Shown here in pieces: positions 1 through 64,000 of a stretch of DNA of 64,000 nucleotides. The position numbers were made by a program, and so were the translations under genes. Within the stretch, counting starts at the first letter, position 1, and every line of letters begins with the position of its first letter. The stretch is from a virus: the IMG/VR virus record IMGVR_UViG_3300028073_000008, positions 32,001 through 96,000 of that record; one strand, given 5' to 3'. The notes under the pieces were generated by a model, which saw only the letters and a list, made by a program, of their open reading frames with translations, was not told the origin of the DNA and searched no databases.

Positions 1-32
1 TGGTGTTTATAACTATTGGATGAAACGCGGAA

Positions 33-455
33 ATGACATTGTTTGGAAAAAAGGCGTCAGTTGTTTCAAGCCTGATGGTACTTGGGAAATTATTGATACT
101 GACTTTCGCTAGTTCAACTGCGTTGGCTGGTGAACCGTTCAAGTATGATTCTACCCTAGTAAACAGGCCAGCTGATCTTTCATTTGGTTGGTTTAAAAAA
201 CTGGATGAAGATCAAGAAACGGCCTATGTTTCATCTATGGTACATGCCTTGATGTATGCGGATAACGGTCAAAGAGTAGAATGGTATAAAAACGGTGCTT
301 ATGGGTTTGCTGTGCCAGTTTATACTAAATCTACAGGGGGTGGCTATTGTAGGCGCATACAGGCCTATGTATATGCTTTTAATCAGGAAAGGCAATTTAG
401 CGAAACTGCCTGTTATACTAATTTCAACGACAGTTGGAGATGGGTAGTTGAGTAA
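33..455 (+). CDS. secreted surface-antigen-like protein (RT0821/Lpp0805-like)
   Basis: signal peptide; C-terminal YCR...F.ETAC...W pattern. Confidence 0.55.
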   Translation: MTLFGKKASVVSSLMVLGKLLILTFASSTALAGEPFKYDSTLVNRPADLSFGWFKKLDEDQETAYVSSMVHALMYADNGQRVEWYKNGAYGFAVPVYTKSTGGGYCRRIQAYVYAFNQERQFSETACYTNFNDSWRWVVE

Positions 456-1800
456 TAAATATACAACGATGAAAATAAGAATCACAGATAAAATAATTGC
501 CTATTTGACTCTATTAAGCGGCCTTAGCATCAGTGCTGTGGCCGTTTATTATTCTGTGGCGGGATTGGTATCTATATTTGCTGCCGCTGCTGTACCTATT
601 ATGGTCATGGGCATCACACTGGAAGTCAGCAAACTAATAGCCACTGTATGGCTAAAGCAGAATTGGTCTATAGCACCTAAATTAATCAGAGCCTATTTAA
701 TGATAGCGGTATTCACGCTGATGTTGATTACCTCTATGGGTATTTTTGGATACCTTTCAAAGGCACATCTTGATCAAGCAGTGCCAACTGGTGACGTAGC
801 CGCAAAAATTGAACTGATCGACGAAAAGATAAAAACACAAAGAGATAACATCTCTACCGCTCAGGCTGCTATCAGGCAAATGGATAATCAAGTCAACGAG
901 ATGTTGAGCCGTAGTACCGATAATAAAGGTACAGAACGTGCTGTTCAGATTCGACGTAACCAAGCCAAGGAAAGAGAAAAGCTAGCAGCAGATATTGGTA
1001 GAGCCCAAACAGAAATAGCCAAGCTCAACGAAGAACGAGCTCCTATAGCCAAAGAGCTTCGCAAAGTAGAAGCCGAAGTTGGACCTATCAAATATATTGC
1101 TGCCTTGATATATGATACCAACCCCGGCCCCGAACTGTTAGAAAAAGCAGTACGTTGGGTTATCATATTGATCGTGTTCATCTTCGATCCTTTGGCCGTG
1201 GTGTTGCTACTGGCCAGTCAATACAGCTTCAGTTGGTTTAGAAAACGTGAAGATGAAGAATTTGAACAAGAATTAGAAAAGAAACGAGCAGTCGCAGAAG
1301 CACTAGATAAGAAAGAAGATCTGCCAGTGCCTACGACTATAGTTCCTGTAAACCTAGACAATGAAGATGCCGACAACGATGTTGTAGTTGTTAAAGAAGA
1401 TCATACCCAATCATGGCCTCCAGTTTCTGACAAATGGCCGTTTCCGGTAGCTCAACGTCCGGATGAAGAAAAAGAACCTGAGATTACAGCTGACAGTTTG
1501 AATCCTGTTGACCAATGGAACAAACTGATAGCAGAAGCTGAAAAAGCTGCCGAAGAAGAAAATAAAAAACTAAAAGAAGAAGATCCTATCGAAGAAGAAG
1601 GCGATACCGAAGAACTAGTAAAAGCCAAGACACAGTGGAAACAGGATCATCCCGATGACAGCCTCAAACATCAAAGACAACTGCTAGAGCTTGGTGTTAT
1701 CAAAGTTCTACCTTGGACAGTACCGCCATATTTTGATCCAACTCCTACTGGTTTACAGATCATACCTGACCTCGAAGAAGATCTAAAAAAAAAGATCTGA
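448..1800 (+). CDS. membrane-anchored coiled-coil protein with acidic tail; ends at slippery A9G run
   Basis: N-terminal TM helices, long coiled coil, FDPLAV TM segment. Confidence 0.7.
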   Translation: MSNKYTTMKIRITDKIIAYLTLLSGLSISAVAVYYSVAGLVSIFAAAAVPIMVMGITLEVSKLIATVWLKQNWSIAPKLIRAYLMIAVFTLMLITSMGIFGYLSKAHLDQAVPTGDVAAKIELIDEKIKTQRDNISTAQAAIRQMDNQVNEMLSRSTDNKGTERAVQIRRNQAKEREKLAADIGRAQTEIAKLNEERAPIAKELRKVEAEVGPIKYIAALIYDTNPGPELLEKAVRWVIILIVFIFDPLAVVLLLASQYSFSWFRKREDEEFEQELEKKRAVAEALDKKEDLPVPTTIVPVNLDNEDADNDVVVVKEDHTQSWPPVSDKWPFPVAQRPDEEKEPEITADSLNPVDQWNKLIAEAEKAAEEENKKLKEEDPIEEEGDTEELVKAKTQWKQDHPDDSLKHQRQLLELGVIKVLPWTVPPYFDPTPTGLQIIPDLEEDLKKKI

Positions 1801-1892
1801 CCTACATTGAAAAAATAGGCAAGGATCAAATAACTAAAACTGTTTCTTATGTACAAAATGCCGAGCAAGGTAACAGCACTATATGGGCTAAA

Positions 1893-2114
1893 TTGAACAA
1901 GAACGCCGAAACTGTTCGATTCCAATATCTTAATAATCTATACGGCTATCTAAACAATGACAAGATTGATGCTTACGAATTTCCTGAAGTAGAAGATGAA
2001 GAATATAAACGTATAGTAGGCATGATTATACAATTAAGAAATAGGTTGATTACTCCAGATGATCTCAACAATGACGATCTAGTCACTATCGTAGAAATAT
2101 TAGCCAAGATATGA
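1893..2114 (+). CDS. hypothetical; probably the -1 frameshift extension of 448..1800
   Basis: TTG start without clear SD; frame is open back to the A9G run. Confidence 0.5.
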   Translation: MNKNAETVRFQYLNNLYGYLNNDKIDAYEFPEVEDEEYKRIVGMIIQLRNRLITPDDLNNDDLVTIVEILAKI

Positions 2115-2479
2115 TTACTATAGTAACACCGCCAGATAACAACCTAGGAGACGAATTTAAGATACTCTTAGTAGGGCTTACCGCGGAACAAACGGATACT
2201 GCTAGCAAAGCACTGTTAGATCACGAAGGTCCAGATATCATAGTCTATATGTGGACACAAGGCGAAACACATTGGCTCTTAGATAAAAAGCTCAAGAGCG
2301 ATCTTATCGTATTCAATGCCGAACACGATGACCAAATAGTAGTGGGATATATGGCTGCTCAATTAAATGCTTATTATTTTGGTAATCTCAGATCTTTGAA
2401 CAGTATTAACAAACGTGTATTATATACACAGTCAGATTTTTCTGATATTCTAAGGAGAACTATTAACTCACATGAGTAA
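2111..2479 (+). CDS. hypothetical protein
   Basis: ORF with ATGA overlap. Confidence 0.6.
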   Translation: MITIVTPPDNNLGDEFKILLVGLTAEQTDTASKALLDHEGPDIIVYMWTQGETHWLLDKKLKSDLIVFNAEHDDQIVVGYMAAQLNAYYFGNLRSLNSINKRVLYTQSDFSDILRRTINSHE

Positions 2480-2723
2480 ACATTTTAACAACGGCGACTT
2501 TCCTAAGAAAGGTACCAAAGTCTATCTCAGAGAAGGTGAGCCTATCGAACGAGCTTTAAAGAAGCTCAAAAACAAAGTCAATGACGCTAAGATTTTTGAT
2601 GCTCTAAGAGAAAAAGAGCATTACGTGAAACCGTCCGAACGCAGGAAGAAAGCCAAATCGGCTGCTGTGGCAAGATGGAAGAAATTCCTAAAAAGCCAAG
2701 ATCTACCAAAAAGAATGTATTGA
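2472..2723 (+). CDS. rpsU: ribosomal protein bS21
   Basis: V..REGEPIERALKKLK...LREKEHYVKPSERRK motif. Confidence 0.9.
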   Translation: MSKHFNNGDFPKKGTKVYLREGEPIERALKKLKNKVNDAKIFDALREKEHYVKPSERRKKAKSAAVARWKKFLKSQDLPKRMY

Positions 2724-2749
2724 CAAATACTTAAGAAAGGTGTTATAAT
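2720..2749 (+). promoter_or_regulatory. sigma70-type promoter
   Basis: TTGACA-18-TATAAT with TG extension. Confidence 0.7.
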
Positions 2750-2755
2750 AATATC

Positions 2756-3337
2756 ATGAATACAGATATCATGATAGACCTTGAAACATTGGCCACATCA
2801 CCTGATGCGGCCATTCTCACAATTGGTGCTGTTCGTTTTGATCCATTTGGTATGGATCTTAAAGAGCCCAAGATGGATAGTTTTTATGTCAAGGTTGACA
2901 TAGACACCTGTCACAATATTGGATTGACGACCAGCGATGCTACACTAGATTGGTGGGCATCACAATCCCCAGAAGCACAAGCAGAAGCGTTCGGAGCAGA
3001 AGGTCGCATAGCTATTCACGAAGCTATGAATCAGCTGTATAAATTCTGTTGGGGTGCTAAACGTGTTTGGAGTCACGGTGCTGGCTTCGATGTCGTTATC
3101 TGCGAAAATATCTTTAGAAAGCTCAATAAGGCTATTCCCTGGAACTTTTGGCAGGTACGTGACACACGTACACTTTATGACCTCGGCTTAGAATTCGATA
3201 GGCCGCAGGTACTCAAACATCATGCTCTACATGATGCTTATAGTCAAGCAGTAGGCGTACAAAACATCATCCGTAAATTGCGTGGTTCTACTACCTACGA
3301 CGGACAGATGATACAACCATTCAAAGAGTTCAAATGA
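2756..3337 (+). CDS. DEDD 3'-5' exonuclease (DUF5051/exonuclease VIII-like)
   Basis: MIDLETL, WSHGAGFD, RDTRT, HHALHDA motifs. Confidence 0.85.
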   Translation: MNTDIMIDLETLATSPDAAILTIGAVRFDPFGMDLKEPKMDSFYVKVDIDTCHNIGLTTSDATLDWWASQSPEAQAEAFGAEGRIAIHEAMNQLYKFCWGAKRVWSHGAGFDVVICENIFRKLNKAIPWNFWQVRDTRTLYDLGLEFDRPQVLKHHALHDAYSQAVGVQNIIRKLRGSTTYDGQMIQPFKEFK

Positions 3338-3507
3338 AAAAGTTTTTATCTTGGTTCCAGCAACATAGACAGACTATCGGTTATACTATTGGTGCGTTAA
3401 ACGCACTGACAGGAGTAGCCAACATCGCGATAGGTCATTTCTTAGAAGGAATTTTCTGGGTCGTGATCGGGACAGCTATCATCGTAGATACAAAATACTT
3501 CAAATGA
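3334..3507 (+). CDS. small membrane protein (57 aa, not in ORF track)
   Basis: ATGA overlap with upstream stop; two hydrophobic helices. Confidence 0.55.
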   Translation: MKKFLSWFQQHRQTIGYTIGALNALTGVANIAIGHFLEGIFWVVIGTAIIVDTKYFK

Positions 3508-3518
3508 TGGGTTGATCG

Positions 3519-4538
3519 ATGAGAATCGAAGACGAAATTAAACTTGATTTCAGCGACGTGCTGATTAGACCAAAACGCAGTACTCTAGCAAGCCGTAAAG
3601 AAGTAGATCTAACTCGCACATACAAATTTAAACACAGTGGGTTTGAATGGACTGGTGTACCGGTTATGGCATCCAACATGGATGGAGTCGGTACTATTGA
3701 GATGGCTCGGGCATTGTACAAGCATCAGCTGTTTACCTGTTTGGTCAAAAGCTACGCAGAAGATGATCTATATGAACTAGCAAGTAAATTTGGCGGAAAC
3801 TATTTTGCTGTTAGCACAGGTACCAGTGACGCCGATTTCAATAAGCTGAAAAGAATCTTAAATTCTTACCCCGAAGTACACTTTATCTGTATAGACATAG
3901 CTAATGGATATAGTGAACATTTTGGTGACTATGTTGCTAGAGTAAGAACAGAATTTCCTAAAGCAACAATTATCGCAGGTAATGTAGTTACCGCTGATAT
4001 GACACAGGAGTTGATTCTACGTGGCGCAGATATTATCAAAGTTGGGATTGGGCCAGGAAGCGTATGTACGACTAGGGTTCAAACTGGTGTTGGGTATCCT
4101 CAGCTTTCCGCTATTATTGAATGTGCTGATGCTGCTCATGGCCTTGGCGGACACATCATTGCTGATGGAGGATGTACCTGTCCTGGAGACATCGCAAAAG
4201 CTTTTGGTGCTGGCGCTGATTTTGTCATGCTTGGCGGTATGCTAGCAGGGCACGATGAGGGCGGTGGCACAGTAGAAAACGATATGGTAACATTTTATGG
4301 AATGAGTTCAGATACTGCTATGAACAAACATCACGGTGGTGTTGCTGAATATCGTAGTAGCGAAGGACGTACAGTTAGTATTCCATATCGCGGAGCAGTA
4401 AAAGACACAGTACTAAATATTCTAGGCGGGTTGCGTAGTACCTGTACATATGTTGGCGCACCCACGCTAAAACAGCTTTCAAAGTGTACTACATTTATTC
4501 GTGTCAGTAGACAAATAAATGATGTATTTCTGAGATAA
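3519..4538 (+). CDS. guaC: GMP reductase
   Basis: [37 protein letters not shown]. Confidence 0.95.
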
Positions 4539-4545
4539 ATAAATT

Positions 4546-4621
4546 TGTTACGGTGCCCAGGTGGGGCTGTAACAGGGGCAGTTGCCCAAAACTTACTCGC
4601 TTATTAAAGGAGAAAACGATG
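4546..4621 (+). promoter_or_regulatory. ROSE-like RNA thermometer 5' UTR of dnaK
   Basis: upstream hairpin plus CUCGCU pairing with AGGAG with a bulged G; repeated before hsp20. Confidence 0.65.
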
Positions 4622-6508
4622 AGTAAAATCATAGGTATCGATCTAGGTACCACTAATTCATGCGTTGCTATTATCGAAAGCAACATTCCAAAAGTAATCG
4701 AAAACAGCGAGGGTGCTAGAACTACACCGTCTATTATCGCTTATAGTGATGACGAAGTCCTAGTAGGAGCACCAGCTAAACGACAAGCTGTAACAAACCC
4801 TAAAAATACTCTATATGCTGTCAAGCGTTTGATTGGACGCAAGTTCAAAGAAGATGCTGTACAGAAAGATATCGACTTGATGCCGTTTGAGATCATGGAA
4901 TCTAAGAATGGCGATGCTTGGGTAAAGGCTAACGGAAAAGAATTGGCTCCTCCACAAGTATCAGCAGAAGTTCTGCGCAAGATGAAAAAGACCGCAGAAG
5001 ACTATCTCGGTCATGAAGTCACCCAAGCAGTTATTACTGTACCTGCGTACTTCAACGACAGCCAACGCCAAGCTACTAAGGACGCTGGCAAGATCGCAGG
5101 ACTAGAAGTACTGCGTATTATCAATGAACCAACAGCAGCCGCACTGGCCTACGGTGTTGACAAAGCAGACAAGCGTGATCGTAAGATTGCGGTCTACGAC
5201 TTAGGTGGTGGTACATTTGATATTTCAATCATCGAAATCGCTAACGTCGACGGCGACAAGCAAATCGAAGTGTTGTCTACAAACGGTGACACATTCCTGG
5301 GTGGTGAAGACTTTGACCAACGTATCATGGACTACCTAGTAGATGAGTTCAAAAAAGAAAGTGGTATCGATCTCAAGAAAGACACATTGGCGCTACAGCG
5401 TTTGAAAGATTCAGCTGAAAAGGCCAAGATCGAACTGTCTAGCAGTTCACAAACTGAAGTCAACTTGCCATACATCACAGCTGATGCTTCAGGTCCTAAG
5501 CATCTAAATGTCAAGATCACTCGCGCTAAGTTTGAAGCATTAGTTGACGATTTGATCAAACGTTCTCTAGAACCTTGTAAGACCGCTATGAAAGACGCGG
5601 GTGTAAGTGCCAGCGACATTGACGAAGTTATCCTAGTCGGTGGTCAGACACGTATGCCTAAAGTACAAGAAGCAGTTGAGAAACTGTTTGGTAAAGCACC
5701 ACGTAAAGATGTCAATCCAGACGAAGCAGTAGCAGCTGGTGCTGCTATCCAAGGTGCCGTACTAGGTGGCGATCGCACAGACGTTCTATTGCTAGACGTT
5801 ACACCATTGAGTCTTGGTATCGAAACCATGGGCGGTGTGTTTGCTAGATTGATCGACAAGAACACTACTATTCCTACCAAGAAGAGTCAGATCTTTAGCA
5901 CAGCAGAAGATAATCAACCTGCTGTTACTATTAAGGTATATCAAGGCGAACGTGATTTGGTACAATACAATAAGATGTTGGGTGTGTTCAATCTAGAAGG
6001 TATCGCCCCTGCTCCTAGAGGTATTCCGCAGATTGAAGTGACCTTTGATATCGATGCTAATGGTATCATGAACATCGGTGCTAAAGACAAAGGTACTAAC
6101 AAGGAAGCCAAGATCACTATCAAAAGCGATAGCGGTCTAAGCGAATCCGAGATCCAGACGATGATCAAGGAAGCAGAAGAAAACGCCGAGAGCGATAAGA
6201 AACAACGTGAACTTATCGAAGCTCGCAACAGTGCTGAAGCTTTGATTAACTCTACCAAGAAAGATTTGGAAGAACTCAAAGATCAGTTGACAGCTGATGA
6301 TATCACTAAGTTAGAAGAAGCTGTCAAGGCAGCAGAAGACTCATTAGGCTCCGACGATAAAGAAACTATCGGCGAAAAGGTCAATGAAATCTACGCTGCT
6401 TCTAAACCTCTGTTTGACGCCAAAGCCAAGAAAATGGAAGACAGCCAAAAAACAGAGGATAAGAAAGACGATAATGTGGTTGACGCAGAGTTCAAGCAGA
6501 CTACATAA
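4619..6508 (+). CDS. dnaK: chaperone DnaK (Hsp70)
   Basis: [38 protein letters not shown] tail; SD AAGGAG. Confidence 0.98.
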
Positions 6509-6515
6509 TCGTATA

Positions 6516-6574
6516 GTGCGGTGCCCGGGTGGGGCCGCACATAACGTTCTTGCTTATTAAAGGAGAAAACTATG
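6516..6574 (+). promoter_or_regulatory. ROSE-like RNA thermometer 5' UTR of hsp20
   Basis: GTGCGG/CCGCAC stem plus CUUGCU pairing with AGGAG. Confidence 0.7.
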
Positions 6575-7012
6575 AACGCATTAAATAGATTTGACGCAAA
6601 CGCTCTTAATAGGGCTCTAATTGGTTTTGATACAATGTTCGATCAACTCGAACGTCGTTTCGCTAACCAAATCCAAAACAATTATCCACCTCACAATATT
6701 ATCAGGACTGGTGAAAACACCTACGCCATCGAAGTGGCTGTAGCTGGCTTTGCCAAGAATGAAGTTTCAGTCACCATCGAAAATAATGAACTTTCGATCA
6801 AGGGCGAAAAGGTAGATACCGTCGTAGACGAAAATATCCAGTATCTACATCGCGGGCTAGCTAGTCGCGATTTTGTTCGCGTGTTCCCTCTTGCTGAACA
6901 CATCGAAGTTAAAGGTGCCGAAATCAAGGACGGAATTCTCACAGTTAAGTTGGAGCGAATCGTCCCTGAAGAACTGAAACCACGTGTTATCGACGTAGTG
7001 GAAGTCAAGTAA
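6572..7012 (+). CDS. ibpA: small heat shock protein (IbpA/Hsp20)
   Basis: YPPHNI, EVAVAGF, YLHRGLA.R.F, GIL.V.LER.VPE. Confidence 0.92.
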   Translation: MNALNRFDANALNRALIGFDTMFDQLERRFANQIQNNYPPHNIIRTGENTYAIEVAVAGFAKNEVSVTIENNELSIKGEKVDTVVDENIQYLHRGLASRDFVRVFPLAEHIEVKGAEIKDGILTVKLERIVPEELKPRVIDVVEVK

Positions 7013-7023
7013 ATAGTAAAACA

Positions 7024-7045
7024 GAGGGAGGGGAAACTCTCCCTC
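7024..7045 (+). other. GAAA-tetraloop hairpin between hsp20 and clpS
   Basis: GAGGGAGGG-GAAA-CTCTCCCTC, no U tract. Confidence 0.6.
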
Positions 7046-7060
7046 ACCATGGAGCCTAAA

Positions 7061-7360
7061 ATGACAACTGATATTCAAATTGATCAAAAGATTAAAATCG
7101 AAATTTCACCTCCTAAGTACTGGAAAGTGATTTTTCTGAATGACGATCAAACGCCAATGGAATTCGTAATTGACGTTCTAAAAACTATTTTTAGGCACGA
7201 CGAAGGCAAAGCACGTGAACTAACTTTAGAAGTACATGAATCTGGTTCTGCTGTAGCAGGTGTTTATACATATGAAATCGCAGAACACAAAGGTACTGAA
7301 GCTAGTAGAGCTGCTTTAGAAAATGGATTTCCTCTACAGATTCGTGTAGAAGAAGAATAA
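7061..7360 (+). CDS. clpS: ClpS N-end rule adaptor
   Basis: VIFLNDDQTPMEFVI, VHESG.A..G.Y..EIAE, FPL. Confidence 0.92.
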   Translation: MTTDIQIDQKIKIEISPPKYWKVIFLNDDQTPMEFVIDVLKTIFRHDEGKARELTLEVHESGSAVAGVYTYEIAEHKGTEASRAALENGFPLQIRVEEE

Positions 7361-7412
7361 TTTTTCGGCCACCGTCCAGGCTCACTAAATACCTTGACAT
7401 TTAGGAGACAGC

Positions 7413-7961
7413 ATGAGCCTTAAAGAACTCACACAAGAAAAACACAAAGACGCAGAACGTACCGCTTTTGCTAAATTGTTACTAAGCGGTTCTATTGATA
7501 AAGAACAATATGCCAACTATCTTTTACAGATGTTGGAAATCTACAGCGTGTTAGAATACCACGCTGCCAATCATGGGTTGCTTACAGACCTAACAGGTCT
7601 ACCTAGATCAAAAGCTATCTATGAAGATCTAATCGAACTATCAGAAGATGGTACAGGTCGAGTGTTACAGGCAACAGTAGACTATGTTAGCTATCTACAT
7701 CAATTGGCTGAAACTAATCCTAACAATCTAATGGCTCACTTGTATGTCCGCCACATGGGTGATCTATATGGCGGCCAGATGATAGCTAAAAAAGTACCTG
7801 GTAAAGGTAAGTTTTATCAGTTCACAGACAAAGACGGACTCATAGCCAAGATTCGTGCCAAACTAGACGACAGTATGGGTGACGAAGCCAACGTAGCATT
7901 TGATCACGCTATCAATATCATGAAGGAACTAAATGAGTCAAGTTTGGTCCACGCTGATTGA
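7413..7961 (+). CDS. heme oxygenase (HemO/Ho1-like)
   Basis: LKELT.EKH..AE, AHLYVRHMGDLYGGQ, EANVAF. Confidence 0.9.
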   Translation: MSLKELTQEKHKDAERTAFAKLLLSGSIDKEQYANYLLQMLEIYSVLEYHAANHGLLTDLTGLPRSKAIYEDLIELSEDGTGRVLQATVDYVSYLHQLAETNPNNLMAHLYVRHMGDLYGGQMIAKKVPGKGKFYQFTDKDGLIAKIRAKLDDSMGDEANVAFDHAINIMKELNESSLVHAD

Positions 7962-8613
7962 TATTCAGCATTTGCTAGAAGAAAGGTTTAATGCCACAGG
8001 AACCGAGATCAACGAACCAGGAATGGATAGGTTTAATCAGCCTGGTTGGGTTAATCGTGTGTGGACTTCTGATGTTTATCGTCGTGCTCACATCGATGTG
8101 GTAGATGCTCGTGAAACTCGCAGCCTATGGATGATGCACTGCTGTATATTTCCCCACACACATAATCCTGCTCCTATATGGGGTTTTGATGTAGTAGCTG
8201 GTAAAAACAAAATCACGGGCTGTTTCCACGACTACTCGGCAGCAGGAGACAAACATCATCCTATGATGGATTGGTTTGGCGATTATGTCAGTAATCTAGA
8301 ATGGCGCAAGGTACGTGAATTACCTGACTGGGCACAGCGTATATTCAGCCCACATATGGTGGCTGCTAGCAATATACAAGCAGAAGAAGAACTAGAACAG
8401 ATCACACAGATGGCCCGAGATACGCTAGAACACTATCTTAGCACAGTAGCTGAAACTAATAACACCCACGCAGATACCACAGAATATCAAAATTACTATG
8501 CTATAAATCAAAAGCAAAACCCGCATACACCGCGTGTAATGGCTAGTTTAGGGTTAGATGAAGAAGATGTACGTGTTTTTATCCAAGATTGCCTGTTCCC
8601 AGAGATTCGATAA
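7933..8613 (+). CDS. ferredoxin-dependent bilin reductase (PcyA/PcyX-like)
   Basis: RRAH, MMHCCIFP, PIWGFD, RELPDWA.RIFS, QKQNPHT; follows heme oxygenase. Confidence 0.85.
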   Translation: MSQVWSTLIDIQHLLEERFNATGTEINEPGMDRFNQPGWVNRVWTSDVYRRAHIDVVDARETRSLWMMHCCIFPHTHNPAPIWGFDVVAGKNKITGCFHDYSAAGDKHHPMMDWFGDYVSNLEWRKVRELPDWAQRIFSPHMVAASNIQAEEELEQITQMARDTLEHYLSTVAETNNTHADTTEYQNYYAINQKQNPHTPRVMASLGLDEEDVRVFIQDCLFPEIR

Positions 8614-8623
8614 ATATTAAACT

Positions 8624-10204
8624 ATGAGATTTTTCGAATTCAAACTTCCCAGTGCTAACTCACCTCTTTTAAACAAGATCGTAAGCTCTATTACAGATCT
8701 TGTAAATTCTGCTAAAAAACTGCCCGAAAATGATCCAGCACGTAAAGAAGCCGACGATCTCATTAATTCTCTTAAAAATAAAGCAGGTATAACAGAATCC
8801 GATGCTATTTCAGAATTAGAACATGATATGATTGTTGCCATAGCCAAAGCATTGATTTCGACAGGAAATCAACAGGCAACATTAAGTTTGATTGATATAG
8901 AAAAAATCAAGAAAAATATCGAAGTACAACAAAAAACTAAAAAGGTAGCACAAGCACATCAAGAGCTTGGTAAACAGCAATACGTAAAATCTCAAGAAAC
9001 TGATACTAGCGATCTTGACGAGATAGGAGCAGCGATCGAGAAAAAATTAGGAACACCTAAAGGATGGACTAAATCTAAAATCATTAATCCTTTATTGTCT
9101 GTAGGAATTGACAAAGAACTACTTTATGTGTTTCTAGATCAATGTGCGTCCGGCACGGCTATGAATTGGAATTTCAACGATGGAATTCACCCTATCACTG
9201 ATTTTAAATCGTTAATGTCTGACGAATCTAAAGAAATATTTTCTAACAAACAAGCTAAAGATATTCTTTTAACAGCCAGGTGGTCAGAAGCCGGCGGCGA
9301 AGGCGACGGAGAAGTGATGATAGGATTACTAGCAGATGCTAGCCATCCAGAGAAAGGTGATATCACAGTCAAAGGTGTTCCTTATGAAGTCAAAGCCACA
9401 GGATGGAGATTTAACAAAAAAGGCGATGTTAGTGGTACAGAAGCATGGTTAGATGCTGGTCCTTACTCGTCTAATATCGAAGGTGTTAAAGCTATCTTTA
9501 AGAAATTAATTAATGCCAGGGGTATTACTGCTTCTGAAGAAAATATAGCATTAGCTGATTTTAGAAAAGCAGGAACACAAAGTCTTAAACAGATAATGTC
9601 TCGTGTTAAAGATCCTGTTGATTTAATGTCGTCTTTACATTCTGCTGTGTTCCCTAATGCTGATAAAAATCAAATCAAACAGGCTTCTGAAAATATTGTA
9701 GCATCACAATATGATTACAGAGTATCGGCTAAGGAACAGGGATTACTAGCTATGGCAGAATATGCTGCCGAGCATGACAATTTTGGTTTTGTTTTTATCG
9801 ATAAAACTAATTTTAGTGGAATGATTTCTAAAAACGCAGTAGGAGAAAGTGAAGCATTTACATTTAGTTCTCCTATGACTATGTCAACAGCCAAAACCAC
9901 AGATGCTACAACTACTACTAAGAAAAGAAAAGCTAGTCCAGGAATAATGACTGGTTCTAGAGCACAAGCACAAAAGACTCTAGGTTGGCAATCTAAAAGA
10001 CAACCAGCACAACCAGCAGTATCTACAGCGTTAGCTAATGATCCAAAAAAGGGATTTTATTCTAAGTACGACAAAGCTACTATGGATCAAATCCTAACAA
10101 CTTTTAAAGATAGAAAACAATTAGTCGCCGATTACAAAAGTTTAACTCTGCCAGAGTTTGAAAAGAAGTATGTAGAACCCATACTTCAACCTAAACTTAT
10201 ATAA
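8624..10204 (+). CDS. hypothetical, possible PD-(D/E)xK nuclease-like fold
   Basis: GDGE...GDITVKGVPYEVKA; TAAATA upstream. Confidence 0.45.
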   Translation: MRFFEFKLPSANSPLLNKIVSSITDLVNSAKKLPENDPARKEADDLINSLKNKAGITESDAISELEHDMIVAIAKALISTGNQQATLSLIDIEKIKKNIEVQQKTKKVAQAHQELGKQQYVKSQETDTSDLDEIGAAIEKKLGTPKGWTKSKIINPLLSVGIDKELLYVFLDQCASGTAMNWNFNDGIHPITDFKSLMSDESKEIFSNKQAKDILLTARWSEAGGEGDGEVMIGLLADASHPEKGDITVKGVPYEVKATGWRFNKKGDVSGTEAWLDAGPYSSNIEGVKAIFKKLINARGITASEENIALADFRKAGTQSLKQIMSRVKDPVDLMSSLHSAVFPNADKNQIKQASENIVASQYDYRVSAKEQGLLAMAEYAAEHDNFGFVFIDKTNFSGMISKNAVGESEAFTFSSPMTMSTAKTTDATTTTKKRKASPGIMTGSRAQAQKTLGWQSKRQPAQPAVSTALANDPKKGFYSKYDKATMDQILTTFKDRKQLVADYKSLTLPEFEKKYVEPILQPKLI

Positions 10205-11273
10205 TCTTTTCCCAAGAAATATATTCAGGATCTGTAAATTCCTGTAGACGTGCTGTAGGATTTGTCTTGAACATGCCGCTGGCATATCTCACATAAACAT
10301 CTAGCAGTGCGTTATTCTCCGCACCAGGTTTGCCTATCTTGGCAACGAACAACTGTCCAGTACCGTCTGGATTCCCATATTTGAGATCATTAAGACTCAA
10401 TTCGCCTACTTGCTCTTTAGTAGGCACGAGGTAGAGACTGTCACCGTTGGTATAGAAGTAAGGAGTGTCTGTAAACTGTAGCAGATCAACTAATAGATCA
10501 CTGTTCTGTAGATGACCTTTGATCGTGGTTTCAAACTTTTCTGCTATCTCTGAAAAGTATGGTTTGATGAGATCTCTGTAAGTTTCCCAATTGGCATTAA
10601 ACCAATCACCGAACACACGCTGCCATGTCTTGTTCTGTTTGAGATTACTTAAAATCTGCTCTCTAGTAAAGTCTTTGATTTTTACACCATTACTGATCTC
10701 ATAACCAGTTTCTGTAGTCCTGATAAAATACTTGGCATCATCGGATGGCCATACATTGGCTACTGTGATATGATCTAGAAGATCAGTAAACACCTTGTGT
10801 TTGATAGATACCCATTGTTCGACATTGCCATATGTGACAAAGATATCTTCACCGCGTACAGTTTCCAAACCTAAAGATTTAGGTTTAAGGTTAGCCAACA
10901 TCTTAGAGCCAGCTTTTACCTGTATACCGCCTGTAGCAGCATCGTGGAATCGAACGTCATATGGACCACCGGCGATATTATTACCAGCTGCCCAACTGTA
11001 TTTGGTATTATTTGTAATACCGCCACGTTTTTCTAAAGTGGGTTTTTGTTGTTTGGCTGTAGCTGCCCAACTGTTGAATACTTCGGGTTCGTATGCTTTA
11101 GCCAAAAAAGTCTTTATATAACCATATACTTTGTTAGGATCATATAGCTTATCAGATGGCAGTGATTTTTCAGGTTCTAGTGGGTCGAAATTTCCGGAAC
11201 CTATAAGCCCGAATAGGTAACCCACTTCGCTGTTAAATCTTACTGTGTTTGTAGATTTACGTTCTTTAGTCAT
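10197..11273 (-). CDS. hypothetical, weak nuclease-like motif
   Basis: 358 aa ORF; YDV...GIQVK. Confidence 0.45.
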   Translation of the reverse strand: MTKERKSTNTVRFNSEVGYLFGLIGSGNFDPLEPEKSLPSDKLYDPNKVYGYIKTFLAKAYEPEVFNSWAATAKQQKPTLEKRGGITNNTKYSWAAGNNIAGGPYDVRFHDAATGGIQVKAGSKMLANLKPKSLGLETVRGEDIFVTYGNVEQWVSIKHKVFTDLLDHITVANVWPSDDAKYFIRTTETGYEISNGVKIKDFTREQILSNLKQNKTWQRVFGDWFNANWETYRDLIKPYFSEIAEKFETTIKGHLQNSDLLVDLLQFTDTPYFYTNGDSLYLVPTKEQVGELSLNDLKYGNPDGTGQLFVAKIGKPGAENNALLDVYVRYASGMFKTNPTARLQEFTDPEYISWEKII

Positions 11274-11379
11274 ATTACGTTAATTTTAGCATTATACAGA
11301 TAATTTGTAAAGTCTGTTTTTAATTTATAGCCGGGATTGGGTAAATACCTATAAGAAAGATTCGTCCCGGGAGTGAACA

Positions 11380-11823
11380 ATGTATAAAAGGATATGTATT
11401 CTTCTAGTAGCACTGACTACGTCAGCACAGGCTACAGAACTGGTACATCAATTCCAAAGTCCGGCCTTTATACCGGGCAATGGATACTCCTCTCATGTCC
11501 TAGCTATTGAGCAGCTAGAGTCGCAGCGCAAACAAAAGATCAAAGATGACGAAAAAGCAGCCATAGAAGCAGAAGCATTGGCTAAGAAAAATACGAACCT
11601 ATCCAAGTTTCTAGTAAACGTAGAAGCTAGAATATATGCGCAGTTATCTAAGCAGCTAGCAGATCAGCTGTTTGCCGAAGGTGGAGCTACGAACGGCACT
11701 ATGAACTTCCAGGGAACCAATATTAGTTGGGTTAAGACAGGCACAGAAGTTACTTTAACCATTATCGAATCTAATGGCAGCAAAACAGAAATAACAGTAC
11801 CTATAGCGAGCTTTTCTTTCTAA
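11380..11823 (+). CDS. csgF: curli assembly component CsgF-like
   Basis: signal peptide then ATELVHQFQSPAF.GNG; adjacent to csgG. Confidence 0.8.
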   Translation: MYKRICILLVALTTSAQATELVHQFQSPAFIPGNGYSSHVLAIEQLESQRKQKIKDDEKAAIEAEALAKKNTNLSKFLVNVEARIYAQLSKQLADQLFAEGGATNGTMNFQGTNISWVKTGTEVTLTIIESNGSKTEITVPIASFSF

Positions 11824-13001
11824 TGAAAAAAATATTATTGATACCGCTGCTAGCATTGGTTTTGTCTGGGTGTGCTACAGTTCACATGGAACTGGCACAG
11901 GAAGAACCTGTGGCTATACAACCAAAACAAAACCTGTATGATAAGATACCACCATTAGATGGTCCACCTATGACTGTAGCAGTGTATGGTTTTACTGACA
12001 AAACTGGACAGATGAAACCCAATGATAAATTGGCAGTTTTCAGTAAAGCGGTAACACAAGGAGCAGAAGTATTTCTTATCAAAGCTCTACAAGATACCAA
12101 ATGGTTCCGTGTAGTAGAACGTGTTGGTCTTGATAATCTAATCAAAGAACGCCAGCTGATACGCAATCAACGAGAAGTATATGAAGGTAAAGATGCTAAA
12201 CCATTAGCACCTATGGTAGTAGCCGGAGTGATGATCGAAGGTGGTATCATAGGCTACGACAGTAACATTAGATCAGGTGGTAATGGTGCTAGATTCTTAG
12301 GTATCGGAGGAAGCCAACAATACAGAGTAGATGAGATAGTTATATCTATGCGTTTGATCAGTGTAAACACAGGAGAAGTTATATTAACTAACTCTGTTAG
12401 TAAAACAATTTATAGCACACAGCATAATGTGGGTGTGCTACGTTTCGTAGATGCAGGTACCAAAGCAGTAGAGCTAGAAAATGGTCAAGCATTAAACGAA
12501 CCAACTACTTATGCTGTTCGTGTTGCGATCGAACAGGCTGTTTATGACATGATCATGGACGGACAACGCAGAGGTTTTTGGCGTTTCAAACTTCCATTGC
12601 GTCAAACACCTCCTTTACCTGAGGAGAAAAAAGATGAGTTGGTTCAACCACAGAGCGAGACGCAGAAAGAAACCAATCCAGCCGCCGCCACAAGAGCAGC
12701 GCCTGCCGCAGAAACCAAACCAGCAGTAGTAGCAACTCCTGCTGAAACCAGATTAATAGTTACACCATCACAACAGGCACAATTAGTTGGCAAAAAAGGC
12801 AAAATGAAAGACACGATTTATGTTAGGAGAGAACCTAACGAAACTTCTACTCGAGTTTGGCTGTTTACAAAAAGCACAGTAGTAAATGTAACAGAAGAAA
12901 ACGGAGAGTGGATCAAAATAGTTGCCGAGGACGGCAAGAAAGGATATGTTAAGAGAGATAGCATAACTGTAGATAGTAGTACCAACAATACTGGTCGATA
13001 A
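11823..13001 (+). CDS. csgG: curli secretion pore CsgG-like lipoprotein with C-terminal SH3-like domain
   Basis: LSGC lipobox, AVYGFTDKTGQ, FSKAVTQG, VERVGLDNLIKERQLIR. Confidence 0.9.
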   Translation: MKKILLIPLLALVLSGCATVHMELAQEEPVAIQPKQNLYDKIPPLDGPPMTVAVYGFTDKTGQMKPNDKLAVFSKAVTQGAEVFLIKALQDTKWFRVVERVGLDNLIKERQLIRNQREVYEGKDAKPLAPMVVAGVMIEGGIIGYDSNIRSGGNGARFLGIGGSQQYRVDEIVISMRLISVNTGEVILTNSVSKTIYSTQHNVGVLRFVDAGTKAVELENGQALNEPTTYAVRVAIEQAVYDMIMDGQRRGFWRFKLPLRQTPPLPEEKKDELVQPQSETQKETNPAAATRAAPAAETKPAVVATPAETRLIVTPSQQAQLVGKKGKMKDTIYVRREPNETSTRVWLFTKSTVVNVTEENGEWIKIVAEDGKKGYVKRDSITVDSSTNNTGR

Positions 13002-13021
13002 ATTGGCCAAGGCGGAGCGAA

Positions 13022-13684
13022 ATGAAAACGAGAATGACGGGTATAGGCAAACCTAGCACAATTGCCTTAGTAGCGGCAATGCTATTTTCAAGCGTAGCAT
13101 TAGCCAACGATCTTTACATCGAACAATCGGGCGATGATACGGCTGTGACTATCTTACAAGACGGATCGCAGAATAAGATCGAAGGACTTACTCCTGGAGA
13201 TAATGCTTATATCGGAGGTGGCGGTAACGTTGTTAATATCCAACAAGTTGGCGCTAACAACCTTATTTCTCTATCTTTGAATAACCCTAACATGGGTGGA
13301 GTGGGTACAGGTACAGCTCTTACGATAAATCAGCTTGGTAACGATAATATTTCTACTGTACAATGCGGTACATCTTTGGCTGCTACCTGTAATGCTTCAG
13401 TTATCACTCAAAACATCACTGGTAGTAGCAACGATGTAACTCAGACCTTGACAGGTGGCGGTGCTTACAGCAGCGTGGTCAATGTCACAGGCGATTGGAC
13501 CAAAGTCACTCATACACAAACAGGTGCAGGAGCGCACACAGGAAACATCACCGTGAACAGCACAGCGACTTCGCTAGCTGATAAAAATAATGTATCCTTG
13601 ACGCAGACAGGAGCGATAGCGAAAAGTGCCACGATCAGCAGTTCAGGAGCTAATATTAATATTTCTGTTACTCAGCACGACTAA
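13022..13684 (+). CDS. curlin-like repeat protein
   Basis: signal peptide; repeated I.Q.G..N units. Confidence 0.7.
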   Translation: MKTRMTGIGKPSTIALVAAMLFSSVALANDLYIEQSGDDTAVTILQDGSQNKIEGLTPGDNAYIGGGGNVVNIQQVGANNLISLSLNNPNMGGVGTGTALTINQLGNDNISTVQCGTSLAATCNASVITQNITGSSNDVTQTLTGGGAYSSVVNVTGDWTKVTHTQTGAGAHTGNITVNSTATSLADKNNVSLTQTGAIAKSATISSSGANINISVTQHD

Positions 13685-14723
13685 TGTCTGGGCAGGAGTA
13701 GGAACAGTAACTGAACAAACTGGTCCTACAGAAATATTTAGAGCTAAGAAATCTATACCTTCGAGCCTAAACACGGCTGTGGAAATGAATGACGCAGTTT
13801 CCACAGCCAAGGCTACTGCTCAGCTGACCTTTGAAGACAAGACTACAGTAAAGATCAACGAGCATAGCAAAATAGTCATAGATGATTTTGTCTACGATCC
13901 TAACAAAGGTTCAGGAAAACTGGCCATGAAGATGGCCATAGGCACTGCTCGCTATACGTCAGGACAGATAGCTAAAAATAGTCCACAACAGGTAGCCATC
14001 AATACTCCTACAGCCAGTGTAGGTGTGCGTGGTACTGATTTTTCTATGACTGTAGACGAGATGGGGCGCAGTCTTATCGTGCTATTACCTAGCTGCGATA
14101 AAAAAGGCTGTGTAACTGGTGCTATCGAAGTGCGCAATGAAGGAGGTGTTGTCATATTAGATGTTCCTTTCCAAGCTACCATGGTCAACACTGCTTATCA
14201 AGCACCTAGCCAACCAGTGGTAGTTAGATTAGATCAAGCTAGTATCAGTAATATGTTGATCATCAGTAAACCAGCAGAAATACAAGATGACGGTAGTGAA
14301 CATAAAAAAGCTCTAAGAGAAAGAGGACTACTTGACTTTGATAAACTAGATGTAGATCTATTGAAATATACCAAGCTAGATGAAAATAAACTAGATGATA
14401 ACAGAGCACTAGATCGTAACGATCTTAATGCTGACCTACTGGCTTTTTATGCGTGGAACGAGTTAGACGCACAGAATAAAACACTGTTAGCTAATGACAT
14501 GGATAATAGTCTGTTACCTAACTATAATGCTGCTAGCGGCCTATTATATTATTTCAATGAAGATCAAAGCAAAGTCACGCTATACCGTGTGACTAATCAT
14601 ACAGCCGTAGTCACACTGCCTACTACACAAAATACTACGCTGAGTATAAACCAAGACGGCCAGCAGGTCGTACAGCAGGTAAACAAGGGTGCTACATCCA
14701 CTATTACTATAACTCAAAAGTAA
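13626..14723 (+). CDS. FecR-domain protein
   Basis: F.D.T...I.EHS, TPTASVGVRGTDF. Confidence 0.8.
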   Translation: MPRSAVQELILIFLLLSTTNVWAGVGTVTEQTGPTEIFRAKKSIPSSLNTAVEMNDAVSTAKATAQLTFEDKTTVKINEHSKIVIDDFVYDPNKGSGKLAMKMAIGTARYTSGQIAKNSPQQVAINTPTASVGVRGTDFSMTVDEMGRSLIVLLPSCDKKGCVTGAIEVRNEGGVVILDVPFQATMVNTAYQAPSQPVVVRLDQASISNMLIISKPAEIQDDGSEHKKALRERGLLDFDKLDVDLLKYTKLDENKLDDNRALDRNDLNADLLAFYAWNELDAQNKTLLANDMDNSLLPNYNAASGLLYYFNEDQSKVTLYRVTNHTAVVTLPTTQNTTLSINQDGQQVVQQVNKGATSTITITQK

Positions 14724-14781
14724 TAGTTTAATTTTTACCGACTTATCTTTAAATAACTATACTAACCGGGAGCGAATCGGT

Positions 14782-17343
14782 ATGAAAATTAAAAGAAGCC
14801 TTCTGGCGGTTGCCATCACCGCCTTATTGTCAGGTACGGCCATGGCGCAAAACTATGGTTTCGAGGATGGAACATTAACAGGATGGACAGTCGGTGGTGA
14901 CACTGGCGCTACTCCAACAACAGGTACTGTAAATGGTTTTACAGGCACTGTTAACAATATTACACAACAAGGCATGGGAGTTAAGCTCTTAAACGGTCCT
15001 ATCGCCTTCCAAGCAGGTTCACACCCAGCAGTAGGTACGCCAGGTACTGATTATTATCAACCTGCTGTTACTCCAAAGACTTGGGTATTCAGTCCTTATG
15101 GTAACTACATGGTTGGTCTACAACCTAACCAAGGACAAAGCTCAGCAGCATTTACAGCATTGGGTCTAACAAGTTCTTCTGTAGCAGCTATCAATCAAAC
15201 GATCACGGATCAAAAGAACGCAGCTGGTTATGGTATGACTGGTATCACAACAGCAGCATGGATCTATCGTGATGTTGCTATGACCCCAGGAACTACTGTG
15301 AAGTTTGGTTGGAACTATATCGGTACAGACTATGTGCCATTCAATGATGGTTCTATAGCATCATTGGTCCACACAACGGACAACACCATACTAGGTACGG
15401 TCAACAACTATAATGCTCAGTATGCGTTATTAGGTTTTACTAATCCTAAGACAGGTGACTACTCAGCAGGAACATTTGGTTCTACTGGTTGGCAGATCGC
15501 TACATTCGATGTCACAACAGCAGGTACATATAAACTAGGTTTTGCTTCTTTCAACCTAGGCGACACTGCTCTTAGTCCACTACTGCTAGTAGACGAATGG
15601 CAAGGCGCTACAGTGACCTGTGTCACAGGAACTTGTACTACATTTGGTGTAGTTGCTCCTAACAACTCAACAGCACCAACAGCAGACTCAGCCGGTGGTT
15701 CGGGTTCGGGAGGCAGTGGTTCGAGTGGAAGTGGATCAGGTGGCGGATCAAGTGGTCCTACATTAGTCAACAATATCACTGGCGCGGTAACAACAGCGAC
15801 TCTAGACACAGCACCTAAGTTCAACGGTGGTACACTGACAGTATCAGACGGTGACATTATTGTCAAGAACTTTACTGTGGCAACAGCTGGTGGTACGATC
15901 AACACAGGTACAGGCGCAGTATCACAGATAAACGGTGTCATCAGCAATGACGGAACAGATACCGCAGGTCCTATAACAGTAACAGGTAACGGCACACTTA
16001 AACTAAATGCTGCCAATACCTACACAGGCGCGACCACTATCGACAATGGCGCTACAGTGGTAGCACTGAACTCAAATGCTCTAGGGGGAAGTTCCAGTGT
16101 TACTAACAATGGTGGCTTGAACATCACTGGCACAGGCGCTACTGGCCTTAATGTAAACAGCTACACACAGGGTGCTAATGGCGGCTTGATCGGAAAACTA
16201 TGGGCTAACGGAGATGCTACTAAAATCAACTCCACAGGTCCAGTGAGCCTAGCAGGCACATACTCATTGTATGGCGATGCTACAGGCACATATAGCATTG
16301 GCAAGTATCCATTGATCACCGGATCTAGTGTGTCTGGACAGTTTGACACATTTGCCAGCAACTTGGGCAACTACACAGATCTAGGCTACTACTTAAAGTA
16401 TACACCAACAGGCGTACAACTTTGGATGACTCCTAATGCTGCTGCCACACAGGCCAGCATCGACACAACGGCCAACAGCATTAGCAGTAACAACAGCCTA
16501 CAGGCCAGCGTGTTGAACAGCAGTCTAGGCAATGACTCTAATATGTACGGTGATACAAACAGTTCTGTAACAGTCAGTTACGGTAACACTAAAGTTGGCA
16601 CAGGCGATCTAAACACAGCAGGCATCACAGCTTCTAAGAAGATCAACGACAACTGGCGTGTTGGCGTGTTTGCTGATCAACCATTGAACAGCTCAACAGT
16701 CGGTGGCGTCACACAAAAGAACGACATGGGCTTTGGTGGATTTGTAGCATGGAATCAAAATGCTGATCAGACAGGTCTAGGCATACAGGCCAGTGCTGTA
16801 CAGAACAAAGGCGAAGCTACCATTACACGTACAGGTCCAGAGACAGGTGTAGGCAAGGCAGCTACAGAAGGCAAGGCATATCAAGTTAAAGTTTCCTATG
16901 CTAAACCAATCAATGAAAAAACTACCGTAACTCCTTATGTTGGCATCCGTCAGACCGAAGTCAAGACAAATGGTTACACAGAACAAGGCGCGGTGTTTCC
17001 TTTGACTGTGAACAGCAATACACATTCAACGACAGATGCTCTAGCAGGTGTTGGTGTTAGCCATAAACTAACAGACAAACTAACAGCTACAGGCGCAGTT
17101 GGTGTTACACAGAATGTGAGTTCTAGCACAGGCAGCTTCAGCGGCACAAGCGACATTGCTGGCAAAGGCACATTCAACAACGCATTACCTAACAATGGTA
17201 AGACCAGCGTTGGTGTAGGTGCTGGACTAAGCTATCAGCTAACCAAGAACTCAAAGATCGGCGTAAATGTAGGTTTCCAAGACAAGACACCTAGCGGTAA
17301 TAATGTAGGATCAATAGGCATAAGCTATACACTAGCGTTCTAA
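14782..17343 (+). CDS. autotransporter-like outer membrane protein
   Basis: signal peptide, G.GTL.L..ANTYTG.T repeat, Gly-Ser linker, beta-barrel ending in F. Confidence 0.8.
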   Translation: MKIKRSLLAVAITALLSGTAMAQNYGFEDGTLTGWTVGGDTGATPTTGTVNGFTGTVNNITQQGMGVKLLNGPIAFQAGSHPAVGTPGTDYYQPAVTPKTWVFSPYGNYMVGLQPNQGQSSAAFTALGLTSSSVAAINQTITDQKNAAGYGMTGITTAAWIYRDVAMTPGTTVKFGWNYIGTDYVPFNDGSIASLVHTTDNTILGTVNNYNAQYALLGFTNPKTGDYSAGTFGSTGWQIATFDVTTAGTYKLGFASFNLGDTALSPLLLVDEWQGATVTCVTGTCTTFGVVAPNNSTAPTADSAGGSGSGGSGSSGSGSGGGSSGPTLVNNITGAVTTATLDTAPKFNGGTLTVSDGDIIVKNFTVATAGGTINTGTGAVSQINGVISNDGTDTAGPITVTGNGTLKLNAANTYTGATTIDNGATVVALNSNALGGSSSVTNNGGLNITGTGATGLNVNSYTQGANGGLIGKLWANGDATKINSTGPVSLAGTYSLYGDATGTYSIGKYPLITGSSVSGQFDTFASNLGNYTDLGYYLKYTPTGVQLWMTPNAAATQASIDTTANSISSNNSLQASVLNSSLGNDSNMYGDTNSSVTVSYGNTKVGTGDLNTAGITASKKINDNWRVGVFADQPLNSSTVGGVTQKNDMGFGGFVAWNQNADQTGLGIQASAVQNKGEATITRTGPETGVGKAATEGKAYQVKVSYAKPINEKTTVTPYVGIRQTEVKTNGYTEQGAVFPLTVNSNTHSTTDALAGVGVSHKLTDKLTATGAVGVTQNVSSSTGSFSGTSDIAGKGTFNNALPNNGKTSVGVGAGLSYQLTKNSKIGVNVGFQDKTPSGNNVGSIGISYTLAF

Positions 17344-17369
17344 TAAATATTAGCAGAAGGGAGACAGCC

Positions 17370-17693
17370 ATGCGTACAAAAATATACATGGCGTTCCTAT
17401 TTTGCTTGACCAGCTCTATAGCCAACGCCGATTCGGTATTATTTCAAACTAACAAACCAGTCGTTTGTTCTGATTTAAAATCTATTGTTGAAACTTTAGG
17501 TGAGTCTGAAATAGATGAAAAGCCTATCTTCAAAGGTAAAGATGATAGAGCTACTTATTTTCTCAGTCTGAATAAGAAAACCGGATCCTGGACTATGGTA
17601 CAATTTAGAGAAGATGTTGCCTGTATCCTAGGATTTGGTAAAGATGGAAAGACTTATAATCTAGACGAAGTATTATCTAAGCGTAGAGATTAA
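17370..17693 (+). CDS. small secreted hypothetical protein
   Basis: signal peptide, two Cys. Confidence 0.6.
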   Translation: MRTKIYMAFLFCLTSSIANADSVLFQTNKPVVCSDLKSIVETLGESEIDEKPIFKGKDDRATYFLSLNKKTGSWTMVQFREDVACILGFGKDGKTYNLDEVLSKRRD

Positions 17694-18523
17694 AGATTAG
17701 CTTTCCACCCAAAAAGGGCCGTCTTTGCGTTCTTGCGCAATATGTCGGTCCTTTCTTGTGATCGCTTCTCGCTCAATTCTTTTTTGATAAACTCTGGATC
17801 TAGGATAGTTTTCTCTGTCAAAATACCTTGTATGAATCCTTCAGTGACATCTAACGGAACGCCGTTTGTAAATGTATCAAATAACTTTTGTGCGAACACT
17901 TCGTGATTGCTAAGACACATGTGATTAAATCTAGGATCAAACATCTTGATCACTCTGTTATAATCATCACCGTCTTTGATATTTGGTATTTCTTTGAAGC
18001 TTACACATTCGGTTAGATCGCCCGTACCGAATATGATATGTTCATATTCTTTTGCTATAAAGTAATCCTGCTTGTGGGCGTTGATAACTATAGGTCTACG
18101 CCATTTGCGGAAGTATGTATTGTAAGCCAACCATCCCAATCTGTTTTCTACTTCTGTACTATCTAATAAAGGACGTTGTATGTGTTTATCCCACAGTTCT
18201 CCGGCCTTGGCCAGATCCCAAGATACCTTGCCTTCTCTAGCATAGACATGTAGGTGCGCGGGTTTACCGATAGAAGGGTCATCGTGTACGTACCATTTAC
18301 GAGCAGGATGCGTCATTACGATGACCTGATAATCATCGGGTTGTATTTCTTTACACAACGCATGTTGCGCAGCAAAAGTATATTCTTGGCTGCTGCCTAA
18401 CACACCATAATTTCTAACTTCAGTGATACCTAATTTAGTCGCCAACAGTCCCGGCCAGCAATTCATCTCTCCTTTTGTCTCGAAGTTGACAAAACTATCT
18501 CCCCACACCCACAATCTACTCAT
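17690..18523 (-). CDS. SGNH/GDSL-like hypothetical
   Basis: GDSF ... RFNHM. Confidence 0.55.
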   Translation of the reverse strand: MSRLWVWGDSFVNFETKGEMNCWPGLLATKLGITEVRNYGVLGSSQEYTFAAQHALCKEIQPDDYQVIVMTHPARKWYVHDDPSIGKPAHLHVYAREGKVSWDLAKAGELWDKHIQRPLLDSTEVENRLGWLAYNTYFRKWRRPIVINAHKQDYFIAKEYEHIIFGTGDLTECVSFKEIPNIKDGDDYNRVIKMFDPRFNHMCLSNHEVFAQKLFDTFTNGVPLDVTEGFIQGILTEKTILDPEFIKKELSEKRSQERTDILRKNAKTALFGWKANL

Positions 18524-19347
18524 TTTCTTAACCCTAACTTTTCTGCCCAGGGCACACGGAATTCGTTTTTGCTCTGTTTGAATACTTCTACCCTAGCTTT
18601 ACATAATTCATTTTCTACAAATGTTGAATCGTCTATACGAGACCTATCTATGATGTCTGCGATAAATCCTGTGGTTAGATCTATATCTTTTCCTTCGGTC
18701 ATATATGATTTTATCTTATCAGCTAGTATAGCATGATTGGATAAGCACATATGATTGTACCTGACATCTCTACCTTTGAATAATGAACTACGAAACTCGT
18801 AGGTTTTAGGTCCTATAGGTTCGCCGTCGGCTATATCATTTAGACAACCGTTAGCAAAAGTTAAACCAGGATATAACGAACGATCTTCTATAAATTGATC
18901 AAAGGCTAACAGGATAATAGGTTTGCGCCATCCATGTATAGTAACCATATGATTCAACCAACCTAGCCTATGTTCTAATTGTAGACTGTCTAGTTGCATT
19001 CTCTGTATATGTTTGATATAAAGTTCTGCTGCTTTAAGTCTTTCTGGTTCGATTACTTTGTCAATGTCCGCGATATGGATATTAGTCGCTCCAGGTCTAT
19101 CTTCAAAAAACCAATATCTGCTAGGATGTGTAAGTACAATTAGTAACTGATCATCTTTGGTAAGATTTGGACGGAGTCTGTTTATACCCTCCCATGACCA
19201 ATCTTGGCTAACGCCTGCTTGGCTGTAGTTCTTTAGCGTATAGCCGAGATCATTGGCTACTTTGTAAAACCATACATTTGGATTGTCGTCGTCGGGCTCT
19301 GAAAAACTGAAACTGTCTCCAGTGACCCATAATGTTGAATTAGGCAT
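18520..19347 (-). CDS. SGNH/GDSL-like hypothetical, paralog of neighbour
   Basis: GDSF, THPSR, RYNHMCLSNH shared with 17690..18523. Confidence 0.55.
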   Translation of the reverse strand: MPNSTLWVTGDSFSFSEPDDDNPNVWFYKVANDLGYTLKNYSQAGVSQDWSWEGINRLRPNLTKDDQLLIVLTHPSRYWFFEDRPGATNIHIADIDKVIEPERLKAAELYIKHIQRMQLDSLQLEHRLGWLNHMVTIHGWRKPIILLAFDQFIEDRSLYPGLTFANGCLNDIADGEPIGPKTYEFRSSLFKGRDVRYNHMCLSNHAILADKIKSYMTEGKDIDLTTGFIADIIDRSRIDDSTFVENELCKARVEVFKQSKNEFRVPWAEKLGLRK

Positions 19348-19431
19348 AATCTAATTTATGCTTTAGAAATTTTACGTTCAAAGATCTAGGTTTTATGTGT
19401 GCTAAATATTCTAGCATTATGGATTCTACGT

Positions 19432-19584
19432 ATGAAACTTAAAACTTCTGTGATTATCTTGATATCAAGTATATTACTATCCGGCTGCGCAGGCATACGT
19501 TTCTGCGAAAAAGAAGAATCATCTAAAACTGGTTGTCGTCCTTGGGATCCTGCTACGAGATCAGGGGGGTCAGTTAGATCATGA
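19432..19584 (+). CDS. small lipoprotein
   Basis: LLSGC lipobox; ATGA overlap with cyclase. Confidence 0.55.
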   Translation: MKLKTSVIILISSILLSGCAGIRFCEKEESSKTGCRPWDPATRSGGSVRS

Positions 19585-21650
19585 AAAAGTTTCTAAAAAA
19601 TATTTTATTATCGCCATGGACAGCATTGCTAACATTGGCCCTTGTATTAAGTATAAGAATTACTGATCCTGCCTTTGTAGAAAGTATAAGACTACGTTAT
19701 TTTGATACTCTGATAGCGGCCAAAGAACCGACAGTTAATAATATCTTCACAGTAAATATCGACGAAGCAGCATTAGACAAATATGGACAGTGGCCTTTAC
19801 CTAGAGCAGAATATGCCAAAATCATACGAGATCTATACCAGAGGGGAGCAGGTCTTGTGGTACTTAATGTACTCATGCCAGAACCGGACCGTACAGGTGG
19901 TGACGGTGCGCTGGGTCAAGCTCTAAAAGAATTTCCTGTAGTGCTAGGATCTGCTCCTAGCCAAAAGACTAAAAATACTCCTAAAGTTCCCGGCAGTGCT
20001 GTACTCAATCCAGAATGGTTAGATCAGATTGTACAATATCCTGGATTGATAGCCAACGTTCCGCAAATAGAACAAAACGCTGCTGGAGTGGGTATCACTA
20101 ATACACTGCCAGAGATAGATGGTGTTAACCGTAGGATACCATTGATAGTCGCAGTAGACGATAAATTGTATCCAGGATTATCTTTAGAAACTCTGCGTGT
20201 AGCTACAGGCAATGATACATTCCAGGTTAAATTGTTCGAAGGCGGAGTTGAAAAAATGCGCTTGCCGGGAGATATCGGTATCATACCTACAGATAATTTA
20301 GGCCGTGTATGGATAGATTGGAGTCAAAAATCTCAGTCAATGAGTCTTTCTGATGCCATGTCTATAAAAACGTTCGAAGGTGCTATAGTAGTTTTAGGAC
20401 CAACCGCAGCTGGCATAGGCAATCCTGTGCCTACTAGTATAGGTGCTGTGTTTCCTCACGAAGTACAGGCTGCTGTCATCGGCACTATGATCAATAAAAC
20501 AAACATACAGCGACCTGATTGGGCAGACGGAGCAGAGATACTTACATTGGCCTTGTTGGGATTGATAATCATTGGAATGTCGAGGTGGACTTATGTGGGT
20601 ATTTTTACAACTGTTGGTGGTATCGCTGCCGTTGTTTTTGCCAGTCGTTATGGTTTCACTAACTACCAAATCTTGGGAGACGCGACGGCAAGCACAGCTG
20701 GCCTTGTGCTCGTGGCTCTTCATACTTATGGGATTAAGTTTATAAGCGAGTTTTTACAAAAGCAACAGATCAAGAAACAATTCGGCACTTATCTTAGCCC
20801 AGACCTTGTGGCAAGACTACAACGTCAACCAGAACTACTACAGCTAGGAGGTGATAGCCGTGAACTGTCAATCATGTTTACAGATGTTAGAGGATTTACT
20901 AGTATTTCTGAACACTACGGTAAAGATGTTCAAGGACTTACTAAGATCATGAATCGTTATATGACTGCCATGACTAAAAAGATTCTAGAAAATCATGGCA
21001 CGTTAGACAAGTACATCGGAGACGCACAGATGGCGTTCTGGAATGCTCCGTTGGATAATGCTAAACACGCCAAAGATGCTGTAAAGACAGCTTTAGAAAT
21101 GTTAGGAAGTCTCGATGAGTTTAATAGAGAAATCAAAGAAGAAGGTGTCCCACCTTTTGGTATGGGGCTGGGAATTAATACTGATGTTGTCGTGGTTGGC
21201 AATATGGGCAGCGATCAGCGGTTTGACTATACTTGCCTTGGTGATGGAGTCAACCTTGCGTCAAGGTTAGAAGGACAGAGCAAGCCTTACCATGTTGCTA
21301 TGGTTATAGGACCTAAGACACACGAATATGTCAAAGATGAATACTATTGCCTAGAACTAGATTGTCTAGCTGTCAAAGGCAAGCACGAAGGAGTTAATGT
21401 TTATACAGTGTTGGGTCGTATAGACGAATTAAAAATCCCATTATCAGACACACAGATGCACGCTGCCATGTTACATCTATACAGAAATCAAAACTTCGTA
21501 AGAGCTATTACATTCTGTAAAGATCTCAAAGGTCGTTTCAACGGAGCGATGGATGGGTACTACGATATGTGGATAGAACGCTGCGAGGAGATGAAAGATG
21601 CAGGACTACCAAAAGATTGGGACGGAGTATTTAGGACTAATACAAAGTAA
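19581..21650 (+). CDS. CHASE2-domain class III adenylate cyclase
   Basis: IDE.AL..YGQWP.PR CHASE2, 3 TM, FTDVRGFT, DKYIGD, GDGVNLASRLE. Confidence 0.92.
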   Translation: MKKFLKNILLSPWTALLTLALVLSIRITDPAFVESIRLRYFDTLIAAKEPTVNNIFTVNIDEAALDKYGQWPLPRAEYAKIIRDLYQRGAGLVVLNVLMPEPDRTGGDGALGQALKEFPVVLGSAPSQKTKNTPKVPGSAVLNPEWLDQIVQYPGLIANVPQIEQNAAGVGITNTLPEIDGVNRRIPLIVAVDDKLYPGLSLETLRVATGNDTFQVKLFEGGVEKMRLPGDIGIIPTDNLGRVWIDWSQKSQSMSLSDAMSIKTFEGAIVVLGPTAAGIGNPVPTSIGAVFPHEVQAAVIGTMINKTNIQRPDWADGAEILTLALLGLIIIGMSRWTYVGIFTTVGGIAAVVFASRYGFTNYQILGDATASTAGLVLVALHTYGIKFISEFLQKQQIKKQFGTYLSPDLVARLQRQPELLQLGGDSRELSIMFTDVRGFTSISEHYGKDVQGLTKIMNRYMTAMTKKILENHGTLDKYIGDAQMAFWNAPLDNAKHAKDAVKTALEMLGSLDEFNREIKEEGVPPFGMGLGINTDVVVVGNMGSDQRFDYTCLGDGVNLASRLEGQSKPYHVAMVIGPKTHEYVKDEYYCLELDCLAVKGKHEGVNVYTVLGRIDELKIPLSDTQMHAAMLHLYRNQNFVRAITFCKDLKGRFNGAMDGYYDMWIERCEEMKDAGLPKDWDGVFRTNTK

Positions 21651-21824
21651 TCCGTTTTATCAGTTATGGGAACATCAAATTTGTAATACGATTGATTTGG
21701 CTGTTTGGTTTATGTTACAATCGTATTTCTTCTTTCCTTATGTCGTAAGTAAACAAGACGATTGGGGTAAGTGGATTTCTATTTCTAGCCTTAATGGGTT
21801 GAAAGGCAATATCTGTAGACCAAG

Positions 21825-22124
21825 TTAAGAAGCTTTCTTTTCTTCTTCGACTTCGTTGATTTTCTTTTCAGCTTCTACACGCTCATGATCTATAGTCTTA
21901 CCTCTAAGGTGTAGGACTACATCTACTTTCTGATTGAGCCTAATAAGATCATTATCTAACATACGGATACGATCTATTAGAGCTATCAACACAGTATTAG
22001 CATTGCTCAGGACCGGCTTGACTTCTTTCGTGGCCCATGTCCAGACGTAATATATCATATAGCCCATGCCACCTGCTGCTACTATCGGAAAACCATACTT
22101 GTTGATTAGCTCTACTAAATCCAT
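21825..22124 (-). CDS. small membrane protein (GFPI..A paralog)
   Basis: GFPIVAAGGMGY, RIRMLDND.IR. Confidence 0.6.
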   Translation of the reverse strand: MDLVELINKYGFPIVAAGGMGYMIYYVWTWATKEVKPVLSNANTVLIALIDRIRMLDNDLIRLNQKVDVVLHLRGKTIDHERVEAEKKINEVEEEKKAS

Positions 22125-22133
22125 AACTCTACC

Positions 22134-22667
22134 TCAAATGAATAAGAAATATCCTTGTGCTAACAAAGCAGCACCTAGAGCACCTACCCATATGCTGGCT
22201 TTGAACATGCGATTATCTACAGCCAAGATACTGGCAGACAATAGCACGATAGCCAATTGAAACAGCATACCAGAAAATGTTAACCAAGGACCATGTGCTC
22301 TGGCCGCATCTCGTTCTGCTTCTAATTGTTTAGCTTTGGCTAATAGCTCTTTCTTGCCTTCGCCTGTTAGTGGATCGCTTTCATAGCGATCAATCTTGGC
22401 CTGTAGTTGATCTATTCTAGACTTGTTACCTACTTGTCTAGCATCTTCTAATTGGCCTTCTGCTATGCTCTGTTTGATGCTCTTGGCTTGATAAAAGCCA
22501 TAGGTGTTAGTTGCTTGTAAAAGTTTAGTCTGTGCTGTACCACTGAATCCGTTAGCTAGATAAGTGTTACCCGCTAGGAACAGGGCCATGATAACGATGA
22601 CTAATCCTGCTTTATCTTTGATAGCAGCTTCTCTTTCGCTGCGCGATGGCTTTTTTACTTCTTCCAT
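22134..22667 (-). CDS. DUF4337-like membrane protein
   Basis: YQAKSIK, QLAIVLLSAS. Confidence 0.7.
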   Translation of the reverse strand: MEEVKKPSRSEREAAIKDKAGLVIVIMALFLAGNTYLANGFSGTAQTKLLQATNTYGFYQAKSIKQSIAEGQLEDARQVGNKSRIDQLQAKIDRYESDPLTGEGKKELLAKAKQLEAERDAARAHGPWLTFSGMLFQLAIVLLSASILAVDNRMFKASIWVGALGAALLAQGYFLFI

Positions 22668-22669
22668 TA

Positions 22670-22867
22670 TCAGTCCTTTCTATAGGCTTCTTCGCCTTCT
22701 TTGATAAATTTTACTAACGGATCTACTTTCCTCAAGATCTGTCTCCCGTTGACATTGATCAGTTGAAAATAATCTCCACCCTTCCATCCTAGAGCATCAG
22801 AGTTAAACTCTTCGTCTAGGATAATTCCATTTGGGCTCACATCCCAATTGTAGTCTATGTATAGCAT
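22670..22867 (-). CDS. hypothetical protein
   Basis: ORF tightly packed between neighbours. Confidence 0.55.
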   Translation of the reverse strand: MLYIDYNWDVSPNGIILDEEFNSDALGWKGGDYFQLINVNGRQILRKVDPLVKFIKEGEEAYRKD

Positions 22868-23149
22868 TTAGTCCCTTCTGGCATCATTTTTACCGTCTGC
22901 TCTAGCGATCCTGTTAATATCAGGTTTGAGACCCAATGCGTTAGATACGACAGTGTCTATTCTTATGACATCATGATTCATAGTCTTGACACGGTTGTCT
23001 AGAGCTGTGATGATTCCAGCTAGGCCCTGTACAGAACCCATAACACCTGCCAAAATAAACTTTAGTGTTAGAAAAATGAAATAGCCGCCCGCACAAGCTG
23101 CTGCTATTGGAAATCCTACTTCTGCTACTAATTTGAAAAATTCTGTCAT
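22868..23149 (-). CDS. small membrane protein (GFPI..A paralog)
   Basis: GFPIAAACAGGY, RVKTMNHDVIR; start chosen after GGAG. Confidence 0.6.
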   Translation of the reverse strand: MTEFFKLVAEVGFPIAAACAGGYFIFLTLKFILAGVMGSVQGLAGIITALDNRVKTMNHDVIRIDTVVSNALGLKPDINRIARADGKNDARRD

Positions 23150-23178
23150 GTTCTCGCTCCGTACATGGTATTTATTAA

Positions 23179-23207
23179 TTGACAAGCCCAAAATACGAAG
23201 CTATAAT
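23179..23207 (+). promoter_or_regulatory. consensus sigma70 promoter
   Basis: TTGACA-17-TATAAT. Confidence 0.85.
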
Positions 23208-23235
23208 AGTAGCATATATTAAATACGGATACCCT

Positions 23236-23811
23236 ATGAAAAACGAACTAGATAACTATCTCTGTCAGACTTATCCCAAGATTTTTGCGGATAGACACAA
23301 GCCCATGACTGAGACTTGTATGTGCTGGGGATTTGAATGCGGTGACGGTTGGTTCAATATCCTCAACCATCTGTGTTCTAACATACAGCATCATATCGAT
23401 TGGTCCATTAAAAACAATCAGTGGGATCAAGATTGGAATGATGCTGTACACGCAGGACTAGCTGGTAATCTAGAACCTCTAGAAAAGCGATTTGGATCGT
23501 TTGTTAATGCTGATGAACGTATCCAAGAAGCACTAGAAAATGGTGTCCGTACAGTCAGGCCAGTTATTCCTCAAGTAATAGCACAGCAGGTCAAAGAAAA
23601 GTTTGGTACTTTGCGTTTCTATTATCAAGGAGGCGACGACTACATCAACGGGTTAGTTGCTATGGCCGAAAGCCTAAGCGGTAATACCTGCGAAACTTGC
23701 GGCAAGCCAGGACACAGGACTAGTGGTGGTTGGATCAAGACTGCGTGTGTAGAACACGGTGGTAAAGATCTAACCGAAGAAGACTATCTTAAACAAGGTT
23801 TCGAAGGATGA
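23236..23811 (+). CDS. phage hypothetical protein
   Basis: ECGDGW, QVKEKFGTLRFY, CETCG motifs. Confidence 0.7.
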   Translation: MKNELDNYLCQTYPKIFADRHKPMTETCMCWGFECGDGWFNILNHLCSNIQHHIDWSIKNNQWDQDWNDAVHAGLAGNLEPLEKRFGSFVNADERIQEALENGVRTVRPVIPQVIAQQVKEKFGTLRFYYQGGDDYINGLVAMAESLSGNTCETCGKPGHRTSGGWIKTACVEHGGKDLTEEDYLKQGFEG

Positions 23812-24608
23812 AAATAAAATTAGTATCAGATCTACATCTTGAGTTTTCCGATATAAACATCAAGAACGACAACGACTACGATGTGCTCATCCTAGGCGGC
23901 GATATCCTTGTGGCTGAATATCTCAAGAGAGAAAACGGAGAGCGAGGCAAACGTTTTCATGATTTCCTCAAGCGTGTGAGCTTTCAGTTTCCGCACGTAG
24001 TCTATGTTGCCGGTAACCACGAGTTTTACAATGGCAAGTTTTATGACTGCCTTGATATATTAGAAAGTCTTAAAGACCTTTATCCTAACATCTACTTCTT
24101 GGAAAATGGTGCTAGGACTATAGGCGATGTGACTTTCATCGGCTGTACTCTTTGGACAGATATGAACAAGGCTGATCCACTTACACTGTTACATGTCAGC
24201 CAAATGATGAATGACTTTAGAGCTATCCGTAATGACAAGGCCGGATATCGTCCTTGGTCTACGGAGGACGCAGTAAGACGTCATAGACTCAGTCTTGAGT
24301 ACATCAGCGCAGTGGTAGCCGAAAAGCATGATCAAAAGTTCGTAGTGGTCGGACATCATAGTCCTAGCCATCAGAGCATACATCCACAGTATCATTACGA
24401 TCAGATCATGAACGGTGGATACCACAGCAACTTAGATGAGTTTATCTTAGATAGACCGCAGATTAAACTTTGGACACATGGTCATACCCATCATCCTTTC
24501 GATTATATGATCGGTGAGACTCGTATAGTATGTAACCCACGTGGCTATGAAGATGGCCACTACAGCGAGAACACAGGATGGGATCCAAATATAGTAATCG
24601 AAGTCTAG
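23808..24608 (+). CDS. calcineurin-like metallophosphoesterase
   Basis: SDLHLE, GD, GNHE, HGHTH. Confidence 0.88.
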   Translation: MKIKLVSDLHLEFSDINIKNDNDYDVLILGGDILVAEYLKRENGERGKRFHDFLKRVSFQFPHVVYVAGNHEFYNGKFYDCLDILESLKDLYPNIYFLENGARTIGDVTFIGCTLWTDMNKADPLTLLHVSQMMNDFRAIRNDKAGYRPWSTEDAVRRHRLSLEYISAVVAEKHDQKFVVVGHHSPSHQSIHPQYHYDQIMNGGYHSNLDEFILDRPQIKLWTHGHTHHPFDYMIGETRIVCNPRGYEDGHYSENTGWDPNIVIEV

Positions 24609-24853
24609 AAGATCAGATAGTCGAATCTCTAGGAAACGAAATGCGGAAAGAGATTGACTTTGAAGTCATGACTGGTCTCTTACAGGAACTAGGATGGCGC
24701 AAAGTCGTTCTCTCTCCCATGACGCACGAAAAAGGCGAAGCTATCGATCGTTGGGTCAAAGACAACTGTAAAGACCGTGTACACACTATGGGTTTGGTTT
24801 GGGTTTTCGAAAACGACAAAGAAGCCAATTGGTTTACTCTAAAATGGGCGTAA
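24578..24853 (+). CDS. small F-x-L-K-W family protein
   Basis: ends WFTLKWA. Confidence 0.6.
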   Translation: MGSKYSNRSLEDQIVESLGNEMRKEIDFEVMTGLLQELGWRKVVLSPMTHEKGEAIDRWVKDNCKDRVHTMGLVWVFENDKEANWFTLKWA

Positions 24854-25243
24854 ATGAAAATACATCCTTGGCAAATAGATATGCTTGATAAAATGACAAA
24901 ATACAAAGGGCGCGGCATGGTACAGGTAACTGGTAGACAGATCGGTAAAAGCATGGTATCGGCATTAAACGCTGTCTTTCGTGATGTCTATTATCCACAG
25001 CTTACAGATATAGTGTTATCTGAAGGTAAAGTCTACGGTGCTAGATACTATACCGCACAGCCTATAGGCGGCAACTGGCACGAAATGACCGCATGGTGTT
25101 TAGAACATTTTGGTTCTTCTGGAAGCAACATGTGGGGAGAAGATAAGGCTCCCGAACCTGCTGAACGTTGGTATATGAATAATCGCAAGTTTTGGTTCCG
25201 CGATGAAATGGATCGTATGATTTTTGTGTTGAAGTGGAGATAA
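24854..25243 (+). CDS. small F-x-L-K-W family protein
   Basis: WCLEHFG ... IFVLKWR. Confidence 0.6.
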   Translation: MKIHPWQIDMLDKMTKYKGRGMVQVTGRQIGKSMVSALNAVFRDVYYPQLTDIVLSEGKVYGARYYTAQPIGGNWHEMTAWCLEHFGSSGSNMWGEDKAPEPAERWYMNNRKFWFRDEMDRMIFVLKWR

Positions 25244-25244
25244 C

Positions 25245-25526
25245 ATGAAAAAGAAAAGGCTATTGACAGATAGAGAAGGACAGTATCAATTGCCTTTTGG
25301 AATGATCGGATTATCTTGGTCGCGAACACGAGAACATCCTATCACTTTAGAATGCCAGGCTCTTTACGAAAACGGTGCCGTGACTATGACTGGACTTAGA
25401 GAAGAAACATTTGTAGAAATAGCCAACTGGTGTTCAGAACACAACTGCGGTAAACGCATGGCTTGGAACCAATTTCAATTCAAAAGTGAAAAACAAGTAA
25501 CTATGTTTTTGTTAAAATGGGCGTAA
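25245..25526 (+). CDS. small F-x-L-K-W family protein
   Basis: WCSEH ... MFLLKWA. Confidence 0.6.
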   Translation: MKKKRLLTDREGQYQLPFGMIGLSWSRTREHPITLECQALYENGAVTMTGLREETFVEIANWCSEHNCGKRMAWNQFQFKSEKQVTMFLLKWA

Positions 25527-25768
25527 AAGTAGCTGACATCAGATCTATACTATCTACACGATCTCGCGCCACGTTTCCTTATAGGATTAATTTTGATACT
25601 GTGGGTTACGAAACTTTGCCGAAGATGAACAAGTGGTGCGAAGAACAGTGTAAAGGATTATGGAGAGCTCAATCAGTACATGCTCTTTACTGGCAGTTTG
25701 AAAATGATCACGATGCTACTATGTTTATGTTAAAATGGGCCAATGCTGAAGGGAACAAAATAAAATGA
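25517..25768 (+). CDS. small F-x-L-K-W family protein
   Basis: WCEEQC ... DATMFMLKWA. Confidence 0.6.
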   Translation: MGVKVADIRSILSTRSRATFPYRINFDTVGYETLPKMNKWCEEQCKGLWRAQSVHALYWQFENDHDATMFMLKWANAEGNKIK

Positions 25769-26256
25769 ATATCTATGTCGACATGGACGATGTTGTAGCC
25801 GATTGGTTTGGCTATGCTAGAGAATATCTTAACGAACCTTTGTTCAAGGACGGAGACATACTGCCAGACGCTACTTGGCAAAAGCTCAAAGATGATCAAC
25901 GCATGTATAGCAAACTACCAGTCAAGGAAGGAGCATACCAATTGATCAATTGGTTAACTGCTTATGCTACAGAACATGCCTGTGGTCTATACTTCTTAAC
26001 TGCTATCCCCAAAGGCAACGACATGCCTTGGGCGCCAACTGACAAAATATTTTGGGCTAACAAATATTTTCCACAAGTGCCTGTATTCTTGGGACCATAC
26101 AGTTTCGACAAATGGGTTCGCTGCCAACCCGGAGATATCTTGATCGACGATCGCAAATCTAACTGTGAAGATTGGAAACGTGCCGGAGGCAGGGCACACA
26201 TGTATAGATCTTGGGAAGAATGTAAGCCATGGCTGGAAGAGACCCTTGGGGTGTAA
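25765..26256 (+). CDS. HAD-family 5'(3')-deoxyribonucleotidase (NT5C-like)
   Basis: IYVDMDDVVAD, LIDD motifs. Confidence 0.8.
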   Translation: MNIYVDMDDVVADWFGYAREYLNEPLFKDGDILPDATWQKLKDDQRMYSKLPVKEGAYQLINWLTAYATEHACGLYFLTAIPKGNDMPWAPTDKIFWANKYFPQVPVFLGPYSFDKWVRCQPGDILIDDRKSNCEDWKRAGGRAHMYRSWEECKPWLEETLGV

Positions 26257-26609
26257 GCGATAGGATGATCAACCATTGGCTACACGAATCGTGGTGTAGC
26301 CAAGATCCTGGCAGGATTCGATATCCTGTGATAAACAACTATATGCTTATAGATGACAAACTGTACGAAGTAAAAGAAATCACAGTACATGAGTTTACCA
26401 TGGGCGATGTAGAAGATCCTGATCTATATGCTGCCGAACCTTTATACAATTGGCAAAAAAGTGAACAAGGGCAATGGGTAATGAAAAATGCTCTCGAAAC
26501 CCCCAGTTGGTACAGGATGACGGACCATGTAGCATTTGGATACAAGTATGCCATACGTGCTAAATTCATAGGTCCAAAAATCACTGAGTGGTATCTTAAA
26601 TTCAAATGA
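26229..26609 (+). CDS. small F-x-L-K-W-like family protein
   Basis: GDVEDPDLYAA ... WYLKFK. Confidence 0.55.
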   Translation: MAGRDPWGVSDRMINHWLHESWCSQDPGRIRYPVINNYMLIDDKLYEVKEITVHEFTMGDVEDPDLYAAEPLYNWQKSEQGQWVMKNALETPSWYRMTDHVAFGYKYAIRAKFIGPKITEWYLKFK

Positions 26610-26839
26610 AAGTAGTTGCCTATGGTCAACTTAATCTTTTAGACGATCAACGACTGATGTCGTTGCTCGATACATATCATCCAATAAAGTCTTTCGATGA
26701 TCAATTTCCAGAAAAATTAGTTTGGTGTTTGGAACACTGTAATAGCAAATTTAGAGATATCAAAGATGAAAATTATCGAATTTGGTATTTCCAAAATGAG
26801 CATGATGCTACTATGTTTGCTATGCGATGGGCTTCTTGA
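26606..26839 (+). CDS. small F-x-L-K-W family protein
   Basis: WCLEHC ... DATMFAMRW. Confidence 0.6.
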   Translation: MKVVAYGQLNLLDDQRLMSLLDTYHPIKSFDDQFPEKLVWCLEHCNSKFRDIKDENYRIWYFQNEHDATMFAMRWAS

Positions 26840-26864
26840 CTTTTCAATTTAGCTGTGCTATAAT
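26836..26864 (+). promoter_or_regulatory. sigma70-type promoter
   Basis: TTGACT-17-TATAAT with TG. Confidence 0.75.
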
Positions 26865-26887
26865 ATAGAACACTTAAAGGAGTCTAT

Positions 26888-27289
26888 ATGAAAATCGGTT
26901 TCAGTCTCGGTCGTTGTGTTCGTGACATCGTCGAAGGATATCTGTCTGTGGATGATGTAGCATTTATCATAGCGGCTACAGCTATCGATGATGAAAAGCA
27001 TCTAGTAGGTGTTATCAAAAATTATATGGGGCGCCCCGGATATCTATACGGGCTTGACGAAGAAATCTGTTTAGATGTAGCACATCAGTTATGGTATGCT
27101 AATAAGATCCTACAGCCTCGCAAGCAAGGTATTATGCGACACATGCAACCTGAAAACGCAATTTGGGTAGACATGTATCCTACACAACTAAGTGAAAACG
27201 AATCTGTCAAGAAAGCCTGGGACGCTTATCGTTTCATGTTACACATGACAGAAAATGTTGATAACGAAGCTATGGAGGCATTCCAATAG
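26888..27289 (+). CDS. hypothetical protein
   Basis: strong SD AAGGAG. Confidence 0.7.
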   Translation: MKIGFSLGRCVRDIVEGYLSVDDVAFIIAATAIDDEKHLVGVIKNYMGRPGYLYGLDEEICLDVAHQLWYANKILQPRKQGIMRHMQPENAIWVDMYPTQLSENESVKKAWDAYRFMLHMTENVDNEAMEAFQ

Positions 27290-27546
27290 TGAAAGATAAA
27301 TTACGAGAATTGTTAAAACATCTCAAACCTTCAAATCTAGATAAAGAAACTTTGCCCGTAGTGGTCATAGTTCTTGTCTGCGCAGGAATATTGTTGTTTA
27401 GCGATCTTGGTAAAGGCAGTACCAGAGTCTATGATTGTCGCCTAGCTGAAATCAGTCCAGACTTTCCACCAAAGGTCAGAGATGAGTGCCGCAAGCGTAG
27501 AATGGAATACCAAAAAAACAGTAACGAAAACGCACAAGGAATCTAA
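27289..27546 (+). CDS. small membrane protein
   Basis: one TM; YDCRLAEISPDFP..VR.ECR. Confidence 0.6.
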   Translation: MKDKLRELLKHLKPSNLDKETLPVVVIVLVCAGILLFSDLGKGSTRVYDCRLAEISPDFPPKVRDECRKRRMEYQKNSNENAQGI

Positions 27547-27547
27547 T

Positions 27548-27805
27548 ATGTTTTTTAAAAGAAACCGAAAGGAAAATGTAATGACGTCAAATTCACAGCC
27601 TCCGACAAAAGAAACCCGAGAAGAATACTTTAGAGTAGGCGCCACTACAGATGGACGTACCACTTTGACGTTGACAGATGGTACTACCAGCATGACGCTG
27701 ACTATGAACCAACTAGCTTGTGAGCAGATGATTCGTATGATTAGAGCTACGTATGTCGAAGAGCAAAAAAATGAAGTAACCGAGGAAGCAAAGGAAGAAG
27801 CATGA
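27548..27805 (+). CDS. hypothetical protein
   Basis: SD AAGGA; operon packing. Confidence 0.55.
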   Translation: MFFKRNRKENVMTSNSQPPTKETREEYFRVGATTDGRTTLTLTDGTTSMTLTMNQLACEQMIRMIRATYVEEQKNEVTEEAKEEA

Positions 27806-28338
27806 TCACCCTCAAGCAATGGTTGGAAGTCTGTGACTATCGCATCACTGAAGGTAGCGATTACCAATGGCAATGTTTTGGCCCTACAGCCTATCGTCTA
27901 GATAGCTGGAACGGTGACCACGACGGACATACAGTCACTATCTTGTTTGATACTGCTACACAAGAAGTCTATCAAGTGGAAGCATTTGACTACAAGCGTG
28001 AACGTGCTTATCGTATGACCAATCCAGAATACCTCGAAGCGTTTGAAGCCGAATGTAAACAACGTGCCGTTATCGACGAAGCATGGGAACGCGACGACGG
28101 TACACCGGTCAAGTTCACCGATCTTGATGTTGAAGAAGATTGGATCGAAAAAGCCGTTGCTATCGTTAACGAAGAAGATTACGACACCCGAGTACAGGTG
28201 CCAGTTAACTTCACAGATGAAGAATTGCTTACTTATATGAAGATGGCTCATGAACGCGACATGACTTTTAACGAGTTTGTCGAACACGCACTCAAGTCAG
28301 CTATAGAGGCACATGATGAACTTACAGCAGATAATTGA
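27802..28338 (+). CDS. hypothetical with C-terminal RHH-like tail
   Basis: MAHERDMTFNEFVEHAL. Confidence 0.6.
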   Translation: MITLKQWLEVCDYRITEGSDYQWQCFGPTAYRLDSWNGDHDGHTVTILFDTATQEVYQVEAFDYKRERAYRMTNPEYLEAFEAECKQRAVIDEAWERDDGTPVKFTDLDVEEDWIEKAVAIVNEEDYDTRVQVPVNFTDEELLTYMKMAHERDMTFNEFVEHALKSAIEAHDELTADN

Positions 28339-28476
28339 TTCTATAGCATCTCTAAACGATCAAGAATTGCTCGAGTTAGCTGAGGGTCTATTTAAATATG
28401 ATCCTGTATTGGCAAGTGATCTAGAATTCTTGATACATGTCTGCCAAATGGACGAAACTTTTTCTAAGGAAGATTT

Positions 28477-29229
28477 ATGATAGTTGTTTTCGGCAAAGGT
28501 ATAGTAGGTCAAGCCACAGGTCTTGTTTTTAACAAGGAAGTGTCTTATATAGATCCAGCATTTGGTTTATCTATCGATGATCTTAAACCATATAAACATG
28601 CTGTGATCACTGTGCCTACACCTGCGGCCGAACATGGACTAGATCATTCTGGTATAGTTAGATGTATCGACGAACTTAAACAAAAAGGGTTTGGTGGTAT
28701 TGTGATCATACGTTCTACCTGCCAAACTGAGTTTCTTGCCAACATAAGCGATCATTATCATTCTGTCGTTTATTGGCCAGAATTCTTACGTGAAGAAAAT
28801 TACAAATATGAAGCCATCCATCCTAGTATCGTTGTGTTAGGTGGATCCAATCATATGTGTCAGTCTGTTGAATCTCTGCTTAAAGAATATCAACATGGTA
28901 CACGATCTAAATGGCATCTGACAGATATCGTAACTGCCAGTATCATAAAGCTAGGTTTGAACACAGCATTAGCAGCCAAAATAACCATGTTCAACAGCTT
29001 ATATTCCATAGCAGAAAAAAATGAAGCAAATTGGAATGTAATACACGATGCTATCTGCGAAGATTGGCGTATCGGTTTTGGGCAAAGCGAAGTACCTGGG
29101 CCAGATGGCAAAGTCGGGTTCGGGGGTAAATGTCTACCAAAAGATGTAGCTACTATGGCTAATATGGATGTGGACAACGTTTACCTTCAATCGATAATGT
29201 CGTATAATAAACTACTAAGGGATGAGTGA
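28477..29229 (+). CDS. UDP-glucose 6-dehydrogenase-like protein (truncated)
   Basis: G.GIVG, VPTP, IRST, PEFLRE, GFGGKCLPKD. Confidence 0.85.
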   Translation: MIVVFGKGIVGQATGLVFNKEVSYIDPAFGLSIDDLKPYKHAVITVPTPAAEHGLDHSGIVRCIDELKQKGFGGIVIIRSTCQTEFLANISDHYHSVVYWPEFLREENYKYEAIHPSIVVLGGSNHMCQSVESLLKEYQHGTRSKWHLTDIVTASIIKLGLNTALAAKITMFNSLYSIAEKNEANWNVIHDAICEDWRIGFGQSEVPGPDGKVGFGGKCLPKDVATMANMDVDNVYLQSIMSYNKLLRDE

Positions 29230-29594
29230 CTGAAATGATAACAGACGAAGTTATAGTAATTTTGGCGTTGTTAGCTATCAAGCACTTTTTGATAGATTTT
29301 GTTTTCCAAACTAACGAACAGGTAAAACAAAAAGGTGTATATGGTAATCTAGTGGGTATCACACATAGTTTCCAACACGGAGTTGGTACTATTATAGTTT
29401 TCCTGATCTATCTGAACTTTTGGTTTTCTCTAATCTTTGCTATTTTTGACAGTCTTATACATTATCATATAGATTGGATTAAATCTAAATTCGGTGAAAA
29501 GGATATCACCAAAAAATCTTTTTGGATTTGGTTCGGCGGTGATCAACTTTTACACTGGATGACTTACATTTGGTTTATATGGATCTTACTCTAG
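29226..29594 (+). CDS. DUF3307 membrane protein
   Basis: HFLIDF..Q, HYHID..K, DQLLH. Confidence 0.8.
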   Translation: MTEMITDEVIVILALLAIKHFLIDFVFQTNEQVKQKGVYGNLVGITHSFQHGVGTIIVFLIYLNFWFSLIFAIFDSLIHYHIDWIKSKFGEKDITKKSFWIWFGGDQLLHWMTYIWFIWILL

Positions 29595-29615
29595 GCTAAG
29601 TAATACAAATACTAT

Positions 29616-30188
29616 ATGGAGCCAAGGTTGAAAAAATTCCACGAGTTCAACGCAGAAGATCGCATTGACCTCAAACTATTAGAGAATTCGATGTATTTCC
29701 TCACGGGCGAAATCGATGAAGAAACTATCACACCCGCTATCAAATGGATCACTTACGAGAATCTCGAATCTAAAGACAAGGTTCTGACCCTTTATATAAA
29801 TTCTACGGGTGGTGATCTGTATCAAGCATTTGCTCTAATAGATGTCATGCGCTCTAGTCCACATACGATTAGAACCGTCGCTATAGGTTGCGCCATGAGC
29901 GCAGCTTTCTTGATTTTTACCAGCGGTGATAGAGGACAGAGATACGTGTCCAAAAATGCCAGTTTGATGTGTCATCAATTCACTGAAACTATGGATGCTA
30001 AATATCATGACCTTAAAGCCACTATGAGAGAAAATGATTTGTGTAATGACAAGATGCTAAACATTTTGAAAGAAGCTACAGGATTAGCACCTAGCGTGAT
30101 AAAGAAGAAACTTCTAGCAGCCAGTGATGTATATCTCACAGTTGAAGAAGCAATTGGATTGAATATCGCAGATCATCTGTTGTCATAA
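29616..30188 (+). CDS. clpP: ClpP-like serine protease
   Basis: [13 protein letters not shown] catalytic Ser, MCHQ His, EAI..NIAD. Confidence 0.8.
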
Positions 30189-30403
30189 TGGCTAAGCAAG
30201 ATCTTATTACTGCCGAGGGGAAGGTCGTTGACGTTCTTCCGAATACGATGTTTAAGGTTCAGCTAAATGAGGGACCGAATATTATCGCTCATTTGAGCGG
30301 TAAGATGAGACAGAATAACATAAAGGTGTTATTGGGCGATGAAGTCAAAATAGAGCTTAGTGTATATGACCTCTCTAAAGGACGCATTATTTACAGAAAG
30401 TGA
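30188..30403 (+). CDS. infA: translation initiation factor IF-1
   Basis: [34 protein letters not shown]. Confidence 0.95.
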
Positions 30404-31028
30404 TATCATTGATCCCTTTTGGGTGATACGATATCTCGAAAATCATGTTCCTCTAGAAAAGATCAGTGCTAAATCTCTGATACAGATCATACGCAGAATG
30501 AAGCGCCGCCATATGGTAGGCATCAAAGTAACTTATCGTAGAGTGTCAGGATTAAAGGATTGTTTTACCATACACGGATTCTACGAAAAAACTCATAAGA
30601 AATCTATAGAGCTACAGGTCTGCTGTTCTAGCGAAAAGAAAAAATTCAATCTCACAGAAAAACTACACAGGCTGTTGATCAACGAAATAGCCGATGCTCT
30701 GTGTCACGAGAGCATACATAGATATCAATTTCAATTTAAAGACTATCAAGAAAGCTGTATACACAACGGCACTGAAGAACAGATCTATTACAGCGATAAA
30801 GATGAAATGTTCTGTTTCGCTGTAAACATAGCTCACAATCTTTATAGGCAATACGGAATAGAGTCATTAAGACAGTTACAACATCTTACCGAAGCTGTTA
30901 AGTTTGATCCTTATCTAGCAGACTACTATAGCCTGTTTTCACACACTAAGATTTTTAATAAGGTAATTAAAATGGTATACCTTAACATTCTCGCCATAGA
31001 CAGAGGAGAGATATGTCATAGACCATGA
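30360..31028 (+). CDS. hypothetical HExxH metallopeptidase-like
   Basis: CHESIH..Q ... E.FA; start uncertain. Confidence 0.5.
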
Positions 31029-31996
31029 TTAAAGAAATTCCATTCAACAACATAAAACATTTCGGTCAAATCAATATGTTAGATCGCCCTTTATTCAACA
31101 TCAGTTGGATACTAGGGCGTTTTTGTAACTACAAGTGTTCTTACTGTTGGCCATATGCTAACAGTGATAAGTTAGATTTCCAAAGCATCGATGTTTATAA
31201 AAGAACAGTAGATGAAATCAAAAGACAGGCAAGGCTGAATGGTTTCAATGAATTCCACTGGAGTTTCAGCGGAGGAGAACCTACGACTTTCAAACAGTTG
31301 TTGGAACTGACTAGACACCTCGACGAAATGGAAAGCAGCTATCAAAGCATACACATGACTACTAATCTAAGTCCTAGCATCAACTGGTGGAAGTCTTGGG
31401 CTAACGCTGTGAGCATGTTACAAAGAAAAAGTATTACTGCCAGCTATCATGCTGAGTTTGCCAAAGAATCAGAGTTTGGAGACAAGTGTCTGAAGCTGAT
31501 GGATGAGTTTGTGTACGTGACTGTAAATCAAGTCATGGTGCCAGAACAGTTTTTTGAACTTTATGAACGCTGCGAACGTTTACACAAGAGAGGAATCAAT
31601 GTTACTCTTAAACCACAGAGCAACGAAACTGCTAGTGCCATCGTAGATGGATACACGCCAGAGATGATCAACATAATGAAGCAGGGATTCCCACAGAAAG
31701 CATTTGATGAAAACATTTATCAGATAAGATTAAATGATGGTGGACAAGACTATCTATTTGATCAAGCAGAAAGATTCAATGCGTTTGGATTTAATAGTTT
31801 TAAAGGATGGGACTGTAATAGCGGATATCAAAGTCTAGTAATAAGAGGTAACGAAGTCAGGCGAGGTTATAGCTGTAGAGAAGAACCGATTGGCACCCTA
31901 GACTCATTCCAATTGTTTGCCAAACCTATGCCCTGTGTTACTGAAAGATGCGTAAGTAGTGCTGACAGCAAGATACCAAAGATAAAAAATGTTTAA
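31025..31996 (+). CDS. radical SAM protein
   Basis: CNYKCSYC, SGGEPT, C-terminal Cys motif. Confidence 0.88.
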   Translation: MIKEIPFNNIKHFGQINMLDRPLFNISWILGRFCNYKCSYCWPYANSDKLDFQSIDVYKRTVDEIKRQARLNGFNEFHWSFSGGEPTTFKQLLELTRHLDEMESSYQSIHMTTNLSPSINWWKSWANAVSMLQRKSITASYHAEFAKESEFGDKCLKLMDEFVYVTVNQVMVPEQFFELYERCERLHKRGINVTLKPQSNETASAIVDGYTPEMINIMKQGFPQKAFDENIYQIRLNDGGQDYLFDQAERFNAFGFNSFKGWDCNSGYQSLVIRGNEVRRGYSCREEPIGTLDSFQLFAKPMPCVTERCVSSADSKIPKIKNV

Positions 31997-33074
31997 GTTC
32001 GATCAACTGTATCAGATACACCTAGAGATATCAAATAACTGTCAAGCACGATGTCCTATGTGTGCTAGGAACAACCACGGAGGCTTGCCCAATCCTTTGC
32101 TGAGCAACAGTGAATGGACTCTCGATGACTACAGGAAAATAATGTCTAGCGAAGTACTCTTCCAAATCAAGCGTATCTATTTCTGTGGTAACTTCGGCGA
32201 TCCTATGCTCAATGATGAATTCATAGATATGGTTCGTTACACTGTCAGTGTCAATCCTAACATAGGTATAAGCGTACACACAAATGGAGGTGCTCGTAAG
32301 ACCAGCTGGTGGCAGGATCTTGCGGTAGCACTACCTGTAGATCATATGGTACACTTTGGCATCGATGGTCTAGAAGATACTCATAGTCTACATCGTGTAG
32401 GAACAACATACGAGAACGTTATTAAAAATGCCACAGCATTTATACAGCGTGGTGGGAATGCCGAATGGACTTTCTTAGAATTTAAACACAACGAACATCA
32501 AGTAGAAGAATGCCAGCTTAGAGCAAAAGAACTGGGCTTTAAAAAGTTTGTTTTAAAATCTAGTTCTAGATTTGTAGGCGAACCCAAGTTTGATGTTTAT
32601 GACAAGAATGGAAATACAACTCATGTCATTCATCCACCTACTAGCAGCAAGTTAACTTATATCAGCAAAGAAGTCATAAACAACTATAAAAGCATGGTTA
32701 AGGAAGCTGAGATTTCCTGTCATGTTCAGAACATAAAAGAAATATACATAGACGCACACAAAAAGATTATGCCCTGCTGCTGGTTAAGTTCTATTCCTGA
32801 AACTTATTATGATAACAAGTTCGTAGACAAAAGCATTGACGACGAAATTAAATCACAATACAACAAGTTAGTTAACGACCTCGGTGGTCCGGATGCTATC
32901 GATGCATTTAATGGAATAAAGAATGTCGTTGAGTCTAATGCTTATCAAACTGTGTGGAACAAATATTGGACTGAGGAAAAACTGATCACTTGTGCTAGGA
33001 TCTGTGGCAAGTTTAAAAATGTAAAACTTTCACAGCCAAACGATCAGTTTTTAGAAAATCATTCTTACGAATAA
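31989..33074 (+). CDS. radical SAM protein (SPASM/twitch-like tail)
   Basis: CQARCPMC, CGNFGDP, MPCCW. Confidence 0.88.
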   Translation: MFKFDQLYQIHLEISNNCQARCPMCARNNHGGLPNPLLSNSEWTLDDYRKIMSSEVLFQIKRIYFCGNFGDPMLNDEFIDMVRYTVSVNPNIGISVHTNGGARKTSWWQDLAVALPVDHMVHFGIDGLEDTHSLHRVGTTYENVIKNATAFIQRGGNAEWTFLEFKHNEHQVEECQLRAKELGFKKFVLKSSSRFVGEPKFDVYDKNGNTTHVIHPPTSSKLTYISKEVINNYKSMVKEAEISCHVQNIKEIYIDAHKKIMPCCWLSSIPETYYDNKFVDKSIDDEIKSQYNKLVNDLGGPDAIDAFNGIKNVVESNAYQTVWNKYWTEEKLITCARICGKFKNVKLSQPNDQFLENHSYE

Positions 33075-34096
33075 AATTTTTGTGAAATGCTCGATCCTGT
33101 TTTGCTCTTTCCACAAATCAAAGAGCACATAGGATTCCTACCTGCTTGTATAGTTTTGTTCCAATTTTCTTTTAACATCATATATGTTTTACTAGCAAAT
33201 ATAGAAAAAATATCTGCCTTGTAAAGACTGATATCATCTCTAGAAAAACTTTCTTTAGCTTTCGGAATCCAGTCATATTCATCTGGTAAAAAGTCATCTG
33301 GTAATAACATCAGGCTGGCAAGATGACAGCACGGATATACTAGTCCTTCGGCAGAAATATAACAACTAGAATCGTTGATGGCTGCGCATGAAATATCTAA
33401 CTCATCAAAATGTTTTTCTATCTTTGCTTTATTAGTAAAATCTAATATTGGAAAGTCGTGAGTATATCTAGGATCGTCGGCATATTCTATCTCTGTCTGA
33501 GGAGTCATTACGTTCCTATAAGTTATCTTGGTCTTGAACTCTTTGAATCCCATCTCTTTAGATAAAGCTTCTGCGTATTCTACTTGATGTTGATTATGCT
33601 TAAATGGTATGAACTGCCACGTCGCCGGTGCTCCAGAATCTATATAAAATTTGGCGTTCCTCATTACAGCAGCCCATTTAACATTTCTACGATAGATATG
33701 ATTAGTATCTTCCATACCATCTATAGCGAAAGTCATCTTGCTATTCTGTCCTAATAATTCTCCTAGCTCATACCACCATGTTTCTTTCTGTATTCCGCCG
33801 TTAGAAGAAATTTCTATAAACACGTCTGGGTTGGCATTCCTAAACCATCGTATGACGTTAGGTAGATGAGGATTCATCGCTGGATCACCTGTCACTCCTG
33901 CGATATAGATATGCTCTAGATTTTTAGCAAATTCTTCCCCAAGACAGATTTCTAAAAATATAGTATCTAGATTTTTCTGGGCAAAGAAACTATGATCGCC
34001 ACCTTTCATTTCTCTAACACACAGAGGACATCTAGCATTACAGAAAGAGGATACTTCAAATTCTATTTTTTTAACAGTATCTTTATAAAATGTCAT
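33065..34096 (-). CDS. radical SAM protein (SPASM/twitch-like tail)
   Basis: CNARCPLC, GDP, YPCCH. Confidence 0.88.
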   Translation of the reverse strand: MTFYKDTVKKIEFEVSSFCNARCPLCVREMKGGDHSFFAQKNLDTIFLEICLGEEFAKNLEHIYIAGVTGDPAMNPHLPNVIRWFRNANPDVFIEISSNGGIQKETWWYELGELLGQNSKMTFAIDGMEDTNHIYRRNVKWAAVMRNAKFYIDSGAPATWQFIPFKHNQHQVEYAEALSKEMGFKEFKTKITYRNVMTPQTEIEYADDPRYTHDFPILDFTNKAKIEKHFDELDISCAAINDSSCYISAEGLVYPCCHLASLMLLPDDFLPDEYDWIPKAKESFSRDDISLYKADIFSIFASKTYMMLKENWNKTIQAGRNPMCSLICGKSKTGSSISQKFYS

Positions 34097-34755
34097 GATA
34101 TAAAAACTCTAAAACCTTTTGCTCTCAATTCTGCTACATAAGGATCTAAAACTTTTAGATCGCAGTTTATTAATGCTTCTCGCTCATTTACTTTCTCAAA
34201 CCCCTGTATGATATTTTCTTTGATGGCTTTATTAAAAAATTTCATCACCACAGTGTATGCTTCTTGCTTCCAATCAAAATCATTAGGTTCTATGCTTAAC
34301 CTATGATAAGGTTCTTTTACAGCTGGCAAGGGGACACGTATGTTTAGATGTATACGATCTCTGCCACCGTAGTTTGCTGCCACATGAGTATGGCTGGTGT
34401 CCATATACCATAACTGACCATCTACAGGTATGTGATACAGTTTCTGTTCGTCAAGGTCTATGAGATAGCAGTGTAGGTTAGTAGTGATAGCTAAATGTAT
34501 CCTGTCGTCTGGATCACAATGAGCTGTGTAACTTTCTGCCGATTTTAATTTGAGTAGACGTGCTTCACCTATGTTGTCTAATGACTCTAATAGATCTCCC
34601 AAAGGTGTGCCTTTATATTCCTGTTTGACGGTATATGGTCCGTTTAAGATATTTCCAGTTGTTTCGTTTAGTTGTAATCTTTTTTCAAAATGAAGATTGT
34701 TGACCTGCTCTACTATAGGTCCAATATCAACGTTTTTTGGATATTTGGTAATCAT
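34093..34755 (-). CDS. AspH-like 2OG-Fe(II) oxygenase
   Basis: HCD...RIH, H.AAN.G..DRIHL. Confidence 0.7.
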   Translation of the reverse strand: MITKYPKNVDIGPIVEQVNNLHFEKRLQLNETTGNILNGPYTVKQEYKGTPLGDLLESLDNIGEARLLKLKSAESYTAHCDPDDRIHLAITTNLHCYLIDLDEQKLYHIPVDGQLWYMDTSHTHVAANYGGRDRIHLNIRVPLPAVKEPYHRLSIEPNDFDWKQEAYTVVMKFFNKAIKENIIQGFEKVNEREALINCDLKVLDPYVAELRAKGFRVFIS

Positions 34756-34794
34756 GAAATATTTATGTGCTACTTTAATGATGTAAATAGTTTC

Positions 34795-35658
34795 ATGGAT
34801 CGCTTAAAAGTAGCAGAGCAGTATGACGAAAGGTATCTAGAAATAGATAGGCCACAGCCGTTGTCTGACAATCGTATCGACGCTCTTATTTTAGAAGTGT
34901 TGAGCGGACGTATAGATAGAGATTTTAGTGATTCCATATTTCAAAAGTTCAAAGACGAAACGACTGATTGGTTTTTGAAATCTTCATTAAACCATTTGAC
35001 TGGGTTGGACACGTTTGCCAGAGTAGACATATGCTCTGGCTGTACACAGTTTATCGACGACATCTATATGACTGGTGCGTTACAGGTGTTACGTGGAGAT
35101 TACAAATACCATGAAAGATTGAATATAGCATATATCAAAGATGTAGGAGGTCTGATACCAGGGTTGCCGTTGATCATAGCTATGCCGTTTCCTCAAATAG
35201 GAGCGCCACACTTTGACATGGAGGAAATTTTACATGAGTGTAAAATTAAAAAAATTGAAGTACACATCGATGGCGCTTGGATCGGTTGCTGCCGTGATAT
35301 TAATTTTGATTTTAGCAATAAAGTTATTAGATCCGTTGGCATCAGCCTTAGCAAAGGTCTTGGTCTCGGGTGGAACCGGGTAGCACTTCGTTGGAATAGA
35401 TTTGATAATCAAGATAGCATATCTATCATGAATGACTTTGCTATGGTCAATAAAGCACCTGTGATGATAGGATCACATTTCATAAAAAACTTACAGCCAG
35501 ACTATCTCTGGAACACACACGGAGAGCGTTATCAAAGAGTATGTAACGACTTCGGTTTAGAGCCCACTAAGGCCATACACTTGGCTTTGAAAGATGGACG
35601 ACCAGTGGGTGTAAGCCCACTGATAAGATTTTTGGAAAACAATAATGATAATACATAA
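34795..35658 (+). CDS. PLP-dependent enzyme-like (fold I)
   Basis: HIDGAW, ISLSKG Schiff-base Lys; start uncertain. Confidence 0.6.
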   Translation: MDRLKVAEQYDERYLEIDRPQPLSDNRIDALILEVLSGRIDRDFSDSIFQKFKDETTDWFLKSSLNHLTGLDTFARVDICSGCTQFIDDIYMTGALQVLRGDYKYHERLNIAYIKDVGGLIPGLPLIIAMPFPQIGAPHFDMEEILHECKIKKIEVHIDGAWIGCCRDINFDFSNKVIRSVGISLSKGLGLGWNRVALRWNRFDNQDSISIMNDFAMVNKAPVMIGSHFIKNLQPDYLWNTHGERYQRVCNDFGLEPTKAIHLALKDGRPVGVSPLIRFLENNNDNT

Positions 35659-36385
35659 TATCGACGGAGTCTTATTACCTTATGATCCAACTTGGAAAAA
35701 TATAGCTGTTAGCATCAGTGGTGGTGCAGACAGCACTCTATTATCCTATCTAGTATGCGATCTTATAGAAAAATACAAAGCACAAACTATAGTACATCAT
35801 ATCAGTCATGTACGTATGTGGAAAACTAGACCGTGGCAAGAAAGCGATGCTAGAGTCATACATGTAGAATTAAACAAGCGTTTTCCTAATGTTGTGTTTT
35901 CTAAAAGACATGTAAATTTTATAGCACCGGATATAGAATATGGAAACATAGGTGCTATTGTAAAAGATGAATATGGAAAATATGTCAGTGGCGACAATGC
36001 TCAGATACGTGCGTTCTCTGAATACATATGCCATAAAGAAAATGTTGATGCCTATTACAACGGAGTTACCCGTAATCCTAGAGGAATAGATCTAGGAGGT
36101 ATGAAGGAAAGAGATATAGAACCCAACGAATCAAATAAACATCTAGAAATGATGGAACACATGGGTCGTTGGGCATTACATCCTTTTAGATTTACAGAAA
36201 AATCTTGGGTAGTAAAACAGTATAGAAAATTAGGTATTATGGATCTGTTCGATCTCACACGTAGCTGCGAAGGCGAGTTCGAAGGAATTGATTATAAAAA
36301 TTATATATCAGGAGATACTGTACCAACGTGCGGTAAGTGTTTCTGGTGTAAAGAACGGGAGTGGGCCATTGAACAATCAAAGTAA
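35645..36385 (+). CDS. PP-loop ATPase, QueC-like
   Basis: SGGADS; TRSC...CGKCFWC.ER. Confidence 0.7.
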   Translation: MIIHNIDGVLLPYDPTWKNIAVSISGGADSTLLSYLVCDLIEKYKAQTIVHHISHVRMWKTRPWQESDARVIHVELNKRFPNVVFSKRHVNFIAPDIEYGNIGAIVKDEYGKYVSGDNAQIRAFSEYICHKENVDAYYNGVTRNPRGIDLGGMKERDIEPNESNKHLEMMEHMGRWALHPFRFTEKSWVVKQYRKLGIMDLFDLTRSCEGEFEGIDYKNYISGDTVPTCGKCFWCKEREWAIEQSK

Positions 36386-37634
36386 AACATTTTGTCTACA
36401 TCCATTTACTGGATTAGCAACTAGTACAGACGGCTCTATATTGGTCTGTTGCCGTAGTCATCCTATAGGAAATATCAAAGATAATTCTCTAGAAGAAATA
36501 TGGAACAACGATAAGATGCGTGAAATACGTAGAAAGGTCTTAAACGGAGAATGGCCTAGCGAATGTGCTTCATGTAAGTTAGACGAAGACAGCGGAGTTG
36601 AAAGCATGAGGCTTAGACATATTTCAGGAAGAATTCCTGAAACAAGATCTTTGTTATATCCTAATGCTCTAGATGAGCTTGACGACGATCACAAGATGCC
36701 TTTTAAGATTCCAAGCATGGAGATTAAGCTGAATAATCTCTGTAATCTAAAATGTCGCATGTGCCATCCTATGGATAGTACAAGTTGGAACGATTGGGAC
36801 CAAGTAGAAGAATTCTATAAAAAAGAAGGCAACTTTATGATCAATTTTATAGAAAAAAATAACCTTAAAAGAAAACCATATCTTAACTTCTACGAAGACA
36901 ATCCTAACTGGTGGAACAGCTTTGAAAAGAATATACCTTACTTTGATCGTGTAGAGTTTGCGGGCGGCGAACCATTGATGGATCCTGAACACTATAAAAT
37001 ACTGTCAATGCTAAAACCCTACGGCAAAAATATCACTTTGAAATACGCTACCAACGGTACTACTCTAGGAATCAAGAGCGGAAACATATATGATTATTGG
37101 CCAAATTTTAAATCAGTGATGGTATCTATAAGCATGGACGGCATCGGAGATGTCTACAATTATATCCGTGGTAATAGCGAGTGGCAACTTGTACTTGATA
37201 ATATTAAACGTATACAGATGATGCCTAATATCAAACGCATCGTATGCTCAGCAGCAGTACAGGTCGGTAACGTGATGAAAATAGATCAGATGATAGAATT
37301 TTTACTCGACGATCTAGGAGTTGTTTATTGGAATAATTTTGTCAACCATCCTAATCTTTTATCAGCACAGGTACTTCCTGAACCGTTGAAAAAAATAGCA
37401 GCAGAAAGATTGATGGATATGAGAGATAAAGTACCAGGTTTTAAAATGGTACAGCAATATCCTATTTTAAAAGATTTAACAATTAACCAGATCAACGGAA
37501 TAATAAGTTATATGTATGCTAAGGATCTAAGTCATATGTGGAAGGACTGTGTGGAGTTTAATCATAGATTAGATACTAGTAGAAATCAAAAGAAATTTGA
37601 AGAAGTTAACGAGGATTTCCTACCCTATGTCTGA
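36369..37634 (+). CDS. radical SAM protein with N-terminal twitch/SPASM-like region
   Basis: FCLHPF..VCC, CNLKCRMC, AGGEP; TTG start inferred. Confidence 0.88.
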   Translation: MNNQSKTFCLHPFTGLATSTDGSILVCCRSHPIGNIKDNSLEEIWNNDKMREIRRKVLNGEWPSECASCKLDEDSGVESMRLRHISGRIPETRSLLYPNALDELDDDHKMPFKIPSMEIKLNNLCNLKCRMCHPMDSTSWNDWDQVEEFYKKEGNFMINFIEKNNLKRKPYLNFYEDNPNWWNSFEKNIPYFDRVEFAGGEPLMDPEHYKILSMLKPYGKNITLKYATNGTTLGIKSGNIYDYWPNFKSVMVSISMDGIGDVYNYIRGNSEWQLVLDNIKRIQMMPNIKRIVCSAAVQVGNVMKIDQMIEFLLDDLGVVYWNNFVNHPNLLSAQVLPEPLKKIAAERLMDMRDKVPGFKMVQQYPILKDLTINQINGIISYMYAKDLSHMWKDCVEFNHRLDTSRNQKKFEEVNEDFLPYV

Positions 37635-38532
37635 GATAGAAAATTTATTCCGTAATGGGTTTGGTAACAACACTCTGAGAATAACACTAGACAACGGAAT
37701 AGATTTATACTACCATCTGTTTGATAATCCTGTACAACATTGCTGGCAAGATTATTGGCAAAACATTCTAGTCGAAAATCTATCAATAGATTCTGAATTC
37801 GCTAATCAAGAACTAGCAAATTATGTAGATCAATTAAACAACTACCATTTGCGATTGGGGTTTGACAAAATTGATAACAGGCCTAGTAGAGAGTTGCTTA
37901 ACGATTTACACAATCGTTTCGTAGAAAATAAAGATAATCCAGATTGGGATACTGTTAATAAATTAATACATAAGATAGAAAATAATTTAATTATAGATTG
38001 GAATTCGCAGATAAAATTTTATTGCGGTCAGATAAAGCCTTCAGTTCTTATAAAACCCTATCATAAATTATTTTTATCAACAGAATTTAGTAACTGGGGA
38101 ACACTGTATCTAGGATACGAAACTATAGGCAAAGACTGGGCAGACATAGCATTAGATAATGATAACGGAAACGATCTAGCTGTACAAGATAGTATAGGTA
38201 CAGAAACAGTCATGAGTTTTCAAACTCAAGCACCTTATGAAAAATTAATAGAAAATCAATTTTACAAATGGTATATGAAAAACGACAGTTTTATGAATAT
38301 ACCTATAGACAATCTAAATAAATTATCATTAGGAAGATATCTATTAGGAAAGGTAATCGTCACTGAAGCATTTTTAGATTATGAAAAGAATCCATTAGTA
38401 TGGTATATGCCTAATCATAATATAAAACAAAAATGGAACAAAGATATACTTTCAAAAGCCAATAGCATTTCTAAGTTAGAATTTTTTAATTCTACTATGT
38501 TCTATGATACATTAGTTAAACATACAACATGA
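37627..38532 (+). CDS. hypothetical protein
   Basis: LNDLH..F, LGY.TIGK. Confidence 0.6.
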   Translation: MSEIENLFRNGFGNNTLRITLDNGIDLYYHLFDNPVQHCWQDYWQNILVENLSIDSEFANQELANYVDQLNNYHLRLGFDKIDNRPSRELLNDLHNRFVENKDNPDWDTVNKLIHKIENNLIIDWNSQIKFYCGQIKPSVLIKPYHKLFLSTEFSNWGTLYLGYETIGKDWADIALDNDNGNDLAVQDSIGTETVMSFQTQAPYEKLIENQFYKWYMKNDSFMNIPIDNLNKLSLGRYLLGKVIVTEAFLDYEKNPLVWYMPNHNIKQKWNKDILSKANSISKLEFFNSTMFYDTLVKHTT

Positions 38533-39431
38533 AATCAATAACTAGTCGCTGGCCACACCAGGATCAATTAAAAGTAGAATGGAACATAGGTAAACGCTGT
38601 AACTATGATTGTTCATATTGTCCTGACAGTATACATGACAATTGGAGTCCGCATACATCTATTGATGTACTAGAAAAGACCGTGGATAAATTATCAGAGA
38701 TTGGGCGTCCGCTACGATTAAGTCTTACTGGCGGAGAACCTTGCGTACATCCTGACATAGAAGATCTTTTTGAATATACTAAACGCAAAGGAGTTTTTTG
38801 GCTCAGCGTGACCACTAACGGTACTCGAGCTGCTCAGTGGTATATTGACAATTCGGAATTTTATCAACATCTTGTTATCAGTTTACATTTCGAGCATGAC
38901 TGGCGCCGTGTGTTGAATACCATATATGAAATCAAACATTCAAGTAAATTACAATACTTTGTCAATGTTATGGCCCACCACGACTATATGGACGATGTGA
39001 AGAAAGCTGTAGAATTCTTAGACGATAAAGATATCAAATATGCTATAAGACGCATACGCTGGACTGAAGGTGACCATAATGTGTTTGACGACATGCGCTA
39101 CGATGGAAAAGATCTCCAATGGATATTAAGCAAACAATCAACAGTGTCCCCGAATACAATAATTCGAAATGATGATCAAACAGAAATACTTCACGCCAAT
39201 GATGTCATAAAGCTACACTTAAATAAATTTAAAGGATGGTCATGTCAAGCAGGTATAGAAAGTCTCATGATAAATTGGGACGGCGAAGTACACCGAGCAA
39301 CTTGTAGAGTTGGAGGTAGTCTAGGTAATATATACAAAGATACTTTTACAGTACCTAGAGAACCGATTATATGTACTCGTGATTTCTGTACCTGCGCTGC
39401 CGACATACCTATTAGCAAGAATGAAAATTAA
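38529..39431 (+). CDS. radical SAM protein
   Basis: CNYDCSYC, TGGEP, C-terminal CTCAAD. Confidence 0.88.
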   Translation: MKSITSRWPHQDQLKVEWNIGKRCNYDCSYCPDSIHDNWSPHTSIDVLEKTVDKLSEIGRPLRLSLTGGEPCVHPDIEDLFEYTKRKGVFWLSVTTNGTRAAQWYIDNSEFYQHLVISLHFEHDWRRVLNTIYEIKHSSKLQYFVNVMAHHDYMDDVKKAVEFLDDKDIKYAIRRIRWTEGDHNVFDDMRYDGKDLQWILSKQSTVSPNTIIRNDDQTEILHANDVIKLHLNKFKGWSCQAGIESLMINWDGEVHRATCRVGGSLGNIYKDTFTVPREPIICTRDFCTCAADIPISKNEN

Positions 39432-40188
39432 AAATTTAGATCCGACAAAGTACAAAAGATTTTTTGCGTTCGGCTGTAGCTTTACCAGATACAAATGGGC
39501 TACATGGGCAGATATTATAGGACAGAATATTCCTTACTACGAAAACTGGGGTAGACAGGGAGTAGGCAATCATTATATCTTTAATGCGGTATTAGAAGCA
39601 GACGCCAAGCACAACTTTGGTCCAGACGATCTAGTGATAATAATGTGGTCCCAGTTAGGGAGAGAAGATAGATATTTTGATAAGCGTTGGATCAGCCAAA
39701 CTATATCTGAACTCACAGACTCCGAATCGAGAAAATATGCCATAGACACTAGAGCTCACCTAATACGAGACTTAGCTTACATTAAGTCGATACAGACTTT
39801 CTTAGAACATAAAAAATGTGATTACGCACATTTGGCTATGTATCCTTTAGTGTATCTTACAACTGACTTACCATTTGCTTTTTCAGCACCGGATATGATA
39901 AGAACGGAAATGCTGCTGTCAGCTTGGATCGATCTTCGAGTGAATAAACACATTGGTAAGAGTATAGAACACCCAGATGTAGTAGAATCTTATATAGACG
40001 TTTATACAAGTATAGAAAAAACTATATTAGAATGTTTTTCCTCTATGTATGTTCTAAAAAGAGAAAATAATGATCCACATCCCACGCCCGAAGAATTTGT
40101 CAAATACCTAGACAAATTATGGCCGGATAATAAATTAGAAAATAAAACTATCCCAGATAGTTTATCACAGGCTCCACAGAGATTGTAA
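39421..40188 (+). CDS. SGNH-like hypothetical
   Basis: FGCSFT, DPHPTP. Confidence 0.6.
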   Translation: MKIKNLDPTKYKRFFAFGCSFTRYKWATWADIIGQNIPYYENWGRQGVGNHYIFNAVLEADAKHNFGPDDLVIIMWSQLGREDRYFDKRWISQTISELTDSESRKYAIDTRAHLIRDLAYIKSIQTFLEHKKCDYAHLAMYPLVYLTTDLPFAFSAPDMIRTEMLLSAWIDLRVNKHIGKSIEHPDVVESYIDVYTSIEKTILECFSSMYVLKRENNDPHPTPEEFVKYLDKLWPDNKLENKTIPDSLSQAPQRL

Positions 40189-41556
40189 CTCCGGAAATAT
40201 AGATAAAAATTCAGTTTGTCTTATTCTATCTAGATTTTTTATATATTCTCGAAAGTCAGGTAACAAATGCGTATGGTCTTCTGCTGTAACAAATTTTAAT
40301 ATAGCTTCCCAACGTTTCCACCCATAGGGATTGATATTCCAAAAGTCATCATCCTGCCTATAGTTATCCCATAACCAAGTTTTTAATTCTTCAAAACTAT
40401 TACGCACTTCTTGTTTTTCATTCTCTGGTAATATCCGTGCGCTAAGATATGTAGGTATGTATAACAGATGTAGATTGATTATTCCGCCGCCTGCTTCATA
40501 TTCATCTAATTTAAATTTATTGATCTTTTTAAAATTTTGTGTCAATTTCCATTTGGCAAAATCTGCGATATGCTTGATGTTCAATATCTGTACAGCACAA
40601 GCTATATGTACGTGAATATTGTCTGGTGTATTATCTAGTAGTCTAAGACTACGTTCTACATCAGTCCATGCTGTAGGATATCTAATGTACGAATTCCGTT
40701 CACCTACAGCATCAATACTAAAAGCAAAACGCACCTGCTTGAATTTGGACCAAACATCTATTATATCCTGATCTACTAGTATACCATTAGAGTTGTATCT
40801 TAATGTTATTTTATCAGCATAACCTCTTGCTATGATTTCATCCAAGAACTTACGATGTTCCTTAATCATCAAGGGCTCGCCGCCGGCAAAATATAAGTGT
40901 CGTATGTTGGGTATCTGATCAAATATCTGTTCCCACAACTCAGGTCTTTCGTACCAATAGTTATTAAACTCTTTACGATCCCAGTTGATTTGATGTAACA
41001 CTGTCTTGCTACTAGTCATATTGACCAATTTGTCATAATCCTGTACCCAACGACTACTGTCATGAGGACTACACATTACACATTTCAAATTACAAGTATG
41101 TCCTAATCTTAGATCTAGATATCTGATCACTGGAGGAATTTTACCATCAGGATCTGTATTATCTATAAGGTCATTAAAATCCAATCCTTCTTTATTCCAT
41201 TCGTACAGTTCCCATAATCTTTTGCTAACTACACCATTAGATTCCTCTTCGAAACATTTGGTACAACTTGCTGGAATTTTTCCTTCTAGCATGGTCTTAC
41301 GAACACTACACATATATTCGTTGTTCAGCGCATCTAAAGGAAGCTCTCGACCAAAGTTAGCTGGCTGTCCGTTTTCTTTCTTTACCAACCCTACTGTATG
41401 ATCACCTGTGGCCGCGCCTGATGCGTTAGTGACACAGCAGAGTCTAGCATCACCGTTTGGTCTTGTGGCTATGTGTATCCATGGCAACGCACAAAAAGTA
41501 GGAGTACCTGTGCGCTCTTCAACTAACTTTATATAATTTTGGATTTTATCTTTCAC
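40165..41556 (-). CDS. radical SAM protein with twitch-like region
   Basis: FCALPW, CNLKCVMC, AGGEP. Confidence 0.88.
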   Translation of the reverse strand: MKDKIQNYIKLVEERTGTPTFCALPWIHIATRPNGDARLCCVTNASGAATGDHTVGLVKKENGQPANFGRELPLDALNNEYMCSVRKTMLEGKIPASCTKCFEEESNGVVSKRLWELYEWNKEGLDFNDLIDNTDPDGKIPPVIRYLDLRLGHTCNLKCVMCSPHDSSRWVQDYDKLVNMTSSKTVLHQINWDRKEFNNYWYERPELWEQIFDQIPNIRHLYFAGGEPLMIKEHRKFLDEIIARGYADKITLRYNSNGILVDQDIIDVWSKFKQVRFAFSIDAVGERNSYIRYPTAWTDVERSLRLLDNTPDNIHVHIACAVQILNIKHIADFAKWKLTQNFKKINKFKLDEYEAGGGIINLHLLYIPTYLSARILPENEKQEVRNSFEELKTWLWDNYRQDDDFWNINPYGWKRWEAILKFVTAEDHTHLLPDFREYIKNLDRIRQTEFLSIFPELQSLWSL

Positions 41557-41581
41557 TCTGTAGTTATCCTATAAATAGTTC

Positions 41582-42259
41582 ATGAACACTAATAATTGGA
41601 AACCCTATTACAAACAAGCCGAAAAAGAAGGTGGTTCAATAACCACACAGATGTGCTATACTCCGTTAGTCAGCCCCGATGGAAAGACTTTCTGTATGGA
41701 CTACAACTACCCTAGCCAATACCAGCTATCACAAGACAGGCTATGCTATAGAGAAGAGTTTGTCGAACTTATGTGGCAACGTGAAGTTGAATTCGTCAAC
41801 CACGTGAGATACTATCAGTGGGCACCCGAACTTGTAGATATCGCCGATCATAAGATATTTTTTAAATGGTATGGCGGTACCGTCAACGATGTTATCTATG
41901 GTAGTAGAGATCTAGAAAATAGACATCCTACTTGGAGACGAGATATACTTCGTGTGATCACCCAACAGTATAACGATGCTGGAATCATTAAACCAACAGT
42001 GTATCCACATAGTTATTATTATGATGGAATCGGAAATCTAAGAACTTTTGATTTTTATAGCTGCGTTTATAAAACTGATGTCAAGATACCTTATGAAGAT
42101 ATCAAAGATCTAGTAAGTGATAATTCTAGATTTGACGAAGCATTAGAAGATGATCAAGTTAACGTAGAAACTATTTTTAAATCTGGATTGTTAAAATATT
42201 CTAAATGGCCTGATAATCTACAGGCTGTTTATGATGCTATTTTTAGTGCCAAAGATTAA
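41582..42259 (+). CDS. kinase-fold-like hypothetical
   Basis: WQREV...APEL, YPHS, DFY; paralog of 46079..46762. Confidence 0.45.
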   Translation: MNTNNWKPYYKQAEKEGGSITTQMCYTPLVSPDGKTFCMDYNYPSQYQLSQDRLCYREEFVELMWQREVEFVNHVRYYQWAPELVDIADHKIFFKWYGGTVNDVIYGSRDLENRHPTWRRDILRVITQQYNDAGIIKPTVYPHSYYYDGIGNLRTFDFYSCVYKTDVKIPYEDIKDLVSDNSRFDEALEDDQVNVETIFKSGLLKYSKWPDNLQAVYDAIFSAKD

Positions 42260-42794
42260 AAGTATATTTCGGTGTCAGCCCACAGTTGGCACCAGCATGC
42301 CATGATCTTCTTTCAGGCCAGCGAAATACATCTCCTTGCCTTCTGAGATATAGACATTCATCTTCTACTATGAATATATGACCATGAGTAGGAGGTGAAA
42401 TATGGCAATGGAATCTATCCATTCCTCTTCCTTCTTTTATTAATGTTTCCTCGTCATCAGTGATATCCCAATGCCACGGAGCTACATCACCGGGTTTTAC
42501 TCTACTGATCCAACAGTTAGTATAACCGTCAAGGCCTACAAAATCTATAAATTTCTCGACGATGTCTCGACTAAAATTTACTCCCGGAAGATACATATCC
42601 CATCTAGCATTGCCTCCCTCGTGAGCCATCTTGTATCCAGCATTCCTTAGTTGGCCTGCTACTTCTTCTACACCAGGAACAGCGTGTCCTACGTCATGCT
42701 TAGGACCTACATAAGCAGGTTCTTGGTTGGCTAGATCTTCTATGACTTTGTTCCAATCTATTATCTCGGAACAGTTACCTACATATTTTACCAT
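42243..42794 (-). CDS. AspH-like 2OG-Fe(II) oxygenase
   Basis: PWHWD, WHAGANCG..K. Confidence 0.7.
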   Translation of the reverse strand: MVKYVGNCSEIIDWNKVIEDLANQEPAYVGPKHDVGHAVPGVEEVAGQLRNAGYKMAHEGGNARWDMYLPGVNFSRDIVEKFIDFVGLDGYTNCWISRVKPGDVAPWHWDITDDEETLIKEGRGMDRFHCHISPPTHGHIFIVEDECLYLRRQGDVFRWPERRSWHAGANCGLTPKYTFNLWH

Positions 42795-43346
42795 TTAAAT
42801 CTCTCTAAAATCTAGGCTAGAAATATATGTGTTTGACTTGAGAACAAAATCTACTATCTCAGTCATTTGTTTTTCTGTGCTGTATGGTTCATTAGATCTC
42901 TTGTCGGTTTTCATACCGTAATTAGCAAACCGTATCAATACGCTCTGAGGTTGCGGACCGAAAGGAGTTTCTATTGATAATTCTGCGTGTATTTTTTCTA
43001 GACTTAATTTATGTCCTAGCATGAACATATCGACAGGAATCCTTTTTAATAAACTGAAAGGAGCAGCAGTAGCCAGTGTGCCAAAGCTGATTATCTTTCC
43101 TGGTTTATTATTTTCCTGCCAGAGTCTATATACTCCATAGAGTAGGTCGCATTGAGAATGTCCCACATTGGCCAGATTAATAAAGTGATCGCAATCTAAA
43201 GATAATGCTATAACTTTTTCAATATCGGCAGGATCGGTAAGATCAAAATTACTAGAACGAGATATACCCACTATCTCGTGATCCTTATAAAACTCACAAA
43301 GTGCTCGTCCTACGCTAGAAGTATGTCCAGTCATTAACAGTTTCAT
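42795..43346 (-). CDS. short-chain dehydrogenase-like Rossmann protein
   Basis: TGHTSSVGRA, FINLA. Confidence 0.65.
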   Translation of the reverse strand: MKLLMTGHTSSVGRALCEFYKDHEIVGISRSSNFDLTDPADIEKVIALSLDCDHFINLANVGHSQCDLLYGVYRLWQENNKPGKIISFGTLATAAPFSLLKRIPVDMFMLGHKLSLEKIHAELSIETPFGPQPQSVLIRFANYGMKTDKRSNEPYSTEKQMTEIVDFVLKSNTYISSLDFREI

Positions 43347-44149
43347 CAGTAGGCCTCTATATGATCTATGCCCAATTTCTTACGGAACTCGTCGGTAAAT
43401 TTTCCATCTATTCTTAGACCATAACTCTGTTCCATTATGCGTTCACCGCCGTGCCAGTCAGTGTCGTTCCACCATGCTGCTCTTGTATTGAGATAGGTTT
43501 TGTTTTTTGTTTCTGGATCCCAAAGATAAAATGCTTTTTTAGTATTAGGACGTATGTGTATAAATTCATTCCTATGCGGCTTGATCACATTGATGCCATT
43601 AGCAGCATCTAGATCTCTATGCTCAAATGGAATGCCATCTGCTTCACAGTGAAAGAAAATAACACGACCTATATCAACAAAAATTTCTCCTACCATATTT
43701 TCTATCCAATTAACTACGTTAGGAAAATATTGTGCTTCGGGTGTTAGCTTTCTAGGTGCTGTTCTGTCATCCCATGAACCTTCTTCCCAAAGGAAATAAT
43801 AGATATATGGATCATATGCCCCCATTGCCATTTTGATATATCTAGTGAATATATTACGTTCTTGAAAATTTTTGAAATCTTTGGGCATCAGTTCTAAGCC
43901 TGCTTGTTTGATAGGATCGCTGTCAGGCAGATCGAGAAAGTCTTTCATGGCTTGATAAATTGGTTTCCAGTTATGGACATAACTCATATTATCAAAAGTA
44001 AATCCAGGAGTCATCCATGTGCCTTCTTTGGCATGATGCCTAGCCAAAGCAAACCCTTTGTATATTTCGGGCTGTAACCGATCAAACTCTACCATATTTA
44101 GGTAAGGTTCTATATCTATATAAGGTTGATTATTAATTCCTCTGAGCAT
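43346..44149 (-). CDS. 2OG-Fe(II) oxygenase-like
   Basis: EHRD...WHGG...LRIDG; start reassigned to MLRGIN. Confidence 0.55.
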   Translation of the reverse strand: MLRGINNQPYIDIEPYLNMVEFDRLQPEIYKGFALARHHAKEGTWMTPGFTFDNMSYVHNWKPIYQAMKDFLDLPDSDPIKQAGLELMPKDFKNFQERNIFTRYIKMAMGAYDPYIYYFLWEEGSWDDRTAPRKLTPEAQYFPNVVNWIENMVGEIFVDIGRVIFFHCEADGIPFEHRDLDAANGINVIKPHRNEFIHIRPNTKKAFYLWDPETKNKTYLNTRAAWWNDTDWHGGERIMEQSYGLRIDGKFTDEFRKKLGIDHIEAY

Positions 44150-44191
44150 AAAATTATTTATAGGGTGGTTCCCAGCGGAGTTAAATATCTG

Positions 44192-44851
44192 ATGATACAC
44201 GATGGTCGATACTATTTGGTAAGCACTGCCAGAAGTCTTAAACTGGACTTAAAAATTCCGCATGAAGAAATGCTAAGTGAAGCCAAAGCACTGCGCGAAC
44301 ACTTCATAGAATACCGGGCCGATGGTGATCAATATAAAGGTTGGCACAGTTTACCTATACACGGGCTAGGCGATGACAAACCCTATAGCTGGGAAGATTA
44401 CGGCTACAAGACAGCTAACGCAGCCAGTGATGATATGAAATGGACTACATGGGCCAATTTATGTCCGGTCACTGTGGCTTGGCTCAAGATGGTCTTTCCT
44501 AGCAAACGTTTTGGTCGGGTGAGGTTTATGTTACTAGAAGCCGGTGGCAGTATAGGTCTACATAAAGACACCGATCATAGCATATTGGAAATGGTAAACA
44601 TAGCACTAAACAATCCGGAAGGGTGTGAATGGCATTGGGGTGATGGCAGTAGTCTAGACTTTTCACCAGGTGATGCTTATGCGGTCAATCTTAGCTACGA
44701 GCATCGAGTGATCAATAACAGTGGAATAGATAGGTATCATCTGATAGTACACCATCATGATTCTACACCAGAATGGGTATCTATGATGAAGAAAGCATTA
44801 AAGGAACATGGCGAAAAAGGTGAGTTTCATCACAGTACGATGCTGTACTGA
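44192..44851 (+). CDS. AspH-like 2OG-Fe(II) oxygenase
   Basis: RVRFM.LE.GG.I..HKD, H.V.N.S..DRYH. Confidence 0.75.
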   Translation: MIHDGRYYLVSTARSLKLDLKIPHEEMLSEAKALREHFIEYRADGDQYKGWHSLPIHGLGDDKPYSWEDYGYKTANAASDDMKWTTWANLCPVTVAWLKMVFPSKRFGRVRFMLLEAGGSIGLHKDTDHSILEMVNIALNNPEGCEWHWGDGSSLDFSPGDAYAVNLSYEHRVINNSGIDRYHLIVHHHDSTPEWVSMMKKALKEHGEKGEFHHSTMLY

Positions 44852-46082
44852 TGACGAGTGGTTGAACAACAAGATGCTCCAGATCACTAGATCGGGTCAG
44901 GAGCATCTGGTGAACGGAAGATATCCTACATATATCATTGACAACTATGACCAAATCAACAACTACCTAGATGACGCCGATTGGCTATTTGTACAGACAG
45001 CAGGCGACTACATATTAGATTTTGATCACTTATGGACAAAGATACACTCCATACCTGACTATGTAGGACTTGTAGGACATCTAATCTGGGACCAAGGTGA
45101 ATTTACTCCCTATCTAGAGGAACAGTGTTTTATTATAAACACCAAAGCTGTTAAACATCTAGATTTTAATTCATATATCGAAACAGGTAAAAACTTCATA
45201 AGAAGCGAAGATGACTTACATGAAGGTCATGCTCCTTTATGGTTAGCATTAGGAGATCGTACAGAGATACGACATGGTAAGTTTGGAACCAAGCTGATGT
45301 CAGATATCTTAGAGAACGATTACTCTGTAGTAAATTTTGATCAGTCGTGGAGATATTCTGACACGATCAAATTACCTATTAGACAAAATCCCTTGATAGA
45401 ACAGCTGCCTACTAGAGGATATCTCTATCCGTATATAAAAACAGTGGCTTTTTCAGAAGCTCTAAAGTCTCTCAAGAGCAGCGATTATCTAGATCCAGCA
45501 CAGCAGATAGCACTATCTGTGATCAACGAAACTATGAAGTTTAATTATATCAACGCCCTCTATTGGGATGATATCGTCAAAGACTACGACTGCGACTTAG
45601 TCATAGCACCTGCTAATGGGCTTATGGCTGAAACTTTGGCCTACTACAATCATGCCAAGAAGATTGTGATATACGATATTAATCCAAACAACATAGAATT
45701 CAAAAAATTTCTATATGAAAATTTTGATGGGCATGACTATGAACAATTTTATAAAAAATATGCCAAAGAAAGAAATCTCAAGATAGAACCCAATCATACT
45801 GTAGCGATAACCGATGAAATAAAATACCATAACAGAGAAGTGTTAGCCAATTGGGATAAGATCAAGAAGATAGAAAAGACGTATATCAGTGGTGATCTAT
45901 TTACGACATTGCCTTGGATACTTCCTCTTATAAGCAGCAAGACTATCATACACACTAGCACTATCTTAGGATACTATATCTTTTCCAATATACTACACGA
46001 CCAAGAAGAGATAGATATGCGTGTAAGTGAACTATCAGCAGTTATAGAATCCACTGGAGCCGTTTGGTTAGGAGAAAGATGA
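44808..46082 (+). CDS. hypothetical protein
   Basis: long ORF inside cluster. Confidence 0.65.
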   Translation: MAKKVSFITVRCCTDDEWLNNKMLQITRSGQEHLVNGRYPTYIIDNYDQINNYLDDADWLFVQTAGDYILDFDHLWTKIHSIPDYVGLVGHLIWDQGEFTPYLEEQCFIINTKAVKHLDFNSYIETGKNFIRSEDDLHEGHAPLWLALGDRTEIRHGKFGTKLMSDILENDYSVVNFDQSWRYSDTIKLPIRQNPLIEQLPTRGYLYPYIKTVAFSEALKSLKSSDYLDPAQQIALSVINETMKFNYINALYWDDIVKDYDCDLVIAPANGLMAETLAYYNHAKKIVIYDINPNNIEFKKFLYENFDGHDYEQFYKKYAKERNLKIEPNHTVAITDEIKYHNREVLANWDKIKKIEKTYISGDLFTTLPWILPLISSKTIIHTSTILGYYIFSNILHDQEEIDMRVSELSAVIESTGAVWLGER

Positions 46083-46762
46083 AGTACGAATACTATTACA
46101 ATCAGATGCCAGGGCAAGAACCTTGGCGCAACAATCTGATCTATACCAGCCTTATGAGCGAAGATGGTACTGTATTCGTACAATGGTACTATAATGATAC
46201 TGCCTATCACCAAGGGCAGAATCAGGTAGTGGATCCCGAATTGATGGAAGAAAAATGGCAACGTGAGCTAAAGTATCTACAGCTGATGCGAGCTTCGCAC
46301 AGTCATCTGGTGCCAGAAATACTAGACATCGATTACAAGTATAGAAAAATCTATCTGCGTGTCAATGGCAACGACTTTTGGCAGCGTAAGCTAGACGTTG
46401 GCAGTTTCGATGCTGTGTTGCCCAATTGGCGTGAACAGATGTTGGAAATCATAGACGCACACAAGAAGCTAAAATTACACAAATACAGCATGCATCCCAG
46501 CAGCTATTTCCTAGTCGACGGACAGTTGAAAAGCATCAACTACTTTTTTACCTATCACGACAGCGAACCTTATATCAGCATAGCCGACGTAGAAAGCCAT
46601 ATCTATTCTACGAGACAGGAACAGATGAAGAAAGTGTTAGCTGAAAGCACGATTAGCTGGAACGATCCGCAACCCTGGACCACTTTCGATTGGCTGTGTT
46701 GGAACAGCTTTAGATCAGAATATCCAGCAGATTTCGTAGAGGAAGCATTAAAACATGTTTAA
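46079..46762 (+). CDS. kinase-fold-like hypothetical
   Basis: WQREL...VPEI, MHPSS, INYF. Confidence 0.45.
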   Translation: MKYEYYYNQMPGQEPWRNNLIYTSLMSEDGTVFVQWYYNDTAYHQGQNQVVDPELMEEKWQRELKYLQLMRASHSHLVPEILDIDYKYRKIYLRVNGNDFWQRKLDVGSFDAVLPNWREQMLEIIDAHKKLKLHKYSMHPSSYFLVDGQLKSINYFFTYHDSEPYISIADVESHIYSTRQEQMKKVLAESTISWNDPQPWTTFDWLCWNSFRSEYPADFVEEALKHV

Positions 46763-47312
46763 ACTCATACGCTGGAACCCCGATCTAGATCTTTCGGACT
46801 TTTACAGGCGAGCAGCAGCCAAAGGTTTTGAAAATAATTCCAATCAGCAGATCATGATCGATTCTTTGAGCAAAGAAGAACGATGGGCCGCATGGATTTT
46901 ATATTATAATGATCTAGCTGCTGGTGCTGTAGCTGCGCATTCTTTTCCTGAGATGGGAGAAAATGCTTATAGGATCTGCGCCAGGACTTGTGTACTATCT
47001 GATGATCTGCCTTTACATCATTTGAGAACCAAATGGGGAATCATACGGCATCAAAACTACACCGCACAGTTTTTCATACCTGCCTGTATAGAATGGGCCG
47101 GTCGTGACAAAGATCTTTACATCACTAGCAATGAAAGCAAATCAGGTAGCCAAAGACTGGTACATGAAATTTTTTGTCCTTTATTAGCCAAAAGTGGTGT
47201 ACTTTCCAAAACAAAGGATATATACTATAGAGGTCTTACACAAACTGCTTGGCGTCTCGATGTTGAGCTGTTTTTTAAGCAACTAGATCAATTTGGTAGA
47301 TGGGTGTTGTAA
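46755..47312 (+). CDS. GNAT-like hypothetical
   Basis: AYRICARTC..., LYITSN. Confidence 0.4.
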   Translation: MFKLIRWNPDLDLSDFYRRAAAKGFENNSNQQIMIDSLSKEERWAAWILYYNDLAAGAVAAHSFPEMGENAYRICARTCVLSDDLPLHHLRTKWGIIRHQNYTAQFFIPACIEWAGRDKDLYITSNESKSGSQRLVHEIFCPLLAKSGVLSKTKDIYYRGLTQTAWRLDVELFFKQLDQFGRWVL

Positions 47313-47347
47313 AAATGCAACAATTTTACCAAAAATGAATCTAGGGG

Positions 47348-47376
47348 TTGACAACGAGACTAAATAAACTTATACT
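47348..47376 (+). promoter_or_regulatory. sigma70 promoter heading the tRNA region
   Basis: TTGACA-17-TATACT; embedded TAAATA. Confidence 0.85.
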
Positions 47377-47417
47377 TGGACTAACTGTTAGAAATAACAG
47401 AAAGGAAACTGAAGCAA

Positions 47418-47567
47418 ATGAAATCATCGACATTACATAGACAAATGATACAGAAAGCGCAATTGGGCGGCTTTAATGCCACCTATTGGCCCGTATGTTC
47501 AATTAGTCTCGCTAATGATCGTACACCAGAGCTACAGCCGGGGTCCACGAAGGATACGATGATGTAA
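47418..47567 (+). CDS. candidate attenuator leader peptide (49 aa, all 20 amino acids)
   Basis: AAGGA then MKSSTLHRQMIQKAQLGGFNATYWPVCSISLANDRTPELQPGSTKDTMM; 37 distinct codons. Confidence 0.7.
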   Translation: MKSSTLHRQMIQKAQLGGFNATYWPVCSISLANDRTPELQPGSTKDTMM

Positions 47568-47603
47568 CACAAATTACACATCAAGAATTCAAAGGACCCC
47601 AGG
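47538..47603 (+). promoter_or_regulatory. antiterminator hairpin
   Basis: CCGGGGTCC pairs with GGACCCC(A)GG; inner stem GATGATGTAA/TTACACATC. Confidence 0.65.
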
Positions 47604-47628
47604 ATTAAAAACCCTGGGGTTTTTGTTT
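47596..47628 (+). terminator. intrinsic terminator (attenuator)
   Basis: ACCCCAGG-loop-CCTGGGGT then TTTTGTTT. Confidence 0.85.
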
Positions 47629-47642
47629 ATAAGGAATGAAGA

Positions 47643-47831
47643 ATGGAATGGAAATACGAAAACATCGATCATAGCAAGCTCAATGATCGTATCGTCGAGC
47701 AAGCATATCATGGAACGCTTCCATCTGTTTTAAACGAGGAAAGTGTTCAGCGTATGATCGCTGACAAGATTGAAAGAGCAAAACAGGAAAGAAACTGCTT
47801 AGTTAAGCTAGGTTACTTTACTGAGAACTAA
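47643..47831 (+). CDS. hypothetical protein, first gene after attenuator
   Basis: SD AAGGA. Confidence 0.6.
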   Translation: MEWKYENIDHSKLNDRIVEQAYHGTLPSVLNEESVQRMIADKIERAKQERNCLVKLGYFTEN

Positions 47832-47840
47832 AGTGTGTAT

Positions 47841-48064
47841 AGGGAACGCGGCCCTGCTGGCACTATAAACATCGGCTATTAACGTGGGCGGCCTGGGGGA
47901 TGAGAAGCCTGTGGCGGAAACGCAGGTGGTAAAAACCCAGTGTAGTTAAACACTCTCTCTTGCCTTTGAAACAGGCATGACAGCATAGCGGAGAGTGCTT
48001 AACTACCCACACCTACCCTTCTCCCCCTGACGGATAAAACGCATAGCGGCTGGAATAGGTGTGG
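47841..48064 (+). ncRNA. unassigned structured RNA(s)
   Basis: non-coding; several stems including GTAGTTAAACACTCTC/GAGAGTGCTTAACTAC and CCACACCTA/TAGGTGTGG. Confidence 0.45.
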
Positions 48065-48074
48065 TACATAATTT

Positions 48075-48160
48075 GGAGGCGTGTGCCGAGCAGCGAAGGC
48101 AGCGGTCTGTAAAACCGTGACATAGAAACAGCGTAGGTGCGAGTCCTACCGCCTCCACCA
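48075..48160 (+). tRNA. tRNA-Tyr(GTA)
   Basis: cloverleaf, long V arm, CCA. Confidence 0.88.
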
Positions 48161-48188
48161 TATTCACGCTAAATATTAGGCAAGGAGA

Positions 48189-48626
48189 ATGCCTATGATA
48201 GCTACTAAATTTACTACGACTAACAATGATTCTAATTTTACAACCATCGACGAGTTCAGTGGGTGGTTAAGGGATCTTGTAGGAATAGAATATTTTAAAG
48301 AACTGACTTATATTAGGTCGGATGCGATCATAGACGGAATTGCTACTCCTGTAGGTAGTTATTATTGGGAAGCAGAAACAAAGAGTGCGATTTATATGGT
48401 CTTTCATCGAGATCTGCTTGACGCTAAATCCTTCCAATTAAATTACCTTTCTAATGATATAGCACGTTCTGTAGAGCAGGCCGTCAAAGAACACGGTTGG
48501 TCTATTAAGATGGAATCACTATCAGCAGATCCTGATCCGGAAGTTAGCAATTTCCAAATCATAGATCATCCTACAAACGTAGAAAACATACGCCCTAGCA
48601 GAAGAACAGAAATTAGCGGCCCTTAA
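48189..48626 (+). CDS. hypothetical protein
   Basis: TAAATA and AAGGAG upstream; stop lies inside next tRNA. Confidence 0.6.
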   Translation: MPMIATKFTTTNNDSNFTTIDEFSGWLRDLVGIEYFKELTYIRSDAIIDGIATPVGSYYWEAETKSAIYMVFHRDLLDAKSFQLNYLSNDIARSVEQAVKEHGWSIKMESLSADPDPEVSNFQIIDHPTNVENIRPSRRTEISGP

Positions 48627-48694
48627 CTCAGCTGGACCAGAGTGCTTGTCTTCGAAACAAGAAGTCGGGAGTTCGAATCTCTCAGGGCCGGCCA
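48617..48694 (+). tRNA. tRNA-Arg(TCG)
   Basis: cttgt-CTTCGAA-acaag, CCA. Confidence 0.88.
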
Positions 48695-48700
48695 ATCATT

Positions 48701-48774
48701 ATCGGACTGATGTAACGGCAGCATGACGGTCTCCAAAACCGTTCGTTGGGGTTCAAATCCCTAGTCCGGTGCCA
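48701..48774 (+). tRNA. tRNA-Trp(CCA)
   Basis: acggt-CTCCAAA-accgt, CCA. Confidence 0.88.
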
Positions 48775-48777
48775 TTT

Positions 48778-48855
48778 ACCACTTTAGCTCAACTGGATAA
48801 GAGCACAACCTTGCGAAGGTTGAGGTTAGGGGTTCGAGTCCCTTAAGTGGTGCCA
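48778..48855 (+). tRNA. tRNA-Arg(GCG)
   Basis: caacc-TTGCGAA-ggttg, CCA. Confidence 0.85.
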
Positions 48856-49268
48856 AAGATGTCTGGATGTGAAGGTTTAACTGTAACATTTATGACTTTG
48901 CTGACAAATTTAAAATGTCGGCTCAACGTATCAAATATTTCGATGTTAAGTGCTTGACCTGCTCGGCTATAACTGTTACTGCCTATAGCACCATAGTAAT
49001 CTATGTCAAGACCTTTGCGTCGACCATAGTCAGGAAATACACCACAAAGAAAGAGACATTCGTCTCCTAAGCTCTTAGCATCATGTGAGTTTTTTATCCT
49101 ATGATAAGTTTCTATGAAACTATCTTCGGGCATCCAGTTTGGACGATCGATATGGCTGGCGAGCAACATGACTACATATTGCTCGACGAACAACGGCAGC
49201 TCATACCCGTAACTATCTTTAGTTTGGTTAATGAGCAGCTTGAATGCTGAAACGTATTCATCGCTCAT
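48843..49268 (-). CDS. hypothetical protein, antisense within tRNA array
   Basis: MSDEYV...LGDECLFLCGVFP; minus-strand TAAATA upstream. Confidence 0.65.
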   Translation of the reverse strand: MSDEYVSAFKLLINQTKDSYGYELPLFVEQYVVMLLASHIDRPNWMPEDSFIETYHRIKNSHDAKSLGDECLFLCGVFPDYGRRKGLDIDYYGAIGSNSYSRAGQALNIEIFDTLSRHFKFVSKVINVTVKPSHPDIFGTT

Positions 49269-49286
49269 AATAATATTTATTTCAGA

Positions 49287-49360
49287 GGTGTCTTTAGTGT
49301 AGTGGTAGCAAAGCTGACTGTGAATCAGCAGGCGAGGGTTCGATTCCCCAAGGCACCCCA
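49287..49360 (+). tRNA. tRNA-His(GTG), canonical G-1:C73 type
   Basis: gctga-CTGTGAA-tcagc; G-1, C73, CCA. Confidence 0.85.
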
Positions 49361-49365
49361 TTTTA

Positions 49366-49515
49366 AGGGATAGACGATAGTTTAGAGTCCCTGCCAGTCT
49401 AGGCACAGTGGGGTTGACTGTGTTGACACTATAGTATGACTGAAGCCGGTATGTTAAACTTGACTATTCGAGACAATCTAGCGAGTCCTCCCAGGAGGAT
49501 AGTTAGGCGCCCGAC
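49366..49515 (+). ncRNA. unassigned structured RNA
   Basis: non-coding spacer with several hairpins. Confidence 0.35.
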
Positions 49516-49521
49516 TTTTAT

Positions 49522-49599
49522 CTGTGTGTAATGTCAGCCCGGGAGACGGCCTGGTTTGGAGCCAGGAGGCCGTAGGTTCAAATCCTACCACACAGACCA
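49522..49599 (+). tRNA. tRNA-Pro(TGG)
   Basis: cctgg-TTTGGAG-ccagg, CCA. Confidence 0.85.
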
Positions 49600-49604
49600 A
49601 ATAT

Positions 49605-49680
49605 GCCAGTTTAGCTGATGTGGTCATAGCGGTGGTCTGAAGAACCATTGAACTAGGTTCGATTCCTAGAGCTGGCACCA
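49605..49680 (+). tRNA. tRNA-Phe(GAA)
   Basis: gtggt-CTGAAGA-accat, CCA. Confidence 0.88.
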
Positions 49681-49690
49681 AATTTTTTAG

Positions 49691-49718
49691 TTGACACGTT
49701 TTTTAGATGTGCTATATT
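49691..49718 (+). promoter_or_regulatory. sigma70-like internal promoter
   Basis: TTGACA-16-TATATT with TG. Confidence 0.55.
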
Positions 49719-49735
49719 AGTATCATAACTGGCTA

Positions 49736-49810
49736 GGGCGTGTAGCTTAAAGGTGAAGCCGGCCGCTCATAACGGTCTTAGTGTGTGTTCGAGTCACACC
49801 GCGCCCACCA
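49736..49810 (+). tRNA. tRNA(CAT), probably Ile2
   Basis: ggccg-CTCATAA-cggtc, CCA; isotype inferred. Confidence 0.75.
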
Positions 49811-49825
49811 GTTATTAAAGTTTTT

Positions 49826-49924
49826 GCCCCTGTAGCTTAATGGTAAAGAAGCGAGCTTATACCTCGCCAAAGCACAGGCCAGATAAGCCTGAGTGTGCAG
49901 GTTCGAGTCCTGCCAGGGGCACCA
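49826..49924 (+). tRNA. atypical tRNA(TAT), Ile anticodon with long variable arm
   Basis: gcgag-CTTATAC-ctcgc, ~29 nt V region, CCA. Confidence 0.7.
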
Positions 49925-49929
49925 TATGC

Positions 49930-50005
49930 GGGCGTATAACTCAGTCGGTAGAGTAGCTGACTCTTAATCAGTTTGTCGTAGGTTCGATCCCTACTGCGCC
50001 TACCA
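49930..50005 (+). tRNA. tRNA-Lys(CTT)
   Basis: gctga-CTCTTAA-tcagt, CCA. Confidence 0.88.
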
Positions 50006-50010
50006 AGTAT

Positions 50011-50086
50011 GCCGTCGTAGTGTTAGTGGCTAGCACGACTGTTTGTGGAGCAGTAGGAGTTGGATCGAAACCAACCGCCGGTACCA
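50011..50086 (+). tRNA. tRNA-His(GTG), non-canonical (no G-1; U72, A73)
   Basis: actgt-TTGTGGA-gcagt; acceptor GCCGTCG/CGCCGGT-A-CCA. Confidence 0.7.
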
Positions 50087-50091
50087 TTTAA

Positions 50092-50187
50092 GCACTAGCC
50101 GTAAGGCCGGCGATAAGAAGGAAGCACGAGCATAGCTGTGTTTGCTTGGTCGGTGGATTGGAACGACTCACTCTTTTCACTAGTGCC
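50092..50187 (+). ncRNA. unassigned structured RNA
   Basis: GCACTAG/CTAGTGC closing stem with internal hairpins. Confidence 0.45.
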
Positions 50188-50191
50188 CTTT

Positions 50192-50269
50192 GCCCCTGTG
50201 GACAAATTGGTAAAGTCATCTCTCTCAAAAGGAGAAGTTCTCTCAGTTCGAATCTGAGCAGGGGTACCA
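50192..50269 (+). tRNA. tRNA-Leu(CAA), short V arm
   Basis: tctct-CTCAAAA-ggaga, CCA. Confidence 0.8.
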
Positions 50270-50284
50270 CTTATAAATAGACTG

Positions 50285-51772
50285 ATGAAAGGTCTTATTT
50301 TTAATATTTTGGGTTCACCGACCCGAACGCTAGGCGCATATCGTATAGCTCATTGTCTCAGAGAAGAAGGTTGGGACATCGAAGTTATCGACTTCTGCGA
50401 AGTTTGGGAGTTAGATGAATTACAAGAGTTAGCAAAATCCCGGATCGACAAAGACACTGTCTTTCTAGGATTTAGTTTTCTTTTCAGCAACATGTCTGAA
50501 AGATTTGAAAACTATATCAAATGGTTGAAAGTTACTTTCCCAGATGTATTGTTGATTTCAGGAGGACAAGTAGCTGCTCAGTTTGATACTAGTTCTTTTG
50601 ATTTACATATAAAAGGTTTCGGTGAACTAGCACTGTTAGAATTCCTTAGATGGTACAAAGGCAACGGACCTAGACCGAGATTTGATTTGTTATCAAAAGG
50701 GTGTAAGCTCATAGATGCTAACAAACAGTATCCGGCATATCCAATGAAGAGTCTCATGGTCAAGTATGAAGATAGAGATTTCATAGACTCAAACGAATGG
50801 TTGACTATAGAGTTTGCTCGAGGTTGTAAATTTAAATGTGACTTCTGTAACTTTCCAATCTTAGGAGTCAAGGGCGACTATAGCAGAGATGCCGAAGACG
50901 CTAGGATACAATTACAAGACAGCTATGATAGATTCGGAGTATCCAACTATCTCGTATCAGATGAAACATTTAATGACCGAACTGAAAAGATCAGCAAGTT
51001 CGCTGATGTTGTAGAACAGCTTTCATTCCGACCTTGGTTCTCAGGATTCGTCAGGGCAGATTTATTGATATCTCGTCCTAGAGATAGAGAAGAACTGCTT
51101 AGGATGAATTTCCTAGGACAGTATTATGGTATAGAAAGTTTCAACAGAGATGCTGCCAGGATAGTTGGCAAAGGAATGGATCCTGAAAAGATCAAACAAG
51201 GGTTGATAGATATAAAAAATTATTATCATTCAAATGGTACAAAATTGTATCGAGGATCTATTAGTTTGATCATAGGGTTAGCAAAAGAAAATAGAGAAAG
51301 CCTAGACAATACTATTAGATGGTTGACAGAGAATTGGAGTGGCGAATCATTCAGTCCGTTTGTATTAGAAGTGCCTATAGGTTCGTTCGATACAAAATCT
51401 TCGATAAGTTCAAACTATCAATCATATGGTTATAGATTGATGAAAGATTCTGATGTAAAACGCAGCGCAAACTTGAATGTCGGGTATGTTAGGAGAGAAA
51501 CAGCTCTTAGTGAAGACTGTCTAAAATGGGAGCATGACGATCTTAACATAGTAGAAGCTACCCAGATACAGGATGAATGGTTAGAAGTTAGAGATAATCC
51601 TAACAATAAATTCACTGTAAACTGTTTTAGTTTAAGCGATGTCGGTAGACACTTACCTATATCTGAAAAATTAAAACTGCCTCAAAAGGCAATCGACATG
51701 AGTACAGATTGGAATCATCCAGATTTCAAAGAACTGATGGCGAATTATAAGTTCAAAAAATTATCTTTGTGA
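50285..51772 (+). CDS. B12-binding (class B-like) radical SAM protein
   Basis: LGAYRIA..LR, SGG, ARGCKFKCDFC, DETFND, GIES; TATAAATA upstream. Confidence 0.85.
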   Translation: MKGLIFNILGSPTRTLGAYRIAHCLREEGWDIEVIDFCEVWELDELQELAKSRIDKDTVFLGFSFLFSNMSERFENYIKWLKVTFPDVLLISGGQVAAQFDTSSFDLHIKGFGELALLEFLRWYKGNGPRPRFDLLSKGCKLIDANKQYPAYPMKSLMVKYEDRDFIDSNEWLTIEFARGCKFKCDFCNFPILGVKGDYSRDAEDARIQLQDSYDRFGVSNYLVSDETFNDRTEKISKFADVVEQLSFRPWFSGFVRADLLISRPRDREELLRMNFLGQYYGIESFNRDAARIVGKGMDPEKIKQGLIDIKNYYHSNGTKLYRGSISLIIGLAKENRESLDNTIRWLTENWSGESFSPFVLEVPIGSFDTKSSISSNYQSYGYRLMKDSDVKRSANLNVGYVRRETALSEDCLKWEHDDLNIVEATQIQDEWLEVRDNPNNKFTVNCFSLSDVGRHLPISEKLKLPQKAIDMSTDWNHPDFKELMANYKFKKLSL

Positions 51773-51801
51773 TTGACAGCAGTCAGTTAATGTAGTACAA
51801 T
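51773..51801 (+). promoter_or_regulatory. sigma70 internal promoter
   Basis: TTGACA-17-TACAAT. Confidence 0.75.
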
Positions 51802-51813
51802 AATCAAACTTAG

Positions 51814-51891
51814 GGACAGGTGCCAGAGAGGTCCAATGGAACAGTCTGCAAAACTGTAAAGCCGTGGGTTCAAATCCCACCCTGTCCTCCA
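51814..51891 (+). tRNA. tRNA-Cys(GCA)
   Basis: acagt-CTGCAAA-actgt, U73, CCA. Confidence 0.9.
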
Positions 51892-51918
51892 CGTTGTTTG
51901 ACAATCAAATCAGTTAAT

Positions 51919-51993
51919 GCTCCGGTCGTCTATCGGTCAGGACGCTGCCCTTTCAAGGCGGAAAGAGGGGTTCGACTCCCCTTCGGAGTACCA
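51919..51993 (+). tRNA. tRNA-Glu(TTC)
   Basis: ctgcc-CTTTCAA-ggcgg, CCA. Confidence 0.9.
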
Positions 51994-51999
51994 TTTAAT

Positions 52000-52075
52000 G
52001 CGGGCGTAGCTCAGTTGGTAGAGCATTACCTTGCCAAGGTAAATGTCGTCGGTTCGAACCCGATCGCCCGCTCCA
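52000..52075 (+). tRNA. tRNA-Gly(GCC)
   Basis: ttacc-TTGCCAA-ggtaa, CCA. Confidence 0.92.
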
Positions 52076-52130
52076 ATTTTTTAAAGGAGGAAACTATCAT
52101 GGGAGATGATGGTAAATCTGGTAAACGTTT

Positions 52131-52206
52131 GGGCCCTTAGCTCAGTAGGTAGAGCAGCGGACTTTTAATCCGTTGGTCGTGAGTTCGAATCTCACAGGGC
52201 CCACCA
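52131..52206 (+). tRNA. tRNA-Lys(TTT)
   Basis: gcgga-CTTTTAA-tccgt, CCA. Confidence 0.92.
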
Positions 52207-52304
52207 TTACCATATTGAAATATACTGTAGCGGGTTCGCAAGTATGAGTCGCATTCTAAAGAGTGTCCTTGAACTGAATATAGTGTATTTCAATATGTTA
52301 ATGG
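52204..52304 (+). ncRNA. long-stem element between tRNAs
   Basis: CCATTA-C-CATATTGAAATATACT pairs with AGTGTATTTCAATATG-T-TAATGG. Confidence 0.55.
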
Positions 52305-52378
52305 CAGTATAGCATAGCGGCTAATGCGGCACCTTCATACGGTGTATATCGTAGGTTCGAGTCCTACTACTGCTACCA
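52303..52378 (+). tRNA. tRNA-Met(CAT), probably elongator
   Basis: gcacc-TTCATAC-ggtgt, CCA. Confidence 0.8.
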
Positions 52379-52387
52379 TAAAAATTC

Positions 52388-52463
52388 GGGCCAGTAGCTC
52401 ATCTGGGAGAGCGCCTCGTTTGCACCGAGGAGGTAGCGGGTTCAAGTCCTGTCTGGTCCACCA
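52388..52463 (+). tRNA. tRNA-Ala(TGC)
   Basis: cctcg-TTTGCAC-cgagg; G3:U70; CCA. Confidence 0.92.
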
Positions 52464-52469
52464 TGTTAT

Positions 52470-52544
52470 GGCTCGTTCATATAGTGGCTATTATGCCTGC
52501 CTGTCTAGCAGGACATAGGGGTTCGATTCCCCTACGAGTCGCCA
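52470..52544 (+). tRNA. tRNA-Asp(GTC)
   Basis: cctgc-CTGTCTA-gcagg, CCA. Confidence 0.88.
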
Positions 52545-52551
52545 ACTCTAT

Positions 52552-52627
52552 TCCGGAGTAGCACAGAGGTAGTTGCAGCGGACTGTTAATCCGCGTGTCG
52601 TTGGTTCGATCCCAACCTCCGGAGCCA
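52552..52627 (+). tRNA. tRNA-Asn(GTT)
   Basis: gcgga-CTGTTAA-tccgc, CCA. Confidence 0.9.
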
Positions 52628-52630
52628 AGT

Positions 52631-52845
52631 TTTGAGAGTGTCAGCAAGAGAAAGACACGCTGGTTAGGTTTCTTCGAAGGACCGACCCAGTAGAAGGTGG
52701 CGGGTTCGATGCCCGGCGGATCGGAAGATCCGTGTACAAGGTGGCGTACTATCTGGTCCGGTATCCCGAGTGACGTACCGAGTCCCGCTAGCTAATCCGG
52801 AGAAGGGTGAATGGTAGCAATAACGATGGTGCTACAACTCTCAAA
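52631..52845 (+). ncRNA. unassigned GC-rich structured RNA (~215 nt)
   Basis: TTTGAGAGT/ACTCTCAAA closing stem, many internal hairpins. Confidence 0.55.
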
Positions 52846-52853
52846 TTCATTAT

Positions 52854-52928
52854 TGGGGAATCGTCTAATCGGTAGGACACCTGACTTTGACTCAGGCAGT
52901 ATTGGTTCGAGTCCAGTTTCCCCAGCCA
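52854..52928 (+). tRNA. tRNA-Gln(TTG)
   Basis: cctga-CTTTGAC-tcagg, CCA. Confidence 0.9.
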
Positions 52929-52929
52929 C

Positions 52930-53004
52930 ACCGGAGTAGCTCAGAGGTAGAGCAGCGGCCCGATAAGCCGTTGGTCGTTGGTTCAATTCCAACCTTCGGT
53001 ACCA
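52930..53004 (+). tRNA. tRNA-Ile(GAT), C33 variant
   Basis: gcggc-CCGATAA-gccgt, CCA. Confidence 0.82.
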
Positions 53005-53050
53005 GAATACGGTTGACACAGTCAACAAAAGACTACATAATATAAACAAT

Positions 53051-53133
53051 GCCCCGATGGTGGAATTGGTAGACACGCTGGTCTTAGAAGCCAGTACTTC
53101 GGTGTGCGAGTTCGAGTCTCGCTTGGGGCACCA
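53051..53133 (+). tRNA. tRNA-Leu(TAG)
   Basis: ctggt-CTTAGAA-gccag, V arm, CCA. Confidence 0.9.
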
Positions 53134-53276
53134 TTAGTTAGTAGCATAGCTCGTCGGCCTACGATCAAGGCTAACCTTGTCCGAAGCGGGAAGCCTATGA
53201 TACTAGTAACTGGTCTGTGTAACAGATCAACAATAGGTAGCAAGAGGATAGTAAACTATGCTACTAACTAATGGTG
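53129..53276 (+). repeat. 21 bp perfect inverted repeat enclosing ~106 nt
   Basis: CACCATTAGTTAGTAGCATAG / CTATGCTACTAACTAATGGTG. Confidence 0.8.
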
Positions 53277-53284
53277 AAAGTTTA

Positions 53285-53359
53285 GGGTGATTAGCTCAGT
53301 GGTAGAGCGCCTCGTTTACACCGAGGATGTCGGGAGTTCGACCCTCTCATCACCCACCA
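53285..53359 (+). tRNA. tRNA-Val(TAC)
   Basis: cctcg-TTTACAC-cgagg, CCA. Confidence 0.92.
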
Positions 53360-53364
53360 ATTAT

Positions 53365-53454
53365 GGAAGTGTGGTCGAGTCTGGTTTATGGCAACGGTCT
53401 TGAAAACCGTCGAACCGAAAGGTTCCGTGAGTTCGAATCTCACCGCTTCCGCCA
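53365..53454 (+). tRNA. tRNA-Ser(TGA)
   Basis: acggt-CTTGAAA-accgt, long V arm, CCA. Confidence 0.92.
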
Positions 53455-53468
53455 TATTAAATAGTATC

Positions 53469-54257
53469 ATGAAAGCTATAAAGATACTGATCTGCGGACT
53501 GCCAGGAGCAGGTAAAACAACACTGGCTAAAGCATTACAATCTAGATTAGGTGATACCGAACACCTAGAAGCAGATGCTGTTAGAAAACGGTTTGATGAT
53601 TGGGACTTCAGTGAAGAAGGACGAATCAGGCAAAGCTTCAGGATGAAACTGCTGTCAGATGAAAGCGAAGCACGTTACGTGATCGCCGACTTCATAGCAC
53701 CTCTAGAAGCTACTAGAAAAAACTATTCAGCAGATTGGACCATTTGGGTTGACACTATCCGCGAAGGCAGATATGAAGATACCAACAAGATGTTCCAAGA
53801 ACCAGACATATATGATTTCCGTATCACTGAACAAGATGCTGAAAAATGGGCAGCGTTTATCTCTGATCATATATTGGCCGATCGCAGACGTCCTGTATGG
53901 AATAATCGCAAAGAAACTGTACAGATGTTAGGTCGTTGGCAACCATGGCATGATGGGCATCGTGCTCTATTCGAAAGAGCGTTGGCCAAGACTGGTCAAG
54001 TCTGTATCATGGTGCGTGATTGCCAAGGTTGGAATGATAGTAATCCGTTCAACTTCTACGATGTGGCTAGATTTATCAAGAGAGATCTAGATCCTTTGTA
54101 TCAAGGTCAATTCCAAATCGTGCTTGTGCCTAATATCGTGAACATCACGTATGGTAGGGATGTAGGTTACAAGATCGAACAAGAACATTTTGATCAATCT
54201 ATCACTGATATCTCTGCTACAAAGATAAGAGAATCGTTGAATATCAAGAAGGATTGA
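53469..54257 (+). CDS. APS-kinase-like P-loop domain fused to HxGH nucleotidyltransferase
   Basis: GLPGAGKTT, DFSEEGR; GRWQPWHDGH. Confidence 0.8.
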   Translation: MKAIKILICGLPGAGKTTLAKALQSRLGDTEHLEADAVRKRFDDWDFSEEGRIRQSFRMKLLSDESEARYVIADFIAPLEATRKNYSADWTIWVDTIREGRYEDTNKMFQEPDIYDFRITEQDAEKWAAFISDHILADRRRPVWNNRKETVQMLGRWQPWHDGHRALFERALAKTGQVCIMVRDCQGWNDSNPFNFYDVARFIKRDLDPLYQGQFQIVLVPNIVNITYGRDVGYKIEQEHFDQSITDISATKIRESLNIKKD

Positions 54258-54258
54258 T

Positions 54259-54900
54259 ATGAGTAGCGTTGTTGTTACAGGTGAAAAGAACATAGCGTTC
54301 GTACACAATCCCAAAGTGGCTGGTATGAGTATCAAGAGTTGGTTGATATCTAACAGAAAGAACAGCACGTATCAAGAATTTGATCTCAAAGTAACGTTCA
54401 ATGATCTAAAAAACACAGTAGACAATTTGCCATTTAGCTTTAGCATAGTTAGAAACCCTTGGGACCGCATGGTCAGTGGTTACTATGAACTGCGTAGATG
54501 GTATGATAATCCAGGAAAAGCCAGCCAAGACAATTTAAATTTTGTCCGAGACTATTTTAATAGATCTCCGTTTCCATCTTTCGATCAGTTTATGAACGAA
54601 TTTCCACAAGACGAAATGTGGTCTGTGTTATATCCTATGCTGTCTCCATATCCTCCTACATGGCCTAAAGGTGCCGTGACACAGAAGCAGTATGTTGACG
54701 GTGTAAATTTGATATTGCGATATGAAAATATCGAAGAAGATTTCAAACAGATACAAAAGATCTATGATTGTGATGTGCCATTGCCCATGATCAATACTTC
54801 CGAAAATAATGACTATAGATCATACTACAACGATAGGACTAAAGCCATAGTAGCTGCGTTCTTCCAAGAAGACATAGACACATTCAGATACAGTTTCTAA
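54259..54900 (+). CDS. sulfotransferase (family 2)
   Basis: FVHNPKVAG.S, VRNPWDRMVS.Y, ED...F.Y.F. Confidence 0.85.
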   Translation: MSSVVVTGEKNIAFVHNPKVAGMSIKSWLISNRKNSTYQEFDLKVTFNDLKNTVDNLPFSFSIVRNPWDRMVSGYYELRRWYDNPGKASQDNLNFVRDYFNRSPFPSFDQFMNEFPQDEMWSVLYPMLSPYPPTWPKGAVTQKQYVDGVNLILRYENIEEDFKQIQKIYDCDVPLPMINTSENNDYRSYYNDRTKAIVAAFFQEDIDTFRYSF

Positions 54901-54961
54901 AATCTTATACCACGATAAGTATCATTGTTCCGCAGTGCGGTAAAAAACAAGGAGGACTATC

Positions 54962-55381
54962 ATGAGTATCATGGACTTTATCCATAAGATAGAACAAGTC
55001 AGTGAAACTGCTGCTAGAAGACTGTCTCATCGTGCTTTACACGCGGCCGCAACTGTCTATAGTGATGCTAAAGAATTAGCCGACAAGTCGGCCAAGGACG
55101 TAGACAAAGCCAAGGCCAAACTAGAAGATGCCATGAAGAAGGCATATCAACACGCCGATGCTGCCCATTCAGCCGCAGTCGACGCATATGAAAAAGCCAA
55201 TGCTGAAGCACAAAGATTGGCACAAGAAGTCGAAGACGCTGCTTTCGAAGCAGCAAATAAACTGAATGCTCTTATCAATGCTGGGTTACAACCTATTCCC
55301 GGCAAAGAAGAGAAAAAAGAAGAACCAGAACCTTATTCTAGAGCAAATGCTGTAGACAAAGATTCTGTTTCAGTGTTATAA
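54962..55381 (+). CDS. Ala-rich helical hypothetical
   Basis: SD AGGAGG. Confidence 0.65.
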   Translation: MSIMDFIHKIEQVSETAARRLSHRALHAAATVYSDAKELADKSAKDVDKAKAKLEDAMKKAYQHADAAHSAAVDAYEKANAEAQRLAQEVEDAAFEAANKLNALINAGLQPIPGKEEKKEEPEPYSRANAVDKDSVSVL

Positions 55382-55390
55382 TAGAACATT

Positions 55391-55482
55391 GGTGAGGTGG
55401 ATGAGAGGCTTAAATCAGCAGTTTGCTAAACTGTCGTAGGCAGAAATGTCTACCGCGGGTTCGAATCCCGCCCTCACCGCCA
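55391..55482 (+). tRNA. tRNA-Ser(GCT)
   Basis: gcagt-TTGCTAA-actgt, long V arm, CCA. Confidence 0.9.
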
Positions 55483-55505
55483 AGTTCAAATATAAGTAAG
55501 AATAC

Positions 55506-55581
55506 GCTGCTTTAGCTCAGCCGGTAGAGCAACTGCCTTGTAAGCAGTAGGTCGTCAGTTCGAATCCGACAAGCAGCACCA
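55506..55581 (+). tRNA. tRNA-Thr(TGT)
   Basis: actgc-CTTGTAA-gcagt, CCA. Confidence 0.9.
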
Positions 55582-55595
55582 TAATAAGGCAATAG

Positions 55596-56213
55596 ATGAA
55601 ATACGCTTATATCAATCCAACTGTGATAGCTGTAGACGACCTGCCAGCAGATGTCTTTGCCTATCTCAAGAACATGGTAGATACAGCGCATCAAATGACT
55701 CAGTTCAACGATGCTGGAGATCAATCCATTAGCATTAGAGGCGGTCAACAGATACAGCTATTGCCTAACGACTTTGGTCAGGATGTCACTGTATTGAAAA
55801 GTTTCGTGGAACAACGATGCTATGATTACATGGATACACTGACTAGACAATCGGGTAAACCTGATCTAGTCAATCTTGAACCAGAACTTGTGAGTGCCTG
55901 GACTATCAGACAAACAGCTGGTAACTATCAGGCCTTACATACACATAACGCACATATCAGCGGCAACATCTACATAGATGTTCCAGACCTAGATCCAGGA
56001 AGTCAATCTTCAGATGCCAATCTAGAATTTAGATTTCCTGTGGTCAAGGATCCCAGCAAGTTTACTTTTATAGATCAATTGAGATTTTCTCCGCGACCCA
56101 TGATGATGGTCATGTTTCCTAGCTATCTTCCACATACAGTATACCCGTGGAATGGACAAGGACACAGAACTATTTTGGCATGGGACGTGAAATTAAAGCC
56201 AAAAATGGCTTGA
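55596..56213 (+). CDS. 2OG-Fe(II) oxygenase (TIGR02466-like)
   Basis: HTH...SG..Y, FPSYL.H.V.P, R..AW. Confidence 0.78.
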   Translation: MKYAYINPTVIAVDDLPADVFAYLKNMVDTAHQMTQFNDAGDQSISIRGGQQIQLLPNDFGQDVTVLKSFVEQRCYDYMDTLTRQSGKPDLVNLEPELVSAWTIRQTAGNYQALHTHNAHISGNIYIDVPDLDPGSQSSDANLEFRFPVVKDPSKFTFIDQLRFSPRPMMMVMFPSYLPHTVYPWNGQGHRTILAWDVKLKPKMA

Positions 56214-56238
56214 CAGCATACACAAAATATCGTATTAT
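56210..56238 (+). promoter_or_regulatory. sigma70 promoter
   Basis: TTGACA-17-TATTAT. Confidence 0.7.
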
Positions 56239-56242
56239 AGAG

Positions 56243-56505
56243 TTGTTGCGTAGGAAACTGCGCAGCCGGCGAGGTAAAGGGTAGATGAGGATAGACAATC
56301 GTTCGGCTTCATGCCGAGCTCCAATACTGGCAAACAGTCTTGAAAACTGTCCGTGCTTGTGTGTTCCGATACCAAAATAGAATGTCTGTTGATAGTCGGA
56401 AATAAGCAGGCCTCTGTGCTATGTACATTGAGGTTTGTCAAAGGCGTTATCGTTGATCCGCCCCTGTCAGTTGTCCGGTCTATTACTTGACCTTTTACCA
56501 ACCCG
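56243..56505 (+). ncRNA. unassigned highly structured RNA / long leader
   Basis: GAAA hairpin, GGTAAAGGGT/ACCTTTTACC closing stem, multiple inner hairpins. Confidence 0.6.
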
Positions 56506-56527
56506 TTATTAATCAAAGGAAAAAGAA

Positions 56528-57100
56528 ATGAACATCACTCTACGCAAGGCAAACGCACTACAAACAGCAATCAATGATGCTATCCGTAGCATCAAGGTCG
56601 AAACTTCGATCGAACTGAACGAATTCCAAGATGTAGCAGCAGAATTGAAAGCTGCCAATGACCAACTGTTTGCCAGCGATGCTCGTAGACAGAAGTTGCT
56701 GTTGGCTCTTTACAACATCCGCGGTCTAGTAGCCGCAGCCAACGCTACTAATGACATCGATCTCAACCTAACCAAGGCTGCGTTCATCGACAAGCGCATC
56801 GGCCAGTTGGAAGAAATGGCTAACCAAAAGCCAGTGACTGATGTCGCTGTGCTCACAGGCAAGCTGGAAAAGATCAAGAATGACAAGGGCGAACATCGTA
56901 GCCGCATTTACGGCTACAGCGATACTGTCGCTACTTCTGTGCTCAGCCAGGAACAGATCGACAAGGTCAAGGCTGAGATCTTGAATCTCAAGAAGCAGAA
57001 GCAAAAGATCAACGATTCTATCTTGGAAGCTAACATCAAGACAGAAATTCCGTTGAGCGACGATGTCGCAGAAACATTGAAAGTAGAAAATCTACTGTAA
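56528..57100 (+). CDS. coiled-coil protein (DIP1984-like by pattern)
   Basis: M..TLRKA..LQ ... I.D.I.EAN.KTEI. Confidence 0.55.
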   Translation: MNITLRKANALQTAINDAIRSIKVETSIELNEFQDVAAELKAANDQLFASDARRQKLLLALYNIRGLVAAANATNDIDLNLTKAAFIDKRIGQLEEMANQKPVTDVAVLTGKLEKIKNDKGEHRSRIYGYSDTVATSVLSQEQIDKVKAEILNLKKQKQKINDSILEANIKTEIPLSDDVAETLKVENLL

Positions 57101-57106
57101 GTTTAT

Positions 57107-57181
57107 AGCAGGGTAGAGAAGCAGTAACTCACCAGGTTCATACCCTGGAGATCGGTGGTGCGATTCCACCCCCTGCAACCA
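57107..57181 (+). tRNA. tRNA(CAT), initiator-like
   Basis: A1xA72 mismatch; ccagg-TTCATAC-cctgg, CCA. Confidence 0.78.
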
Positions 57182-57185
57182 GTTT

Positions 57186-57262
57186 CGGAGTGTAGCGCAG
57201 CCTGGTAGCGCAACTGGTTTGGGACCAGTGGGTCGGGAGTTCGAATCTCTCCACTCCGACCA
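57186..57262 (+). tRNA. tRNA-Pro(TGG), second copy
   Basis: actgg-TTTGGGA-ccagt, CCA. Confidence 0.92.
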
Positions 57263-57277
57263 TTTATTGAGGTATAT

Positions 57278-57625
57278 ATGAGTGACGGCGGCAAAGGTAG
57301 TAAACCAAGACCATTTAGTGTTGATCAAAAGACATTCGATAATAACTGGGATAATATCTTTAACAGAAAAAAGAAAACAGACGCAGAACTGTTTGATGAA
57401 GCTGTCATGAAAGATGAATACTACGATTTGGAGAATGAAATGCAGATGCCTGTAGAAGAAAACGCAGATGAAATTGGTAAATGTGGTTGTGGTCGCAGCC
57501 CCACTGGTAAGTGTATCGGTTGGCATGGACTGACCGAAGAAGACTATCGAGTCAAGCTAGCAGAATGGGAAGAAAAGAAACTAAGCGATCGCAAAGTCGC
57601 AGCCAGCTATATCAAAGAAGATTAA
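57278..57625 (+). CDS. protein with CDGSH-like Fe-S/Zn finger
   Basis: CGCGRSPTGKCIGWH. Confidence 0.6.
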   Translation: MSDGGKGSKPRPFSVDQKTFDNNWDNIFNRKKKTDAELFDEAVMKDEYYDLENEMQMPVEENADEIGKCGCGRSPTGKCIGWHGLTEEDYRVKLAEWEEKKLSDRKVAASYIKED

Positions 57626-57632
57626 TAAAAAT

Positions 57633-57708
57633 GCGGGTGTAACTCAGTTGGTAGAGTGATAGCCTTCCAAGCTATATGTCGCGAGTTCGAACCTCGTCGC
57701 CCGCTCCA
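57633..57708 (+). tRNA. tRNA-Gly(TCC)
   Basis: atagc-CTTCCAA-gctat, CCA. Confidence 0.9.
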
Positions 57709-57719
57709 GGATTTTTTCT

Positions 57720-58289
57720 ATGATACCGGTCATCGATAGTAACGACATCTTTAAGACATATGATTTCAGTTCTGTCATAACACAACAGGATGTCGATCAG
57801 GCTATTTCTAGTATCGAGCGTGTCATAGCAGATGGTAACTATTTTGAAAATAGTCCCAAGTTCCAAACCAAAGAAAACATATTCCAAAGACCAGAATCCT
57901 GTTGGTTGAAGTTTCGTATGAGCTTTATATTCAGTGTGTTCATGTATCTAGGACGTGAAGCAAAGATATCAAATATGATGGCTTGGTCATTTATGACCAA
58001 TCTACACGGTGCCGAGGATCGAGATAAACTTTGGCATCATCATCACCATAAAACAAATACTAACATGCTCAGTGGCATAATGTATCTTCATATACCCGAC
58101 GATGTTACCAATCGGGATACCTGCGGAACAGAAATGGCTCCAAACGGTCTAGAATCAGATGACAGACTGTTTATTAGACCATATAATTATACTTGGTTGA
58201 TATATCCAAGCAGGATATGGCACCGCCCGGGAATAGTACAGAGTAACAACTATAGATTCGTATTAGCAGGAGATATCGAATACAGTTAA
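57720..58289 (+). CDS. 2OG-Fe(II) oxygenase-like
   Basis: WHHH, SGIMYL, IYPS..WHRP, RFVLAGD. Confidence 0.65.
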   Translation: MIPVIDSNDIFKTYDFSSVITQQDVDQAISSIERVIADGNYFENSPKFQTKENIFQRPESCWLKFRMSFIFSVFMYLGREAKISNMMAWSFMTNLHGAEDRDKLWHHHHHKTNTNMLSGIMYLHIPDDVTNRDTCGTEMAPNGLESDDRLFIRPYNYTWLIYPSRIWHRPGIVQSNNYRFVLAGDIEYS

Positions 58290-58295
58290 AAACAT

Positions 58296-58373
58296 CTGCC
58301 CGTAGCTCAGCCGGATTAGAGCAACAGCCTTCTAAGCTGTGGGTCGGGGGTTCGAATCCCTCCGGGCAGGCCA
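58296..58373 (+). tRNA. tRNA-Arg(TCT)
   Basis: acagc-CTTCTAA-gctgt, CCA. Confidence 0.92.
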
Positions 58374-58376
58374 CTA

Positions 58377-58452
58377 CTCTCCGTAGTTCAACAGGATAGA
58401 ACAAGACACTCCTAAGGTTTAGATGGCTGTTCGAGTCAGCCCGGGGAGGCCA
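58377..58452 (+). tRNA. tRNA-Arg(CCT)
   Basis: CTCCTAA loop, weak anticodon stem, CCA. Confidence 0.78.
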
Positions 58453-58455
58453 AAT

Positions 58456-58538
58456 GCGAGCGTGGAGAAATCGGTAAACTCAGGAGACTTAAAATCTCCC
58501 GCTTCGGCTTGTGGGTTCGAGTCCCACCGCTCGCACCA
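58456..58538 (+). tRNA. tRNA-Leu(TAA)
   Basis: ggaga-CTTAAAA-tctcc, CCA. Confidence 0.9.
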
Positions 58539-58541
58539 AAG

Positions 58542-58615
58542 GCTCCTATAGTTAAGTGGTATAACACATCCTTGGTAAGGATGAATTACAAGTTCAATTC
58601 TTGTTGGGAGCACCA
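58542..58615 (+). tRNA. tRNA-Thr(GGT)
   Basis: catcc-TTGGTAA-ggatg, CCA. Confidence 0.88.
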
Positions 58616-58690
58616 TCTTTATCTGTATGTTTTTAAAGGTATTTGTCCAAAATAAGTAATAAGTTGGCCTTTAAAAACATGGAGGTTATT

Positions 58691-59194
58691 ATGAGAAACA
58701 TAGCAATAGTCTGTGTTGCCCTGTTATTAGGTGGCTGTCAGACTACAACACAAGCAGCTAGACCCTACATGGAAGAAGCACATCGTATGGAGGGCATGGA
58801 TGCTAAAACTAATCGTAAAGAACTCAAGCATTATATGAATTCGGCCAGAACAGGCACCGTAGATCCTTTACATATTCCTTGGTGTGCTGGTTGGGCAAAT
58901 GCCGTATTACAGAATAATGGAGTACAAGGAACTCATAGTCTAATGGCTCGCAGTTTCTTGAAATGGGGTCATCCTACACATAATCCACAAGAAGGCGACA
59001 TCGTGGTTCTGCGTAGAGGTCGAGCCGAATGGAGTGGTCATGTGGGATTCTTCAAAGGATATGAAGTAGTCGATGGCGTCACTTATGTCAAGGTATTGGG
59101 AGGCAATACTGACAAGAGTGTCGCGATCGGATACTTTCCGACTAATTATGTCCTAGCATTTAGAGCACCAAATTATTCTCCCAAAATGAATTAG
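58691..59194 (+). CDS. TIGR02594-family NlpC/P60-like hydrolase lipoprotein
   Basis: LGGC lipobox, PWCA, ARSF..WG, GHVGF, LGGN. Confidence 0.82.
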   Translation: MRNIAIVCVALLLGGCQTTTQAARPYMEEAHRMEGMDAKTNRKELKHYMNSARTGTVDPLHIPWCAGWANAVLQNNGVQGTHSLMARSFLKWGHPTHNPQEGDIVVLRRGRAEWSGHVGFFKGYEVVDGVTYVKVLGGNTDKSVAIGYFPTNYVLAFRAPNYSPKMN

Positions 59195-59270
59195 CCCTGG
59201 TGGCGGAATCGGTATACGCACTACGTTGAGGTCGTAGGTTTTGCGGGTTCGAATCCCGCCTAGGGCACCA
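59194..59270 (+). tRNA. tRNA-Leu(GAG), short V arm
   Basis: ctacg-TTGAGGT-cgtag, CCA. Confidence 0.82.
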
Positions 59271-59271
59271 C

Positions 59272-59300
59272 TTGACTTTTCGATCGTTTTTGTGTATAAT
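59272..59300 (+). promoter_or_regulatory. sigma70 promoter
   Basis: TTGACT-17-TATAAT. Confidence 0.75.
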
Positions 59301-59329
59301 AAACACATGTTCAATTCTTAAGGACTTTT

Positions 59330-59590
59330 ATGAATCGCGATGAGCATTTTGAGTATAACAATGAAGAAGAAGCTGAGATCGCACAGATCAACAGCTTAGT
59401 GATGAATATGAACGCAGAGAGAGCACTGCGTGACAAATTGGAAAAGCAACGTTCGCAACCTTCCGCTGAGTTCTGCGAAGGCTGTGGCGATGAAATTCCA
59501 GAACCGCGTAGATTGGCTATACCTGGTGTCACACACTGCGTATACTGCCAAGATCGAAATGAACGACTGAGCAAACTAACTGCTAAATGA
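59330..59590 (+). CDS. TraR/DksA C4 zinc-finger protein
   Basis: CEGCGDEIPEPRRLAIPG..HCVYCQ. Confidence 0.88.
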   Translation: MNRDEHFEYNNEEEAEIAQINSLVMNMNAERALRDKLEKQRSQPSAEFCEGCGDEIPEPRRLAIPGVTHCVYCQDRNERLSKLTAK

Positions 59591-60051
59591 AAGGGGCCGT
59601 CATGGCTAGAGAACGTGCGAAATTGAGCGAAAAGGAAGAACGAATCCTGATCCAAAGTCAGTTGATGGGTCTTACTACTGCTAACATGATCCGTATCGGT
59701 AATCGCCTGCGAGCCATTGATATCGAACGCGAGCAAAAAGAACTGATCAATCGTCTGATGGAAGGACGTTCTTATAGCAAGCAGACCAATGGTTGGAAAA
59801 TCGTTGATCAAGATGGTGTGAACTATGAGTTCAACAAGATCAAACTCAAGCGCAAGACCAACTATTACGAATCAGCATGGGCTTGGGAAGTCACTATCAC
59901 TAAGCCAGGTACTAGATTCGTGCCCAAGAAATTGGAGAAAGTTTCTCGCTACAACGGCAATTACGATGATCCTCCTCAGCGTCTCTGCCCTGACAACAGC
60001 AAGGAACTATTTGGAGTATTGAAAGTTTTAAACAACGTAAGGATCTCATGA
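59587..60051 (+). CDS. hypothetical protein
   Basis: ATGA-coupled ORF. Confidence 0.6.
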   Translation: MKGAVMARERAKLSEKEERILIQSQLMGLTTANMIRIGNRLRAIDIEREQKELINRLMEGRSYSKQTNGWKIVDQDGVNYEFNKIKLKRKTNYYESAWAWEVTITKPGTRFVPKKLEKVSRYNGNYDDPPQRLCPDNSKELFGVLKVLNNVRIS

Positions 60052-60260
60052 TGAAAGTCTTAGACGTTAGGTGGTTTAGTGGTGGTCATGTGGTAGGCAT
60101 CGTTCGAGTCGATGTTCCATATGAAGGTATCAAATATTACATAGGTTCAGGAAACGGTGACGACGAAGCTGTGGATATCGAATACATCTCTGCGTATGGC
60201 GCTACATTTCCTAGCGATGTAGGAGATATTTTATTTGGAATAAAAAATGAACAAGAATAA
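60048..60260 (+). CDS. hypothetical protein
   Basis: ATGA-coupled ORF. Confidence 0.55.
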   Translation: MMKVLDVRWFSGGHVVGIVRVDVPYEGIKYYIGSGNGDDEAVDIEYISAYGATFPSDVGDILFGIKNEQE

Positions 60261-60340
60261 ACTGTATTGTGTGACTTGTTTTGGACCCTTCGCTCGTTTC
60301 CGGCAGAACGGTGTGTGGCACGTGAATCATAGGTGCTGAA

Positions 60341-60556
60341 ATGACTATAGAAGATTTACAACATATTTTTCAGCCTCAGATTGACGAAGGCACAACCAAA
60401 CTCTACTATATGTTAGTAGACGCATTTACGCCTGACTCAGGTATTACTGGTACGGTGTTGCGACACGATGTAAACGATCTCGAATCTCTGTTACCCATGC
60501 TGGACTGTTTTCAATACGCTGGAACTAGAGCAAGAATGCCAAGGTTTAGAAAATGA
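60341..60556 (+). CDS. hypothetical protein
   Basis: ORF in operon. Confidence 0.5.
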   Translation: MTIEDLQHIFQPQIDEGTTKLYYMLVDAFTPDSGITGTVLRHDVNDLESLLPMLDCFQYAGTRARMPRFRK

Positions 60557-60624
60557 CGCCAGAATATGGCGGCAGGTAGGTCGACAGCGGCACGGCTGAT
60601 TAAAGAACATTTCGGAGTTGAAGA

Positions 60625-61188
60625 ATGAAACCGTGGATACAGAACGTAAGCCTTAGCGATGTCCGTAAGGGATTCCACATCGACGCTGGTATCAATTCTA
60701 TGTTGATCCAGATCGTAGATCCCGGTATGGAGTTTCCTACACCTTCTTATCAATTCCGCGAGGTCCATCAATTTGAATTCTTGGATGTCGAAGAAAAAGA
60801 TGAGGTCTTGGAAGAAGCCATGCGATGCTCGCATGAGCAGGCAGCTGAACTAGTACGACTGCTAGAACATGCGATGGAACAGCATATGAATGTAGTTGTC
60901 CATTGTGTAGCCGGAGTCTGTCGTTCGGGTGCTGTCTGTGAAATCGGTGTCATGATGGGCTTCCGAGACACAGAAGCTTTCCGTAGCCCTAATCTTCTAG
61001 TCAAGCATCGCATGATGAAACAGTTAGGTTGGACCTACGACGAGAATGAACCTCATACCATCAATGGTTATACTACTGATGCGGGGATCGTTCTTCCTAA
61101 GACCATAGACTGGGATACTGATAACGAAAAGGTCTTTACACTAGCGGCAGAACGTCGTGAGCGTAGACAGCGTGAAGGCGATATTTAA
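60625..61188 (+). CDS. CX5R (tyrosine/dual-specificity) phosphatase-like
   Basis: VVHCVAGVCRSGA. Confidence 0.8.
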   Translation: MKPWIQNVSLSDVRKGFHIDAGINSMLIQIVDPGMEFPTPSYQFREVHQFEFLDVEEKDEVLEEAMRCSHEQAAELVRLLEHAMEQHMNVVVHCVAGVCRSGAVCEIGVMMGFRDTEAFRSPNLLVKHRMMKQLGWTYDENEPHTINGYTTDAGIVLPKTIDWDTDNEKVFTLAAERRERRQREGDI

Positions 61189-61207
61189 ACTGTGGCTTTT
61201 TTACAAC

Positions 61208-61256
61208 AGCCCTGTAACCTATTTTGGTTGACAGGGTTTCTTTTTGGTGCTACAAT
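61208..61256 (+). promoter_or_regulatory. terminator hairpin overlapping a sigma70 promoter
   Basis: AGCCCTGT-AACC/GGTT-G-ACAGGGTT plus T tract; TTGACA-17-TACAAT. Confidence 0.65.
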
Positions 61257-61291
61257 AGACAAAGAATGAAAGTAAAAGAAAGAGGGCGAGT

Positions 61292-61726
61292 ATGTCAGTA
61301 TTCAAAGATTTGATCGGAAAAAGAATCAACGGAGTGTTCGTTGGTAACGAAAACTGGAGCCTTGTGTTCCGTACGACCGATGGTAAGTTCTATCGTTACG
61401 ACACTAGAAATGATTGCTGTAACAGTGTGTGGGTAAATCATATCACTGGTGTCGACTGTGTGGGTAAAGGCGACTCCTTTGACATCATCAAAGGTGCTCT
61501 TGTTATCGACACCGAAGACAAAGGATGGGGTGAGAACCGAAGCGACGACGAAGACGGTTACGAAGTCATCCAAGATGGCTTCTGGACTATCAAGACCGAC
61601 CGAGGTTATATCGATATCGAAGTTCGTAACAGCCACAATGGTTACTACGGCGGCGACATCGAGTTCCAAGAAAACGAAGGTGTTTCAGATATCGACAACT
61701 TCAAACAAGTATTAGAAGATTTTTAA
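61292..61726 (+). CDS. phage hypothetical protein
   Basis: DCC.SVW, SHNGYYGG. Confidence 0.65.
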   Translation: MSVFKDLIGKRINGVFVGNENWSLVFRTTDGKFYRYDTRNDCCNSVWVNHITGVDCVGKGDSFDIIKGALVIDTEDKGWGENRSDDEDGYEVIQDGFWTIKTDRGYIDIEVRNSHNGYYGGDIEFQENEGVSDIDNFKQVLEDF

Positions 61727-61740
61727 GAAAGGAGGGCACA

Positions 61741-62346
61741 ATGCCTAGTGTATTTTTAGTTAGCGATACGCACTTTGGTCACGCAGGTGTGTGCCGCTTC
61801 ACACGTAACGACGGTGTTACAAAGTTGCGTCCATGGACTGATCCAGACGAAATGGATGAAGCTATGGTCAAGGCTTGGAACGAACGTGTCAAGCCCACGG
61901 ACAAGGTCTATCATTTAGGCGACGTGGTTATAAACCGCAAGGCAATGAAGACATTGGCTCGGTTGAACGGTGACAAGGTCTTGATCCGTGGTAACCACGA
62001 TATCTTCCGTGACGACGAGTACAGACAGTACTTCCGTGAGTTACGAGCATATCATGTTATGAACGGGATGATCTTAAGCCATATTCCTGTACACAGTGAC
62101 AGCTTGGGACGTTTTGGTGTTAACATTCACGGACACTTACACGCAAACCGCGTTAAGAAAGCTCGTGGCGTTGATGCTCGCACAGGAGAAATCTTGTACA
62201 GCGAGGAAAACGATGTTCGTTATCATTGCGTCTGCGTAGAACAGACTCCGGACTTTGCGCCTATATTGTTTGAAGATGTTATCAAGAACATCGAAGCAGA
62301 AGGTGGAAGTGTTGGATTTCGAAACGGCAACGGTCCGGAGATGTAA
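61741..62346 (+). CDS. calcineurin-like phosphoesterase
   Basis: SDTHFGH, LGD, GNHD, HGHLH. Confidence 0.88.
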   Translation: MPSVFLVSDTHFGHAGVCRFTRNDGVTKLRPWTDPDEMDEAMVKAWNERVKPTDKVYHLGDVVINRKAMKTLARLNGDKVLIRGNHDIFRDDEYRQYFRELRAYHVMNGMILSHIPVHSDSLGRFGVNIHGHLHANRVKKARGVDARTGEILYSEENDVRYHCVCVEQTPDFAPILFEDVIKNIEAEGGSVGFRNGNGPEM

Positions 62347-62810
62347 TGCCAAAATGTTATCAACTTATCGGAGTCCCAGGTAGTGGAAAATCTACCTGGG
62401 TTTCCAATCAAGAGTGGGCCAAAGATTGTAGTATTGTATCCACCGATGCATGGGTAGAAGATTACGCAAAACGAATGGGAAAAACTTATTCAGAAGTTTT
62501 TACTGAATACATGCCTGTAGCAGTAAAGCTAATGGCTGATCATGTTGTCAAATGCCGTCAAGATGGTATAGATATTATTTGGGATCAGACTAGTACTACT
62601 GTCAAAAGTCGTGCCCGAAAATTCAATATGTTGCCAGAATATGAGCATATTGCTGTAGTATTCCGTACACCCGAGCATACAGAACTCATGCGTCGGCTGA
62701 TGAGTCGACCTGGTAAAGAAATTCCCGAACACGTTATTACTAGCATGATCGACGGATGGGAAGATCCAACTGAGGAAGAAGGATTTAAAGAAATTTGGTA
62801 CGCTCAATAA
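62346..62810 (+). CDS. P-loop kinase (AAA_33, polynucleotide-kinase-like)
   Basis: GVPGSGKSTW, STD, WDQT, EEGF. Confidence 0.82.
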   Translation: MPKCYQLIGVPGSGKSTWVSNQEWAKDCSIVSTDAWVEDYAKRMGKTYSEVFTEYMPVAVKLMADHVVKCRQDGIDIIWDQTSTTVKSRARKFNMLPEYEHIAVVFRTPEHTELMRRLMSRPGKEIPEHVITSMIDGWEDPTEEEGFKEIWYAQ

Positions 62811-62835
62811 AAGGACCCTAGGGTCCTTTTTTTTT
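62808..62835 (+). terminator. intrinsic terminator
   Basis: AAAAGGACCCTAGGGTCCTTTTTTTTT. Confidence 0.85.
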
Positions 62836-62885
62836 GACTTTTTTTTGGAAATCAATAAATACGCATATAATCCTGGAGAAATAAA

Positions 62886-63437
62886 ATGCTGCTTGGCCTT
62901 GATGACCTCAGGTTTAATCAAGAATGGTTAGACCTTTTGAAAAATGATCCCGTACATCCCGATATACCTATACATGATCGTTTGATCGATGGTCGAACTG
63001 TGTTTGCTTTCGCACCAGAAGGCACTCCGGTAGCTATGGTCTGTGCCAAACTATCAGATCATATTAACAAATCAATGACTGATATCCTTAGCCCTAGCCA
63101 ACAGAAAATGGTAGCTATGTTCTATACCGTATTCCGTTTGCCTGGAGCAGCAGGCAGTGTCGGAGCCGATATCATCAATCAGGCTATCGCATACTGTAAA
63201 TCTCAAGGTGTAGAACAACTTTACACTCTAAGCCCAATCCCTAGCCTCAGGAAAAATTTCGTCGAAATGCCCACAGAAGAAGAAATTAGAGAATACATAC
63301 AAGCTCGTAAAGATCCTGTAGCTCGTTTCCATTTGGGCAATGGTGCTCGTTTAGCTGGTGTTAATTTCGCAGCCGATTCTAGTCCAAAACGTTTGGAAGA
63401 AAGCTGGGGGATTATGGTGAACTACGATTATTCTTAG
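62886..63437 (+). CDS. malonyl-CoA decarboxylase-like catalytic core
   Basis: AMFYT, TLSPIP, DPVARFHLGNGA, N..AD.S, S.GIMVNY.Y. Confidence 0.78.
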   Translation: MLLGLDDLRFNQEWLDLLKNDPVHPDIPIHDRLIDGRTVFAFAPEGTPVAMVCAKLSDHINKSMTDILSPSQQKMVAMFYTVFRLPGAAGSVGADIINQAIAYCKSQGVEQLYTLSPIPSLRKNFVEMPTEEEIREYIQARKDPVARFHLGNGARLAGVNFAADSSPKRLEESWGIMVNYDYS

Positions 63438-63521
63438 CTCGTTTTAAATTTTGGCGTGTGCTATACTAAATCATACCTCAGATAAATAACTTTGGACGGA
63501 GCGTCCTTGATTGGTGGATTT

Positions 63522-64000
63522 ATGCGCAAACGTATAGCTCTTTTTCTCAGCCACCCAAAATGTTCGATTCAATGCGGCAACGGCATGATCAGGGCCCTAA
63601 GCCCACATTACGATTTCAAAATTTTCAGCAAACACAGTCTAGAAGATGACTTCTTCGACGATGTCGATATAATCGCCATGCCCGGAGGCATAGGTGATTC
63701 CGACAGCTTCTTCAAACTTTTCAAAGAAAACGGTGAACGAGTCAAAGAATTTATAGACAACGGCGGATATTATTTGGGCATATGTATGGGCGCCTATTGG
63801 GCTGGCAGCAGATATTTTGATATACTAGAAGATGTAGATGCTGAACAATATATCACACGCCCAAACACAGACACAAGAAGGCCTCACCCAAAAAATATGC
63901 CCGTAGTTTGGAACGGTCAAAAAACCAATATGTATTTCTACGATGGCTGCGCACTAGTAGGCAATAGAAATAAATTCCAAACCATAGCCACATACAGCAA
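63522..64000 (+). CDS. BPL_N / class I glutamine amidotransferase-like protein (partial, runs off window)
   Basis: own translation: MRKRIALF...MPGG...GGYYLGICMGAYWA. Confidence 0.75.
   Translation, partial: MRKRIALFLSHPKCSIQCGNGMIRALSPHYDFKIFSKHSLEDDFFDDVDIIAMPGGIGDSDSFFKLFKENGERVKEFIDNGGYYLGICMGAYWAGSRYFDILEDVDAEQYITRPNTDTRRPHPKNMPVVWNGQKTNMYFYDGCALVGNRNKFQTIATYS

Follow-up and report, generated by a model that had tools for sequence, protein, structure and literature searches.

The 64,000-nucleotide stretch of viral DNA analysed here (the window) belongs to a viral contig of 169 kb, whose completeness is estimated at about one half. ARAGORN finds 33 tRNA genes in the window, from position 48075 onward and all on the same strand; a first reading made from the letters of the DNA, without database searches (the sequence-only reading), had described this array as 35 tRNAs for 20 amino acids, and the coverage of 20 amino acids stands while the count is reduced to 33. 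Ahead of the array lie, in this order, a sigma-70-type promoter, a 5′ untranslated region (UTR) with a small hairpin and a Shine-Dalgarno-like (SD) element, a 49-codon leader open reading frame (ORF), an intrinsic terminator, a 62-codon ORF and a conserved structured RNA that we call RNA X (Table 1). The sequence-only reading had named the TTGACA-17-TATACT promoter, the AAGGA element with its 11-nt spacing to the ATG and the 49-codon ORF, and all three are present at the positions that it gave; the promoter scores 11/12, which ties for the best score in a promoter scan of 18 kb. We infer that transcription of the leader RNA starts near position 47383.

Table 1. Features of the leader element and of the genes that follow it (positions are those of the window; empty cells, no entry)
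Feature	Position	Strand	Remarks
Sigma-70-type promoter	47348–47376	+	TTGACA (47348–53), 17-nt spacer, TATACT (47371–76)
5′-UTR hairpin	47385–47400	+	CUGUUA-GAAA-UAACAG; from RNA folding
Shine-Dalgarno-like element	47402–47406	+	AAGGA, 11 nt before the ATG
Leader ORF	47418–47567	+	49 codons + TAA; codons 1–38, with all 20 amino acids, are the proposed sensor zone
Tentative hairpin H1, within the ORF	47487–47531	+	UGG + GUAUG with CGUAC + CCA
Antiterminator stem-loop	47540–47600	+	from folds and covariance-model alignment
P1a	47540–46 with 47594–600	+	GGGGUCC with GGACCCC
P1b	47549–51 with 47588–90	+	in homologs usually GGAG with CUUC
P2, apical helix	47558–67 with 47574–82	+	variable sequence; stop codon (47565–67) in the 5′ strand
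Intrinsic terminator	47596–47628	+	ACCCCAGG / CCUGGGGU + U-tract; GC-rich; 98% paired in homologs
62-codon ORF	47643–47831	+	normally spaced ribosome binding site; first gene that read-through would reach
Conserved structured RNA X	47832–48070	+	consensus fold; of the cargo that follows the terminator, the most widely conserved
First tRNA block (Tyr, Arg, Trp, Arg, His, Pro, Phe) and 145-codon ORF	48075–49680	+	no strong promoter since the terminator
Array-internal promoters, 11/12	49691–49718, 51773–51801, 53013–53041, 55353–55382, 58159–58187		near-consensus

Homologs of the leader were collected by peptide search, which gave three and then nine viral loci, and by a metagenome scan, which added 59 loci of which one was false; there are 67 homologous leader loci, from which 47 distinct homologs were compared. 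A profile search of a large protein collection returned 380 protein clusters of 43–79 residues, none of them named. The upstream gene was also tried as a route to leader homologs, and it led to relatives (L002–L020) without downstream tRNA arrays in which no leader was found. Among GenBank phages there is no relative of the element by DNA or by peptide, and no cultured host is known. A complete phage genome of 364 kb has one copy of the element, as does a record of 278 kb. Wherever the downstream DNA suffices, a same-strand tRNA array starts 280–1000 nt after the leader ORF, the exception being one small group in which the array lies at 2.8 kb, and the 3 kb upstream of the leader are free of tRNA genes in nearly all loci. 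Three further loci that were reached independently via the protein collection have the same layout, and so does the complete genome, with 23–34 tRNAs behind the element, usually for 20 amino acids. The genes upstream of the leader differ between loci; since these vary and the array is constant, the element is linked to the array and not to its upstream neighbours. The sequence-only reading had raised the question of whether related phages place a short ORF and covarying stems (below) before their tRNA arrays, and they do so throughout a large phage clade.

A promoter scoring 11–12/12 lies upstream of the leader ATG in 47/47 distinct homologs. The distance from the end of the −10 element to the ATG is 37–61 nt in most of them, and AAGGA with its long spacing recurs across most homologs. 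In five (L042, L046, L071, L083 and L092) the −10 hexamer of the best-scoring promoter ends 6–10 nt before the leader ATG, which implies a leaderless leader mRNA; the others mostly have a UTR of roughly 30–55 nt with a hairpin and AAGGA. Given that a consensus promoter is found everywhere and that five homologs are apparently leaderless, initiation at the leader ATG appears to be preserved via two different routes. At the position of the 5′-UTR hairpin the relatives have stems of differing sequence, and because the leaderless relatives lack it this hairpin is probably dispensable.

The leader frame is open in 47/47 distinct homologs and both other frames are open in 0/47, on a homolog tree whose total length is ~8 substitutions per site. 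All 47 keep the ATG, their ORFs are 45–54 codons long, and every indel in the ORF alignment is a multiple of three. We infer that the leader is translated. As the sequence-only reading had anticipated for relatives, this open frame goes with a poorly conserved peptide: the N-terminal part has a pN/pS of 0.72 and the tail one of 1.08, and there is no bias towards third positions. The conservation of two blocks, GGFMPSYW and NDRTPE, goes further than completeness (the presence of all 20 amino acids, below) would need. NDRTPE has a pN/pS of 0.24, indicating purifying selection, and its variation is concentrated at third codon positions; the conservation of the two blocks hints that the peptide itself may have a role. 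The spacing between them varies by 0–8 residues among homologs. Searches of Pfam and PHROGs place the leader peptide in no family, and AlphaFold gives it no confident fold (mean pLDDT 57).

According to the sequence-only reading, all 20 amino acids occur by codon 38 and 37 of the 49 codons are distinct; both counts are correct. The leader has no codon runs, and most amino acids occur one to three times each. When the genes of this genome are cut into 49-codon windows, a window has on average 29.3 distinct codons (sd 2.8); at least 37 distinct codons are found in 0.14% of such windows, all 20 amino acids in 2.7%, and the two jointly in 0.03%, so that the composition of the leader exceeds chance. 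Composition in a single genome, for a feature picked post hoc, would not be compelling alone. The homologs were compared with a phylogenetic null that keeps the site-specific column composition and the phylogeny and lets columns evolve independently. The complete set of 20 is present in 40 of the 47 distinct homologs and the remaining seven have 19, whereas 16–19 complete peptides are expected under the null and the maximum in 400 simulations is 38/47. With the root forced to be complete the maximum is 34 complete peptides, and a plain column shuffle gives 15.9. The excess stems mainly from His and Cys, each of which has about one copy per peptide: His is present in 47/47 (36.8 expected) and is spread over 10 alignment columns, and Cys is present in 42/47 (32.9 expected) over 11 columns. 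These values support the view that amino-acid completeness is maintained by turnover in the positions of rare residues.

All 20 amino acids are located upstream of region 2, the antiterminator segment described below, in 37/47 homologs, that is, within 36–45 codons; as background, windows of 38–40 residues in phage proteins are complete in 0.5–1% of cases. Among database representatives 94/120 are complete and 25 miss one residue, mostly Cys or Val, and 75/103 independent database members without N-terminal over-extension are complete upstream of region 2, within a prefix averaging 41 residues. The idea that a missing residue mirrors a missing tRNA was rejected, since the array of the Cys-less member L101 has tRNA-Cys and that of the Val-less member L103 has tRNA-Val. 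The apparent mirroring of the tRNA set by the leader composition holds as a complete leader beside a complete array, and not for single missing residues.

The sequence-only reading had gone further and called the leader pan-codon. Completeness holds at the amino-acid level but not at the codon level, where the number of distinct codons is only slightly raised given the peptide: the window leader has 37 where 33.4 are expected from its peptide and the genome's codon usage (P = 0.048). Likewise, the synonymous codons listed as evidence that synonyms are spread out (those for Ser, Pro, Thr and Ala) are correct, but the excess of distinct codons given the peptide is weak (mean z +1.4). The four Leu codons do match the four phage Leu anticodons, with P = 0.019 if this is considered alone. 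However, 24/49 leader codons have an exact Watson-Crick phage anticodon versus 28.2 expected, and 44/49 are readable by wobble versus 86.5% of gene codons, so there is no enrichment of either kind; leader codons are thus not matched to phage anticodons, and the Leu coincidence is probably due to chance.

The tail of the leader ORF and the 30–40 nt that follow it fold into a three-part stem-loop (P1a, P1b and P2) in every homolog, with the stop codon always in P2. Region 2 starts at codon 41 in the window and at codons 37–46 across homologs. The sequence-only reading had paired CCGGGGTCC (47538–47546) with GGACCCC(A)GG (47594–47603), overlapping a terminator written as ACCCCAGG / CCTGGGGT plus a T-tract, and had placed the stop codon in an inner stem; the pairing and its overlap are borne out, and folding recovers the inner stem. 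The 3′ strand of P1a has five bases (ACCCC) in common with the 5′ arm of the terminator, so the two folds are mutually exclusive. In single-sequence folds of about 50 homologs the antiterminator has −22 to −31 kcal/mol versus −12 to −16 kcal/mol for the terminator. The 246-nt RNA of the window has the antiterminator in its minimum free energy fold and the terminator in its centroid, and its z-score versus shuffles is −4.4.

A covariance model was built from 14 sequences and 45 homologs were aligned to it (alignment A5); searches with the model give one match per locus, including one in the entire 64-kb window. In this alignment, which is fitted to the model and so favours structure, 85% of the antiterminator cells are paired, 16/20 pairs have compensatory changes on both sides, and there are 99 double-change cells versus 39 ± 4 in shuffled alignments (0/500 shuffles reach 99). 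Sliding the antiterminator partners by 1–3 columns gives far lower scores, and the independent single-sequence folds give the same helices. In the 45 homologs 98% of the terminator stem is paired, and a U-tract follows it. The strand that the two structures share covaries with both of its partners in two separate cases. The shared column has C→U in nine sequences; the antiterminator partner changes G→A in eight of these nine, and the terminator partner becomes A in three and forms a G-U wobble in six. In L101, a more distant member, the three sites read GGGUUCC, GGAACCC and GGGUU, which is a separate three-way change. Comparison with relatives supports the alternative structures that the sequence-only reading had proposed: a covarying antiterminator with the stop codon at its apex, and an intrinsic terminator that it excludes.

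Within the ORF the tentative hairpin H1 has 83% of its cells paired. Only one of its pairs clearly covaries (AU 16, GC 16, GU 12), by way of a synonymous Arg site, and the rest never vary or lose their pairing without a compensating change. H1 does not compete with region 2 and may be an RNA polymerase pause hairpin. No convincing anti-antiterminator that would sequester region 2 in the untranslated RNA was found. A GAUC/GGUC pairing proposed for this role by RNAalifold has 4–5 pairs with no compensatory change and was not adopted. An Rfam scan of positions 46500–49000 with E-values up to 10 gave only a chance-level sRNA match (E = 6.3) in the leader, and no match to the T-box or to the His, Trp, Thr or Leu leader models.

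Most leader homologs have an SD element and an ORF start just after the terminator. The protein of the 62-codon ORF has relatives at 46–60% identity in 12 viral contigs and no Pfam or PHROG function, and this small ORF is missing in some homologs, where RNA X directly follows the terminator. The RNA X motif is found behind the leader in most relatives that have enough downstream sequence. Its consensus fold has 29 pairs, 17 of them with compensatory changes, and includes two tandem hairpins that each carry GCAUAGCGG; there is no Rfam match at a permissive threshold. RNA X is probably the main cargo of read-through. As there is no 11/12 promoter between the terminator and position 49691, about seven tRNAs (Tyr to Phe) could also depend on read-through. 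The five array-internal promoters lie 9–18 nt upstream of tRNA genes (109 nt in the case of 58159–58187) and none of them has a leader ORF or terminator behind it, which limits the switch to the first unit of the array. A consensus promoter also lies between RNA X and the first tRNA in 15/37 relatives. With promoters directly before the later tRNA blocks and, in these 15 relatives, before the first tRNA, the switch cannot control the whole array. The sequence-only reading had read-through extending into the array, with the caveat that internal promoters may limit control to the first tRNAs; read-through would reach the small ORF, RNA X and the first tRNAs only.

Several other features accompany the array. 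A 187-codon ORF on the minus strand (48843–49406) lies inside it and overlaps tRNA-His (49287–49359) and the end of tRNA-Arg; its true start is probably internal. Enzyme genes are interleaved with the tRNAs (50285–51772, 53388–54900 and 55596–56213), namely those for a B12-binding radical SAM protein, a P-loop kinase-like protein, a sulfotransferase and a 2OG-Fe(II) oxygenase. This phage and its relatives encode a tmRNA of their own, whose tag is ANDNVYALAA in the present genome, and a tRNA whose anticodon, CTA, reads amber codons; in relatives these lie a few kb upstream of the leader. The sites of the tmRNA and the CTA tRNA are outside the window (G000:C1:28055–28495, with the tRNA from C1:22831; L101:3091–3520, L101:4422–4496 and L102:208–640), and the two are further translation-rescue and recoding parts of the same phages.

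We regard the element as a probable ribosome-mediated transcription attenuator of a new family, whose leader peptide has every amino acid in place of a run of one residue. The observed basis for this consists of the parts described above with their conservation and covariation, the frame that is kept open, the completeness of the amino-acid set and the place of the element in the genome. The attenuator would work as follows: the strong promoter would give rise to an RNA of ~240 nt, and ribosomes would translate the ~47-codon leader, whose first ~40 codons include all 20 amino acids and whose last ~9 codons, with the stop codon, would supply the 5′ strands of P1a, P1b and P2. GGACCCC, being both the 3′ strand of P1a and the 5′ arm of the terminator, could enter only one of the two structures. 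A ribosome that keeps pace and enters or finishes the tail would hold the 5′ strands, and GGACCCC would then pair with CCUGGGGU and transcription would terminate. If the ribosome is absent, late or stalled in the first ~38 codons, GGGGUCC would be free, the antiterminator would form once GGACCCC has been made, and the polymerase would read into the small ORF, RNA X and the first tRNAs. With no convincing anti-antiterminator, the untranslated RNA should read through by default, unlike that of trp. These steps, and with them the direction of the switch, are predicted from this geometry and from what is established for trp/his-type attenuators, and the physiological signal is a proposal too. Counting against an attenuator are the conservation of the two peptide blocks, the separate promoters within the array and, in relatives, before the first tRNA, the lack of a convincing anti-antiterminator, the fitting of the covariation alignment to the model, the roughly one quarter of members that miss one amino acid, mostly Cys or Val, and the long SD spacing (11 nt).

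As every amino acid is represented in the sensor zone, the output would be the same whichever of them is decoded slowly. A stall at any sensor codon would lead to read-through, so that the element, standing where the array begins, would be a gauge of decoding capacity as a whole, meaning the supply of any charged tRNA. We put forward only tentatively, as a serious possibility, that it is a universal meter of decoding capacity in which a shortage of any charged tRNA opens transcription into RNA X and the first tRNAs. Such a shortage could come from host shut-off, host tRNA decay or an anticodon-nuclease defence.

The same locus could be explained as an independent small gene whose ~47-residue peptide and/or ~240-nt RNA acts in trans, with a stem-loop that serves RNA stability or the control of translation termination and an adjacency to the array that is inherited synteny. 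The conservation of GGFMPSYW and NDRTPE as peptide would fit such a gene, as would the separate promoter before the first tRNA in many relatives, and there are precedents in rnTrpL and peTrpL, an attenuator-derived RNA and a leader peptide that are reported to act in trans (PMC6614838, PMC7298713). However, most of the peptide and especially its tail evolve with little constraint (pN/pS 0.72 and 1.08) and lack a confident fold, upstream synteny varies where the downstream array is constant, and a trans-acting product leaves unexplained why two exclusive helices covary three ways, why the stop codon is placed as it is and why Cys and His relocate; we consider this explanation unlikely. A chance ORF beside an ordinary terminator, without regulatory meaning, might be suspected because the feature was chosen post hoc and because a joint codon and amino-acid extreme of this size is expected ~0.1 times among the 217 short ORFs of the genome, but it is contradicted by conservation, as hundreds of diverged homologs keep the ORF, the promoter, the structures and the composition, and we give it almost no credence.

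An attenuator might also be operated by programmed arrest, with the nascent GGFMPSYW ... NDRTPE responding to one factor or small molecule and with completeness being secondary. TnaC, SecM and the Erm leaders are arrest systems that respond to a specific factor or small molecule in this way. The purifying selection on NDRTPE would suit such a role, and NDRTPE ends 8–12 nt before region 2; this would place a ribosome arrested there at the base of P1a, which also counts for arrest. On the other hand, a spacing between the two blocks that varies by 0–8 residues fits arrest by tunnel geometry poorly, completeness above the phylogenetic null stays unexplained, and we know of no arrest motif that matches GGFMPSYW or NDRTPE. 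Arrest as the basis of the switch thus seems to us quite improbable, and arrest-peptide sensing could coexist with the attenuator that reads all 20 amino acids.

That attenuator is best compared with the classical leader-peptide attenuators trpL, hisL, leuL and pheL and the multivalent thrL and ilvGMEDA, in which full translation leads to termination. It resembles the trpL type in its promoter-proximal short ORF, in the competition of an antiterminator with an intrinsic terminator and in the proposed choice of fold by ribosome position; it differs in lacking codon runs, in devoting about one codon to each of the 20 amino acids, and in having no clear 1:2 anti-antiterminator. Furthermore, trpL-type attenuators regulate biosynthetic enzymes, whereas here a phage structured RNA, a small ORF and tRNA genes follow. 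Of the features by which attenuators are recognized, the start signal behind a promoter, the intrinsic terminator, the exclusive antiterminator and an ORF end that overlaps the antiterminator 5′ strand are all seen, and a codon run or an enrichment for a regulated amino acid is not seen in the leader. The pyrBI leader has ~44 codons, and a closely following ribosome prevents its terminator; the closeness of the ribosome to RNA polymerase would be sensed in both systems, but here a close ribosome should allow the terminator. T-boxes bind uncharged tRNA directly and need no ORF. They too couple tRNA status to antitermination, whereas the coupling proposed here is ORF-based and Rfam gives no T-box match.

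The stall-sensing attenuators of resistance genes (erm, cat, ABC-F and bmrB-bmrCD; tylosin/yxjB, PMC6851288) are similar to the proposed one in that slowed leader ribosomes are sensed and no single amino acid is. These systems act on transcription or on translation, depend on drug-specific arrest peptides and regulate resistance genes; in the present element composition is conserved and not a specific arrest sequence, and no resistance gene is found behind the leader, which is followed by the 62-residue ORF without a known family, the structured RNA and the tRNAs. Full-text searches of the literature found no description of the attenuation of phage tRNA genes or of an all-amino-acid leader. 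Leader-peptide attenuation is a textbook mechanism, but to our knowledge the cases described so far sense no more than one or a few amino acids, and the genes that they control are biosynthetic, synthetase or resistance genes.

If our interpretation is correct, this leader, which keeps all 20 amino acids and gates RNA genes where a full set of phage tRNAs begins, would sense translation capacity in general. It also points to the structured RNA X as a translation-related phage product. The element is small and self-contained, and a portable sensor of any tRNA shortage could be a useful tool. With regard to the phages themselves, it would reveal how giant phages control the translation parts that they carry, and the more tentative reading as a decoding-capacity meter, if true, would make it a homeostatic or counter-defence circuit for translation that is conserved across a clade of giant freshwater phages.
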